A DNA stretch of 64,000 nt from Octopus sinensis (lineage: Eukaryota): positions 114,018,001-114,082,000 of the forward strand of contig NC_043003.1 in assembly GCF_006345805.1 (NCBI RefSeq). Reading direction: 5' to 3'. The notes beneath the pieces were generated by a model. The model was not told the DNA's origin and did not search any database. It was given only the letters and a program-made list of their open reading frames with translations. The translations under genes and the position numbers were made by a program. Below, piece by piece: positions 1 through 64,000 of this stretch; the stretch's first letter is position 1, and each line of letters starts with the position of its first letter.

Positions 1-185
1 GATTGGTTGAAATTGCAGAAATTGAAGAAAGAAAAACAACAAATATCTTACAAACTATAGAATTTTCTCAATAAAGCCAAGAGAAAAAGATATTTTATAA
101 ACACATTCTAGCAGTATACAAAATTTAAAATCTTTTAGTTACCTAGAAATTATGTTAAAAACTGCCGTTCAAACCGAAAAGATCC
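1..185 (+). mobile_element. 3' part of ~400-bp MITE (same family as 2559-2960 and 61010-61423), cut by window start
   Basis: Near-identical to the right half of the other copies; ends in the TIR AAAACTGCCGTTCAAACCGAAAAGATCC. Confidence 0.9.
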
Positions 186-744
186 CTTGGTGCTGCTATG
201 TCACAATGGTCTCTCTCTATCTATCTCCTTTTATTCTCAAAGGCCACACTGAGTGTTTGTCGAAAGAAGAGATAAATGGGAGAACGATATGGTGAACCAA
301 GCCTCACCATTGCCATATTGACGACCAGGAATGGTCAACAGGAACAGGCACCAAAATAAAAATCGTACTTAGCGATATATAATTAGGGACACCAGCATAT
401 TTTATTATTCTTCCATTTTTGAAACTTCTACGAGCTAAAGACATTGACGAAGAGCGGTTTGTTGGGTATAGGCTATGTAATAGATATACGGTGGCCCTGA
501 ATTGCTGTAATTCGTAAAATGAATGCCATTGGCATTGAATATTTGTTGGACAGTAGCGGAGCTGTAATGTCCTTCGTGTATGCCCAAACAGTCTTCTGTA
601 ACTTTAGCTTGTTTTTCATTTTTCCTTTTTTACAGAATTATGCTGGAAATGTAAATAAATCATCCAGACTCTCGAAAACGGATTTAAGCAAAATGTAATT
701 AAAAAATATACCCGTGAAAGACAGCTACGAGGAAACAAAATCTC

Positions 745-969
745 CTCCTGTCTGTCTGCATATCTATCTATCTACCAATCTATCTGCCTATCTACCTATC
801 TATCTGCCTATCTATCTGCCTAACTATCTATCTATCTATCTGTCTGCCTATCTATCTATCTATATCTATCTGTCTGCCTATCTATCTATCTATGTCTATC
901 TGTCTGCCTATCTATCTATCTATCTATATCTATCTATCTGTCTGCCTATCTATCTATCTGTCTGTCTGC

Positions 970-1003
<34 letters not shown>

Positions 1004-1093
1004 GTCTGTCTGCCTATCTATCTATCTGTCTGCCTATCTATCTGTCTGTCTGCCTATCTATCTATCTGTCTACCTATCTATCTATCTGTCTAC

Positions 1094-1132
<39 letters not shown>

Positions 1133-1150
1133 CCTATCTATCTATCTGTC
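745..1150. repeat. (TATC)n/(TGTC)n compound tetranucleotide microsatellite
   Basis: Direct reading; accounts for ORFs 714..1157 and 892..1167. Confidence 0.97.
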
Positions 1151-1459
1151 TTTATAAGCACACTTAGAAGCGCCGAGTGAGATGGTATTCTAAGGAATTC
1201 TCGAACCCAAGGTACAGGGTTCGATTCTTTGTAGAGGCTTGCTGGTCTCTTTATTTTTCCGACATATAATGAGTATTTACTCGATTTTCTAAGAATTTTT
1301 GAGAGCCAACGCGTGTTCCTTTACTTTCTGTAAGAATATCACACACACACACACACACCGACGGACACACACGGACACACACACACACACACCACACACA
1401 CACACAAACGGACACACACACGATAAATGACATCTGATACTTCTCTTAATATCCCCCTC

Positions 1460-1495
<36 letters not shown>

Positions 1496-1915
1496 ATCAC
1501 ACAGTCTTTTGACTGATTCTTTCTCTTCTCTTCCTTCTCTTCTCATCCTTCTCCCCGCTTCCATTTCTTTCCGTCACCTTGGTTTTTGTCCTTTCCCCCT
1601 TTAAATCCCATGAGCTCCCTAAACAGGGAACATAACACCCTTCTCTCTTTTCAAGTGACCCCTTGCTCAGCACGCCCTTATTTGAACTTGTGATAATCAG
1701 CCTGATCTCTCGACATCCTCCAACTCATACTCACACACACAGAAATACACACACGCACACACACAAAATATGTGCTTTCATATCTATGTACATATATGCC
1801 CGTGTATATACGTTCAATATGTATATATACACATGTATATATATATATATATAATATATATATATACACACACATATGCCCCTATATATATTTATATATA
1901 TACACATATGCTCCC

Positions 1916-1969
<54 letters not shown>

Positions 1970-2558
1970 TGTGTGTGTGTGTGTGTGTTTGTGTGTGTAT
2001 GAGTGTGTGTGTGTTTGATAGACCTTGTGTGTGTGTGTGTGCGTGCGTGCGTCGGTGCCTGTTGTATTTGTAATGAGCCAGTGAGTGATTGGCTAGATTA
2101 CATGTCACTGAAGGAAAATAAACATGGCCCTCTCCTCACGCATACTTAGATTTAGTGATGGTGATTCTTGTCGACAAACGATATGGGGGTCTTGGGAAAC
2201 ATTACTGAAGTTCTCTGAGGAATAGGAGATTTGTTAGACCGCACGCATTCATCTCTAAACTTTAATTATTGGTTGACAGGGATAATCACAAGCATTAGTA
2301 GATTAGCAATATTCTGTGTTGGTATGAAGAAGGTTGAGACTAGAAACAGAAGCAATGGTTGGTGGTTGTAGTTTAGCCCCACGTGAGCCCAGGTACAGCA
2401 ACCCTGTGATCAAGACGTTTTCGCCGTGACCACCCTCTATGTTTTATTTAAACAAATTGTATTCGCGATTCCATTATTCGACAGAGCCTTCACCCTTGTG
2501 ATTTTGTGATTTAGCTTCTCTTTCTAGCAAGTCGAAAGGCCAGTTAAAGTCTCTTATT

Positions 2559-2960
2559 GGATCTTTTCGGTTTGAACGGCAGTTTTTTCTAGCGGTGTCA
2601 TATGAAATTGCCACCCATAATTATGACCCTAGTATCGATCTACTGCATTTCAATTTGTTTTACGGATAGGGTTAGGGGGAAGAGTATCTTTTTTTCTTCA
2701 CAAATGTAAAAAAACCCAATCTGTTTCTTAAACGAGGGACATATTCATACGGCACAGAATGTTTTCAACTCAATAGACGTCACTGATTGGTTGAAATTGC
2801 AGAAATTGAAGAAAAACAACAAATATCTTACAAACTATAGAATTTTCTCAATAAAGAGAAAAAGATGTTTTATAAACACATACTACCAGTATACGAAGTT
2901 TAAAATTTTTTAGTCACCTAGAAATTTTTTTAAAAACTGCCGTTCAAATTGAAAAGATCC
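2559..2960 (+). mobile_element. Non-autonomous DNA transposon (MITE), ~28-bp TIRs, 8-bp TSD
   Basis: Left GGATCTTTTCGGTTTGAACGGCAGTTTT; right AAAACTGCCGTTCAAATTGAAAAGATCC; CTCTTATT duplicated at 2551-2558 and 2961-2968. Confidence 0.93.
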
Positions 2961-3399
2961 CTCTTATTTACTGGAAGTAGTGCGTTGTTGATGAAGGAGC
3001 AAATGTCTGCGATACTTCGAGTTGGTGTGTTTTGTCCCACGACACAAAATCAAACAATAATAACACCATTAATTTTTCGTTTCATGTCACAAAAGACGAA
3101 AGGAACAAAGATTTTATGAGAAAGGAAATGTGGGTTCAATTCCTTCTACTTCGTTCTCCATACTATATATTTTACCATAGCAACCATACCAACTAATAAA
3201 CATTACTTGACCATCCCGTAGAAAATTTTTGCAAAAAAAAAAAGGAGTAGCTAAATGATCCTCAATTAGTCGGTAAGAAACAAACGTTTGTAATCAAAGA
3301 CCATTGTTTAGTAGAATTGATAAAGTGCCAGACAAAATGAGGATTAGTCATAAATAGTTAGGTCTTGTAGTATTTGGAGCGACTTTGAGGGTTTTAACT

Positions 3400-3800
3400 G
3401 TGCCTTGTCGCTGTAGTGCCATATCGCTTCTGAGATACGAGTAACGATTATCTGACGGTGCTATTGAAGAATTAGTTGTCATAACCACAAGTGTTCTGTC
3501 CAAGTGTGGCGCCACATGGTTCGGTGGCGAAGGGACGACAATTTCATGCGGAAAATTTAAGTGGGGGCCTACAGTGGCATGATTTGTCGCGGAATATAGA
3601 TGATTTGTGTCAAAGGAACTGGCCTTAATTGAACAGGTCGTCCGAACACAACGTATGTAGATGAACTCACCAGGGACACTGGATGCCTCCTGCATCCTCA
3701 AAGATTTCATTCAACTAATGCCGTACCGAAATGAATCACGTGCGCAGGTTACAACTGTCTGAGTAAGCTCGGCCACTTGAAGATGACATGGATGATTAAA
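3400..3800 (+). pseudogene. Possible decayed LINE ORF1 (gag-like, L1/Tx1 type) fragment
   Basis: Broken frames give VVITTSVLSKCG and YNCLSKLGHLK, resembling a CCHC knuckle; many stops. Confidence 0.3.
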
Positions 3801-3994
3801 TTATGAGAGTATGTGAGCTGTGAATATGTCGACTGGGGAACAATGGAAAGATAATCAACACAAATATGCAGTGAAGTTATGAATCATTTTGTAGGTTAGA
3901 GTTGAGTTCCTCGCGGTAAAAGGGAAGGTCAGGTAAGTTGCAATTCAAGACATGACAGGTGATTCTGAAAAGGAAAACTTTTCACACACGCACG

Positions 3995-4035
<41 letters not shown>

Positions 4036-4045
4036 GGATTGGAAT

Positions 4046-4395
4046 CACTCAGTTGGTTACGACGACGAGGATTCCGGTTGATCCGATCAACGGAACAGCC
4101 TGCTCGTGAAATTAACGTGTAAGTGGCTGAGCACTCCACAGACACGTGTACCCTTAACGTAGTTCTCGGGGATATTCAGCGTGACACAGAGTGTGACAAG
4201 GCCGGCCCCTTGAAATACAGGTACAACAGAAACAGAGAAACTGTGGTGAAAGAGTACAGCAGGGATCACCACCATCCCTGCCGGAGCCTCGTGGGGCTTT
4301 AGGTGTTTTCGCTCAATAAACACTCACAACGCCCGGTCTGGGAATCGAAACCGCGATCCTACGACCGCAAGTCCGCTGCCCTAACCACTAGGCCT

Positions 4396-4397
<2 letters not shown>
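4046..4397 (-). mobile_element. tRNA-headed SINE (family C)
   Basis: Minus strand head GGAGGCCTAGTGGTTAGGG...GGTTTCGATTCCC with A/B-box-like motifs; similar copies at 10296, 50945, 58575, 61628. Confidence 0.85.
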
Positions 4398-4435
<38 letters not shown>

Positions 4436-6469
4436 ACAAACACACATACACAGGCATATGAGTTTCCTACGTGAAAGCAGATCAAAACGAGAATGTGAAT
4501 CTAGTTGTGAACAGTAGTAGTTCAGTTACGTATTGCCTGGCCTGAATGTCCGAGCTGTCTAGAATATGTCACGTGTGTTTATAGGAAGGTTTTATTTTAA
4601 TGCTTTGAGAATGTTCCTCGAAGGTACGGCACCTCTGATATTAAATGCTCTGAGCAGTTAGTTTAAGGTAAAATGTGGAGAATAGAGAAAATAGTGAACC
4701 AAACACCCAGAGAACTCGACACACGTTCAGGTTATATTACTGGTATTGCTGTGTGTCTAGATCCAATATATTTTAATTAACAACAGGTCACTGAATTCGT
4801 GTATAAATAGGAAATCTAAAGCCAAACGATTGTGACTGTAAGCAGTGGGAGCTCTGTGGTATTCACGAGTGTTTCGTGTTTAAGGGTTTCTGCAATTCTT
4901 GGATAATGCAAGGTATCCCGCAACTGCTGAGGGTTTGTTGCAAACAACTCCTCAATACAGCAGTGCTTAAAGCTAATTACTTTCACTTTAATCTCCATCA
5001 ATCTTTAATCATCAGTAATGAATATAGACAACAATAGGTACCAGTAATATACTTGTACCGTTATAGTCGAATGATATCAGATGATAAATCTGCTCTATTG
5101 ATTACAGAAGAAATCACTATCTCCATATGCTTAGTAGTCTAACAGGAGTTCGAATCCTTTATAGTCGCCATTTCCACTTACTCAGCCGTACCCACCACTT
5201 TCAATATAAACCAGTCAATACAATCACTACAGACATCTCAATTGTCTTCACCAACACCAAAACTACAACATTCACCACCACCACTACCACCACCACCACC
5301 ACCACCACTGCGGGTACCCTAGCCACCACCGACTTCATCATCAAACGACAACACCACCCCACCTTCCGTCGCGGCCACCCTCATCTCCTCGAGCAGGAAG
5401 CAATGTCTCCCAATCGGGTCCTTCTGCCAATAGACACCAATCCACTTGTTATTATTAACCGAGTGTTTATGTCTATATACTGTCGGCTGTGTTTATGTGT
5501 ATATACACTTGCTGGGCAGTGTTTATGTGTAGACACTGTTGGGTGTGTTTATAAAATACAATGAAGACGCAGTTTTCAGTCTAGATTTACACAGACGAGA
5601 CCTTTATTAACCTCCTCCAACAGCACTCAGTCGCTCTCCTCCTCCTCCTTCCGTTTTTGTGTATATATAGAAGTAGGTGTGAGCATGTGTATATATATTT
5701 GCACACATACACAAATAAATATGTGTGTGTGTGTGTGTTTGTGCGTATGCGCGTGGGTGTTTGTATGTGTGTAAAATCTGACACAGACACATACAGAGGA
5801 GTAACCGATATGGTCAAAATTCAACATTTTCTCTATATACACGTGATTATATATATATATATATATATACATATATATATACATATATATACACACATAT
5901 ATCTGTCTGTGTGTATATATATGTGTGTGTGTGTGCGTGCTTGTATACATAAATACACACATGTAGTCCATAGTTTTCTTGTGTTGTCTTGAAAATAACT
6001 TTAATCGCTGTCTCTTGGTATCAACAGCTAAACCATGTCGATTTTAGACTTTGTCTGTACAACAACAACAGCTACTACTACTACTACTACTGCTTCTTCT
6101 ACTACTACTACTACTACTACTACTACAACGATATAGATTAGTCTGAACCCTGTACGACTCGGTAATTCGCAATGCGTTCGACTCTCGCAGGCGCATTTTG
6201 TCCTTGAGCAAGATTCTCTATTTCACCTTGCACCAGTCCACTCAGCTGGCAAAAATGAGTTGTACCTGTAACTCACAAGGCGCCAGCCTCGTCACATTCT
6301 GTGTTACGTGTGTCCTAAGCGACGGAGTGTCAGTTATAAATGTGTGCGTGTGTCAGGAATTTTGAATGAAGCGACAAACTATGTTCTTCACATGATTCAA
6401 TTCATATTTTATTTTTCAACATTTATGATTTGTTAGATGATCAGTTGGTTTTCCTCGAGTATTTACTCT

Positions 6470-8030
6470 CTGGCTAAAATCAATGGATGCGGACCGTAGC
6501 CCTGAACATTTCCTTTCCCAGGCGATTACCCCAGTGAAAGGCAAAACAATCACTCGCCGTGAACTACCGACCGATCTCACTTACCTCTGATATACTTTTC
6601 TACTCTAGGCACAAGGCCCAAAATTTTAGGGAAGAAGAACAGTCAATCAGATTAACCCCATTACGCAACTGGTACTTAATTTATCGACCCCGAAATGATG
6701 AAAGGCAAAGTCGACCTCGGCAGAATTTGAACTCAAAACATAGAGACAGTCGATTTACCTCTCATATCTTCAAATTATTTGAGAGAGTGAAGAGATCTCG
6801 AATCACTCACTTCTTGGAATCTAACAGCCTGATTATTCCCAACCAACATGGCTTCCGCAATGGAAACGACTGCTTAACACAGCTCTTTCATCATTTCAAT
6901 GACATCTTAAAGGCCACGAGAGAGGGCTCCTATGCAGACGTCATATACCTTGACTCCAGCAAAGCCTTTGACAGGGTTGATCGCTGCATCCTGTTAAAGA
7001 AACTCTCCAACATCGGAGTCCGAGGAAAACTGTTAGCTTGGATTAAATGTTTTCTGATGAACAGAACTCAACAAGTGGTAATTGATGGTGTTCGATTGAC
7101 CTCAGCCAGGGTCCCACAAGGCACTGTATTGGACCCGCTCCTTTTCATAATTTATATTAATGACATCACTGACGTCATCAAACACAGTAGCAAACATATT
7201 TTCACCGATGATTATAAGTTACTGATGGTTGTTAACAGGGTTGAAGATCAGACAACTCTTCAATCTGATCTGTTATCCAATGGGCGGAGAAACGCAATAT
7301 GCAGTTGCACGAGAAACAAATTCAACCTGATCCACTTCGGTAAAGACAATGCATTCCAACAACCAAACACTCTCCCCACGGGCGAAACCCTCGTGGCATC
7401 CAGCACTGCTGGGTATTACTGTTGACTAGAAAATAAGCTGGAGTGTTCACATACACAGCAAAGTTGACATGGCTCGCAGGGCGTGCTCCTGGATCCTAAG
7501 GACTTTCTGGTCTAGAGACGCCCCAACCATTATCCTACTTTTCTCTAGTTTTGCTCGGCCTCACCTTGAATGCTGTTGTCCGCTGTGGTCTCTCCAGACG
7601 ATACAGAATATCATGAAAATTGAAGCTCCCCAGAGATCAATCCCTCCAAAATAGATGACATGACAAGCCTTGACTATTGGGATCGACTCAAAAAGCTCAG
7701 GCTTTACTCCCTTCGACGCCGCGGTGAGCGCTATATCATCTGTATGATGCGGAAATTAATCCATCAACATTGCCCAAACGATATAGGTATCAACTTAAAA
7801 AATCGAGGCTTGGGTCCTGTGCCATCCGTCCACTACAGAATTCATGTTCGTGTCGTATCACAACCCTACGACAGAACTACTTCCCCTCAACTGGGCCTGC
7901 TCTCTTCAACATTGTGCCAGCCCCACATAAAGGAGGAAAGTGATTTCACGACATTCAAAAGGTCCCTAGATGGATTACCTCCAACAAATACCAGACAAAC
8001 CACCCACACCCGTGCCAAATTACTCTGAAA
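6470..8030 (+). mobile_element. Degenerate CR1-like LINE ORF2 (RT to 3' end), with a SINE fragment inserted at ~6640-6742
   Basis: NYRPISLTS, NQHGFR, DVIYLDSSKAFDRV, VPQGTVLDPLLFIIYINDI, FTDDYKL, ARPHLECC, DYWDRLKKLRLYSLRRR; frameshifts and stops. Confidence 0.9.
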
Positions 8031-8555
8031 ACAATAACTCTCTGCTCGAATGGCCTATGGTACCCAAGAGCTGACTGTGAATCTCTTCCCGGTGGTGCTA
8101 TTAAACTTATCTAATTAATCTAAATAATCTATTTAAAATTGTGTTGGTTTTTGAGATTTATGAATATTTAGATTCCTTTTCTGTTATACTTTTACACAAC
8201 ACTAAATATTTCAACAGTTTTTTTTTGTATATAACTCCTAATAATATTTAATTGTAAAGTATCATGGGATTCTTTTTAAACATCGAATGCTTATTAGGGT
8301 CCAGTAGAGTAAAATAGAAATTAAAGGGACCCATAGGTAAAAAATAATGGCTGAGAAAAGCCATTGAAAGTTGCAGGTTTTGTATTGAGTGTTATTGTCT
8401 TTAAAAAATTTTTTAAAAACTTTTTGTGACTGATTTAAAAAACGTATTTTTTGTTAAAGTCGGTTGATTTGTTGCAGGAGTGTAGTGATTGCCTTTGTTA
8501 TTCAAGTTGTTGTTATGGTGTTATGTAATGTATCAGTGTGGTTGTTAATGTCGCT

Positions 8556-8629
8556 TAAGTGTTTAAATCCGAAATAAGCCACAAAATCTGATCTCTTGTT
8601 TTGTGGTTTATGCTGGATTTGAACATTTG
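8556..8629 (+). ncRNA. Pre-miRNA-like hairpin (candidate)
   Basis: 31-position stem with one 2x2 internal loop, five G-U pairs and a 12-nt loop; no expression evidence. Confidence 0.3.
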
Positions 8630-8916
8630 CCAGTTTTCAGTTTTTCATTTATTTTCATTGATCGGGGTGATTCGGGCATTCAATTACATTGACTTTGGGA
8701 AAAGGACAAACGGAATTTCGAACGGCCTCCTAAATATATGATTATATAAATTATGTATAAATACTTAAATATATAATTACATCAGTAAGCTACTTTAAAT
8801 TGTTATATTTCCATGTGCACGCCGGACAGAAAATGCTTAGTGGCATTTCGTCCGTCTGAGTTCAAATACTGTTGAGGTCAACTTTGGCTTTTATATTTTT
8901 GGCTTCGATAAAGTAT

Positions 8917-9332
8917 ATATTTCTTTACTACCCACAAGGGGCTAAACACAGTGGGGACAAACAAGGACAGACAAACGGATTAAGTCGATTGCATCGACTC
9001 CAGTGCGTAACTGGTACTTAATTTATCGACCCCGAAAGGATGAAAGGCAAAGTCGACCTCGGCGGAAGTTGAACTCAGAACGTAACGGCAGACGAAATAT
9101 CTATTTCTTTATTACCCACAAGAGGCTAAACATAGAGGGGACAAACAAAGACAGACATAGGTATTAAGTCGATTGCATCGACTCCAGTGCGTAACTGGTA
9201 CTTAATTTATCGACCCCGTAAGGATGAAAGGCAAAGTCGACCTCGGCGAAATTTGAACTCAGAACGTAACGGCAGACGAAATACCGCTAGGCATTTCACC
9301 TGGCGTGCTAACGTTTCTGCCAGCTCGCTGCC
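8917..9332 (-). mobile_element. Dimeric SINE (family B): full unit plus headless unit
   Basis: Two tandem copies of the body GTCGACTTTGCCTTTCATCCTTTCGGGGTCGATAAATTAAGTACC; only one has the GGCAGCGAGCTGGCAGAAACG head. Confidence 0.9.
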
Positions 9333-9502
9333 TTAAGTATAAGTTGCACACTGGGGTCGTTGCTGTCGACTCTCAACTGTCCCCTGTCCGGAATCTTTAG
9401 TGGGCGTGATGTTTCAGATGTATGTACTTAACCAAATTCGAGTTTCTGATAGTTCTTTAGTGAAGTTTCCAATAATGCAATAAATTTACAATATTTGAAC
9501 AC

Positions 9503-9916
9503 TTACTCTTTACTCTTTACTCTTTACTTGTTTCAGTCATTTGACTGGGGCCATGCTGGAGCACCGCCTTTAGTCGAACAAATCGACCCCCAGGACTTAT
9601 TCTTTGTAAGCCTAGTACTTATTCTATCGGTCACTTCATCCGAACTGCTAAGTTACGGGGACGTAAACACACCAGCATCGGTTGTCAAGCGATGTTGGGG
9701 GGGGGGACAAACACAGACACACAAACACACACACACATATATATACATATATACGACGGGCTTCTTTCAGTTTCCGTCTACCAAATCCACTCACAAGGCA
9801 TTGGTCGGCCAGAGGCTATAGTAGAAGACACTTGGCCAAGGTGCCACGCAGTGGGACTGATCCCGGAACCATGTGGTTGGTAAGCAAGCTACTTACCACA
9901 CAGCCACTCCTGCGCC
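9503..9916 (-). mobile_element. tRNA-derived SINE with CORE-like segment, internal TA/TG microsatellite and (AAAGAGT)n tail (family A)
   Basis: Head GGCGCAGGAGTGGCTGTGTGGTAAG; CTGCGTGGCACCTTGGCCAAGT resembles the CORE domain; many copies in window. Confidence 0.9.
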
Positions 9917-10295
9917 TATAGGAGTTTTAAAATTGTATTTTTTTGTTTGTGTTTTTTTTTTGTTGCCTACTTCAGCAAACATAATAATCTCCCAAATTAA
10001 AATATATCAGAATTTTACATCTTTTTAGATCAACCAAAAATCCGTTTCGTTCAATTCTCCATTTCGAATTCCTTGTATTTAAATTCTGCTCACAAGAATG
10101 TTAAAGTCCCAACAGCTAATAAAAACAAAACAAATGAAACCCTTGTGAAGGACCCATCTGTTTAATATTACAATATCCACAGATTTATTATCCCAATAAA
10201 TCGATTTTCTAAATAGCCAATTGATTACTTGGTGTTGTGTATTTTATAAAACGTAGAACATTTTCGGTTGTTTTGTTGGTTGGTTTGTAATTAAT

Positions 10296-10685
10296 GATGA
10301 TGGAAGCACTCCGTCGGTTACGACGATGAGGGTTCCGGTTGATCCGAATCAACGGAACAGCCTTCTCGTGAAATTAACGTGTAAGTGGCTGAGCACTCCA
10401 CAGACACATGCACCCTCAACGTAGTTCTCTGGGATATTCAGCGTGACACAGAGAGTGACGAGGCCGGCCCCTTGAAATACAGGTACAACAGAAATAGGAA
10501 GTAAGAGTGAGAGAAAGTTGTGGTGAAAGAGTACAGCAGGGATCACCACCATCCCCTGCCGGAGCGTCGTGGAGCTTTTTAGGTGCTTTCGCTCAATAAA
10601 CACTCACAACGCTCGGTTTGGGAATCGAAACCGCGATCCTATGACCGCGAGTCCGCTGCCCTAACCACTGGGCCATTGCGCCTCC
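10296..10685 (-). mobile_element. Full-length SINE (family C) with 12-bp TSD
   Basis: TTTGTAATTAAT at 10284-10295 and 10686-10697. Confidence 0.92.
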
Positions 10686-11589
10686 TTTGTAATTAATACT
10701 ACTTCAGTGACAAGTTCAGCCATATTGAAAATAGTTTTGAAGATGAAACAACTTCAACGAATTGTATTTTACAATCATTTTAGTTACAAAAGCGAGATTT
10801 AAATTTTTTGTAAATGTTGCATTTCAGTGAGGGTCGAATTTTTTTCGAATTATGGAACCACAGAAGTTCAATAATATCCAAAGACACTGCAGCGACCAAA
10901 TATTATTAAATTTTTGGTGGACTTGATAACCGAAAAGTTTTCATCGTATCGAGCTTGTAAATTATATTTTTAAATAATTATAAAAAATAAAAAACTTCCA
11001 CAGTAGAAATTTTACTTTTCTCGAGTTCATTAGCAGCTAATTTAAATATCAACCTTCTAATTTGTAAGAACAGCAGATAAAATTTCTACAGAATTGTTTT
11101 CAGCAGAAAAAAAAAAAGTTTAAATAATTACTTTGAGCGATCAGTTTGGTTTGCTTAAGAAACAGGAAGAAAGAACCTCTAGGAATGAAAAGTTCCTTCA
11201 GTACAAGAGAGTAAACATAATTCTCTTGTTGGTATTTACCAAAGAAATTCTTTCTGATCGATATCCTCAAATAAATCTGAATTCTTGAGATTGTCCAGTT
11301 TATTGAACTTTTCTGCAGACACAGAAAAAAAAAATGTAGCAACGTATTTTAAAGAAACTTATGCATCTCCACTAAATTAAAAAAAAAAAAAAGATATTTA
11401 ATATTGAATTTCTGGTTCTTCAGAAATATGAAATAATTATTTTTAAACTTACAACTTGATCGTTATTTTGAATTTTGGGACAAAAGTTTTACTAAGAAAC
11501 AACATTTAGCATCGTATTGGAACACAAAGAATGACAGAAAGAAAAAAAAAAAGGCTGAAAAAGTTAAGTTAATTTTTTGGCTCAAAAAG

Positions 11590-12150
11590 CAAAAAGCAAG
11601 GCCATGTAGTGGGACATGGAGTTATGTATAGGGTGGTGTTCATGCAAAGAGTTCAGGCCATTTCTGGTCAAGAGAGACTTTGAACCGAGCGGTCGTCGGC
11701 ATCTTCACTATCTCGTCCGGCAGCTTATTCCACGGATACGCAACCCGGACGGAGAAAGCCCCTCTCCTTCAACTGAGATGAAATCGTCGCAGATAGAGCT
11801 TTTCCGAGTGACCCCGCAGCCGACGATCTGGAGCAGGAGTGAAGAACAGCTCCTTCGATAGGTTACACTTTCCGCTTATGATGTTGTGAGCGAGAATGAG
11901 ATCACCACGGCGTCGTCGTTTTTCTAGAGAACAAAGGTCGAGCGTCTTCAGCCTTTCTTCATAAGACAAATGCTTGAGACCAAGAACCATGCGGGTAGCA
12001 AGCTTCTGGACTCTTTCGAGATGATGTATGTCTTTGAGGAGATAAGGAGAAGAGGCTTGAATCCCGTACTCCAATATGGGTCTCACCAGCGTGGCCCTTC
12101 TCGTCCAAAGAGAAAGGACAGTGGACGACCCATCTTAGAAGTGATGAAAG
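11590..12150 (-). mobile_element. CR1-like LINE 3' fragment
   Basis: RPILEYGIQASSPYLLKDIHHLERVQKLATRMV...YEERLKTLDLCSLEKRRRRGDLI. Confidence 0.9.
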
Positions 12151-12339
12151 AAACATTGAACAGAGAGCGTGACCGTAATGCATTGGTGAATAATTTATGT
12201 TACGCTACAAGAGAGGAAATGGTTTGAGGCACTTGTTTTGTGGGTGCAAAACAGAGAATATGGAGAGGATGATGTTTCATTTGGAAGGAGGTTTTCAGGA
12301 GTTTGTGAAAATAATAGACCATTCTGAATGTCTTGTGGC

Positions 12340-12940
12340 GATGACGATATCGAGAACGACAAAGACAAGGATGATGTTGATGATGAGGATGCTGATGATG
12401 ACGACGACGATGATGATGACGATGCCGAAGATAATGATGACGACGACGACGACGATGATTATGATGACAACGACGATGATGGTGATGAGGATGCTGATGA
12501 TGACGACGACGATGATGACAACGACGATGATGACGACGATGATGATGATGATGATGCCGAAGATAATGACGACGACGACAACGATGATGATGACAACGAT
12601 GATGATGATGACAACGACGATTATGATGACGACAACGACGATGATGACGACGACGATTATGATGACGACAACGACGATGATGGTGATGCTGATGATGACG
12701 ACGACGATGATGACGACGACGACGACGACAACGACGACGATGACAACGACGACGATGACGGCGACGACGACGATGATGATGCCGAAGATAATGATGACGA
12801 CGATGATGATAACAACAATGATGACGACGACGATTATGATGACGACAATGACGATGAGGATGCTGCTGATGATGACGACGACGATGATGACAACGACGAC
12901 GATGACGGCGACGACGACGACAACGATGATGATGATGATG
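12340..12940. repeat. Long (GAT/GAC)n trinucleotide repeat with higher-order sub-repeats
   Basis: Direct reading; GATGCCGAAGATAATGA and GATGAGGATGCTG motifs each recur three times. Confidence 0.95.
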
Positions 12941-14199
12941 AAAGAGATTTGAGAAGATTCGGAGGTATTGATGTTAGTGTTTTCGATTGCGGTAATGGAA
13001 ACTGCTGTAATTTCTGATGTGGGTTTTATTTCTTGTTCAGGACGGAGAGTCCGGTCGTTGCGTCGACGACCGGGGATCAAAAGATATTTCAGCCATGAGA
13101 AACGCATTATATTCGCAGACATCGCATAGCTTGAGCGACACAAAATATTGTGCTCTTCCATTTCTAAGACTATAGGAAGAGATTTGAGGGAGATTTGGCT
13201 GCTGTTTGTAGTGGGTGGCTGCTGTGAGTCTTCTATTGCTGGTGCTGAAGTTCGCTGTTATTGATATTTAGTTATCGATTAGCTCTGATCAAACAAACAT
13301 GACGAATAAATAAATGTTGAAGTTATGGCTTAGCTTTAGAAATTGCGAAACCCGAACAGCATCGTCCGATGTGTTTTTTGTTTGGAAGACAGTAAAATGT
13401 TATTTGAAGGAGATTTGGTTACTAATGCCAGAAAATTAAGCACAGAGAGACTCCTTCACTGTTTCGCTTCCTAACGGTAGGAGTGGTGACAATGTTGATG
13501 GTGGTGGCGGTGGGACATATTTGGCTGTGGTCTCAGCTTGAATACTTAAGCCAAAACATCGAATCCACTTTGACATATCCCCATCTCGTCACTCTTTCGC
13601 TTTCTCTCTCTCCTTCTCCCGCTCTCTTACATTATATTAATCAAAATTAAAAATAAATATATAAAAACCACAAGTATGACGCTTCCAACTGGATTCAAGT
13701 CGCAAATGTTGATTTTTATCCCGTTTATGTGTTCTTTATAATAATTGGATTTCTCGGCGCTTGATCAAATGTGGTCAGTGGTCAAAGTGGTGCTAGAAGT
13801 CTCTGCAATTCTTGTCGTTGGATTGTGAACTGGTCTGGTTTCGATTCATGTATGTTGCTCACCAGCGGTCAAGTTTGGAGACACACATTGAACATACATA
13901 CGTACATACGTTCACACATACATACCTTCATACAGTCTTACATACATACATTCATACATACATTTATATATAAATACATATGTACAAACATACATACATA
14001 CATTCGGTTATCTTAATTTTTAAAAATAAAAAAAAGGATAAAAATACCGCATTATTTATGGGATGTCCCAATACATACATACATACATACATACATACAT
14101 ACATACATACATACATACATACATACATACATGCATGCATGCATTCATCTATGCATACTGCTAAACAGCAACAAAGATAAATACATAAACTTAGTGCTG

Positions 14200-14580
14200 A
14201 AAAGTGAAGAAAAAATACTCTTCATACTGGAAGCGAGCTCCTCAGGAAATATTCTCTTCCTAATGAGCTCCCATGCAACCCCAAATCGACTGGATTAGCT
14301 TATCTCAGAGAAAACCTGGAAGTGAAACGCTCGGCATGTCAGAAAAAAGACTATGCATGGGTATGTTTCTCATTGACTTGAAGAAGACAGTAATACTGAC
14401 ATGGAGCGAGGTCTCTTTTGGGATCGTGACCGCTACATCATATCACCGTTCCAAGGCTATGTATTTGCAATCCAAGAACAGGAGATAATCCTCCGGTTAT
14501 TGGATACATACACAAACATCAGCACAAGGAATACCGATGGAACATTCCCATCAAAACATCTCTCAAGTGTAAGCATAATA
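14200..14580 (+). mobile_element. R4/Dong-like LINE fragment
   Basis: FQGYVFAIQEQEI resembles the ETEGFIxAAQDQ motif of the 16750 copy. Confidence 0.55.
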
Positions 14581-14602
14581 GGCAGGATATTATTGTTTGG
14601 GA

Positions 14603-14946
14603 TACTCTTTTTACTCTTTTACTTGTTTCAGTCATTTGACTGCGGCCATGCTGGAGCACCGCCTTAAGTTGAGCAAATCGACCCCAGGACTTATTCTTTG
14701 TAAGCCCAGTACTTATTCTATCGGTCTCTTTTGCCGAACCGCTAAGTGACGGGGACGTAAACACACCAGCATCGGTTGTGAAGCAATGCTAGGGGGACAA
14801 ACACACACACACACAAACACACACATACATATTTATATATATACACATATATACGACAGACTTCTTTCTGTTTCCGTCTACCAAATCCACTCACAAGGCA
14901 TTGGTCGGCCCGAGGCTATAGCAGATGACACTTGCCCAAGATGCCA
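14603..14946 (-). mobile_element. SINE family A, head-truncated
   Basis: Matches 9503-9916. Confidence 0.9.
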
Positions 14947-16114
14947 TATAGACAAAAACCAAAAAAAACGTATCTATCCCCAGAGATCAGCTGTCCTGCT
15001 GATGTGACTAATTCTTTGCAAATCAAAGTGAAGAGAAAGAAGACAACATGGGACAACTGCTTCGAAACATCCAGCTTTTCGATTCGTATTACAAATTTAT
15101 ACTTATACCAGCAATAATTGGCACACTTGGTTTTGTAAGTAAATGCTTAACTGTTACTCTGGATAAGCTTGGATTATCAGAAAAAGAAAAAAAAAAACAA
15201 CCGATTCGCGCATAATAGATACAAACTGAAAGCTAAACAGTAAAACTATGGAAGACTTATCTCAGGTTTAAAATGTGACATTGTTTTCGTTATCAACATT
15301 CCAATGATGGAACTTTGTACGTTTGATACAAACCAGCTCCTTCTTTAGAGAAAGCGTTTGAATAATTAAACACAGAAGCGACATACATACATGCCCCGTG
15401 CCTCTTTCATTATCATCCTATGACAGTTCTTTTGCTATTTTCTAATATTTCTTGAAATCCTTAATGAAATTTTCTAATCAACGGCCGAAAGCCATTCAGA
15501 GACCCCGCCACGTCTAAATGCCTAAACAAACACTTCTGACAACGTCGCACCAAGTCGCTGCCCCCGCATTGCCAGTTCACATTCTTGTTATACACATCGT
15601 CTCTACTCGACATCTTCCTTCCTCCTCTCACTGACTCACCCCTTCGTTCACTCCTACCAGCACAATATTTGCTGGCTCTTGGCATATTATGATGTATGCG
15701 TGTGTTTGTGTGTGTGTGTATGTGTGGTTCTGCACGTACAGTGTATATACATATAGAGACGTATGTATGTATGTATGTATGTATCTATCTATCTCACCCT
15801 CTCTCTATATATATGTATATATATAAATACATACATACATATATATATATATACATACACACATCCATGTATATATATGAATATGTTCATACATATACCC
15901 ACACGTATATAGCTACTTGTGCGTGAGTGTGTCTGTGCACGCACGCGTGCATGTCTGTATGTGTGTATATGTGTGTGTTCATGTGTGCAAGTATGTGCGT
16001 GTGTGTGTGTGTGTGTGTGTACGTCAAGGACTTTCTTCCTTAAGCTCAAACGCTAACAAGCCTTCTGATCCCTTCCCATCTGCCCCTACACACCTCCTCT
16101 ATTTCATTCTCTTT

Positions 16115-16155
<41 letters not shown>

Positions 16156-16569
16156 TCTCTCATATTCTTATACTTTTATGTTCACACTTCACTTTCACGC
16201 ATCAGTTACCTCCAAATTACTAACCAAACCACAGTAACACTCGGATTAACATTCGTGCTCCCACCGCCATTCCATATTCCATTTCTCATACAAATATCCT
16301 TCCGTATATCGTCCATAATTTCCTTCGTATTTTTTTGGCAGCTCCCTTAGAGAGAACTCTGGTCCTCTCAACATACACTTTGCGTTGGTAGCTTCTGGCT
16401 GATGCTCTATTCTTCGACTCCACCAGCACCACTAGAAGAACCGTAAAAAAAGGTCAGTGATTGACCTCGTGTTTGCTACATGATTAACAGTGACCAAGGA
16501 AATGACAGTTTATCCGAGGCGAGGTCACAAGTCAAATGACATTAAGGCTAAAACTGAAAAAATAACAAA

Positions 16570-16608
16570 AAGAAACAACAATGACAATAACAACAACAAT
16601 AATATTAA

Positions 16609-16656
<48 letters not shown>

Positions 16657-16711
16657 TAATAATAATAACAATAATAATAACAATAATAAAAATAACAATA
16701 ATAATAATAAC

Positions 16712-16750
<39 letters not shown>
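16570..16750. repeat. (AAT)n/(AAC)n microsatellite
   Basis: Direct reading. Confidence 0.97.
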
Positions 16751-16752
<2 letters not shown>

Positions 16753-17288
16753 CTGTGGCCTTAGATATTCTGAATAATAAATAGCAAAAAAACCTCTCTA
16801 TGGCAAATACCCAAAGAGAGCGAATAATGCAGATATTGACAAAGCCCTGACCCATCAATGGCTAATGGCCTCTGGCTTAAAATCTGAAACAGAAGGGTTT
16901 ATCATAGCAGCTCAAGATCAATGCCTACCAACAAGAAACTACCAGGCCAACATATTAAAGAACGGCAGTAGCCCAGCATGTCGTGTATGCCGACAGCAAA
17001 ATGAAACCATTGATCATGTCTCCAAATGCAGTCTTCTAGCGCCTACAGAGTACCTCAACAGGCATGATAGAGCTGCACAATATATTCACTGGGTAATTTG
17101 CAAAAACCTAGATTTACCCCATGAAAAAAACTGGTGGGAACACAATCCACCTCCAGTGCTTGAAAATGACCACATCTCACTCACCTGGAACTTCACCATT
17201 CAAACTGACAGAAAGATAGATGCAAATAGGCCAGACATCATATTGAAAGACTTCAGACAAAGAACATGCCTCTTCATTGATATGACCC
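16750..17288 (+). mobile_element. R4/Dong-clade LINE C-terminal region (CCHC finger and restriction-like endonuclease)
   Basis: LKSETEGFIIAAQDQ, CRVC..ETIDHV.KC, RHD, NRPDII..D; ends at a SINE B insertion. Confidence 0.88.
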
Positions 17289-17437
17289 CAGTACGCAACT
17301 GATACTTAATTTATCGACCCCGAAAGGATGAAAAGCAAAATCGACCTCGGCGGAATTTGAACTCAGAACGTAAAGCCAAACGAAATACTGCTAAGCATTT
17401 CGCCCAGCGTGCTAACGTTTCTGCCAGCTCGCAGCCT
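17289..17437 (-). mobile_element. SINE family B, partial monomer
   Basis: Matches the head and body of the 8917 dimer. Confidence 0.88.
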
Positions 17438-18271
17438 AAAGATGTTTGATGTTAAGGGCGAAGAGAAACTGGTTTGGCCACATCCCTACAATATTTGATA
17501 GAGCCCTATAAAAGTTAGAAGCAATGTCAAAAAGTCAGAAAGAAGGAAAATTAAAACAAAGAAATATCATCTAAAAACCGCAGTTCTATTCTGGATAAAT
17601 TCTTGAAACAGCGAATTTGATAAACTCGATACAATTGCAAAAGATCAATTCAGCAAACGAGGATTTTATTAAAGTGAAAATATGGATTCTATTTTATCCT
17701 GTCCAGAGAATCGACAGGGAGCTACATTGGCTCGTCATCGGGATAAGCAAAGGAGTGAATTTTGACCTTAATTGTAATACGGGCTTTCATTTAAAATATA
17801 TGTTGCGCTGTGATTGAATGTAATTTGTGGAACAGGAAATCTGTCAGTTTTTGCAAATGTTCTCTGTTACCTCCATGTCACAAAACACGGGAAGTTGCCA
17901 AAACCATCTGACGCAGGAAAGCTGCCAATGTTCTCTGCAATGTTCACATCACGTGACGTGTAAAGCTGCCAAAAATCATCTCATTTCTTCGTTTCAACAC
18001 ACAAAAAAGTACTCAACGAAAAATTCGAACCGAAACAAGACTTAAATTCAAATCTAGATAAGGCTTAAAGAAATCAATAAATATTTAATAGGATACATCA
18101 CTAATGAGTCAGAGATATCCGGTGTGTATAAGCGGATGCAATGTTCTCACATTACAATATGTAAATAGTATACATACATACACTCATACATACATACATA
18201 CATACATACACACAAATATATATATGTATATGAATGTATGTATATATATATATATATGTATATGAATGTAT

Positions 18272-18303
<32 letters not shown>

Positions 18304-18450
18304 GAATGTATGTATATATATATTTCTATAGATGTCTGTGTACATATATGTATATATACATATGGCTATGTGTGTGAATTTATATGTATATGCATATATA
18401 TTTATATAAATGTAATACACACACACGCGCGTGTATTCTGGGAGCGTAAT

Positions 18451-18849
18451 CTCTTTTACTCTTTTACTTGTTTCAGTCATTTGACTGTGGCCATGCTGGA
18501 GCACCACCTTTAGTCGAAGAAATCAACCCTAGGACTTATTCTGTGTAAGCCTAGTACTTAGTCTATCGGTTTCTTTTGCCGAACCGCTAAGTTACGGGAA
18601 CATAAACACACCAGCATCGATTGTCAAGCGATGTTGGGGGGTCACACAGACACACAAACATATACACACACACATGCATACATATACGACGGGCTTCTTT
18701 CAGTTTCTGTCTACCAAATCGACTCACAAGGCTTTGGTCGGTCCGAGGCTATAGTAGAAGACATTTGCCCAAGGAGCCACGCGGTGAGACTGAGCCCAGA
18801 ACCATGTGGTTGGTAAGCAAGCTACTTACTACATAGCCACTCCTGCACC
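18451..18849 (-). mobile_element. SINE family A, full length
   Basis: Matches 9503-9916. Confidence 0.9.
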
Positions 18850-18998
18850 TCTTATATACAATTCCATACAAAGACAGAGGCACAGTCGCCATTCATCTAC
18901 CAAATCATTTCGAAATGGTATAATGGATTAGAATTGTCTCTAAGTTGTTGATTTGCTTTTGTACCATTCTTTGTACAATCAATGGTATCGGACTCTCC

Positions 18999-19052
<54 letters not shown>

Positions 19053-19053
<1 letters not shown>

Positions 19054-19257
19054 GTTAATCCAAACAAGAAAGCACAAAAAAAAAACACAACAACGCGAGG
19101 ACGTGGAACAAATATAGTATTATTGGACGCTCAGGAAAGAAGGAAAGGAGGAGGGTTTAACGTTTCGAGCGGAGCTCTTCGTCGGAAACATAGAAGGAAA
19201 GATCCAGAGAAGGGAAGACAGAGGAAAAAAATCGCCAACGGTACACACGAGGTCACA
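19053..19257 (-). mobile_element. ~205-bp TA-flanked element carrying a minimal hammerhead motif (family E)
   Basis: Flanked by TA-rich microsatellite on both sides; related copies at 26891-27068 (+) and 54506-54660 (-). Confidence 0.75.
19155..19189 (-). ncRNA. Minimal type I hammerhead ribozyme motif (U4C variant)
   Basis: GUUU CCGACGA A GAGC UCC GCUC GAAA C GUU AAAC: stem I 4 bp, stem II 4 bp, palindromic stem III ACGU. Confidence 0.65.
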
Positions 19258-19273
19258 TATATATATACATATG

Positions 19274-19322
<49 letters not shown>

Positions 19323-20046
19323 ACATATACACACATATACATACACTCACACGAATACCCGCATACACACACACACATACATAAATTAGCAAATTTATGA
19401 AATCATATATAAGAATACAGATATAAAATATATATAAATCGATAAATATTTATTACTGTTTGTATGTAAATGCATCTATCGAAGTGTTTGTGATGTTTGA
19501 GTGACGTGTAATGTTGGTGGATACATCCGTGTGTGTGTGTGTGTGTGTGTGTGTGGTTTATGAGAAACCATGCCAGGCAGACGAGGGCAACGTTCTCCAT
19601 TCTATGTCAGATAATTGAATAAGTTCTCAAAACTGAAGACAGGCCAGTGTCACTTCAGTTATTAGATTAGATCTACTGGCTTTCGTTAAATGGATACAGT
19701 GGTAGTGCCATGGTGGGAGTGGTGAGGGGAGGAGGAGGATTATTGCTGGTGGTGCTGGTGGTAGTAGTAATAGTGATGGTATACGGTGTTGGCGGTGGTT
19801 GTGATGGTAGTGGCATGCAGAGGTGTTCTCTGCTGGTGTACAGTCGATGGTGGTGATCAAACTGATGGTTTATATTACAAGCAATGGTTGGGTGATAGAA
19901 GGAGATGCACCGTTGGTATACAAGGATGGTGGTGGTGGTGGTGGCGTTGGTCGTTGGTTGTGGTGGCACAGCTGATAAATAGTAGATGGGTAAGAGTTGT
20001 AATTATAACACCGATAGTGGTATTGCTTGCATTGCTACTGTGATCA

Positions 20047-20083
<37 letters not shown>

Positions 20084-21166
20084 GTTGCTACTACTACTAC
20101 TGCTGCTGCTACTACTATTACTACTACTACTGCTACTACTACTACTACTTGAAATAGTTCTGGTAGTTTGTGTTGTAGTAGTGGTGGTCGTGATTTAAAA
20201 ATAGTCCTGAAGGTTTGCTGTTGCTAAGGACCATGGTAAATCTGATTGAGCAGGTTTATCATGAAAGACGTTCCATCCATGACTATCATGCCTTTTTAGT
20301 ACCTTGTAACATGAATCACTACAAGCTACAAGATGTAAACCACACATTCGCAGATGGGTATAGAAACACTCAGAGGACTCGGGCCTAGATCAATAAATTT
20401 ATGCCATCTATGCAAAAACCTGAATGCACGGAATTATACGTATAGACACACACACACACACACACACACACATAAACACACACACACACACACACCCATT
20501 AAGCGTATCGAGAAAACTGTCAACAAATTCTTCAAAAGCTAAAACCTTTTTGTCACTTTTGAAAGTTTATCTAAGTAGCCACTGCTTGAATATTACTCTC
20601 GACCTAGGATCTAGCTTCCTCTAACCTATCATAAGCCGAATGAAACCCTAAAGTACATAAGCATGATGTTTAATCATCCTAAATCCGTTTTAAATCGTAT
20701 AGTTAAAGGAATTTCCATTATAATATTTAATCTCACTACTAAGGAAGATATTTTTGATAATTTTGCCCCTCGCTATAACCAGAACTGCTGCAATAACAGC
20801 TTCCCTGAGAACTCCTAAATCCTCAATACGAAAATGAAAACCAAACTAGAACTTCCAATTCCCTGTTGCGATAGTAGGTCCCCAAAACTTACCCCTACTC
20901 TTCGACGTGCTTACTCCCTCCACTACACTTCTGCGCTGCTGACACTTTATGTACAAGAATCGTAACCAGGCCAACCTTGACGCGGAATAAATTCTGATCG
21001 CAATTGACAGACCAGCACAACCATAGGGTTAGAAACCGTGAGATCTTATGGTTCGCATCTCCGTTCTCCCTTTATGTTAAATGTTTCCCTTTACTTTTCT
21101 TCTATATTTTCAACTCAAATTTCCCACACGAACATAAGTACTATTTCATATTTAAATAAACTCTCT

Positions 21167-21582
21167 CTATTTTTTTATTGCCCATAAGGGGCTAAACATA
21201 GAGGGGACAAACAAAGACAGACAAAGGGATTAAGTCGATTACATCGACCCCAGTGCATAACTGGTACTTAATTTATCGACCCCGAAAGGATGAAAGGCAA
21301 AGTCGATCTCGGCGGAATTTGAACTCAGAACGTAGCGGCAGACGAAATACCTATTTCTTTACTATCCACAAAGGGCTAAACACAGAGAGGACAAACAAGG
21401 ACAGACAAACGGATTAAGTTGATTATATCGACCCCAGTGCGAAACTGGTACTTATTTAATCGACCCCTAAAGGATGAAAGGCAAAGTCGACCTCTGCGGA
21501 ATTTGAACTCACAACGTAACGGCAGACGAAAAGCGGCTACGCATTTCGTCCGGCGTGCTAACGTTTCTACCATCTCTCCGCC
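21167..21582 (-). mobile_element. Dimeric SINE (family B)
   Basis: Same head+body+body layout as 8917-9332. Confidence 0.9.
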
Positions 21583-21993
21583 GTCAACTCTTTATTAAAA
21601 TTAACTCTCTATTAAATAAACTCTCTATTAAAATTGCATATTCCACCACTCCAAATCTGAGATCTATAAACACTGCTTCTAACAGGCATAAGATCGGGCA
21701 CCCAATAGAGGGCTCGAAAAATCCCTAATCGGCCTTCTACCATAACCGTGTTAATAGTAACACCATTTGGGACGTTTCCAACCAAAAATCAATTTCAACG
21801 CATGCTACTACTGCTACATTATCCAATTAAACTGAAATGCCGTGGTTTCTACTGTCGACACAGAACCTCCTAGTATCGACAGTCTCGGCTCAGGAGTAAA
21901 TATCGCCCACGGCAACTGCTGTATTTTGGGTCTACCTATTAGAATTAGTCATAAACCCGACTTCTCCTAAATGTGCAAATTTCCCTCACTTTG

Positions 21994-22404
21994 ATACCTA
22001 TTTCTTTATTGCCCACAAGGGGCTAAACACAGATACGACAAACAAGGACAGACAAACGGATTAAATCGATTATATCGACGCCAGTGTGTAACTGGTACTT
22101 AATTTATCGACCTCGAAAGGATGAAAGATAAAGTCGACCTCGGCGGAAGTTGAACTCAGAATGTAGCGGCAGACGAAATACCTATTTCTTTATTACCCAC
22201 AAGGGGCTAAACACGGAGGGGACAAACAAGGACAGACATAGGTATTAAGTTGATTACATCGACCCCAGTGCGTAACTGGTACTTAATTTATTGACCCCGA
22301 AAGGATGAAAGGCAAAGTCGACCTCGGCGGAATTTGAACTCACAACGTAGCGGCAGACGAAATACCGCTAAGCATTTCGCCCGGCGTGCTAACGTTTCTG
22401 CCAG
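21994..22404 (-). mobile_element. Dimeric SINE (family B) with 14-bp TSD
   Basis: TTTCCCTCACTTTG at 21980-21993 and 22405-22418. Confidence 0.92.
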
Positions 22405-23061
22405 TTTCCCTCACTTTGGTACCGGTGACGGAAGGGAAGGACCACGAAAGATAATTTAAGAGTTCACATTCCATCAGTTATTGGAAAAGTTGTAATTTTC
22501 GAGTCTCTACAACTTTGAGTATAAATGTACGGTCACAACTTCACGTTCCTATTAGGCTGAGGTCTATATTGGAGGTGTAATCAGCTTCAAATGGCGCTAT
22601 CTTACACACCGGATCTCTTTTGCAAACTGGACCTCTGAACAATCTACTTCTCTTGCGACTTACATACTCTACCCCAAGTCCCAGGGCACACTTAGACCTT
22701 GCTCTGGTCAATAACTCAGGTGGAACTCTTTACATTGCAAGTAATCGCGTCGATCCCTATATTATGCCAATATGAAACCTTTGTACTAAATAGCATCTCT
22801 GACGTTTTCTTTGCTTGCAGGTATAAATTCTACAAGACATTTTCCCATTATGTATAATCATTATAATTTCTCATTATTTTAGATAAACTTCCCTCTTACT
22901 GACTGTTATTTCTTTTATATGTATTTACTAGTGTCCTGTTTTGAAAATTGAATAAAGCCTGAGATTTCTTGGAGAAAAACATGCCTGAACTAGTGTTTCC
23001 TCAGCAGGAAACTAACAGAAGCTCATATCTTTTTATATCATTTTTAACGAGAAATTATACT

Positions 23062-23096
<35 letters not shown>

Positions 23097-23614
23097 CACA
23101 CACACATATATATACACATACATATATACGAGATCAGATTGTCATCTCGCAATGACTAGACTTACATACATACATACATAAATCTGCAATTACTCTATCC
23201 AGATTACAAATTCAGGTTTATACCTGGGGCCCTGGGATAGGTAACACAATGCCTAAATACCAATCTTGAGGAATTAGTCTTCTCAAAACGAGAAAGGAGG
23301 AAGCTAATTCAAAAACTACAGATCCAATCCATCACTGGAACTGTAAAAATCTGTAAAACTTTCCGGAAGTTTATCATTTAAATGTATACATGAGCATGGA
23401 TATGCAACTATATGCATGAGAATGCATATATACATCAAAACATTCAAATCTGCACATACGAAACAAAGATACACTGTTGTTGATGTTGAAATTCCAATGA
23501 AGGAGCCTTTGGTCTAGGTTAGAAACCAGTTCTTTCTCTATAGGCAAGAAATCTTGAAATAAACTGAATGACATACAAACATGCATGCATACATACACAC
23601 AAATATCACCTTGA

Positions 23615-23790
23615 TCGACCAGTCCGTCAGGCGTTCATTTGACACCGCTGGTCACAGCACGCTGTCCACTCCTCTCCGGTTCGCGCCTTTCTCATCCACG
23701 TGATCCCAATCGTCCTCCTGAAATCGTAACTCCACCGTCGTGGAGGTTTTCCGGGTGGTCTTTTCCGCTCGCGCGGGTACCACTCGAACA
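23615..23790 (-). mobile_element. RTE-type LINE 3' end fragment
   Basis: EWYPRERKRPPGKPPRRWSYDF...WMRKAR. Confidence 0.8.
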
Positions 23791-23843
23791 CACAAAAATA
23801 CATACACATATACATACATACATTAATGCATGCACACATACAT

Positions 23844-23895
<52 letters not shown>

Positions 23896-25384
23896 GTATG
23901 TATATATAAATAGTAGTTAAATTTCCTTGGCTCTCCTGATTTCTTCCGTCCGCCCTTTGACGGGTGTTGTTTTGTCATTCCGTATTATTTAAACTCAGGA
24001 CAGGTTTTATGAAATAAAGTAACGAATAAAGAAGCTTCAATATGCCAAGCTCTTCTGCTTCAAGCATTGTCCACCTAGAGGTGCAGTATCCAGTGTGCAA
24101 TCCCTATTTTCGTAGCAGTATTGTGTAACTGGATTGAAATTTGACTGCTATTTCTAACCCATGTGAGTTCATGACTAATGCTGTTGCTGCTGTTGTTCAT
24201 GTGTTGCCATTAAGTCAGTCTTGATTGAATAGATTTATGATTAAAGACTTATGATCAAAAACATTCAACGAGTGATTATAACTGTCCTTTTTCTCCAGAC
24301 ACAATATATCTAGGACCACCAGACAGCAGAGAAGTTTCGAGGGAGATTTGGCTGCTATGTTGCTTCATGAATAATGGCGCTGATGTATAAATATTGATTT
24401 TCTTGTTATTGTTGCTTAGCCGAAGCTCAACGTTAATTGAGTAGACTTATGATCAAGGAGGTTCCAGCGGTGACCATCCAATCTTTTTACTCTGGATAAA
24501 GATCCCAGCTCCATATTCTCCAAATTATTCTTTTTCTTCAACTTTACGGTATGATCTATTGGAAATTTGGTTGTTTTTTCTAGCACGTCGAGGGACCAGG
24601 TGGAGGCACATAGGTTGGTTTGTTGGTGGTGGTGTCGTTGGTGGTGCGGGCAATAGTAACGATGTTCAACGTTGATGGCCGTCGATGGCTTCATATATAA
24701 ATAACACAATGGGTGGATGTCTAACTGGTTATCAGGGTGGAGGATAACTGGGGTATATATCTGGGTAGTCAATATATTATTATGTCGGACAGTTTAGAAC
24801 CTCGTCTCCTATTCACCAGAAAATGATCAGAATAAAAAAAAAACGTAGAAAAAAGAAGCTTAATTAACATTTCTTTAACACCCCAGCACAGGTGGCCTCT
24901 GTCAGGTTTTGTAGATCGCCGTGGTGGTGGTGGTGGTGGCACTTGGTAGAAGTAGTAGTGGCCGCGAGTTTAGGAAAATTGATGTTGTTGGAAGAGGGAG
25001 GGGAGAGACTGTAGATTGAAGGTTTTTTTACGATCTCCTCACATACACATACACACACACACAAGCATTACACGGCGAAGGCCCACCCATCCTGATTCTG
25101 TGATTAGATTTCTCTTTCCCACCATTTTTAACATTATTCTCCTCCCCCTCTCTTGCTTTCCCTCCCTCTCTCTCTCTCTCTTGTCCCTCCCACCCCTACT
25201 CTGCTCCCTTAATCTCCTCTCTCACTTCCCCAATCTGACACAAACAACATCAACTTGTCTTTGGAGGTTTAATGACATTCTTAACAGCAATTCTTTTGAT
25301 ATCTACACACATCATCGCTTCTACACGTGTACACTAATCTACATACATGTGCGTGCATGTGTACACACACACACACACACAAGT

Positions 25385-25680
25385 CTGTGAAGGCGCGTGG
25401 TTTAGTGGTTAGGGTGTTGCACCCACGTTCGTGCTAGATCTAGCGATTGTGAGTTCGATTCCCGGACCAGCCGGTACTCTTCGTTTCACATTACTCCAGT
25501 CCATTCAGCAACAGCTGGTTCACCCTTGGACGGAATATCCTTCCGATCAGGAGGAATAGTGGGTTGCTCGCTTAACCAGTGGTTCCCATTATTCGAAAGC
25601 TGAAACGATGCGAAGCGCATTGTAACCAGCAATGTATAACAAAACCCGATCATGTGGTCAGTCAGGTGATCTCAGAATTA
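25385..25680 (+). mobile_element. Degenerate tRNA-headed SINE with V-domain-like core
   Basis: GGCGCGTGGTTTAGTGGTTAGG head and GAGTTCGATTCCC B box; core resembles the 49884 copy. Confidence 0.65.
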
Positions 25681-26289
25681 TATATATACCTACACATGTA
25701 TATACACAAATTCACAAAAACAATAAAATAGATCAGATGCAGCACGGATTTTTGTCTGTGAACAGGTCACGGATTTTAGCGACGAAAATATTTTGACAAA
25801 TTAAACTTAAATGTTGAAGTGAATCGAACGGCTTTTGTGTTTTTCTTAATTGGCTTACAAACACCTTCCACGCTGCAACTGTTTTCGTTCCAGCACACAC
25901 AGTAAAGGCCCACCCATCCTGATTCTGTGATTAGATTTCTCTTTCCCACCAATTTTAACATTATTCTCCTCCCCCTCTCTTGCTCTCCCTCTCAGATCAA
26001 ATCACTTGCTATGCGAGTACATCTCCGTAATAAAATAGAGATTCTCCTATTCGTCACATGATCCCCATAAATAAATAAAATAAAATAAAATAAAATAAAA
26101 TCTAAAAAGCCCATATGCTTCTACATGTTTCTTTCCCAAACTGTACATTTCCAGTGATCCAAGAGATACAGAGCTATTTTTTCTAACAGGTCAAGCGACT
26201 ACGCATAGAGGGACAAAGGTTAGCTCATTGGTAATTGCATTTCCATTAACGGTGTGTATAATAAGTGCACGAGTTTAAGTATGCACCTG

Positions 26290-26830
26290 TTAATTATTTG
26301 GATTTCAGGTGCGCGAGGTCGAAGAGTTCGCCTTCCGGGTGACAGTGGATGTGGAAACCAGGAGAGTTGCGTTGGATCTCGTGGAGCGTCGCCGCCAGGT
26401 AGGTAGAGGACGAGGTTGGAGCCAGAGGGCAGCACTTTTTCAGGTATCCGGAGATGGGGAATGACTCAGAGAGTGCATTCTGCGTGCAGACATGTTGTGC
26501 CATGCCGCCATGGAGTGCGATGATGATATCGGACGAAGTGACCGGGGAAACCAAAGCGACGGAGTACAGACCTTATCAGGGAACATTTCCAAAGGCTTTG
26601 CGAAGATTCCAGGGGATGAAGAAGAGTAGTTGCTGCTGTCCACGAGCCTTTTTCTGGAGTTGCCTTGCATAGAAAATCATGTCAGTCGTTCCTAGTGACC
26701 GCCGAAAGCCTTATTGAGATTCTGGGAGGACTTCTCTCGCAACATCCAGCAGACGATCCAGAACAATTCTAGCGACAATGCTGCCGGTAGTGCTAAGCAG
26801 AGAGATGCCATTGTACTTATTCTGCGCTGA
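26290..26830 (-). mobile_element. RTE (BovB-like) LINE RT fragment
   Basis: YNGISLLSTTGSIVARIVL, LPESQ*GFRRSLGTTDMIFYARQLQKK, LRKAF, SESFPISGYLKK.CPLAPT. Confidence 0.88.
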
Positions 26831-26890
26831 CCGGTCCCCTCTCTTTTTTGCACACACAGACACACACTGACATATATATATATATATATA

Positions 26891-27067
26891 TTTTTTTTTA
26901 ATGTGTTATCTTCTCTGGATCTTTCCTTCTCCTATGTTTCCGACCAAGAGCTCCGCTCGAAACGTTAAACCCTCCTTCTTCCCTTCTTTCCTGAACGTCC
27001 AATAACACTATATTTGTTCCACTCCTCGCGTTGCTGTGTTTTTTTGTGTTTTCTTGTTTGGATTAAC

Positions 27068-27068
<1 letters not shown>
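26891..27068 (+). mobile_element. Family E element, TA-flanked, hammerhead core mutated (26936-26970)
   Basis: GTTT CCGACCA A GAGC TCC GCTC GAAA C GTT AAAC. Confidence 0.75.
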
Positions 27069-27098
<30 letters not shown>

Positions 27099-27160
27099 CG
27101 TTTAAATATTTGTTGTGCAAGATTATTGGCTAAACTGGCAATATGACCATTCCTAAATAT

Positions 27161-27192
<32 letters not shown>

Positions 27193-27265
27193 TACGTTTA
27201 AATATTTGTTGTGCAAGATTTATTGGCTAAACTGGCAATATGACCATTCCTAAATATAACAATAT

Positions 27266-27324
<59 letters not shown>

Positions 27325-28129
27325 ATATATATATGTATACATATATACATATTAGTGAGTGAGTGCATGTGAGTATGTATGTGTGTGTGTGTCTATACGT
27401 ATACAGGCGTATTATTCAGATAGTATGCGTGTTAACTTCTCCACAACCACCGAAGAGCAACATCATTCACTCAAATACCTAAAAAAGAATATTATTATGG
27501 ATTTAATTACATCCCTTCGCAGAGATGTTAACGTTTCCCGTTCCCATGTATGCATTCACGAACGAAGAAACACACTCATATCATACATATACGTATTTAC
27601 ACTAGTGTACATGTGTGTGTGTGTTAATATATAACTGAAATCTTAAAGCTTCGTTAATTTCCAGCGCCATAAGAGCAGCCGTTGGGTGGAAGAGTGCCAT
27701 TTGCAAGCAAAAGTTTGCCAAACTGAAACTCAAGAAAAGAAACTGTTTAACATATCAAATAAAGGAAGATTCTCCTAATCAGCTTCACAATATTTGTGTA
27801 TTATGTCTATGAAGGTATACATTTGTAAATTTGCATAGCTGTACACTTGCTGTCCGACATTATGGTTCCGGGTTCACAGTCCTCCTGTGTGGCACATTGG
27901 ATACGTGTCTTCTATTGTAGCCTGGGACCGATCAAAACCTTGTCAGTGGATTTGGTAGACGGAACCTGAAAGTATATTAAAAGAACCTTTACGGTTAAAA
28001 ATTATAAATATCTTATAAGCAAGGGCTAAAGAAGGTTATTCTAAAGCCAATATACTGATATATATATATATAATGTCCTGTTATCGCTATTATTATTATT
28101 GTTTTTACGTATTATTTTTGTATTCATAT

Positions 28130-28381
28130 TCGTGTAACATCGTCCGCTTTTCCGTTTTTGTTTTGTATACATTCAAAGCTTTCTTCCAAGGAATCTAATG
28201 CGCTTAGCTTACTTTTTCCTTGGGGTTGGCCAGATTGGAGCAATCTCAAGATTAATCAGCCGAAATTGCGAGGATGATCCGGTTCTTGACTGAAGATTGA
28301 AGGCTCCGGATATCCCCTCCGTGTTTTTTGTATCGTCTTCAAAATGTTTTGCGTTCTTTTCCCAGTTTGTATTTTTTATAC

Positions 28382-28385
<4 letters not shown>
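28130..28385. mobile_element. TA-flanked repeat related to the 55318-58214 tandem unit
   Basis: Shares AATCTCAAGATTAATCAGCCGAAATT and GATGATCCGGTTCTTGACTGAAGA. Confidence 0.7.
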
Positions 28386-28449
<64 letters not shown>

Positions 28450-28499
28450 ACAAATAGAGAGAGTAAGAGAGAGAGAGGGGGTTGTGAAATTGTGGAGGA

Positions 28500-29130
28500 A
28501 GACAGTTTGCCTGTACCAAGTTGTGTGTAGCGGAGATTATTGGTGTTGAGTTGATATCAAGAGATACTGGTGAGATTTTGAATGGATGTTTCCCACTCGG
28601 ATTAATATCCGTCTTTTGGATGTGGTGTTTCATATTCGGGATTGTTTAAGCAGTTCCTCCTTCCTAGCAAACACTGATCTGCCTGCATCAACAGAACGGT
28701 CAGCGGACGAAGTGGCTGCAAGTATTTTCTATATCCGAAGAGAAAGCCTAGTCTTTGAGACGTGATAAAAACTAATGTTCGAAGTGCAACCAACAGGCGC
28801 TCCGTAATCGATGCCCATCCAGTTGCAGACATCCTACTGTCACTCACGCGCACCAGAATAAATGGAGTCAGTCATTGATGGATTTCACGGAAACGAATAA
28901 CAACGTCGCTATTGTTCACAGTTGACGATTGAAATATCTTGATAAATGAGTTTCCAAAGAATGTGGTTTTCATATCAAAGGAGTTTTGTATGATTTCATA
29001 TATCTATTTGTTGGTTATCTCGTTTTGGGATTTGGTTTGCAAGATTCTTTATAAGGGTTCGTGTGTTGAAGCATATTCTATTGTGTCTGGGGAGAGTCAC
29101 TTTCTTTTTGTGCCTATAATGTAACACACT
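28500..29130 (-). mobile_element. Decayed R4/Dong-like LINE C-terminal fragment
   Basis: Broken frames resembling the RLE/C-terminal region of other R4 copies in the window. Confidence 0.45.
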
Positions 29131-29477
29131 CACCGGTAAAATTTCCGCATTTTTCTTATTTCTATTTTCCTAAAATTTTCGTTGCGTCTTGCAACCTTGT
29201 TTTTTTCAGTTTGTTATTGACTTTATTGCTATTGTCATTTAACCGAAGACTTTGCCAATAAAATAATATCATGACCGTAGCTCTTTCTGTTGTAATCTTC
29301 GCCCCTTTTACGCAGAGACAGCTCAAGCATGGCCTATGATCTGTTATTGTCTGAGATGTTCGGGCCATAAGTGCGGGCACGATATTTGTTTACGGGGTGC
29401 AAACTCTGATCCAAGAGTTTTTATGAACAAGGTTGATTATTTTCAATCTTAATATCAAAACAAACCCAGGTACAAAT

Positions 29478-29478
29478 G

Positions 29479-29520
<42 letters not shown>

Positions 29521-29690
29521 TAATAATAACAACAATAATAATAATAAAAATAATGATAATAATAATAAAAAAAAATAATAATAATAATAATAATAATGAT
29601 AATAATTATAATAATAATAATATAATAATAATAATGATAATAATAATAATAATGATAATAATAATAATAATAATGATGATGATGATAATA
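29478..29690. repeat. (AAT)n microsatellite
   Basis: Direct reading. Confidence 0.97.
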
Positions 29691-30206
29691 ATTAACATAT
29701 TTGTGCATCAATCTAATCAGATGACTCTAATAATGGAAAAGTATTATTTCAAATCAGTCGAAAATGCTTCTACACATATTTGTTTTGGCAATGAAGTTTT
29801 TCAGGAGGATGTTCAAAGCACTTTCCTTAGCCCTACACACACAAAAATAGTAAAACATGTTTAGGGGATGCTCATTCAAGCCCCTGCGCTTCCTGTTTCC
29901 GAGCAGTGATGGTTCGGGAGTGACTTTAAAAGCGTCAGGTTCAGCAAGAACAGTATAAAGTCTTTGTTCTTCATTAATGTTATTATTTTGCACCAGATTA
30001 GACAGGATCCAGCTGAACCCTAACCAAAGCAGTTCCATCTTTGGAAGATTTGTCCGTCTTCAAAGATAATTTCATTTAGGGATACGTCATCAATGAATCC
30101 CTAAAAAGTATGTTATCTGAAGGGGATTTTTGCTGCATTTCAAAGGGGTCGAGTTGACGCAGATAAACACGCTTGTGCTAACCCCTAATCAGGCTTATGT
30201 AGGTGT

Positions 30207-30611
30207 TTACTCTTTACTCTTTTACTTGTTTCAGTCATTTGACTGCGGCCATGCTGGAGCACCACCTTTAGTCGAGCAAATCGACCCCGGGACTTATTCT
30301 TTGTAAGCCTAGTACTTATTCTATCGGTCTCTTTTGTCGGACCGCTAAGTGACGGTGACGTAAACACACCAGCATCGATCGTCAAGCAATGCTAGGGGGA
30401 AAAACACAGACACACAAACATATACACATACATATATATACATATATACGACAGGCTTCTTTCAGTTTCCGTCTACCAAATTCACTCACAAGGCATTGGT
30501 CGGCCCGAGGCTATAGGAGAGGACACTTACCCAATATGCCACGCAGTGGGACTGAACCCGGAACCATGTTGTTGGTAAGCAAGCTACTTACCACACAGCC
30601 ACTCCTGCGCC
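30207..30611 (-). mobile_element. SINE family A, full length
   Basis: Matches 9503-9916. Confidence 0.9.
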
Positions 30612-31303
30612 TTTGTGTATTTCTATTTAAGGATGTGTGTTTGTGTGTGTGTTTGTGTGTGTGTAGGTGTGTGTGAGTGTGTGTGTGTGTGTGTGTAACA
30701 TGTGACTTAAAAGTCAGATAGATAAATTAGAGATAAATTAGTGTAAATCGACAGCAAATGAGATGGAAGGATGCTGAAGATGAAGATCGTGATTGTGTTG
30801 TTCTCCATCAATAGCCAACCCGAACATGACCTCCTCCTTTTATTTTTTTCTCACCCTCTGTTATCCATTCTCACATCCAACCCTCCATTGACAGCAACCC
30901 TAAGCAAACAAGTTACACATTGTACGGAAAACTTATCTTTCTTCCGAATAGTCTCCATAATTCCTGCAACACAGACAAAACAAGGGCTCTTGACACGAGA
31001 CCTTTATCTATGGAGACAAACCCTTGAAACTAAAAATTCCACTCAAATAATGAAACAAAAAAGAAAAAAAATGCACTTAAGTTACAAATAGATACATCAA
31101 AAGTAAAAAAAAAAGGAGGAAAACGAAGCGTCCCTCCCACGACCACCAACACACATTTACGGTTAAAATGGAACATCTGTTGTCTGTCACGATGTCGAAG
31201 AAGATCAGTAGGGATGATGGTTGGGGGTGAGAGGGGGGAGAAGTCATTTTTAACGATTACAGAGAGATAGATCACCACAGAGTGCGTGGTGGTGGGGGTA
31301 GGG

Positions 31304-31341
<38 letters not shown>

Positions 31342-31549
31342 GGGGGGAGAGACAAAGAAAAATAAGGAATTCAGTGAGAGCGAAAGAGACTGAAGAAAAT
31401 GAGAAGTATAATATATATATATATATATGCATGTGTGTGTGTGTATGTATTTGGTACAAATAAACAAACTCTGCTACAAGTACGGCAATATTTTCCTAAT
31501 GTTTATATATCAATAATATACACACACATATGCGGAAGTGTGTGTGTGT

Positions 31550-31570
31550 GTGCGTGTGCGTGTGTGTGTA

Positions 31571-31605
<35 letters not shown>

Positions 31606-31825
31606 ATGTATGTGTGTGTGTGTGTGTGTGTGCGTGAGAGAGAGAGAATGTGTGTGTGTGTGAGAGAGAATGTGTGTGTGTGTGAGAGAGAATGTGTGTG
31701 CTTGAGAGAAAGAGAGAATGTGTGTGTGTGAGAGAGAATGTGTGTGCTTGAGAGAAAGAGAGAATATGTGTGTGAGAAAGAATGTGTGTGTGTGTGCGTG
31801 AGAGAGAGAATGTGTGTGTGTGTAT
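31550..31825. repeat. Compound (GT)n(GA)nAT higher-order microsatellite
   Basis: Repeated GTGTGTGAGAGAGAAT modules. Confidence 0.9.
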
Positions 31826-32401
31826 ATCATGTCTATAAAAAAGAAATTTTGCTCCATCGTTAGATGTTTGACGTGACGCTTTACACCATTAGTAAAAGTA
31901 CGATTATAACCTACAGACGTACGTTAGTCGTATGTGCTTAAAAAAACCGGCTCATAAATACGAAAGTTCTAAGATTTAAAGGCTTAGGATTTAAATCTGG
32001 TATTTAAAACACGGTGGTTGGCAATGTATATATATGTGTGTGTAAACGAAGAATAAATATAATATAAATACCATAAAATTACAATTAAAAATATAATGAA
32101 GAAGACAAAGATAAAAGATTGAGGCGAAGGTAGAAAAATAAGCTGAAAATGATGAGGAATGAAAAGGTCATGGAAAGAAAAAGGATGAGGAAAGGAAAGA
32201 AAAATAAAGATGCGATAAGTGGGGCATATGTAAAGAAAAGGGGGAAACGGGATTAAGGGCGAAAAACATGTTTGGTGTATAGTTACATTATAATGTGTAA
32301 GAGTATTAGTAACGGCGGTCTTTGCAGGAATATGGAACTAAACACAAACATACGCACAGACAAGTGCGTGCATGTATACATGTATATGTGTGTGAGGTGA
32401 A

Positions 32402-32449
<48 letters not shown>

Positions 32450-32779
32450 ATATGTATATATGAGATGTGGAAGAAAGGAGAAAGCTTGCATTAGTATCCA
32501 AAGGAGGGAAGGGAATAGATGGGAAAGTGGATGTATAAAAGCATTGTAGGGAGCAAGAAGTAATCTCATAGTTGTACGGTTGAGTAGGAAAAAAAGGATG
32601 GAGGGGCGAGAGAGAGAGAGAGAGAGAGAGAGAGGGGGAGAGAGAGTAAAAAAAAATGAAGAAGCGAAAGAAAAGAAAATTTACAAAACAAAACAGAGTA
32701 AAAGAATATAAAAAAAAAATGTCGGGAGAGAGATGAATGTTAAGTGTAGCGGAGAAAAGAAGCCAGATGAACATTGCTG

Positions 32780-34650
32780 TTCAAATTATAATAAAGCAGA
32801 AAGTCCAATAGAGAAAACAGATTCTCTCTCTAATTGGGAGAAAAAGAAGGAACCAGTTTTCCCAAAAGTCTGCAGTCTTTGTAAGAAATATCTTCCAACA
32901 ACATAAAGCTTTGACACAAAGTTGTGAGTTAGAACAGTAAATATTCAAAGAATATTCAAAGCACTTCAAAGAACTTCCACAGACGTTTGAAAAATTCCAA
33001 ACGTAATCTACCTATGAAGCTACAATACCTGCAGCCTCTGGGTTGAATATTATTCTTAATTTGTGAATATTTTGATAACATCGAAATTAGTTAGTTTCTT
33101 AAATTTAATTGGTTGTGCAAAAACGCCAAATAAAGAATTTCTCAACCGTACACAAACAGCACGTTTTAGAACACCCACCACACGAATCACGAATTCCCCG
33201 AATGATGGCAATTCGTCTTTCAGTTTCCGAATGTGCGACGACATGGATGTAGCATTTTGTTTGTCCGGGAGCTTAAATGAATACGTAGGTCGTGTGTCCT
33301 AACAAATGAATGTATCGTTTGGCCTTCTGCTAATATGCACTTCATCTTTTCATCTGATGGTAAGTTGCAGTTGAGTGGTGCAATCTCTTTGAGCTTGCAT
33401 TCGAGCTTATCAGACAGAACATATTTCTCGAGGATCTGCCTTTCATGTACCATGATGTCACGTGCCTCGTACGTGTAGACTTAGTTAATGAAAGCATTTC
33501 TTCACTTGACGGTCAAAAGATGTTACCAAATAGATGTGATGGGAAATTAAAAAAAACTCTCTATTGATATTGAGCTCCTACCTCCAGGTTTTCGTTTTAA
33601 GTAGACGAGGTCTACGTCACTGTTGATATGAAGATTACTTGTGCTGGTCCGTTTCTTTAATGGCTCGGATCTCACAAGCATCCAGTAGCCCAAATGTTGG
33701 TATAAGTACTGGTTCTGCAAACACATTGAGAGGGCCAACTGTTTTATTGTATAATGGGAGCTCCGTCCTCCATATTTTTCTTAACCGACTGTTATGTTCC
33801 TTAGAAATTCATTCCTAATTCGTCCCTAGGTGCCTGTAATATTCCTCATCAAATATAGGAGAAACACTCAAATATTTGATGGAGATGCTACTTGTATAGC
33901 TTTCCCTCTTTTCATAATCATATCGGAACATTTATCCTGACCAAACCCCAACCCTATATCGTTGCGACTGTTGTGACCAGATCAAGTCTATTTTTCATAT
34001 CATCAGTATTCCTGGCATTACAGCTTCATCAGTAAAGAAGTGAGTCATTTTCAGTTGGAAACGGAAGCCTTTGAGGCGATTAATCTGTTCATAATTGTAG
34101 TATCAATACCTTCTACGGTTAACTACTGCCTCTAGTTGCTTCCCTCTTGGGATCTCTAAGTCAAGTCGGGAATTTTCTCCAATATTTCAAATTTCATCTG
34201 AATTAGAATCTCGAACCCCATCCCAGCCCAATTTTCTTTTACAAATTTGTTTTGCTTTTTCTGCTGGGATCTTCCAAATCTACACATTTCACCAGAAATC
34301 AACTTCTGGTGTTATATTTGTGCTTTTTAATCGCATAATTTTTTGTCCCAGGTAAATTGGTAGCAGTATAAAACCATGAGTACTTTATTGATCAGTAGAG
34401 TACTTCTGGGCCAGAATAACTCGCATGTATTTGAACTTACGTGTATTTTCTACAAAATGAATGTCTTGCCAGATCGGTCTGAAAATATGTTCTATTTCCT
34501 GTTTTTATGTCGATAAGCATCCATAAAGAATTGTTTTACTTTTCGTTCGGTCTGAAAGGTTTTGCGGGACATTGAGCGTAAATCTTCTCTATTCTAGTCT
34601 GTTGATCAGTTTCTCCGATTCTTCTAAATATTCATGCTTTTTATCGACTG
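32780..34650 (-). mobile_element. Heavily decayed R4/Dong-like LINE ORF
   Basis: NLHINSDVDLVYLKRKPGGRS.ISIE matches the HPxADxDxLY..R..GGRGL motif; HSETERRIA resembles the SETEG motif. Confidence 0.7.
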
Positions 34651-35529
34651 AGATGAGATCAAAACTTTAGTGATTTTGGCAAAAGAAATATTGGTGCTGT
34701 GCTTTCACCGCGACTGCTGTTAGCATCATCGCTGTCGTTGCTGTGAATCGCTTCTTTTGTGGCGGTGGTTTTGTTTGCACCGCTCTGGTTCGTTCCTACA
34801 GCAGTAGCAATGTACGGTTTGAATGTTGCTGGTGATTGTGTGACCTTCTTTGTTTGATATGTCAAAGGTCTTACTACTTGTTGCTATAGATCTTGCTGTT
34901 GTTCTTGTTGCTACTGCTGTAACTATTGACAAGGCTGTTACTATGTGTAACCACCGTTACGTCTGCAGAAAACTGCGTGGCAGGAAATGACTGAAAAAGA
35001 TGATTCTAGCCTCACACCTTCGTCTCTTGCTGGATGCCTTTCAAAGATGACTTCTTTAAAAATTTTATTCTTTACATTTCGAAGAAATTTCTTGCTAATC
35101 GTTCAATTTTTAACCAATAAACTCAGCCAAACAAATATTTTCTGTCATGTCAGCAATAAGTTTATTTATTAGTAAACACCAAGCCCACCGTGTCACACAG
35201 AACTGGTTCCGGTTATTTACGCCTTAAGTTCAAATTCCGTTTCCGAAGTGACTTCTGCCTTCCAGAATTGATAAAATAAAGTACCAGTTCTGGGGGTCAG
35301 CATAGTCATCCGTTTCTTTCTCTTAAAGATTCTAGAATAAATTAGAAACAATGAACTAAGCGCCGAGGGTCATTAGAAAGTTGGGAAAAAATAGGTTTGT
35401 GCTATTTCTTCAGGGTCTTAACTTTCTCATTTCAAATCCTGCCTTTCATGCATAAAGTATCGGCAAAATAAAATAACAATCGAGTATGGAGGTCGATGGT
35501 GTTGACCTCAGTACACCTCTCAAAACCGC

Positions 35530-35880
35530 TGACCTTGCTCCACAAGGACGACGTCACTGTCATGGTGTCGGACTCTTCGGATACTATACTGAAAGAATAT
35601 AAGGTGTGTGCAGCAGCGGACATAATCCTGGACAAATCAGTGGGTCTGCAACTAGGTTCTCATGTTGAGTAGCGGCGATTTCTGTCGCTGGACGAAGGGT
35701 CCAGTGAAAGTGCCGGAGTCTGGTTCGGACCAGATCTCCAGGTCGATAGGAACTTGGAAGAGGTCACGATTAGGGTGGCTAAGCAGAAAGAAGCTGCCTC
35801 TGAAAGGCCGAGCGGAAGCAGTGAATGCATTTGTCGCGTCAACAGTGTACTGCCGCTTAACCGTCGTACGTTCCCCGAAG
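35530..35880 (+). mobile_element. L1/Tx1-like LINE RT fragment
   Basis: HKDDVTVMV (YADD-like), DKSVGLQLG, VWFGPDLQ, LKGRAEAVNAFVASTVYCRLTVV. Confidence 0.8.
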
Positions 35881-35882
35881 TA

Positions 35883-35920
<38 letters not shown>

Positions 35921-36504
35921 ATAGTAGAACGGCAAGAAGAAGAAGAACAATAGCAGTGAAGTGGTTCAGCGAAAGCGAATGAGAAAAGCAAATGTCCAAA
36001 GAAGAATCTGAGGGGTCGGGGGGGGGGGGCAGAATGGCAGGAAATAGAAATGGATCTGGTTGTGTGGTTGTATGTTGAGGAGGTTTGCTTGGTTGCCATT
36101 GAACAGCCCCGTATTTGATAGTTGTTTATTGGTGGTGGGAATGGTGTGGGAGGATCAGAAGTGGTGGCTGCGGAGGGAGCGACTGCAATGGTGAGTTATT
36201 AGATATGGAAACGGGAAGAACATAAGCAATGAAATGAGAGAACATCTGTGTAGTCATGTGATGCTGCGTCTTTGCATGCACGCACGCGCACACACACACC
36301 ACATTCATACATGTACAGACACGTGCATATGTATATGTATAAACATGTCCATGTATATTTGTATATGTATACACACGTGCGTATGTACAGATACTCACAC
36401 ACATACACACACTCACACATACGACTGTGTTTGAGTTAATCATGTCAAAATGAATTTCGAATATAAATTTACAGCATATCAGAATATATGGTTCTATATA
36501 CGTT

Positions 36505-36830
36505 CATTTTATCTATCTATCTATCTATCCTATCTATCTCTTTATTTTTCTATCTTTCTATCCTATCTATCTCTCTCCATCTATCTATATCTATCTCTTT
36601 ATTTTTCTATCTATATCTATCTATCTATCTATTTATTTTTCTATCTATATCTATCTATCTATCTATCTATTTATTTTTCTATCTATATCTATCTATCTAT
36701 CTATCTATTTATTTTTCCATCCATCCATCCATCCATCCATCCATCCATCCATCCATCCATCCATCCATCCATCCATCCATCCATCCATCTATCTATCTAT
36801 CTATCTATCTATCTATTATCTATCTATCTC
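36505..36830. repeat. (TATC)n/(TCCA)n microsatellite with TTTATTTTTC spacers
   Basis: Direct reading. Confidence 0.95.
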
Positions 36831-37388
36831 TACCGCTAATGTCTGTCTGTCTGTTTATATTGGAGACTGTATAAACATACTCTCATGTATTCGCGAATAA
36901 ACGAATTCTTGCATCTGAATGTCTTTATGCGAGTGAGCAAGTGTGTCACTAAGCGCGCGAGTGCACGCACTTGCACGCGTTTGCACGTTTGTGTGTGGTG
37001 TTGTTTGGAGTAGGACGTTCACGTATTTGGGTCAGTGTTTGTATATAAACGCGCTTCTGCTGTGACTAAGAGGGTTACCAAGGGAGTGTTAAGTGTATTC
37101 AAAAACAATATTATTGTTATTGTGTTTGTTACACCAGCCTTAACCCTGTCCAGGTTTCCTTCAAATATATTTTACCCTTGAGTGTAAGCTTATTGGAGAT
37201 CAGCCCAACGTTAGAACACCAAACTGCCTGTTATGTTTCCTATAATTGGCCAACGTCAGTTTTGATTTGTGGTCATTCGCTCAGTAATTCTATGCATATT
37301 CAATGTTCAGTGCTATGCAATTTTACTCCATCCAAATGAATGTATAACATATGACCTGATGACTATATGAGGATTATACATACATATA

Positions 37389-37807
37389 GGCGCAGGAGTG
37401 GCTGTGTGGTAAGTAGATTGCTTACCAACCACATGGTTCCGGGTTCATTCCCACTGCGTGGCACCTTGGGCAAGTGTCTTCTACTATAGCCTCGGGCCGA
37501 CCAAAGCCTTGTGAGTGGATTTGGTAGGCGGAAACTGGAAGAAGCCCGTTGTATATATGTATATATGTATATATATATGTGTGTGTATATGTTTGTGTGT
37601 CTGTGTTTATCCCCCCCCCACCATTGCTTGACAACCGACGGTGGTGTGTTTTCGTCCTCGTAACTTAGCGGTTCAGCAAAAGAGACTGATAGAATAAGTA
37701 CTAGGCTTACAAAGAATAAGTCCTGGGGTCGATTTACTCGACTAAAAGGCGGTGCTCCAGTATGACCGCAGTCAAATGACTGAAACAAGTAAAAGAGTAA
37801 AAGAGTA
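37389..37807 (+). mobile_element. SINE family A, full length
   Basis: GGCGCAGGAGTGG head to AAAAGAGT tail. Confidence 0.92.
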
Positions 37808-39574
37808 CATGAATACACAACATATACATGCATACATACACATCTACACACATATGTGCATATATATTCCGAAACTCGTCTTTGGGCCATAAATGTTTCC
37901 CGCCACAAAAAATGGGAGGCAACTCAGTCGGTGCCGGCAGAGGATGATAATCGAAATATCTGAAGCAATCTCTGGGAGACAATTTAGAACTGGCAATACA
38001 GTCTTAGGAGCAACAACAACAAGGCACCCATACAATTTTCCAAGATTCTACTTTAGTTTCGCTATCAGTCTGTTAATGACCAAAACGTTGACATAGCTGA
38101 TTGGTCCTCAACTTTTATAAGCATCAACATCTGGCAGCTGGAGAATGGTCTACGATCTCACATTCTTTCGATCCATCTTCATTGGAACACTCATGTCAAA
38201 CACTTTGCTCAACCGACCGATGGGAGGAGTAGACACAGCGTTCATCAACCAGAGAAAGAAGTCTGAAAGGATTTCAAGCTAAGGACTTGCAACAGCACTT
38301 GAGCTAACTGTACTTATGCTTTCGGCACACAGCGTCACAGTTGTGTGATTTGGAGTTTCTAGTCGAGATAAGCCCGGTTCTTATACCTTCTGCCTTCGCA
38401 ACGTAAGTCAAAGGAACTGACAGATTTCCATTAAAGAATTTCTCGCCTGCAAGACTCCTCATACATCTCTGGTCCATGATACGCTTAACACCAGCAAGAC
38501 AAGTAACGTATAACATGGTCAACATGGTAATGCCATAGATATTGCTATGTTGAACCTTGGCTTCGCAGTCGGCAACTTTTTTCCTGAGTCCTATGTTGCT
38601 CCCTGCCGCATTCAAAATTCCTAATAAGGAGAGTAACGCAGCAAAAACATCAAAAGAACAACAGTAAACAACTGTCTAAAAAATTTCTAAAGCTTATAAA
38701 TTACCAAAATCAAACAATATTTCTTATAAATTATTTTATATATACGTTTTGCAGTTGTTTTGTTTCATCGATATTCTAATAAAAATGATTATTATTAAAA
38801 TCATTTAAATAATAATAAATAATAGTAATTCTTTTTCATAATTAATTCAGCAATGATAAAACTTGTTATGCTCAATTCCATTAATTTATCAAATTTTAAT
38901 CTATTTAATTAATTTTTTCCTAATATAATACAAAGTTCTAAATATGGTGTTAAGCAGTCTATTTTTATTCTAACTACTATTTTTATTGATTAATTTTTGC
39001 CAATTTTTTATAATTAAGAAAGAAAGCCATTCTTTTGGTCAAACGATTAAAAAATAAATCTTTTGTTGAAAACAGAAAGTAAAATGCATTGTTTAATGAG
39101 CTTAAATTGGAATATTTAGGCATCAAATCTAAGAAAAATTTTATTCTGAATGAATCTTGGCATTTTTATTAAATTTCAATTAAAAAATTGTATCTTTTGT
39201 ACCTAAATTTGCTCTTCAAACCATTTTGTTCGACCCCAAAAATTTGATTTTTTGCACCCATTTTGCTTTTATCACTGAAAGCACAAATTGTTGCTCAATC
39301 AACAAATGTCATGGAAATGAAACGTCTACAGAAGGAAGACATCAATGGTTTGTAAATGCAATTCCTCAAATATATCTATAGTCTCACAACTTATTTTTTC
39401 ATACGATACCATCACTAGCATCATCACTATTACCATTAGTACCTAATGCAAATATTTTCAGATATCTAATGATCTCTTTTATCGTTTGTTTGCTAATCGT
39501 TAATCCTGATCGTTAAGCCTGATCGCGTCAACTCTTCGTATAAATGATGCAATTTATGTATCCCACCATATATA

Positions 39575-39740
39575 GGCGCAGGAGTGGCTGTGTGGTAAGT
39601 AGCTTGCTAACCAACCACATGGTTGCGGGTTCAGTCCCACTGCGTGGTATCTTGGGCCAGGTGTCTTCTGCTATAGCCCCGGGCCGACCAATGCCTTGTG
39701 AGTGGATTTGGTATACGGAAACTGAAAGAAGCCTGTCGTA

Positions 39741-39799
<59 letters not shown>

Positions 39800-40011
39800 G
39801 TTTGTGTGTCTGTATTTGTCCCCCTAGCATTGCTTGACAACCGATGCTGGTGTGTTTACGTTCCCGTCACTTAGCGGTTCGGCAAAAGAGACCGATAGAA
39901 TAAGTACTGGGCTTACAAAGAATAAGTCCCGGGGTCGATTTGCTCGACTAAAGGCGGTGCTCCAGCATCTCCGCAGTCAAATGACTGAAACAAGTAAAAG
40001 AGTAAAGAGTA
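39575..40011 (+). mobile_element. SINE family A, full length
   Basis: GGCGCAGGAGTGG head to AAAGAGT tail. Confidence 0.92.
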
Positions 40012-40289
40012 TATACTTTAATGATAATTGCATTCTTTTTGGAGAATATATTTTCAGCTTTCTTTCAAAAAGATCCCTCGAGTTCACACACATGGTTCGG
40101 AAGCAACATTTGACGAACAGAATTGAACAGAATTTGATGAGGCTAAGTTAAAAGAGCCATTTCAATATATTGTTAAACAGAATGAATCATTCATATTTGG
40201 TTAATTATAATAATCGCTTGTAAATAAATTATGCAATTATTCTAAACAGCAACAATAACAACAATCACTTCTAAGGTTCACAATGGCAT

Positions 40290-40560
40290 GAAAATGAGGA
40301 GGATTAAGGCATTTCTGCCGAAGAATCTGGCAGAACTTTTGAGAAGTTTCCTCATAAGATGCAAGACTATCAAATTAAAAAGCCGGAGGACTATATCGGA
40401 AGTTCCCAGGGCAAATGGATCGAAAGCCTGTCCTACAAACACTTCATACCAAGTTACAATATTTTCCCTATTCTATTTGCTATCCATCCATATTTTTTCG
40501 TGTTCAAGACCGAGACTTATAAAAGCACGTATTCTGGAATAGGTGTGGAAGTGGGGACAC
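40290..40560 (+). pseudogene. Possible very old LINE RT fragment
   Basis: LLRSFL..KTIKLK followed by a frameshifted GVPQG-like GAAGTTCCCAGGGC. Confidence 0.3.
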
Positions 40561-40924
40561 ACCCAGAATGATTCCAGGTTACTAATTACATGCCGAGCAC
40601 GAAGTTTACTCCTCTTTCTGAATTGAGTGGCCGAACAGCGATTTTTCGGAAAGACCTGGCTGGGTCTAGAGTTTAGCATATTCTTCCAAAACCCGATTGG
40701 TTGGATTGGTCATCCTGGATACGAGAAGCTGTAAAATTGGTGGCACCGCTTACACACTGGGGCGCGTTTGAGTTCCGATTGTGGCTGAGGTCCTGGGTTT
40801 CTTCAAATAACAGAAATATTGCTAAGAACATCTTGTTTATTATAGATAGTGGACGACTAGAAAATTACAGCACACACACACACACGCACACACACACACA
40901 CACGCACACACACACACACACACG

Positions 40925-40955
<31 letters not shown>

Positions 40956-41935
40956 ACACGTAAGTACGAACATGCACACACGTAAGCACGAACATGCACA
41001 CACAGGCATTCGTGAAATCCTAGGCTTGGTTGCTGCTGCCCTGACATGCAGCAAATCTAACGTCGGATTGTGTCATCGGGTGTGTGAACTGTGAAGTTTC
41101 AAAGAGATGAAGACTTCCAGCTGCCATTTGCCATAACCGAAAACGACGGACTGTGGACGATGGTCTTCAGTATTTATCTCAACAGTCTCCTGTGATGCTC
41201 CACAGAAGATACAAGTAGCAAATGTGTGCGGAGGGAAGAGAACCAAGGTATAAATGATCTCAACTAGCAGATCAGGCCGAAAATGTCGCTAGCAGATCAG
41301 ACCGAAAATGTCTTCTGGGAAAGAGAGTGGATGATCTGACTAAAAGACCATACCTTAACCATGTAGTTGTAAAATGGAGAAAAAGAACTGGTAGAATTTT
41401 CTGCTTTCGGAGTCTCAGTTTCGGTTCTATATAATTTACACTGAATCGCCCGACTAATCCTCCCTTTTGGGTCGTTTCTAGTTCCTTATTATTTCCTTAT
41501 TATTGTTCTTTCTGGTTATTAAGCCACCATCTTTATCTATGCACCCCGCATTCACCGCCACAAATGTTATTTCGTTCTTGTACTCTCTCCAACAAGATGC
41601 CTTATCTGGCGCATAAAAAAAAAAAAATCGAAATCGTTATTAAAATTTATTTTGTTTTCAATGGAAATTTATTGCAGGAACCGAAACAAGACTTGTTTTT
41701 GTTGATATGTTTCTTAAACATAAATCTTCATCCGCAGTTGAAGAGTTGGATACACAAATACATACACACGTACGCACACACACGCGCGCGCAAAAGCACA
41801 CAGACACACGCATACACTAATAGGTACATATACATACACTTTCGTATCGATATTTTGATTGCAACAATAATTGCTAGTTTCATATATATATACCACACAC
41901 AAACACATATACATAAACACTCACATACATACGTA

Positions 41936-41976
<41 letters not shown>

Positions 41977-41980
<4 letters not shown>

Positions 41981-42348
41981 TATGCATACATTATATATGT
42001 GTGTGTGTATCAACACCCACAAACGTACATCCTACAAAAGCACACAGGCACACACACAAACACACATGAATATCTTTCCAATAAAACCGGCCAATTATCT
42101 GTATACCGTGTATCCCAATGCAACCTGATATATATTCATTGTCATGGACAGATGTCAGACAAATAATACGTTAAACCGACAGTCTGTTTGAAATCCTAAT
42201 TGCTTCTGTATCGGAGTTTCAAAAGTTCGCTCTATAACGTTCTATTGTGCATTTAGTATTTACTGGGCAGTGTTTTTTTTTATCTCTTCAAACGAATATG
42301 CGAATATCTCCTTTCTTTGACGACATATAACATATGATATCAGATACA

Positions 42349-42379
<31 letters not shown>

Positions 42380-42772
42380 TATATATATATATATATATAT
42401 AGTATATGCATACATTATATATGTGTGTGTGTATCAACACCCACAAACGTACATCCTACAAAAGCACACAGGCACACACACAAACACACATGAATATCTT
42501 TCCAATAAAACCGGCCAATTATCTGTATACCGTGTATCCCAATGCAACCTGATATATATTCATTGTCATGGACAGATGTCAGACAAATAATACGTTAAAC
42601 CGACAGTCTGTTTGAAATCCTAATTGCTTCTGTATCGGAGTTTCAAAAGTTCGCTCTATAACGTTCTATTGTGCATTTAGTATTTACTGGGCAGTGTTTT
42701 TTTTTATCTCTTCAAACGAATATGCGAATATCTCCTTTCTTTGACGACATATAACATATGATATCAGATACA

Positions 42773-42775
<3 letters not shown>
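41977..42775. repeat. Two near-identical ~424-bp tandem copies bounded by (TG)n(TA)n
   Basis: AGTATATGCA at 41977 and 42401; unit sequence identical by eye. Confidence 0.92.
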
Positions 42776-42815
<40 letters not shown>

Positions 42816-43689
42816 TCATTTATTTATTACGATATAATATATGAAGTGGTACAGTTATGCATAATTCAGAAATAATCTCCATATACAGCTATACTTACAT
42901 AGAGAAAACATAGATTCTCCCATACATACAGACGCGATACCCACAGACGACATATTCACATCTATCTATCTATCTATCTATCTATCTACATATCTACATA
43001 TCTATCTATATATCTCTCTATATATCTATCTACATATCTATCTACATATCTATCTACATATCTATCTACATATCTATCTACCTATCTATCTACATATATT
43101 CATGCATGTGTGTGTGTGTGAATATGCAAGTATATTTACAATGAGTATCCTGAAAAGCATGATACTCATCTGCCCTTGTCTTAAATTTTAATTTTTCTTA
43201 CGTAAATTCTTGTCCTTGAATTCTTGATTTCCGTAAGGCTTTTTTTATTCTTCTTTCCAATAATTATATCCATTTCCATGAAGGCAGACGATTTAGAATA
43301 TTTAGATTTTAATTCAATTTTGACTTGGTATTAATGTTTACGTCCTTTCCGTTTCAGCCAATGAAAGTGAAGGACTTCACTCAGTGTGGGTGTGACTGTG
43401 CAGTAAAAAAGCTTCCTTCCTAAACCTATGCTCCCGGGTTCAGTTCTCTTGCGTCGTACCTTGGACAAGTATCTTCTGCTATAGTCTCCGGCTGACAAAT
43501 CCTTGGTGGTGGATTTCGTAGACGAAACCAGAAAGAAGCATGTCATATATGTGAGTGTGTGTGTGCGTGTGCGTGTGTGTGTGCGTGCGCGCGTGTGTGT
43601 GCGTGCGCGCGTGTGTGTACGCGTGTGCGCACGCATGTGTGTGAGAGTGTGCTTCTATTTTTACGTCCCATGAGTCCGTTCCTTTCAGC

Positions 43690-46600
43690 TATTTAATACT
43701 TTCCTGATTATTCTGGCAATGCTAAGGAGGCAAACGTTTTGTAACAGTTCTATTGGGCACTTTATCCCGATTTCTTTTATACTCCCTTTGATGCCTTCTG
43801 ATACTCTTCCCAAGGACCCAACAATAATTGGCACAATCTTCACCTTCTTCATTTTACGTAGCTGGGCTATTTCGTACTTCGAAAAGGGTCTTATTTATCT
43901 ATCTTTTCGCCTTCCTTCTTGGCTATTCGCGAGTCAAAGGGGCATGCAACATCAACTATATACCACATGTAGTGCACCTTGTCCACCACCACTAGGTCCT
44001 GTCCGTTATGCTCTAGCACCTGATCTGTTTGGATTGGGAAATCCTAAGGGATTTTGCTAGTCTCCGACTCTCTCTGCGGTTTGTGCTCATACCATCTCTT
44101 GCCTCTCTCTAGCCGCCACTTTTCACACAGTTTCTAATGTAGCATTTCGCTACCTGATCGTGTTGCCAAAACTTGTAGTGGTGTTGGGCAAGTCCAGGGC
44201 ATTCGTTCGTGATATGCGTAATGGTTTCCTCCACTTTTGTTCATTCTTCAGGTTGACCCTTCAATTCGTGGCCAAAGTTTGGTCTTGTGCTGCCAGTAGA
44301 GTGCCCTCAGTCTCTCTTTTTAATGTTCATCTCTTCAGCCAGTCCCACCTATTGTTTCCAACAACTTTTGGTGCCGCTGCATGGAATTGATTGTGTAGTT
44401 CCTTCTTGCTTAATTCTTCTTCATGTCCTTTTTGTGCATCTTCCTTTATTCTTTCTTTTTTCTCTGCTCTCAATACTCCCTCGTTCCTGTCACTAGCAAG
44501 GTTTCCTTACTTTGGGATAGGTATCTCATTAAGATCTCGAGTTCGATTCGCACGCAGTCTCCCACACTTATCAGTCCCCTTCCTCCATTTGATCGCTTAA
44601 TGTACAGGTAATCAATGTCTGCACGTGGATGATGGGCTCCTTGCATCGTTAGGAGCTTTCTTGACTTCCTGCCCATCTTCTTTAGCTCCTCGTCTGTCCA
44701 CTTCAGGATTCCAGCGCCATACCGAACTAATGCGCACGAGTTTATTGCCGAAATAATACTTCTGGCATTCGGCTTTGAAGCCACATATTCTGCTGTTACT
44801 TGTTATGTTTCTTTTAATTATGTTTTTGGTAATTTCTGGTGGGGAGGCTTTGGTCTTGTGAAGCAATTAAAAATCCTTCAGTCTCTGCTTTGTGTCCTCA
44901 GCTTCTCAACCAATGCTGGGATTTTGCTCTCTCTATTTCTTTTGCATTTAGTTTAGCCCAGTATTTGCCATGAAGGGGCGTTTCTTGCCATCGTTTTATT
45001 ATGATCCGTTGCTGTTCCAGTTTTAGTTTGGATTTTATTTGCTTTACAGCTTTTGTTTTTTCTGTTATTTCTTCATAGTTGTTCGGTAGTATGACTTCAT
45101 GTTTGTATTTGTCAGTTTCCTTAAAGACCGAAAACGGTTTTCTGTTTTGTGGCTGTTTGTATTAGTTTTCCTTGCTTCTGAAGTAGGTGGTTATTTTGTA
45201 ATACTTTTCTAGCTGTATAAGGCTTCTACCATCTTCTATACGTTGTATATATAACGTTTCTATGTAAAATTTTGTGTGGTGACTCCTCAATCCTGTCATT
45301 ATTTTTCTTGTTTTCATGTCTATTTTGGTTAGTTTATCCGGGGTATTCGAGTGGTTCCAAGCAGTGCTTCTTTCTGCAAGTGTTCCACCCTTATTGCAGC
45401 CCCTATTTTTTCCATATACTTCTCAAAACTTTTACTCACTGTTCCCAGAGATCCGACAATTATTGGTACTACTACCACATTTTCATCGACCACAAGTGCT
45501 TAACCTCCTAAGCTAACCTGTCATATCTATCGACTTTTCTTTGTTCCTTATCACATACCTCTTTGTCAGCTGGACATGTTATATCTATGATCCAGCATAG
45601 TTTGTTTTCTTTCTCAATTAAGACTATGTCTAGCTTCCGATTCTCTATCACTTGGTCGCAATGAATCATAAAATCTCATAGGATCTTTGCATTATCATTT
45701 TCGTTGATGCCTTCGGGTTTATGTTCGTACCACTTTTTGCTCTGTCAAGTCCATACTTGTTGCAAAGTGTCCAATGGAAATCCTTGCTATCCCTAATATT
45801 AACAGCCTTTTCGTCTGCAGGGTTGTAGGCCACAGCATTGATTTGTTTGCTCCATCTACGCCGGATTTGCTGGTCCCTAACTGAATAAAGATAGGCTTGA
45901 GGCGGACCAGTATCTCTGAGCCTGGCGGAGGCAACACTATCACCATCAAGGGCTTTAGTTTCATTACCACCGTTATTCAATATCTTGATTGTCACTCATA
46001 TCAGGTAGCAATCATCAGGTTGCGCAATTACCAGTGTTTTTATTGTGACACCATCACTAGACGTATCATCAATCAGGACATGGGGAGATCCGACCGCTTC
46101 CTTTCGTCATTATTATTATTATTATTTTCTTACTGCTCTAACTTTATCCCATAATCTTTGTTCCGTGAGTGGAAACAATTCTCTTTCTCTCCATCGATCA
46201 TACATATGTTGTCAGTATGATTATTATTATTATCATTGCCTTTGCACAGCTTCTAACGCTGGAAATATCCTACAGTGTCAGCTGTTCACTACCAGTGAAC
46301 TAAGGTGACACCCCTTCCGGAGTATTCGTGCGATTCCAAGTAGTGCTGTTTTCAGCAAGTGCTCCACCCTTATTGCAGCCCTATTTGTTCCATGTATTTC
46401 TCGAGATTTTTGCTCACTGTTCCCAGGTCTCCGACAATTTTTGGTACAACTACTACCTTTTTCATCGACCACAACTGCTTTACCTCCCAAGCTAACCTGT
46501 CATATCTCTCGACTTTTCTTTCTTCCTTATCGCATACCCTGTTGTCAGCTGGGCATGCTATGTCTATGCTCCAGCATAGTTTGTTTTCTTTCTCAATTAA

Positions 46601-47520
46601 GACTATATCTGGCTTCCTTTTCTCTATCACATGGTCGCACTGAATCATAAAATCTCATAGGATCTTTGCATTTCCATTTTCTACGATGCCCTCTGGTTTG
46701 TGGTCGTACCAATATTTGCTCTGTCAAGTCCATACATGTTACAAAGTATCCAATGGACAAACGTGGCTATATTGTCGTGGCGTCTCTTATATTCCTTCTG
46801 GGCTAGTGGTGTACATTGGCTGGTAATATGCCATACGGTTTCACCGTTTTCTCCACAGATTCTGCACTTACAACTTTCTGCTGTGTTGTCTATTCTGTAT
46901 TTTATGAGGTTTGCTCTTGAGCAGCACAGATTAGCGCCTCCGTTTGATTTTGCATCTCTTCAAGACTAATAAGCCACACTTACTCAGTCCGAACTCCATT
47001 CTCATATCAGCACTGAAGGTTTACACCGTATCAATGCGGGAACTGACTGACCTGGGATTCATCTTTACCATAAAGTTTGAGGTCATCCATGAATAACAAA
47101 TGGTTGACTTTCTGTTGGCGGTTCTTGAATACATACCCAGCTTCTGCTTTCCTCAATGTTAGTGGTATCAAGCACAGTACAAAAATCAGTGGAGACAGGC
47201 AGTCCTCTTGGAAGATGCCCCTCCTAATTTCTACTGTCCCAAAACATCTTCCGCATGCTGTCAGATCCGTCCTCCAATTCGCCATACTTTTTCCAAGCAA
47301 TCGCTTAACATTCTATGCAATACCAAATAGGTTCATACATTCCATAATCCAAGAATGTGGGATCATATCGTACGCCTTACGATAATCGATCCATGACATG
47401 ACTATGTTAGTTTTCCTCCTCTTGCAGTCTCTGAGTACAGTTTTGTTGATCAAGAGTTGATCCTTGTTACCTCTACACTGAAGCTTGCAACCCTTCTGCT
47501 CCATTTTTTCCAGGTGCTCG
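43690..47520 (-). mobile_element. Mosaic of several R4/Dong-clade LINE fragments (RT, thumb and at least three RLE-domain copies)
   Basis: [87 protein letters not shown]. Confidence 0.92.
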
Positions 47521-48739
47521 TAATTGACGGTGAGTATTCAGTCAATATCATCATCATCATCATCTGCAGCAGCTATCCTATTATCTAAGCCTGGGGATTA
47601 CGATTGAGCTGTGAAACATACTTGGCAATTATATTCATAAATAATCCAGTAATCCATTGTTTCTCTGTAGTAATCAAACGTTTGAATTAGAAGAGATTTC
47701 GTAGTTTTTACTCCAGAATATGTGGGCAATATTATAATAAGTATGTTTTGGACTGAAAATTGCGCATTATGATAACTTTATACTTATAATTTAGTCATAT
47801 CAACTTTGAAAAAAAAAATATATGAAAAGAGAAGGAAATGAAAGAAACAGAAACAAACAAACAAAAAAAATCTTGGAAGATAATAAATGTTGTGATTGAT
47901 AAGTTTTTAGATATATGATCGATTAGGGAGATGTTCTTGTGTTTAATAGGAAGAGATGAAAGAAAGAAAAGAAGGAAAGAGTGAAAGAGATAAAACCAAC
48001 AACTCTAGCCGTGACTGATAACATAATAACATAATTAAGGATGAGAAAAGAATTATTTTGAACATTGGCACAAGATGATAAATTTCGTTGAAGAGCCGAG
48101 TCGATTAGATCGTGACCAAATACTTGACTGGTATTGAGTTTAGGTGGTGGTGGTGGTGGTGGGTCGATGAATGAAGGAGCTGGCCTTTGCTAGGTCTGAG
48201 CTCTTAAACATAATGAAACATAATACAATGAGATTTAACGATGCTACCATCTACCACTCTCTTGATATTATTGATTTACAATATTGGCACGAAACTTCAT
48301 ACAGGGACTAAGGACAATTTTCGATTAAATCGGCTCCAGATTGATTTCTGAAATAGGTACAAGGTTATGTATTTTTAAATGAGGAAATATCGATTAGTCA
48401 TTGAATAGAGTTTATGACTGGTATTTACTTGATCAAACTCTTGATACGTGAAAGCTATTTAATTAAATAAAGCAATGTGATTAATTGACCCTAAGTTATC
48501 CGCCAGTTTCGTGATTCTGTCATTCATCCCCTATGTAATAATAAAAAAATTAATAATGATCATAATAATAACACAACAACAACAGTAGAATTAGTATTAC
48601 TGCTACAACTACTAGTGTGTGCAGTAAGCTAGCGCAAAAAGAGTGTGAGTACAAGCATGACTGCATTGGAATGTTAGCCGAATGTGTGGCTTGGAAATAA
48701 CAGGAATGTAGTATCAACACGACGAACCAGAGGCACTGA

Positions 48740-49130
48740 CAGAGATCGAGGACTAAAGCAAGTTACTGGACTTGCCCATAACATCTGACCATTAAAGCAA
48801 AGAAACCAGATATGGTTATAGAGGACAACATATACAGTGTAAGAGCATGGAGACACCAGAGCCGATGCCACAGAAAATGAGAAAGAAAAAAATGTGAGAA
48901 ATATCAGGATCTAATCAGAGAACTGAAGACTGTGGTAATTGTTGCACTTGGCACAACAGCCAAAATGCTACGCAAAAGACTGAAAGAGATTGGGATTGAA
49001 ACTCGCATTGGCGACCAGCAGAAAAATACCGTCTCATATTCTGCAAGAATCTTAAGAGAGTTTCTTGAGATATGATGTGACTTGTTGCGACTGGACTTCA
49101 AAGTAGCATTCCTACTTCTTCAATTAACAA
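48740..49130 (+). mobile_element. R4/Dong-like LINE 3' fragment
   Basis: KTVVIVALGTTAKMLRKRLKEIGIE..QKNTVSYSARILREFLE. Confidence 0.7.
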
Positions 49131-49479
49131 GTTCTAGCTTGATGACAATAATTAATTTATTTATAGGCTAATTCACAAATAAAGAATTCGAAGGTATACA
49201 TACAAGCTAAAACATGTGAGGATACGGAAGAGACGTTTTGTTAAAACGAGGGAAGGGTTAAACGATGTTATGCAATGAATACCGTAACAATTGAATAATT
49301 TAATATCAGTTAAAATAAATACATGCTTACATTAAACATGCAATCATTAAAACAAAGAATAACGCAAATTAGGCAGCGGACCTTCTGATAAATCCCCATC
49401 AGCATCAGATCAGAGTCTTACCAATCAATCCTTCTCTTCTTCCTCCGGTAATGTAGTTCACGTAATTGACCATTTCAAA

Positions 49480-50640
49480 AACGCCCGTTAGCCATCATGG
49501 GTCGTGGCAAGGAGTGAAGAAGCTTGTCTTTGTAATGGTTTAAGTAAAATTCTTTGTAGCATTGACTTATGTTTTGATATAATCTCTTCATAAAATGGAT
49601 ATATATCTCTAACAGGGTCCACGAATTCAGAATCCTTTTCCTCGTAAGTTTTTATTGAATTTTTCAAGAGATAGTCAAGTGGATTATTTATATCTTCCAC
49701 CAGTTCCACGTGAAGGGACCGAATTCCATTTCAATAGTCTGTATAACTGCCCGCTTTCTATCTCTTCCTTGTTACAAGACGATGAGGCGGCGCTACTGGT
49801 TTTGACCGAAAGAAGATATCTTTTGACATTCAAGTGAGATCTTCGAACCGAGGTTGAGACGATCTCTTTCGTCAATTGCTCTTGGATAAAATATATTTAT
49901 TCCTTCTCGAGCCATAAGGGCCGGTTTCCCGGTTTCAGTGGCGTAGAAGTTCCCCACCTGGACGGGACGCCGGTCCGTCGCAGGATTACTCAGTTTTGTC
50001 AGCTGAGTGGACTGGAGCAACGTGAAATGAAGTGCTTTGCTCAAGAACACAACGCATCACCCGGTCCAGGAATCGAAACCACAACCTTACGATCATGACT
50101 TCAACACCATAACCACTAAACCACGCACCTCCACAATTGCTCTTAGAGGTGCTCTATTAACATTAGACTTCTAGATCTGTTGTTGTTTGATTTCCACATA
50201 GTTTCTCCAGCTCTTTTGGGTTACCCTTATTACTACATGTATAGCAGCTAGGGCTTTCTGCTTTCAACGACCAACTGGATAGCATCTTCCCCAACACTGC
50301 TACAGAACACAATTCTTGGTTCTTTTGATGAGTTTTATGAAATCACACCGATTTGTATTTTCATAGTTATGTCAGCCCTAACCATCTACTCATATTGCCT
50401 CAAGAAAATATTTATGACCCACGGGTCAACGTCGTCTCCAATGACTTCTGTTGTCACCCTCGGAATTCTTCATCTCAAATACTGTGGGATTTGCTTATCA
50501 CGAGTCTTAGCTACACTTACTGAGCTAGCTTCTTCATCTAAAAGTTTTGTACCCAACTATAACATGTATGGAAACACCAACCACCTAAGCGAATTCAATC
50601 TATGACAGAACTCAAACGAATGAAGATCTGTCTGTGTCCA
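49480..50640 (-). pseudogene. Possible LINE ORF1 (L1/Tx1-like) remnant split by a SINE
   Basis: Long near-open frame IPRVTTEVIGDDVDPWVINIFLRQY...PSCYTCSNKGN (CCHC-like). Confidence 0.4.
49884..50133 (-). mobile_element. tRNA-headed SINE with V-domain-like core, 11-bp TSD
   Basis: CCTGCGACGGACCGGCGTCCCGTCCAGG resembles the V-SINE central domain; CAATTGCTCTT at 49873-49883 and 50134-50144. Confidence 0.8.
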
Positions 50641-50944
50641 TTACCGCCTCAATATCAGTAGTAACAGCAGCTGTTGCATCTTCTTCTTCTTCTTCTTCTT
50701 CTTCTAATCAGGAATCACGCCATTAGTCACAAAGAATAATTTCTAATTCGAGCCTACTCTAAGCTACTAAGAATGTGTGTCGCAACTTGAAGATCCACCC
50801 ACCACACGCGATAAACTGGCGGTTGCACGGGCGCGAAAGCTACGTTGTTATCCTCATTCCGTAAACGGTGGCTTTTAACGGGTGGAGAGCTGAACTATCT
50901 TGGGGTACAGAGAATTCGCAATCTAGTCTAGGGTCTGAAAGTTA

Positions 50945-51171
50945 CCACACTATAGTGGGTTACACCATGGTTCCTCTGCTTTGTGGCAGAAGTAAGAAGA
51001 GTGAGAGAAAGTTGTGGTGAAAGAGTACAGCGAGGTTCCCCCCACCGCCGTAGCCTCGTGGAGCTTAGGCGTTTTTGTTCAATAAAAACTCGCAATGCCC
51101 GGTCTGGGAAACGAAACCGCATTCTTACGACCGCGAGTTCGCTGCCCTAACCACTGGGCCATTGCGCCTCC
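50945..51171 (-). mobile_element. SINE family C, partial
   Basis: Matches the head and body of 10296-10685. Confidence 0.85.
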
Positions 51172-51480
51172 ACGCAGCTGTAGCCGTAACCCAGGTGCAT
51201 ATGAAAGTTTTTTTCTCTGTGTAAAGATATGGACCCATTAAGTTTATTGAAGAGTAAATTTTTTTTAAATGCTTGTAGATGGCAGTATAGTTTCTGCTCG
51301 TAATTTTACACCATTTAATTACTTTTTCCAATGATATTTGTATCAAGACGTCTTGAGTTCGTTCTGAAAAGTATCCTATTAATGATAAATAGCATCTAGG
51401 CTTTGTCCACTTCTGAACACTATTATATCCGATGACAGTTTTGGATATACATTTTCTTATTTTGTTTAATAAGGAATAAT

Positions 51481-51545
<65 letters not shown>

Positions 51546-51706
51546 GTAATATCCAAGGATCAAGGTGTAGGGAGAAAGTGAGTTTCAAGCAATCCGTAGA
51601 AAATATTTAAAAGACACTTCAGGAACACTAGTAGTTTATTGGGGCTGAGGGTTGTGAATTTTTCCCGTATCGAAATATGATAAGCTGGAAAAATTACCGT
51701 ATATTT

Positions 51707-51740
51707 ATGTTAAAAACTGCCGTTCAAACCGAAAACATCC
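51707..51740 (+). mobile_element. Solo right TIR of the MITE family
   Basis: TATGTTAAAAACTGCCGTTCAAACCGAAAACATCC. Confidence 0.8.
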
Positions 51741-52677
51741 GTAATTTGTTCAAATTCTAGCAATTCTAGATCAATATTCTTAAATTCGCCAGGACTGAAA
51801 TTTTCGCGTAGTTTTATTTTTCTTTTAATTATCGCTTTTCGTCTTTGATATGGCAGGAAATGGTGAAGGCTTTAATCTGATCAGTCGGTATATACCTTAT
51901 GTTTGTATATGTTTTGGTGTTTGGTTTACAAGAAACAGTACTCGAAGTTTGAGACGTATCTGAAAATTCTTCGCATTGCGCTGTCTTTAAATCGAGTTAA
52001 AATCAGTTTTGAAACTAAAGACTTCAGCTGAAGATTCTTTGCTAGAAACATAATGGCAGTCCTTCCCGTTTTCTCCGTAATTTTCTTAAGATTCACAGCA
52101 TTGGATATATATTTATGGAAAGATTTAGTGTCTTGTTTTGACTAGTAGTGTATGTTAGGTTTAAACTGGAATAAATCGATCTTTCGTCTCCTGTTTTTCC
52201 TTGAAATAGTTTTAGGCAAACAATATAACACATCCAAGAACAATAATAATAGAGGGCAGCAGTGAACGCTTAATTTGATCGAACGTTTGAAGGACGTCGT
52301 CCGAATAAAGAGGAAATTGTCAGTCGTCTTCGGTAAGAATTGAACTCAGAACTTATTCGCCAGAAACTGAATACGGCCAATCGTTGAGTTAGAAACTCCG
52401 TATCTTGTGTCAGCCCATCACTCTATAAACTATAAAGACTACTGTCACGTGATTGAAGCGGTCACCTTGGTGACCAGAAGCAGTAAGCTTACAGTGAAAT
52501 GATGGATGGCTTTTTATTTTTATTTTTTTCTCGTTTTCTCATTTATTTCCTCAAGATACGCTATCCATCTTAATTGAATACAGATTTACAGACACTTCCT
52601 ATTAAACACTCCTTCTCTCTGCCTGTTTGTCGGTCTATCTGTCTGCCTGTATGACTGTCTGTCAGTTTGTCTAGCCG

Positions 52678-52708
<31 letters not shown>

Positions 52709-52804
52709 ATTATCTATTCCAGCTTTCCAGCATTTCCCATTCTCACTCTCTGTAACTGTGTGTATACACGTCCACACACACACACACACCACACACACAC
52801 ACAG

Positions 52805-52839
<35 letters not shown>

Positions 52840-53299
52840 CACACACACACACAGATATACACACATGTAAACACACACATACACACATGTACGACAATAA
52901 GAAATGGATTCAGCAAACCTCAACAGTATTTACCGAAGAGAGACAATTGAAATGAGGAACACCACCAAGCTGCCTCGTAGTCTAAAACATACACACACAA
53001 ATACATACATACATACATCAACATCTATCTATCCCTCTCTATTTTCTCTCTCTCTCTCTATATATATATATATACACATATTTATAATTATATATATGTG
53101 TATATACAGATATATATATATATATATATATATATCAATATATGTATACATATTTATATATATGTATGTATAAATATATGTAATGTATTTGTGTGTGTAT
53201 GCTTAGATAAACTTAGATATGTTTCGACCAAAGATTGGTCCAGGCCATGTCTAACTTAATAGCACTACCTAATAGGATGATCTAAATTCTTTTAAAATC

Positions 53300-53460
53300 A
53301 AGTCTTGTGGTATCATGGTCTATTCAACTAGTGGTCCATTCAAGTTGAGTGAGTTGTATCGCGGTATGGGTGGCTTATCTCGTATCTCTTGAAGAAATCT
53401 GTCCAGATTCCCCTTAAAGCTGATGGGGTCCTTTTCCTCTTTGATCTGTTTTGGGACAAA
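53300..53460 (-). mobile_element. CR1-like LINE extreme 3' fragment
   Basis: IKEEKDPISFKGNLDRFLQEIRDKPP. Confidence 0.75.
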
Positions 53461-54458
53461 GATAAATAGGGGAGGGCCTGTTGCTACATGGCAGTGAAAC
53501 ATGGGCCGTGACTGCTGAGGACATGCGTAAGCTCGCAAGGAATGAAGCCAGTATGCTCCGATGGATGTGTAATGTCAGTGTGCATACACGGCAGAGTGTA
53601 AGCACCCTGAGAGAAAAGCTGGACATAAGAAGCATCAGATGTGGTGTGCAAGAGAGACGACTGCGCTGGTGTGGTCATGTGGCGAGAATGGATGAGAATA
53701 GCGGTGTGAAAAAGTGTCATATACTAGCGGTTGAGGGAACCTGTGGAAGAGGTAGACCCAGGAAGACCTGGGATGAGGTGCTGAAGCATGACGTTAGAAC
53801 ATTAGGCCTCACCGAGGCAATGACTAGTAACCATGACCTTTGGAAATGTGCTGTACTTGAGAAGACCCGGCAAGCTAAGTGAAACCATAACCTCGTGGCC
53901 TACGCCAAAGTGTAACCAGCCCACTTATGCGTACCTTTCCTTCATTGGACACTAAACTCTGTTTGCGAAGACCTGTTAAGTGAAATCGAAATCAAATTCG
54001 ATGACTGGCATCCATGCTAGTGGAGCGCTAAGAGCACCATCCAAGTGTGATTGTTGCCAGAGCAGCTGACTGGCTTCCGTGCCGGTGGCACGTAAAAGGC
54101 ACCATTCGAGTGTGATCGTTACCAGCATCGCCTTACTGGCACTTGTGCCGGTGGCATGTGAAAAACATTCGAGCGAGGTCATTGCCAGTGCCACTAGACT
54201 GACTCCTGTGCAGGTAGCGCATAAAAAATACCATTTGAACGTGCCCGTTGCCAGTACCGTCTGACTGGCCCTCGTGCCGGTGGCACGTAAAAGCACCCAC
54301 TACACTATCGGAGTGGTTGGCGTTAGGAAGGGCATCCAGCTGTAGAAACTCTGCCAGATCAGATTGGAGCCTGGTGCAGCCATTTGGTTCGCCAGTCCTC
54401 AGTCAAATCGTCCAACCCATGCCAGCATGGAAAGCGGACGTTAAGGGATGATGATGAT
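53460..54458 (+). mobile_element. 5'-truncated RTE LINE with 3' UTR and (GAT)n tail
   Basis: MLHGSETW, EASMLRWMC, QERRLRWCGHVARM, RGRPRKTW; ends ACGTTAAGGGATGATGATGAT. Confidence 0.93.
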
Positions 54459-54505
54459 ATATAGGCATATGTGTATAAATATATGTATGTATATGTATAC
54501 ATATA

Positions 54506-54660
54506 AAGTATTAGCAGAAGCTCAGGGAAGGAAGGAAAGATGGTTTACCGTTTCGAGCAACGCTCTTCTTCAAAAACAGAGGAAAGTCTTATAGAAAGGA
54601 AGACAGAGGAAGAAGATCGCCAACGATTCGCGTGTGGTTGCATTTTGAAAAAAAAACAAT
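54506..54660 (-). mobile_element. Diverged family E element with hammerhead remnant (54543-54577)
   Basis: GTTT TTGAAGA A GAGC GTT GCTC GAAA C GGT AAAC on the minus strand. Confidence 0.65.
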
Positions 54661-54695
54661 GTATATAATATGTGTGTGTGTGTGTGTGTGGTGTG

Positions 54696-54726
<31 letters not shown>

Positions 54727-55179
54727 TTGCCTATATGTATGTGTGTGTGCATTGTTGTTCTATTGAAAAGTTAAACCCTTATATGTAAAACATGCTATAA
54801 ATATAATATTTTACAACTTCTTAACTAAAATAATGAAGCACTTCGTGATATTAGAGACAAACCATTCTTTACTGCGAGGAAAATCATAAATCATAAACCT
54901 GACGTGTTTAAATCTTTTAGTTTATTTCATTTTGTCCCTCTATAGAAATACAATACTTCATTTCCACGGATCCTACTAAATTCTTGTAGTCCCTCAATAT
55001 TATAATTAGTACATCGGTTGTTGCCTTTCTCCTACGATGAAAGGAAGAAGCGAATGAAACAATATGAATGCCTGGAACAATTTTAATTGGAGATTTATTT
55101 CGATACCCCCACCCCGGCACACTGCGTCCTGTTCTTCTCTAGCAAGCGTGATGTGTTTGTGTGCGATTGTCTCTCTCTC

Positions 55180-55211
<32 letters not shown>

Positions 55212-55317
55212 TGTATGTATGTATGTATGTATGTATGTATGTATGTGTATATATATATATAAATGTATGTATGTATATGTATATATATAAGTGTGTGTAT
55301 ATATATATAAATTTATG

Positions 55318-56856
55318 TTCTTTCTCTCTCTTCTCTCTCTTTGTTGCGTTTTGTCCCTCGTCTCTCTCTCTCTTCCTTTGCTTCTCTTTCTTTTCTTTTC
55401 CCTCTTCTCTGTCACGTGACTGTTGGCCGAAATCTGCCTTTCAGCTCCTGACCCTCGTCGTGTTAACATCGTTGTTTTTCGTCCGCCGCTATAAAGGCTT
55501 CTTCCAATGCGCCAGAGAAAAAATTTGTTTGCTTGTTATCAGTCGTAAGACACTTGTTGTTTTCACCGTTAATGCTTCTGTATTTCATGTTTCTGTATTC
55601 CATTATTGTTTTTTGTTTTTTTTATATCTGTCCCTTTTGCTGTCCTGGTGTTCGTATGCATTCGATCCTTCTTCCAGGAAATCTACGCTTCCAGCTTAGT
55701 TTTTCTAATGCTCGTTGCTTAGTTTTTCTTGGAGGGCTGGCCGTGATCTAGTAATCTCAAGATTAATCAGCCGAAATTACTACGATGATCCGGTTCTTGA
55801 CTGAAGACTGAGGGGTTCGAATGTCCTGTCCATGTTTATTGTGTCGTCTTCTAAGAGTTATACGTTCTTGTCCATGTTGTATTTTTCTACATACCTTAAC
55901 ATATATTCCAGGCGCCCCGTACCCACCTTATCATTAATGTGAGCACATATTCTTAATAATGGTACGACTCTCTTTTTGTCTCCCTCTCTCTCTCATTTTT
56001 ACTTGATCTGTCCCCCTCTCTCTCTCTTTGTCTCGCTCTGCACTCACAGGTCATTCTTCGACACCCATCCCTTCTCCTCTCTGATCCCTTCTTCTCTCTC
56101 TTCTCTCTCTTTGTTGCGTTTTGTCCCTCGTCTCTCTCTCTCTTCCTTTGCTTCTCTTTCTTTTCTTTTCCCTCTTCTCTGTCACGTGACTGTTGGCCGA
56201 AATCTGCCTTCAGCTCCTGACCCTCGTCGTGTTAACATCGTTGTTTTTCGTCCGCCGCTATAAAGGCTTCTTCCAATGCGCCAGAGAAAAAATTTGTTTG
56301 CTTGTTATCAGTCGTAAGACACTTGTTGTTTTCACCGTTAATGCTTCTGTATTTCATGTTTCTCTATTCCATTATTGTTTTTTGTTTTTTTTATATCTGT
56401 CCCTTTTGCTGTCCTGGTGTTCGTATGCATTCGATCCTTCTTCCAGGAAATCTACGCTTCCAGCTTAGTTTTTCTAATGCTCGTTGCTTAGTCTTTCTTG
56501 GAGGGCTGGCCGTGATCTAGTAATCTCAAGATTAATCAGCCGAAATCACTACGATGATCCGGTTCTTGACTGAAGACTGAGGGGTTCGAATGTCCTGTCC
56601 ATGTTTATTGTGTCGTCTTCTAAGAGTTATACGTTCTTGTCCATGTTGTATTTTTCTACATACCTTAACATATATTCCAGGCGCCCCGTACCCACCTTAT
56701 CATTAATGTGAGCACATATTCTTAATAATTGGTACGACTCTCTTTTTGTCTCCCTCTCTCTCTCATTTTTACTTGATATGTCCCCCTCTCTCTCTCTTGT
56801 CTCGCTCTGCACTCACAGGTCATTCTTCGACACCCATCCTTCTCCTCTCTGATCCT

Positions 56857-56891
<35 letters not shown>

Positions 56892-58214
56892 GCGTTTTGT
56901 CCCTCGTCTCTCTCTCTCTTCCTTTGCTTCTCTTTCTTTTCTTTTCCCTCTTCTCTGTCACGTGACTGTTGGCCGAAATCTGCCTTTCAGCTCCTGACCC
57001 TCGTCGTGTTAACATCGTTGTTTTTCGTCCGCCGCTATAAGGCTTCTTCCAATGCGCCAGAGAAAAAATTTGTTTGCTTGTTATCAGTCGTAAGACACTT
57101 GTTGTTTTCACCGTTAATGCTTCTGTATTTCATGTTTCTGTATTCCATTATTGTTTTTTGTTTTTTTTATATCTGTCCCTTTTGCTGTCCTGGTGTTCGT
57201 ATGCATTCGATCCTTCTTCCAGGAAATCTACGCTTCCAGCTTAGTTTTTCTAATGCTCGTTGCTTAGTTTTTCTTGGAGGGCTGGCCGTGATCTAGTAAT
57301 CTCAAGATTAATCAGCCGAAATTACTACGATGATCCGGTTCTTGACTGAAGACTGAGGGGTTCGAATGTCCTGTCCATGTTTATTGTGTCGTCTTCTAAG
57401 AGTTATACGTTCTTGTCCATGTTGTATTTTTCTACATACCTTAACATATATTCCAGGCGCCCCGTACCCACCTTATCATTAATGTGAGCACATATTCTTA
57501 ATAATTGGTACGACTCTCTTTTTGTCTCCCTCTCTCTCTCATTTTTACTTGATCTGTCCCCCTCTCTCTCTCTTTGTCTCGCTCTGCACTCACAGGTCAT
57601 TCTTCGACACCCATCCCTTCTCCTCTCTGATCCCTTCTTTCTCTCTCTTCTCTCTCTTTGTTGCGTTTTGTCCCTCGTCTCTCTCTCTCTTCCTTTGCTT
57701 CTCTTTCTTTTCTTTTCCCTCTTCTCTGTCACGTGACTGTTGGCCGAAATCTGCCTTTCAGCTCCTGACCCTCGTCGTGTTAACATCGTTGTTTTTCGTC
57801 CGCCGCTATAAAGGCTTCTTCCAATGCGCCAGAGAAAAAATTGTTTGCTTGTTATCAGTCGTAAGACACTTGTTGTTTTCACCGTTAATGCTTCTGTATT
57901 TCATGTTCTGTATTCCATTATTGTTTTTTGTTTTTTTTATATCTGTCCCTTTTGCTGTCCTGGTGTTCGTATGCATTCGATCCTTCTTCCAGGAAATCTA
58001 CGCTTCCAGCTTAGTTTTTCTAATGCTCGTTGCTTAGTCTTTCTTGGAGGGCTGGCCGTGATCTAGTAATCTCAAGATTAATCAGCCGAAATTACTACGA
58101 TGATCCGGTTCTTGACTGAAGACTGAGGGGTTCGAATGTCCTGTCCATGTTTATTGTGTCGTCTTCTAAGAGTTATACGTTCTTGTCCATGTTGTATTTT
58201 TCTACATACCTTAA
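55318..58214. repeat. Head-to-tail tandem array, ~772-bp unit x ~3.75
   Basis: TGTTGGCCGAAATCTG at 55421, 56191, 56967 and 57738 (periods 770, 776, 771). Confidence 0.97.
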
Positions 58215-58229
58215 TATATATATATATAT

Positions 58230-58276
<47 letters not shown>

Positions 58277-58299
58277 ATATATATATGTATGTGTGTGTG

Positions 58300-58500
58300 T
58301 GTGTTTGTCCCCCTAGCATTGTTTGACAACCGATGCTGGTGTGTTTACGTCCCCGTCACTTAGCGGTTCGGCAAAAGAAACCGATAGAATAAGTACTGGG
58401 CTTACAAAGAATAAGTCTCGGGGTCGATTTGCTCGACTAAAGGCGGTGCTCCAACATGGCCGCAGTCAAATGACTGAAACAAGTAAAAGAGTAAAGAGTA
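58300..58500 (+). mobile_element. SINE family A, 3' half
   Basis: Matches the 3' half of 39575-40011. Confidence 0.9.
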
Positions 58501-58574
58501 TATATATGTTTACACACCCGTCTTCGTCTTTTGTGTTTTTTTGTAAATTCCAATTTTTTTGTATGTGTATGTGT

Positions 58575-58860
58575 TAGAGAAGGTGCATGGCTTAGCTGTC
58601 GTGAGGTCGTGAGTTCGACACCTGGCGTCACCTTATGTCTATGAGAAAGTCACCTTCTTTCAAGTAATTCCACTCCACTCAGGTGGCAAAAATAGGTAGA
58701 ACCTGGAATTCAAAAGGGCCAGCCATGTCACATTGTGTGCCACTCTGAATCTCCTTGTGGCGTTTCTGTGGAGTCCTCAGCACGTTACTTTCGCAAGCAG
58801 GCAGTTCCATTGATCGGATCAACAGGAACCTGCATTCTCGTCACCGACCGAATACCAATT
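58575..58860 (+). mobile_element. Old diverged SINE with family C tail
   Basis: B box GAGTTCGACACC and tail TTGATCGGATCAAC. Confidence 0.75.
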
Positions 58861-59455
58861 CATGTCTACGTTTATTATAAACATGCGTAGACATACTGAA
58901 ACATTCTCATACGTGTATATAATAATGCTATTACATTCATTAATACCATCATTACGATATTTGTTTGTTGTGAAATTAATCGATGTGATACGGCCCTCGC
59001 AATCGAACCCCTGGCAATTAGATTCATTTGTACCCTCCATGGAAAGGTCTTAAGATCTATTGATTTGTATATAACAAGTATTTCCCCCCAATAACATAAT
59101 ATTGTGTGCTCTGATAAAGTAGTCCCGTTCCGTATGGGGAGAAGATTTAATGCCAAAAGCCCAGCTTATTTCATTTTTTTCCCAAAGATTCGGCTTCACT
59201 CAGATTGGTAGAAGGAAAAGATACGTCAAACAAGAAACATAACTCAGAGCATTAAGTAATCCATAGATTAGGGTTCGAAACAGACTGCATTATATATACT
59301 TATATATAAATTATATATATATATATACATAAGTGGTTCATAACGGTAACTAGAAGTTCTATTCAATTAAACTCAACGAATCCGGCATTGAGTGTTCTCG
59401 TGACTTTGACCTGTGTATCTAACACTCTTATCGCTTTCTGATTGTGTATATATAT

Positions 59456-59502
<47 letters not shown>

Positions 59503-59532
59503 GCGAGAAAAAAGCAACAAGAATGGATAGGT

Positions 59533-59623
59533 TTTTAGTACAATCGTTTCATACAAGGACAGGCTTTATTAAAAGTTGCAAAAATTGCAGCATATAAACG
59601 TGTCCCGTACTCATCAGCTAAAA
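59533..59623 (-). ncRNA. Type I hammerhead ribozyme, left arm
   Basis: Exact reverse complement of 60245-60335. Confidence 0.8.
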
Positions 59624-60244
59624 TACATGTGAGTTCTCTAGACATCCTAGTGGTTGAGGCTATACTCATGAAGTAATGTAGATAATTAAGTAACATAAAC
59701 AGATTTCCAAAGTTCATTAAAGTTCTTTAAAGATGATGTACAGTCTTATCACAGAATTTTAAAAAAGTTTTAATAGCATCACAGAGAAGGTGACTTAATC
59801 CATAGTGTACATATGAATTTCCAGAGATATGAGGAGGGATTACATACTCACAGACGACAAATTTATCCATTGCTAATCACAACGAGGTGGGTTTCAATTC
59901 CTGCTTATTAGCATTACAGAGAGGGTGAATTAATCCTTTGTATAGATGCACAATTTCCAATGGTGTAGATGTAAATTTCCAGAGAAATGAAGAGGAATTT
60001 CATATTCACAGGCGATAAATTTATCAATGGTTGAACACAATGAGGTGGGTATCAATTCTTGCTATATGATTAGGTATTTGCCACATTAATCACATTACTG
60101 CTATTTTCAAGAGACTGTAGCTATTTAACTTTTAATGGCTGAAGGGCTTTCTGAACTTTGGAAATCTGTTTATGTTACTTAATTATCTACATTACTTCAT
60201 GAGTATAGCCTCAACCACTAGGATGTCTAGAGAACTCACATGTA

Positions 60245-60335
60245 TTTTAGCTGATGAGTACGGGACACGTTTATATGCTGCAATTTTTGCAACTTTTAAT
60301 AAAGCCTGTCCTTGTATGAAACGATTGTACTAAAA
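60245..60335 (+). ncRNA. Type I hammerhead ribozyme, right arm; predicted cleavage after GUA at 60329
   Basis: UUUUAG CUGAUGA GUACGGGACA [extended hairpin] UGUCCUUGUAU GAAA C GAUU GUA CUAAAA; all core nucleotides canonical. Confidence 0.8.
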
Positions 60336-60480
60336 ACCTATCCATTCTTGTTGCTTTTTTCTCGCTTATAATCACCCCACATTACTGTATTGTTAAAACC
60401 GTATAGTTTGTTTTGGTGCATCTAAGTTAGGTACCATATTCAAGTAAATTCATTTAAATTAACTTGAATCTTTATTGCTT

Positions 60481-60511
<31 letters not shown>

Positions 60512-60867
60512 TATGAATGTATAAAATGAATATTAAAAAACAAACTTAGGGAATAATAAGTATTCCAGGTTATCAGGACATTTACTATTTTACGCTTTAC
60601 TAATGCAATGTAAACACCATCATTTATAATATTATTACAAATTCGGCATTTTACCAATAGAGCCGCAACTCCTATTTCAAGATAACCTTATTGTCTGGGA
60701 TACATATAGAAAGTTATATCTAATATAATAATAAAATACTATAAACATTTTAAACCTACTATAAAGTACAATAAAATTATTTAAAAAATCATATGTATAA
60801 AATATTTGAAAATATATATATATATACCTTACCTGTTATTAGTCTGTGGGGAAAGAAGATATTTTTA

Positions 60868-60957
60868 ATTAACGCTACACGTATTTCTGTGCTGGTGGTG
60901 TGTTTTTTAGGCTATACCTAATACAAAAATCCACCAGTACGTCCTCAGGCTATTAAC
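60868..60957 (-). ncRNA. Partly decayed type I hammerhead ribozyme from an unrelated family
   Basis: GC CUGAGGA CGUACUGGUGG [hairpin] CCACCAGCACA GAAA UACGU GUA GC; stem II 9/11 paired; self-complementary stem III. Confidence 0.6.
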
Positions 60958-61009
60958 GGATCAAAGTTAAAGCTACATATTCTAATACATATTAAATAGA
61001 AAAATAAGA

Positions 61010-61423
61010 GGATCTCTTTGGTTTGAACGGCAGTTTTTTCTAGCGGTGTCATATGAAATTGTCACTCATTATTATGACCCTAGTATCTATCTACTGCATT
61101 TCAATCTGTTTTAGGGTTAGGGTTAGAGGTGGGGGGAAGAGTATCTTTTTTTCTTCACAAATGTAAATAAACCCAATCTGTTTCTTAAATGAGGGACATA
61201 TTCATACGGCACAGAATGTTTTTTTACCTCAAATACGTCAGTGATTGGTTGAAATTGCAGAAATTGAAGAAAAACAACAAATATCTTACAAACTATAGAA
61301 TTTTCTCAATAAAGCCAAGAGAAAAAGATGTTTTATAAACACATCCTACCAGTATACGAAGTTTAAAATTTTTTAGTTACCTAGAAATTATGTTAAAAAC
61401 TACCGTTCAAACCGAAAAGAACC
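61010..61423 (+). mobile_element. MITE, same family as 2559-2960, 8-bp TSD
   Basis: AAATAAGA at 61002-61009 and 61424-61431; TIRs present. Confidence 0.93.
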
Positions 61424-61627
61424 AAATAAGAATATAAATTAAAATTTTTTTTTTTTTTAAATTAAAAAATGTTAAAAAGTTTTATTTAAAAATTAACAAA
61501 TTAATAAAGGTAAATAAAATTAAACACCTAAAAATACAATACCGATGTATATAGAAAATGATAAACATAATGAAACCCTCAACGACTATATTATAAACTC
61601 CTCAAAATTCCACTACCTATCTAATAT

Positions 61628-61955
61628 TAAAGACTCCGCCGGTTACGACGACGAGGGTCCCAGCTGATACGATCAACGGAACAGCTTGCTCGTGAAATTA
61701 ACGTGCAAATGGCTGAGCATTCCACAGACACGTGTACTCTTAACGTAGTTCTCGGGGATAATCAGCGTGACACAGAGAGTGACAAGGCTGACCCTTTGAA
61801 ATACAAGTACAACTCATTTTTGCCAGCTGAGTGGACTGGAGCAACGTGAAATAAAGTGTCTTGCTCAAGGACACAACGCGTCGCCGGGAATCGAACTCAC
61901 AACCTTACGATCATGAGCCGAATGCCCTAACCACTAAGCCACGCGCCCTCACTAC
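61628..61955 (-). mobile_element. SINE with V-type head and family C tail, 13-bp TSD
   Basis: ACCTATCTAATAT at 61615-61627 and 61956-61968. Confidence 0.88.
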
Positions 61956-62194
61956 ACCTATCTAATATAAACATTACGGGAATTAATAATTTAGTGTAAG
62001 ATTTACCTCTATCTATACAGGTGCAAATTACCATTTTTTTGTCAAACGTATGTTATTAGTAATTATAAATAAGAACCTCTATACGCGTTATAAATTCATT
62101 GAATAAAACTAGTAAATGAATCTAGTAAACCAAATTAACAAAGGAAGAATACTTATCGTTCCTGTACTAATGGCTGCTTCTGTCGTGCGCTCGA

Positions 62195-62388
62195 AATGCG
62201 TAGCAGTATTTCGTCTGCCGTTACGTTGTGAGTTCAAATTCCACTGAGGTCGACTTTGCCTTTCATCCTTTCGGGGTCGATTAAATAAGTTCTAGTTACG
62301 CACTGGGGTTGATATAATCAACTTAATCCGTTTGTCTGTCCTTGTTTGTCCCCTCTATCTTTAGCCCCTTGTGGGTAGTAAAGAAATA
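62195..62388 (+). mobile_element. SINE family B monomer
   Basis: Reverse orientation match to the family B body and tail. Confidence 0.88.
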
Positions 62389-63208
62389 GGAATTATGAGG
62401 AATATCATAAATAAAATAAACTACTCTAAAAAAGTCTCTAAGACTAATAATATTAGAGAGGTTGAATTCAAGGGGAAATAATAACAAGATACTCTACTAT
62501 CCTCCGATAACTGGATTTTTTTTCTAGTGTTTAAGATTTATGTTATATCAATTAGACTTGACTCTTCTAAAATAGATAACTGCTCGACTTCCGGGCAATT
62601 TTGGACTGCGCTTTGTGAAGTGTTTTTCTTACAAGAATTTTCACCGTTTTCTTTTTTGTCTGAAATTGGTGTTCTTTAAGATGTTTCAGTTAATGGTAGA
62701 AAAAAGTCCCTTGGAAGCCAAACATGGATAGCAGGGATGCTTAGAGAATGAAATTAGGAAGGTTTAGTAACCCTAACCCTAACCCATAAATAGGTGTATT
62801 GTCATACGGAATCCGAATTTCATGCCTCAAGTTTCTTCCTTTACAGAAAGTTACGCATCAAGATATCTAACTAAAATTCTATATTTATTATCTCACACAA
62901 CATACACTTCCAATAAAACTAGAGAAAGGATGATATCTCCTTCCCTGTTGGGCAAACCTGACGAGATTTCTTTCGTTCCGGTAACGATGATCAGACTTGC
63001 TGCGATATCTGCCTCGTTTTCACATTGTAGACTCACAATTGCATCAATGAAACTTAAGGTCAACTGAAAATCGTTACATTTTTAAAACTTTAAAAGTGAA
63101 TTTATACAAAATTTTGCCATTTTATACTACTGTATTTTCTTTGGGTTTTTATACACCCTGTCTAGGATAGACTCTACTCGACTTTGACAGAGTACAGCGC
63201 GCATACAC

Positions 63209-63870
63209 ATATTGGGTTGGGAAATAAGTTCCCGCTGTTCTTCATTAATTTAAATTTTTCAAAAGCTTTAATAAAAAATAACAACTAATTAATCAATAAT
63301 GTATTCACCCTCGTTGTTTGCAACTTCTTCCCAACTTTCAACAAGATTTTCAATCCCTCGTTGGTAGAATTTCGACTAGAAAAATTGACCCAACCAAACT
63401 CTCATTTCTGTATCAGTATTGAACGAAACTCCGCTCATAGCATTGGAAAGAGATCGAAAGAGGTGGAAATCCGTTGGTGCCAAATCAGGAGAGTACGGCG
63501 GGTGTGGCAGCACTTCCCAGCTATGCGTTTGAATGGCTTCCTTGGTCATATTGGCGATATGAAGGCGGGCGATTAGGTCTTTTCTCTTGAATAGGCGTGT
63601 TGAGTCGTTCCATCTATTGAACGGAGAGTTCTGCGTTGACCGTTTGGTTCCGTTTAAGCAATTCGTAATGGATAAGCCCTTCCCAGTTCCACCATACGCA
63701 CAACATCGTTTTACGCGGATGAGGATCCTGTTTCACGCGCGGTGTCGCTTGTTTACCGGGGCTAAGCCATTCCTTACGCTGCTTCATATTGATGTACAGG
63801 CACCATTTTTCGTCGCCAGTAACGATTCGGTAAAGAAATCATTGCTTGTGTCCATGAGCTATTAACCCCA
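63209..63870 (-). mobile_element. Decayed mariner (Tc1/mariner) transposon, 3' part with TIR
   Basis: KWCLYINMKQRKEWL, PHPRKTMLCVWWNWEG.IHYELL, broken HPPYSPDLAP region; TIR-like ATTGGGTTGGGAAATAAGTT. Confidence 0.92.
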
Positions 63871-64000
63871 AGATTCCGAGTTCGATTCCAAGCAGTGACC
63901 TGAACAATAATAATTGAAATTTCTATAAAAGTCACTCAAAATCCTAATGCTTTGTGCTAAGTCATTTATGACATTCATATTGAAGTGCGCTGGTGTGAAA

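What the first reader, a model, noticed from the sequence alone, without database searches (positions are those of the whole stretch)
59503..60365. Foldback element whose two perfect 214-bp arms each encode a canonical hammerhead ribozyme
Seen: 59503-59716 and 60152-60365 are exact reverse complements. Each arm contains, pointing outward, stem I UUUUAG/CUAAAA, core CUGAUGA, a long stem II (GUACGGGACA/UGUCCU-U-GUAU plus inner UUUAU/AUAAA and UGCAA/UUGCA helices), GAAA, and stem III ACGAUUGU ending in a GUA cleavage triplet. ACGAUUGU is self-complementary at all 8 positions (two G-U), the hallmark of dimer-dependent hammerheads. Cleavage would fall 36 nt inside each end. The left end abuts (TA)n and both ends have an outer TA. 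Known: PLE insertions can carry an inverted pLTR with hammerheads, whereas TA-flanked long TIRs indicate Tc1/mariner-type MITEs. Inference: either a PLE-derived inverted-pLTR insertion or an unusual TIR element with ribozyme ends. A read-through transcript from either strand has one sense ribozyme plus its perfect antisense upstream, so 214-bp dsRNA (an ADAR/Dicer substrate) would compete with self-cleavage and could act as a switch.
Basis: partly seen in the sequence, partly recalled or inferred. Interest (0 to 1): 0.9.

Follow-up and report, generated by a model that had tools for sequence, protein, structure and literature searches.

The report
Inverted Penelope-like retroelement ends with hammerheads
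This is most likely the footprint of one recent retrotransposon insertion (Penelope-like type) that left two head-to-head copies of its ribozyme-bearing end beside a (TA)n microsatellite, an arrangement already described for these elements and so fairly ordinary.

Summary
59503-59716 and 60152-60365 are exact reverse complements (214 bp). Each arm carries, pointing outward, a complete type I hammerhead motif (60245-60335 +, 59533-59623 -), with the cleavage site 36 nt from the outer end.

The motif is not a chance match. A generic hammerhead descriptor hits only these two sites and none in 300 random windows. Rfam Hammerhead_1 aligns end to end, but only at 18.4 bits against a cut-off of 34. 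The causes are a 60-nt helix II and a G-U pair where G10.1-C11.1 is normally conserved. "Canonical" therefore overstates it.

The element is non-coding, unique in the window, abuts (TA)28 on the left, and has a 435-bp non-palindromic middle.

This anatomy matches what is published for Penelope-like elements (PLEs). Those show a 5'-truncated copy with an inverted, shorter 5'-truncated copy next to it, hammerheads near the 3' ends, and AT-rich or (TA)n targets. The PLE enzyme cuts and extends both DNA strands.

I could not retrieve any other copy, an empty site or a linked RT/endonuclease gene. PLE membership is therefore inferred, not shown. A TIR/MITE element and an assembly artefact remain possible.

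The dsRNA "switch" idea is untested. The 214-bp hairpin (-477 kcal/mol) would simply swamp the ribozyme fold.

Verdict: new member of a known kind, low to moderate interest.

The parts
59447..59501 (.). (TA)28 microsatellite directly left of the element; presumed target site
   Evidence: Tandem Repeats Finder and sequence. Perfect (TA)>=8 arrays make up only 1.2% of the window.
59503..59716 (-). Left arm. Interpreted as the shorter, 5'-truncated copy (214 nt) of the element's 3' end; sense strand is -, 3' end at 59503.
   Evidence: Exact reverse complement of 60152-60365.
59533..59623 (-). Type I hammerhead motif of the left arm; predicted cleavage after 59539 on the - strand
   Evidence: Descriptor hit; identical in sequence to the right-arm motif.
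59717..60151 (.). 435-bp non-palindromic middle, unique to the longer copy. Which arm it continues cannot be told from one locus.
   Evidence: No inverted symmetry; no Pfam domain in six frames; no other copy in the window.
59770..60063 (+). Internal tandem duplication of about 135-160 bp (59770-59905 / 59905-60063), 82-87% identical, without a hammerhead motif
   Evidence: the repeat finder D2; blastn; descriptor scan.
60152..60365 (+). Right arm: 3'-terminal 214 nt of the element, sense strand +, 3' end at 60365
60245..60335 (+). Type I hammerhead motif: helix I 60245-50/60330-35, core 60251-57, helix II 60258-60317, GAA 60318-20, helix III 60321-28, A17 60329; cleavage after 60329.
   Evidence: Rfam RF00163 full-length alignment, 18.4 bits, E = 0.027 on 110 nt. 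Descriptor scans. Constrained fold -12.5 to -13.5 kcal/mol against an MFE of -14.5. Helix II z = -1.76.
60330..60365 (+). 36-nt segment between the cleavage site and the end of the element; unstructured. The outer end is interpreted as the reverse-transcription start site.
Evidence: Fold of 60318-60365: -0.3 kcal/mol, z = +1.27.

Best explanation
The 863-bp unit is the product of one recent retrotransposition event of the Penelope-like (PLE) type, not a functional 'foldback ribozyme device'.

The template RNA was the pseudo-LTR / 3' region of a PLE, or of a non-autonomous derivative made only of that region. It carried a type I hammerhead 36 nt upstream of the point where reverse transcription starts.

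The proposed steps are all inferred:
1. The PLE enzyme, supplied in trans, cut both DNA strands at the edge of a (TA)n microsatellite.
2. Each 3'-OH primed reverse transcription at the same site on the template.
3. Two cDNAs therefore grew towards each other from identical 3' ends.
4. They were joined head to head after 214 nt (one copy) and 649 nt (the other).

This accounts for four observations. The outer ends are identical and the ribozymes point outward. The arms are identical to the base. The middle is not palindromic. The inner boundary of the repeat is just an arbitrary 5'-truncation point.

The hammerhead belongs to the PLE life cycle. It presumably processes tandem transcripts, as a dimer through its short palindromic helix III, possibly with protein help. 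At this locus it is probably inert. There is only one sense copy per transcript, and any read-through RNA folds into a 214-bp hairpin that buries it.

What is shown: the repeat, the motif, the lack of coding capacity and the (TA)n flank. What is inferred: the PLE origin, the two-strand priming, and the inactivity of the ribozyme here.
For: - Exact 214-bp inverted repeat with a 435-bp asymmetric middle.
- Full hammerhead motif in each arm, sense strand outward, cleavage 36 nt from the end. Chance expectation is below about 0.003-0.03 per window.
- Rfam Hammerhead_1 is the top family on the stretch, aligned over model positions 1-45 of 45.
- Helix III is a 2-bp stem with a 4-nt loop and is fully palindromic. 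This is the feature described for metazoan and PLE hammerheads that act as dimers (PMC4209133, PMC6765202).
- No protein domain in any frame.
- The left end abuts (TA)28, while such arrays are 1.2% of the window.
- PMC11167929: a purified PLE protein cleaves and extends both strands, prefers AT-rich DNA and starts reverse transcription at a fixed internal site.
- PMC4209133: pairs of minimal hammerheads 100-700 bp apart on opposite strands were already seen in Schistosoma mansoni.
- The window looks cephalopod. A LINE RT has its best named relative in Argonauta hians, and a SINE family resembles the octopus one (from memory). Octopus vulgaris has 31 recently active PLE families (PMC13282606).
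- Zero differences in 214 bp imply an age under about 2 million years, using that paper's rate. This is an inference.
Against: - No RT or GIY-YIG remnant in the element, and none anywhere in the window by tblastn with the Poseidon_Ac protein. The link to an autonomous PLE is not shown.
- No second copy could be found to test for shared 3' ends with variable 5' truncation. Protein look-ups, the metagenome scan (chance hits only) and the genome and viral scans all gave nothing.
- The hammerhead scores below Rfam's cut-off.
- No 30-40-bp 'tail' could be recognised.
- The two arms are identical, so they give no covariation evidence.
Confidence: 0.65

Rival explanations
1. A non-autonomous DNA transposon (MITE or foldback type) with 214-bp terminal inverted repeats. 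It moves by cut-and-paste into TA sites, and its repeats happen to derive from, or have captured, a hammerhead-bearing retroelement fragment.
For: Long perfect terminal inverted repeats and small size (863 bp) with no coding capacity. TA lies one base outside each arm, and the left end sits in (TA)n. 7% of all TA dinucleotides in the window lie in such arrays.
Against: Nothing in a cut-and-paste element explains a complete ribozyme placed symmetrically and pointing outward near each end. The TA is separated from each arm by a mismatched base (59502 C, 60366 T), and it is expected anyway in a (TA)n target. There is no similarity to a transposase. The published PLE architecture explains every feature without an extra assumption.
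Confidence: 0.12
2. Only one 5'-truncated copy (649 bp) was inserted. The second arm is secondary: either an assembly or foldback-read artefact, or a later inverted duplication by template switching at the hairpin-prone (TA)28.
For: The arms are identical to the base. PMC8557442 notes that such PLE structures often cause assembly problems. (TA)28 abuts the extra arm.
Against: The duplicated piece ends exactly at the element's own outer end and sits exactly at the other copy's 5' end, as expected from a single two-strand priming event. No other perfect foldback is present in the 64 kb. Reads are not available to test this.
Confidence: 0.12
3. A functional hairpin-RNA locus or ribozyme switch. 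The foldback is maintained by selection, and read-through RNA alternates between a 214-bp dsRNA (an ADAR/Dicer substrate) and self-cleavage. Alternatively, it is a DNA copy of a viroid-like RNA with hammerheads in both polarities.
For: The geometry allows it. The cephalopod context would provide abundant ADAR activity (general knowledge). The arms are perfectly conserved relative to each other.
Against: The hairpin is about -477 kcal/mol, against about -13 kcal/mol for the ribozyme fold. The short helix III implies a need for a second sense copy, which is absent in cis. Perfect arm identity is equally explained by youth. There is no conservation or expression evidence. A single cleavage site per strand cannot release a unit-length RNA.
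Confidence: 0.05
4. The hammerhead-like motif is a chance resemblance inside an unrelated inverted repeat.
For: The motif is below Rfam's gathering score. It has a G-U pair at 10.1-11.1. The overall fold is not more stable than shuffles (z = -0.69).
Against: All 11 invariant core bases and three correctly placed helices are present. There were 0 hits in 300 random windows. Helix II closes end to end. The context matches hammerhead-bearing retroelements.
Confidence: 0.04

Closest known systems
Penelope-like element insertions with an adjacent inverted 5'-truncated copy (Craig et al. 2021, PMC8557442, Fig. 2; mechanism in Frangieh et al. 2024, PMC11167929)
   Same: Inverted repeats formed by two copies that share the 3' end. 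Heavy 5' truncation. A hammerhead in the pseudo-LTR near the 3' end. A (TA)n / AT-rich target. No poly(A).
   Different: No RT/GIY-YIG reading frame is present or linked here. No recognisable 30-40-bp tail. The distance from cleavage site to end is 36 nt, against about 85-92 nt in Poseidon_Ac.
Minimal and canonical type I hammerheads of metazoan PLEs and satellites (Cervera & de la Pena 2014, PMC4209133; Rfam RF00163)
   Same: Type I topology and a 6-bp helix I. Helix III is a 2-bp stem with a 4-nt palindromic loop, which implies action as a dimer. No loop-loop contacts. Pairs on opposite strands 100-700 bp apart have been reported.
   Different: Helix II is 60 nt, against 4-8 bp in the published motifs. 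The 10.1-11.1 pair is G-U instead of G-C. [quoted passage not shown] The score is below the Rfam cut-off.
Non-LTR (metazoan) retrozymes (PMC7761336; bioRxiv 10.64898/2026.07.22.740005)
   Same: Short, non-coding, type I hammerhead-bearing elements, thought to be mobilised by PLE enzymes.
   Different: Retrozymes are head-to-tail tandem arrays with one ribozyme per 150-400-nt unit, and they give circular RNAs. Here the two ribozymes are on opposite strands, and the internal tandem units lack a ribozyme.
Twin-priming inversions of LINE-1 (Ostertag & Kazazian 2001; from memory)
   Same: Both strands of the cut target prime reverse transcription, which gives a head-to-head junction.
   Different: In L1 the second priming is at an internal, non-specific site, so the two parts are different segments of the element. 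Here both start at the same site and duplicate the 3' end.
Tc1/mariner-type MITEs and foldback elements
   Same: Small, non-coding, with long terminal inverted repeats and TA-rich insertion sites.
   Different: No clean TA duplication. No known MITE family carries outward-facing hammerheads in its terminal repeats (to my knowledge).

Membership tests
Hammerhead ribozyme, type I (Rfam RF00163) | Invariant core: C3 U4 G5 A6 N7 G8 A9, G12 A13 A14, A15.1-U16.1, H17 not G | tested here: met
   CUGAUGA at 60251-57, GAA at 60318-20, A60321-U60328, A17 at 60329.
Hammerhead ribozyme, type I (Rfam RF00163) | Three helices around the core, helices II and III closed, helix I open | tested here: met
   Helix I is 6 bp. 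Helix II is a 60-nt hairpin that closes end to end. Helix III is 2 bp plus a 4-nt loop.
Hammerhead ribozyme, type I (Rfam RF00163) | Score at or above the family's gathering cut-off (34 bits) | tested here: not met
   18.4 bits, seen only when 110 nt are searched. No hit. The 54-nt insertion in helix II accounts for much of the loss.
Hammerhead ribozyme, type I (Rfam RF00163) | Conserved G10.1-C11.1 pair | tested here: not met
   G60258 pairs with U60317 (G-U wobble).
Hammerhead ribozyme, type I (Rfam RF00163) | Self-cleavage after H17; core conservation and covariation among relatives | not testable with these tools
   No relatives were retrieved. The two arms are identical.
Penelope-like element (PLE) insertion | Reading frame with telomerase-like RT and GIY-YIG endonuclease | tested here: not met
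   No Pfam domain in six frames of the element and flanks. tblastn with the Poseidon_Ac protein finds nothing in the window. This is expected for a 5'-truncated or non-autonomous copy, but it leaves membership unproven.
Penelope-like element (PLE) insertion | Hammerhead motif in the terminal repeat, near the 3' end, sense strand | tested here: met
   Cleavage site 36 nt from each outer end, pointing outward.
Penelope-like element (PLE) insertion | Tandem and/or inverted arrangement of 5'-truncated copies that share the 3' end | tested here: met
   Copies of 214 nt and 649 nt, head to head, with identical outer ends.
Penelope-like element (PLE) insertion | Optional 30-40-bp 'tail' at one end | tested here: inconclusive
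   The 120 bp between the right end and (TA)14 shows no significant similarity to the element. A tail cannot be recognised from one locus.
Penelope-like element (PLE) insertion | Insertion into AT-rich DNA or (TA)n | tested here: met
   The left end abuts (TA)28 and the right flank starts TTATAA.
Penelope-like element (PLE) insertion | Sequence continuity with an autonomous PLE of the same genome | not testable with these tools
   The source genome is not searchable here.
Non-LTR retrozyme | Head-to-tail tandem repeats, each unit with a type I hammerhead | tested here: not met
   Only two motifs, on opposite strands. The internal ~150-bp tandem units have none.
Tc1/mariner-type MITE | Terminal inverted repeats flanked directly by a duplicated TA | tested here: inconclusive
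   TA lies one mismatched base outside each arm. The target is (TA)n, so TA is expected by position.
Tc1/mariner-type MITE | Many copies with the same repeat boundaries | not testable with these tools
   No other copy in the window. The source genome is not available.

The most novel reading that the evidence does not exclude
The foldback is not a by-product of insertion. It would instead be a distinct kind of element or locus: either a TIR/foldback transposon whose ends are ribozymes, or a maintained hairpin-RNA gene in which a 214-bp dsRNA (an ADAR/Dicer substrate in a cephalopod) gates hammerhead self-cleavage.
Probability: 0.05. Interest if true: 0.7.

Novelty: new member of a known kind. 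Interest (0 to 1): 0.25.

Why it matters
If the main reading is right, the locus is a clean, very young example of the head-to-head double insertion predicted by the recent finding that a PLE enzyme cuts and extends both DNA strands. Both copies start at the same nucleotide, 36 nt past the ribozyme cleavage site. That pins the reverse-transcription start for this family and gives a junction to study.

It would also add a cephalopod hammerhead variant with an unusually long helix II and a G-U pair at 10.1-11.1.

It does not open a new question. The architecture, the ribozyme type and the target preference are all published.

Tried and rejected
- **Other copies through spurious reading frames of the arms.** Exact look-ups and a homology search found nothing.
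- **Empty-site or orthologue search through flanking reading frames**. Nothing on record. The 55-58 kb frames turned out to belong to a 775-bp tandem repeat, so they were unsuitable anyway.
- **Exact 17-mer scan of metagenome contigs**. It gave 54 loci, all chance matches of 17-22 nt.
- **Exact 23-mer scans of prokaryotic genome contigs and viral contigs**. Zero hits.
- **Supplements of PMC8557442 and PMC13282606.** No sequences are held.
- **PLE coding remnants.** The six-frame Pfam scan and tblastn with the Poseidon_Ac protein from the PMC11167929 supplement gave none.
- **The idea that 60366-60485 is a PLE 'tail' or an older element end**, prompted by 'TTGCTTTTTT' next to (TA)14. The similarity is not above shuffles, so it was dropped.
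- **Bacterial promoter/terminator scan**. Not relevant to a eukaryote.
- **Hammerhead dimer by co-folding**. The MFE dimer is not the helix III dimer, so it is uninformative.
- **Lunse et al. 2017.** The paper could not be read.

Full report
**Observation**

59503-59716 is the exact reverse complement of 60152-60365, 214 of 214 bases. The repeat finder extends the match to 219 nt with one mismatch (59502 C against 60366 T). That extension is only the palindromic TATA of the flanks. No other near-perfect long inverted repeat exists in the 64 kb. Neither the arm nor the 435-bp middle has another copy in the window.

The middle (59717-60151) is not palindromic. It contains a diverged tandem duplication of roughly 150 bp (59770-59905 / 59905-60063, 82-87% identical).

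(TA)28 (59447-59501) abuts the left end. On the right, 120 bp of unique sequence separate the element from (TA)14.

**The ribozyme motif**

On the + strand of the right arm the parts are as follows:

| Part | Coordinates | Sequence |
|---|---|---|
| Helix I, 5' side | 60245-60250 | UUUUAG |
| Core | 60251-60257 | CUGAUGA |
| Helix II | 60258-60317 | 60-nt hairpin |
| G12-A14 | 60318-60320 | GAA |
| Helix III | 60321-60328 | ACGAUUGU |
| A17 | 60329 | A |
| Helix I, 3' side | 60330-60335 | CUAAAA |

The mirror copy is on the - strand at 59533-59623. Cleavage would fall 36 nt from each outer end.

All invariant core bases are present. Helix III is a 2-bp stem with a 4-nt loop and is self-complementary over all eight bases, including two G-U pairs.

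A generic hammerhead descriptor requires helix I of at least 5 bp, helix II of at least 4 bp, and the A15.1-U16.1 and 15.2-16.2 pairs. It finds only these two sites in the window and none in 300 random windows of the same dinucleotide content. A much looser descriptor expects 0.033 hits per window.

Rfam is less generous. There is no hit at the gathering score on the window, and none at E<=10 on 1.1 kb. Only when 110 nt are searched does Hammerhead_1 (RF00163) appear. It is then the top family and aligns over the whole model (1-45), but at 18.4 bits against a cut-off of 34, E = 0.027. The alignment shows why: a 54-nt insertion in helix II and non-consensus helix II closing pairs.

The ribozyme fold lies 1-2 kcal/mol above the MFE of the 91-mer (-12.5 to -13.5 against -14.5). 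Helix II closes end to end and is modestly more stable than shuffles (z = -1.76). The 10.1-11.1 pair is G-U.

So the motif is real and hammerhead-like, but it is an atypical variant, not a "canonical" one. Its activity is unknown.

**What the element is**

The element has no protein domain in any of six frames. tblastn with a PLE protein (Poseidon_Ac, from the supplement of PMC11167929) finds nothing in the window.

The anatomy nevertheless matches the published description of PLE insertions point for point.

- Craig et al. 2021 (PMC8557442) state that insertions are highly 5'-truncated. [quoted passage not shown] Hammerheads lie in the pseudo-LTRs near the 3' ends, and (TA)n is a preferred target.
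- Frangieh et al. 2024 (PMC11167929) showed that a purified PLE protein cleaves and extends both DNA strands. It prefers AT-rich DNA and starts reverse transcription at a fixed internal site of the RNA.
- Cervera & de la Pena 2014 (PMC4209133) describe metazoan type I hammerheads with a 6-bp helix I and a 1-2-bp helix III capped by a small palindromic loop, which act as dimers. They also report pairs of hammerheads 100-700 bp apart on opposite strands.

I therefore read the locus as two cDNAs primed from the two strands of one cut at the edge of (TA)n. Both started at the same template position, 36 nt past the cleavage site. They met head to head after 214 and 649 nt.

This explains the identical outward ends, the outward-pointing ribozymes, the base-perfect arms and the asymmetric middle. 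Which arm continues into the middle cannot be decided from one locus.

A 7-mer (AAAGTTC) occurs on both sides of the inner boundary (59708-14 and 59719-25). It may mark microhomology at the junction, but I did not test this.

**Host and age**

The window is probably cephalopod, most likely octopod.
- A LINE-type RT frame (6538-7422) has its best named relative in Argonauta hians.
- A SINE-like family with at least seven copies resembles, from memory, the abundant octopus SINE.

Octopus vulgaris is reported to have 31 PLE families with recent insertions (PMC13282606). That paper's calibration equates a Jukes-Cantor distance of 0.09 with about 25 million years. On that rate, zero differences in 214 bp between the arms put the event, or the last homogenisation, at under about 2 million years at 95%. 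This is an inference and depends on the host assignment.

**Function at this locus**

The whole element folds as RNA into one 214-bp hairpin at -477 kcal/mol. A read-through transcript carries only one sense ribozyme. The short helix III implies a need for a second sense copy, and none is present in cis.

The ribozyme is therefore most likely silent here. The dsRNA "switch" has no support beyond geometry. Published work also finds PLE hammerheads weak in vitro, protein-assisted, and dispensable for insertion (PMC4209133, PMC11167929).

**Limits**

I could not obtain any related sequence. The attempts were:
- reading-frame look-ups and a homology search on arm frames;
- look-ups on flanking frames;
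- an exact-word scan of metagenomes, which gave only chance hits;
- scans of prokaryotic and viral contigs;
- paper supplements.

As a result, several things remain untested: core conservation and covariation, variable 5' truncation among copies, linkage to an RT/endonuclease gene, the empty site, and read support.

A TIR/MITE element (0.12), an artefactual or secondary inverted duplication (0.12), a functional hairpin locus (0.05) and a chance motif (0.04) therefore remain as rivals to the PLE reading (0.65).

**Verdict**

The thing is a new member of a known kind, and interest is low to moderate.

Noticed in passing
window 55319-58221: Tandem array of a ~775-bp unit, about 3.7 copies, 97.5-99% identical, strongly T/C-biased on the + strand. 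It gives repeated spurious reading frames and has no hammerhead motif.
   Followed up: partly
window 37389-37800; also 9517-9916, 30214-30611, 39575-40005, 18456-18849, 14611-14946, 58258-58494: SINE-like family with at least 7 copies at 85-89% identity. It carries an internal (TA/TG)n array, which accounts for many microsatellites of the window. It resembles the abundant octopus SINE (from memory, unverified).
   Followed up: partly
window 8914-9283, 21167-21531, 21994-22366: The same 184-bp unit is present three times, each time as a two-copy tandem (88-93% matches). This is a dispersed repeat that inserts or persists as dimers.
   Followed up: no
window 41940-42815: A 424-bp unit repeated 2.1 times at 99% identity, including a (TA)n tract. 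This is a very recent local duplication.
   Followed up: no
window 6538-7422 (+): LINE-type reverse transcriptase frame (RVT_1, E = 2.7e-17). The best named relative is a hypothetical protein of Argonauta hians (53%). It is not PLE-like.
   Followed up: partly
window 12370-12941: GAT/GAC triplet array of about 190 units, with open frames of 229-288 aa on both strands. It is either an acidic low-complexity exon or a plain microsatellite.
   Followed up: no
window 59708-59725: AAAGTTC occurs on both sides of the inner boundary of the inverted repeat (59716|59717). This may be microhomology at the head-to-head junction.
   Followed up: no
window 60464-60485: 'CTTTATTGCTTTTTTTT' next to (TA)14 resembles the element's end 'CTTGTTGCTTTTTTCTCGC'. 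The similarity is not above shuffled controls.
   Followed up: yes
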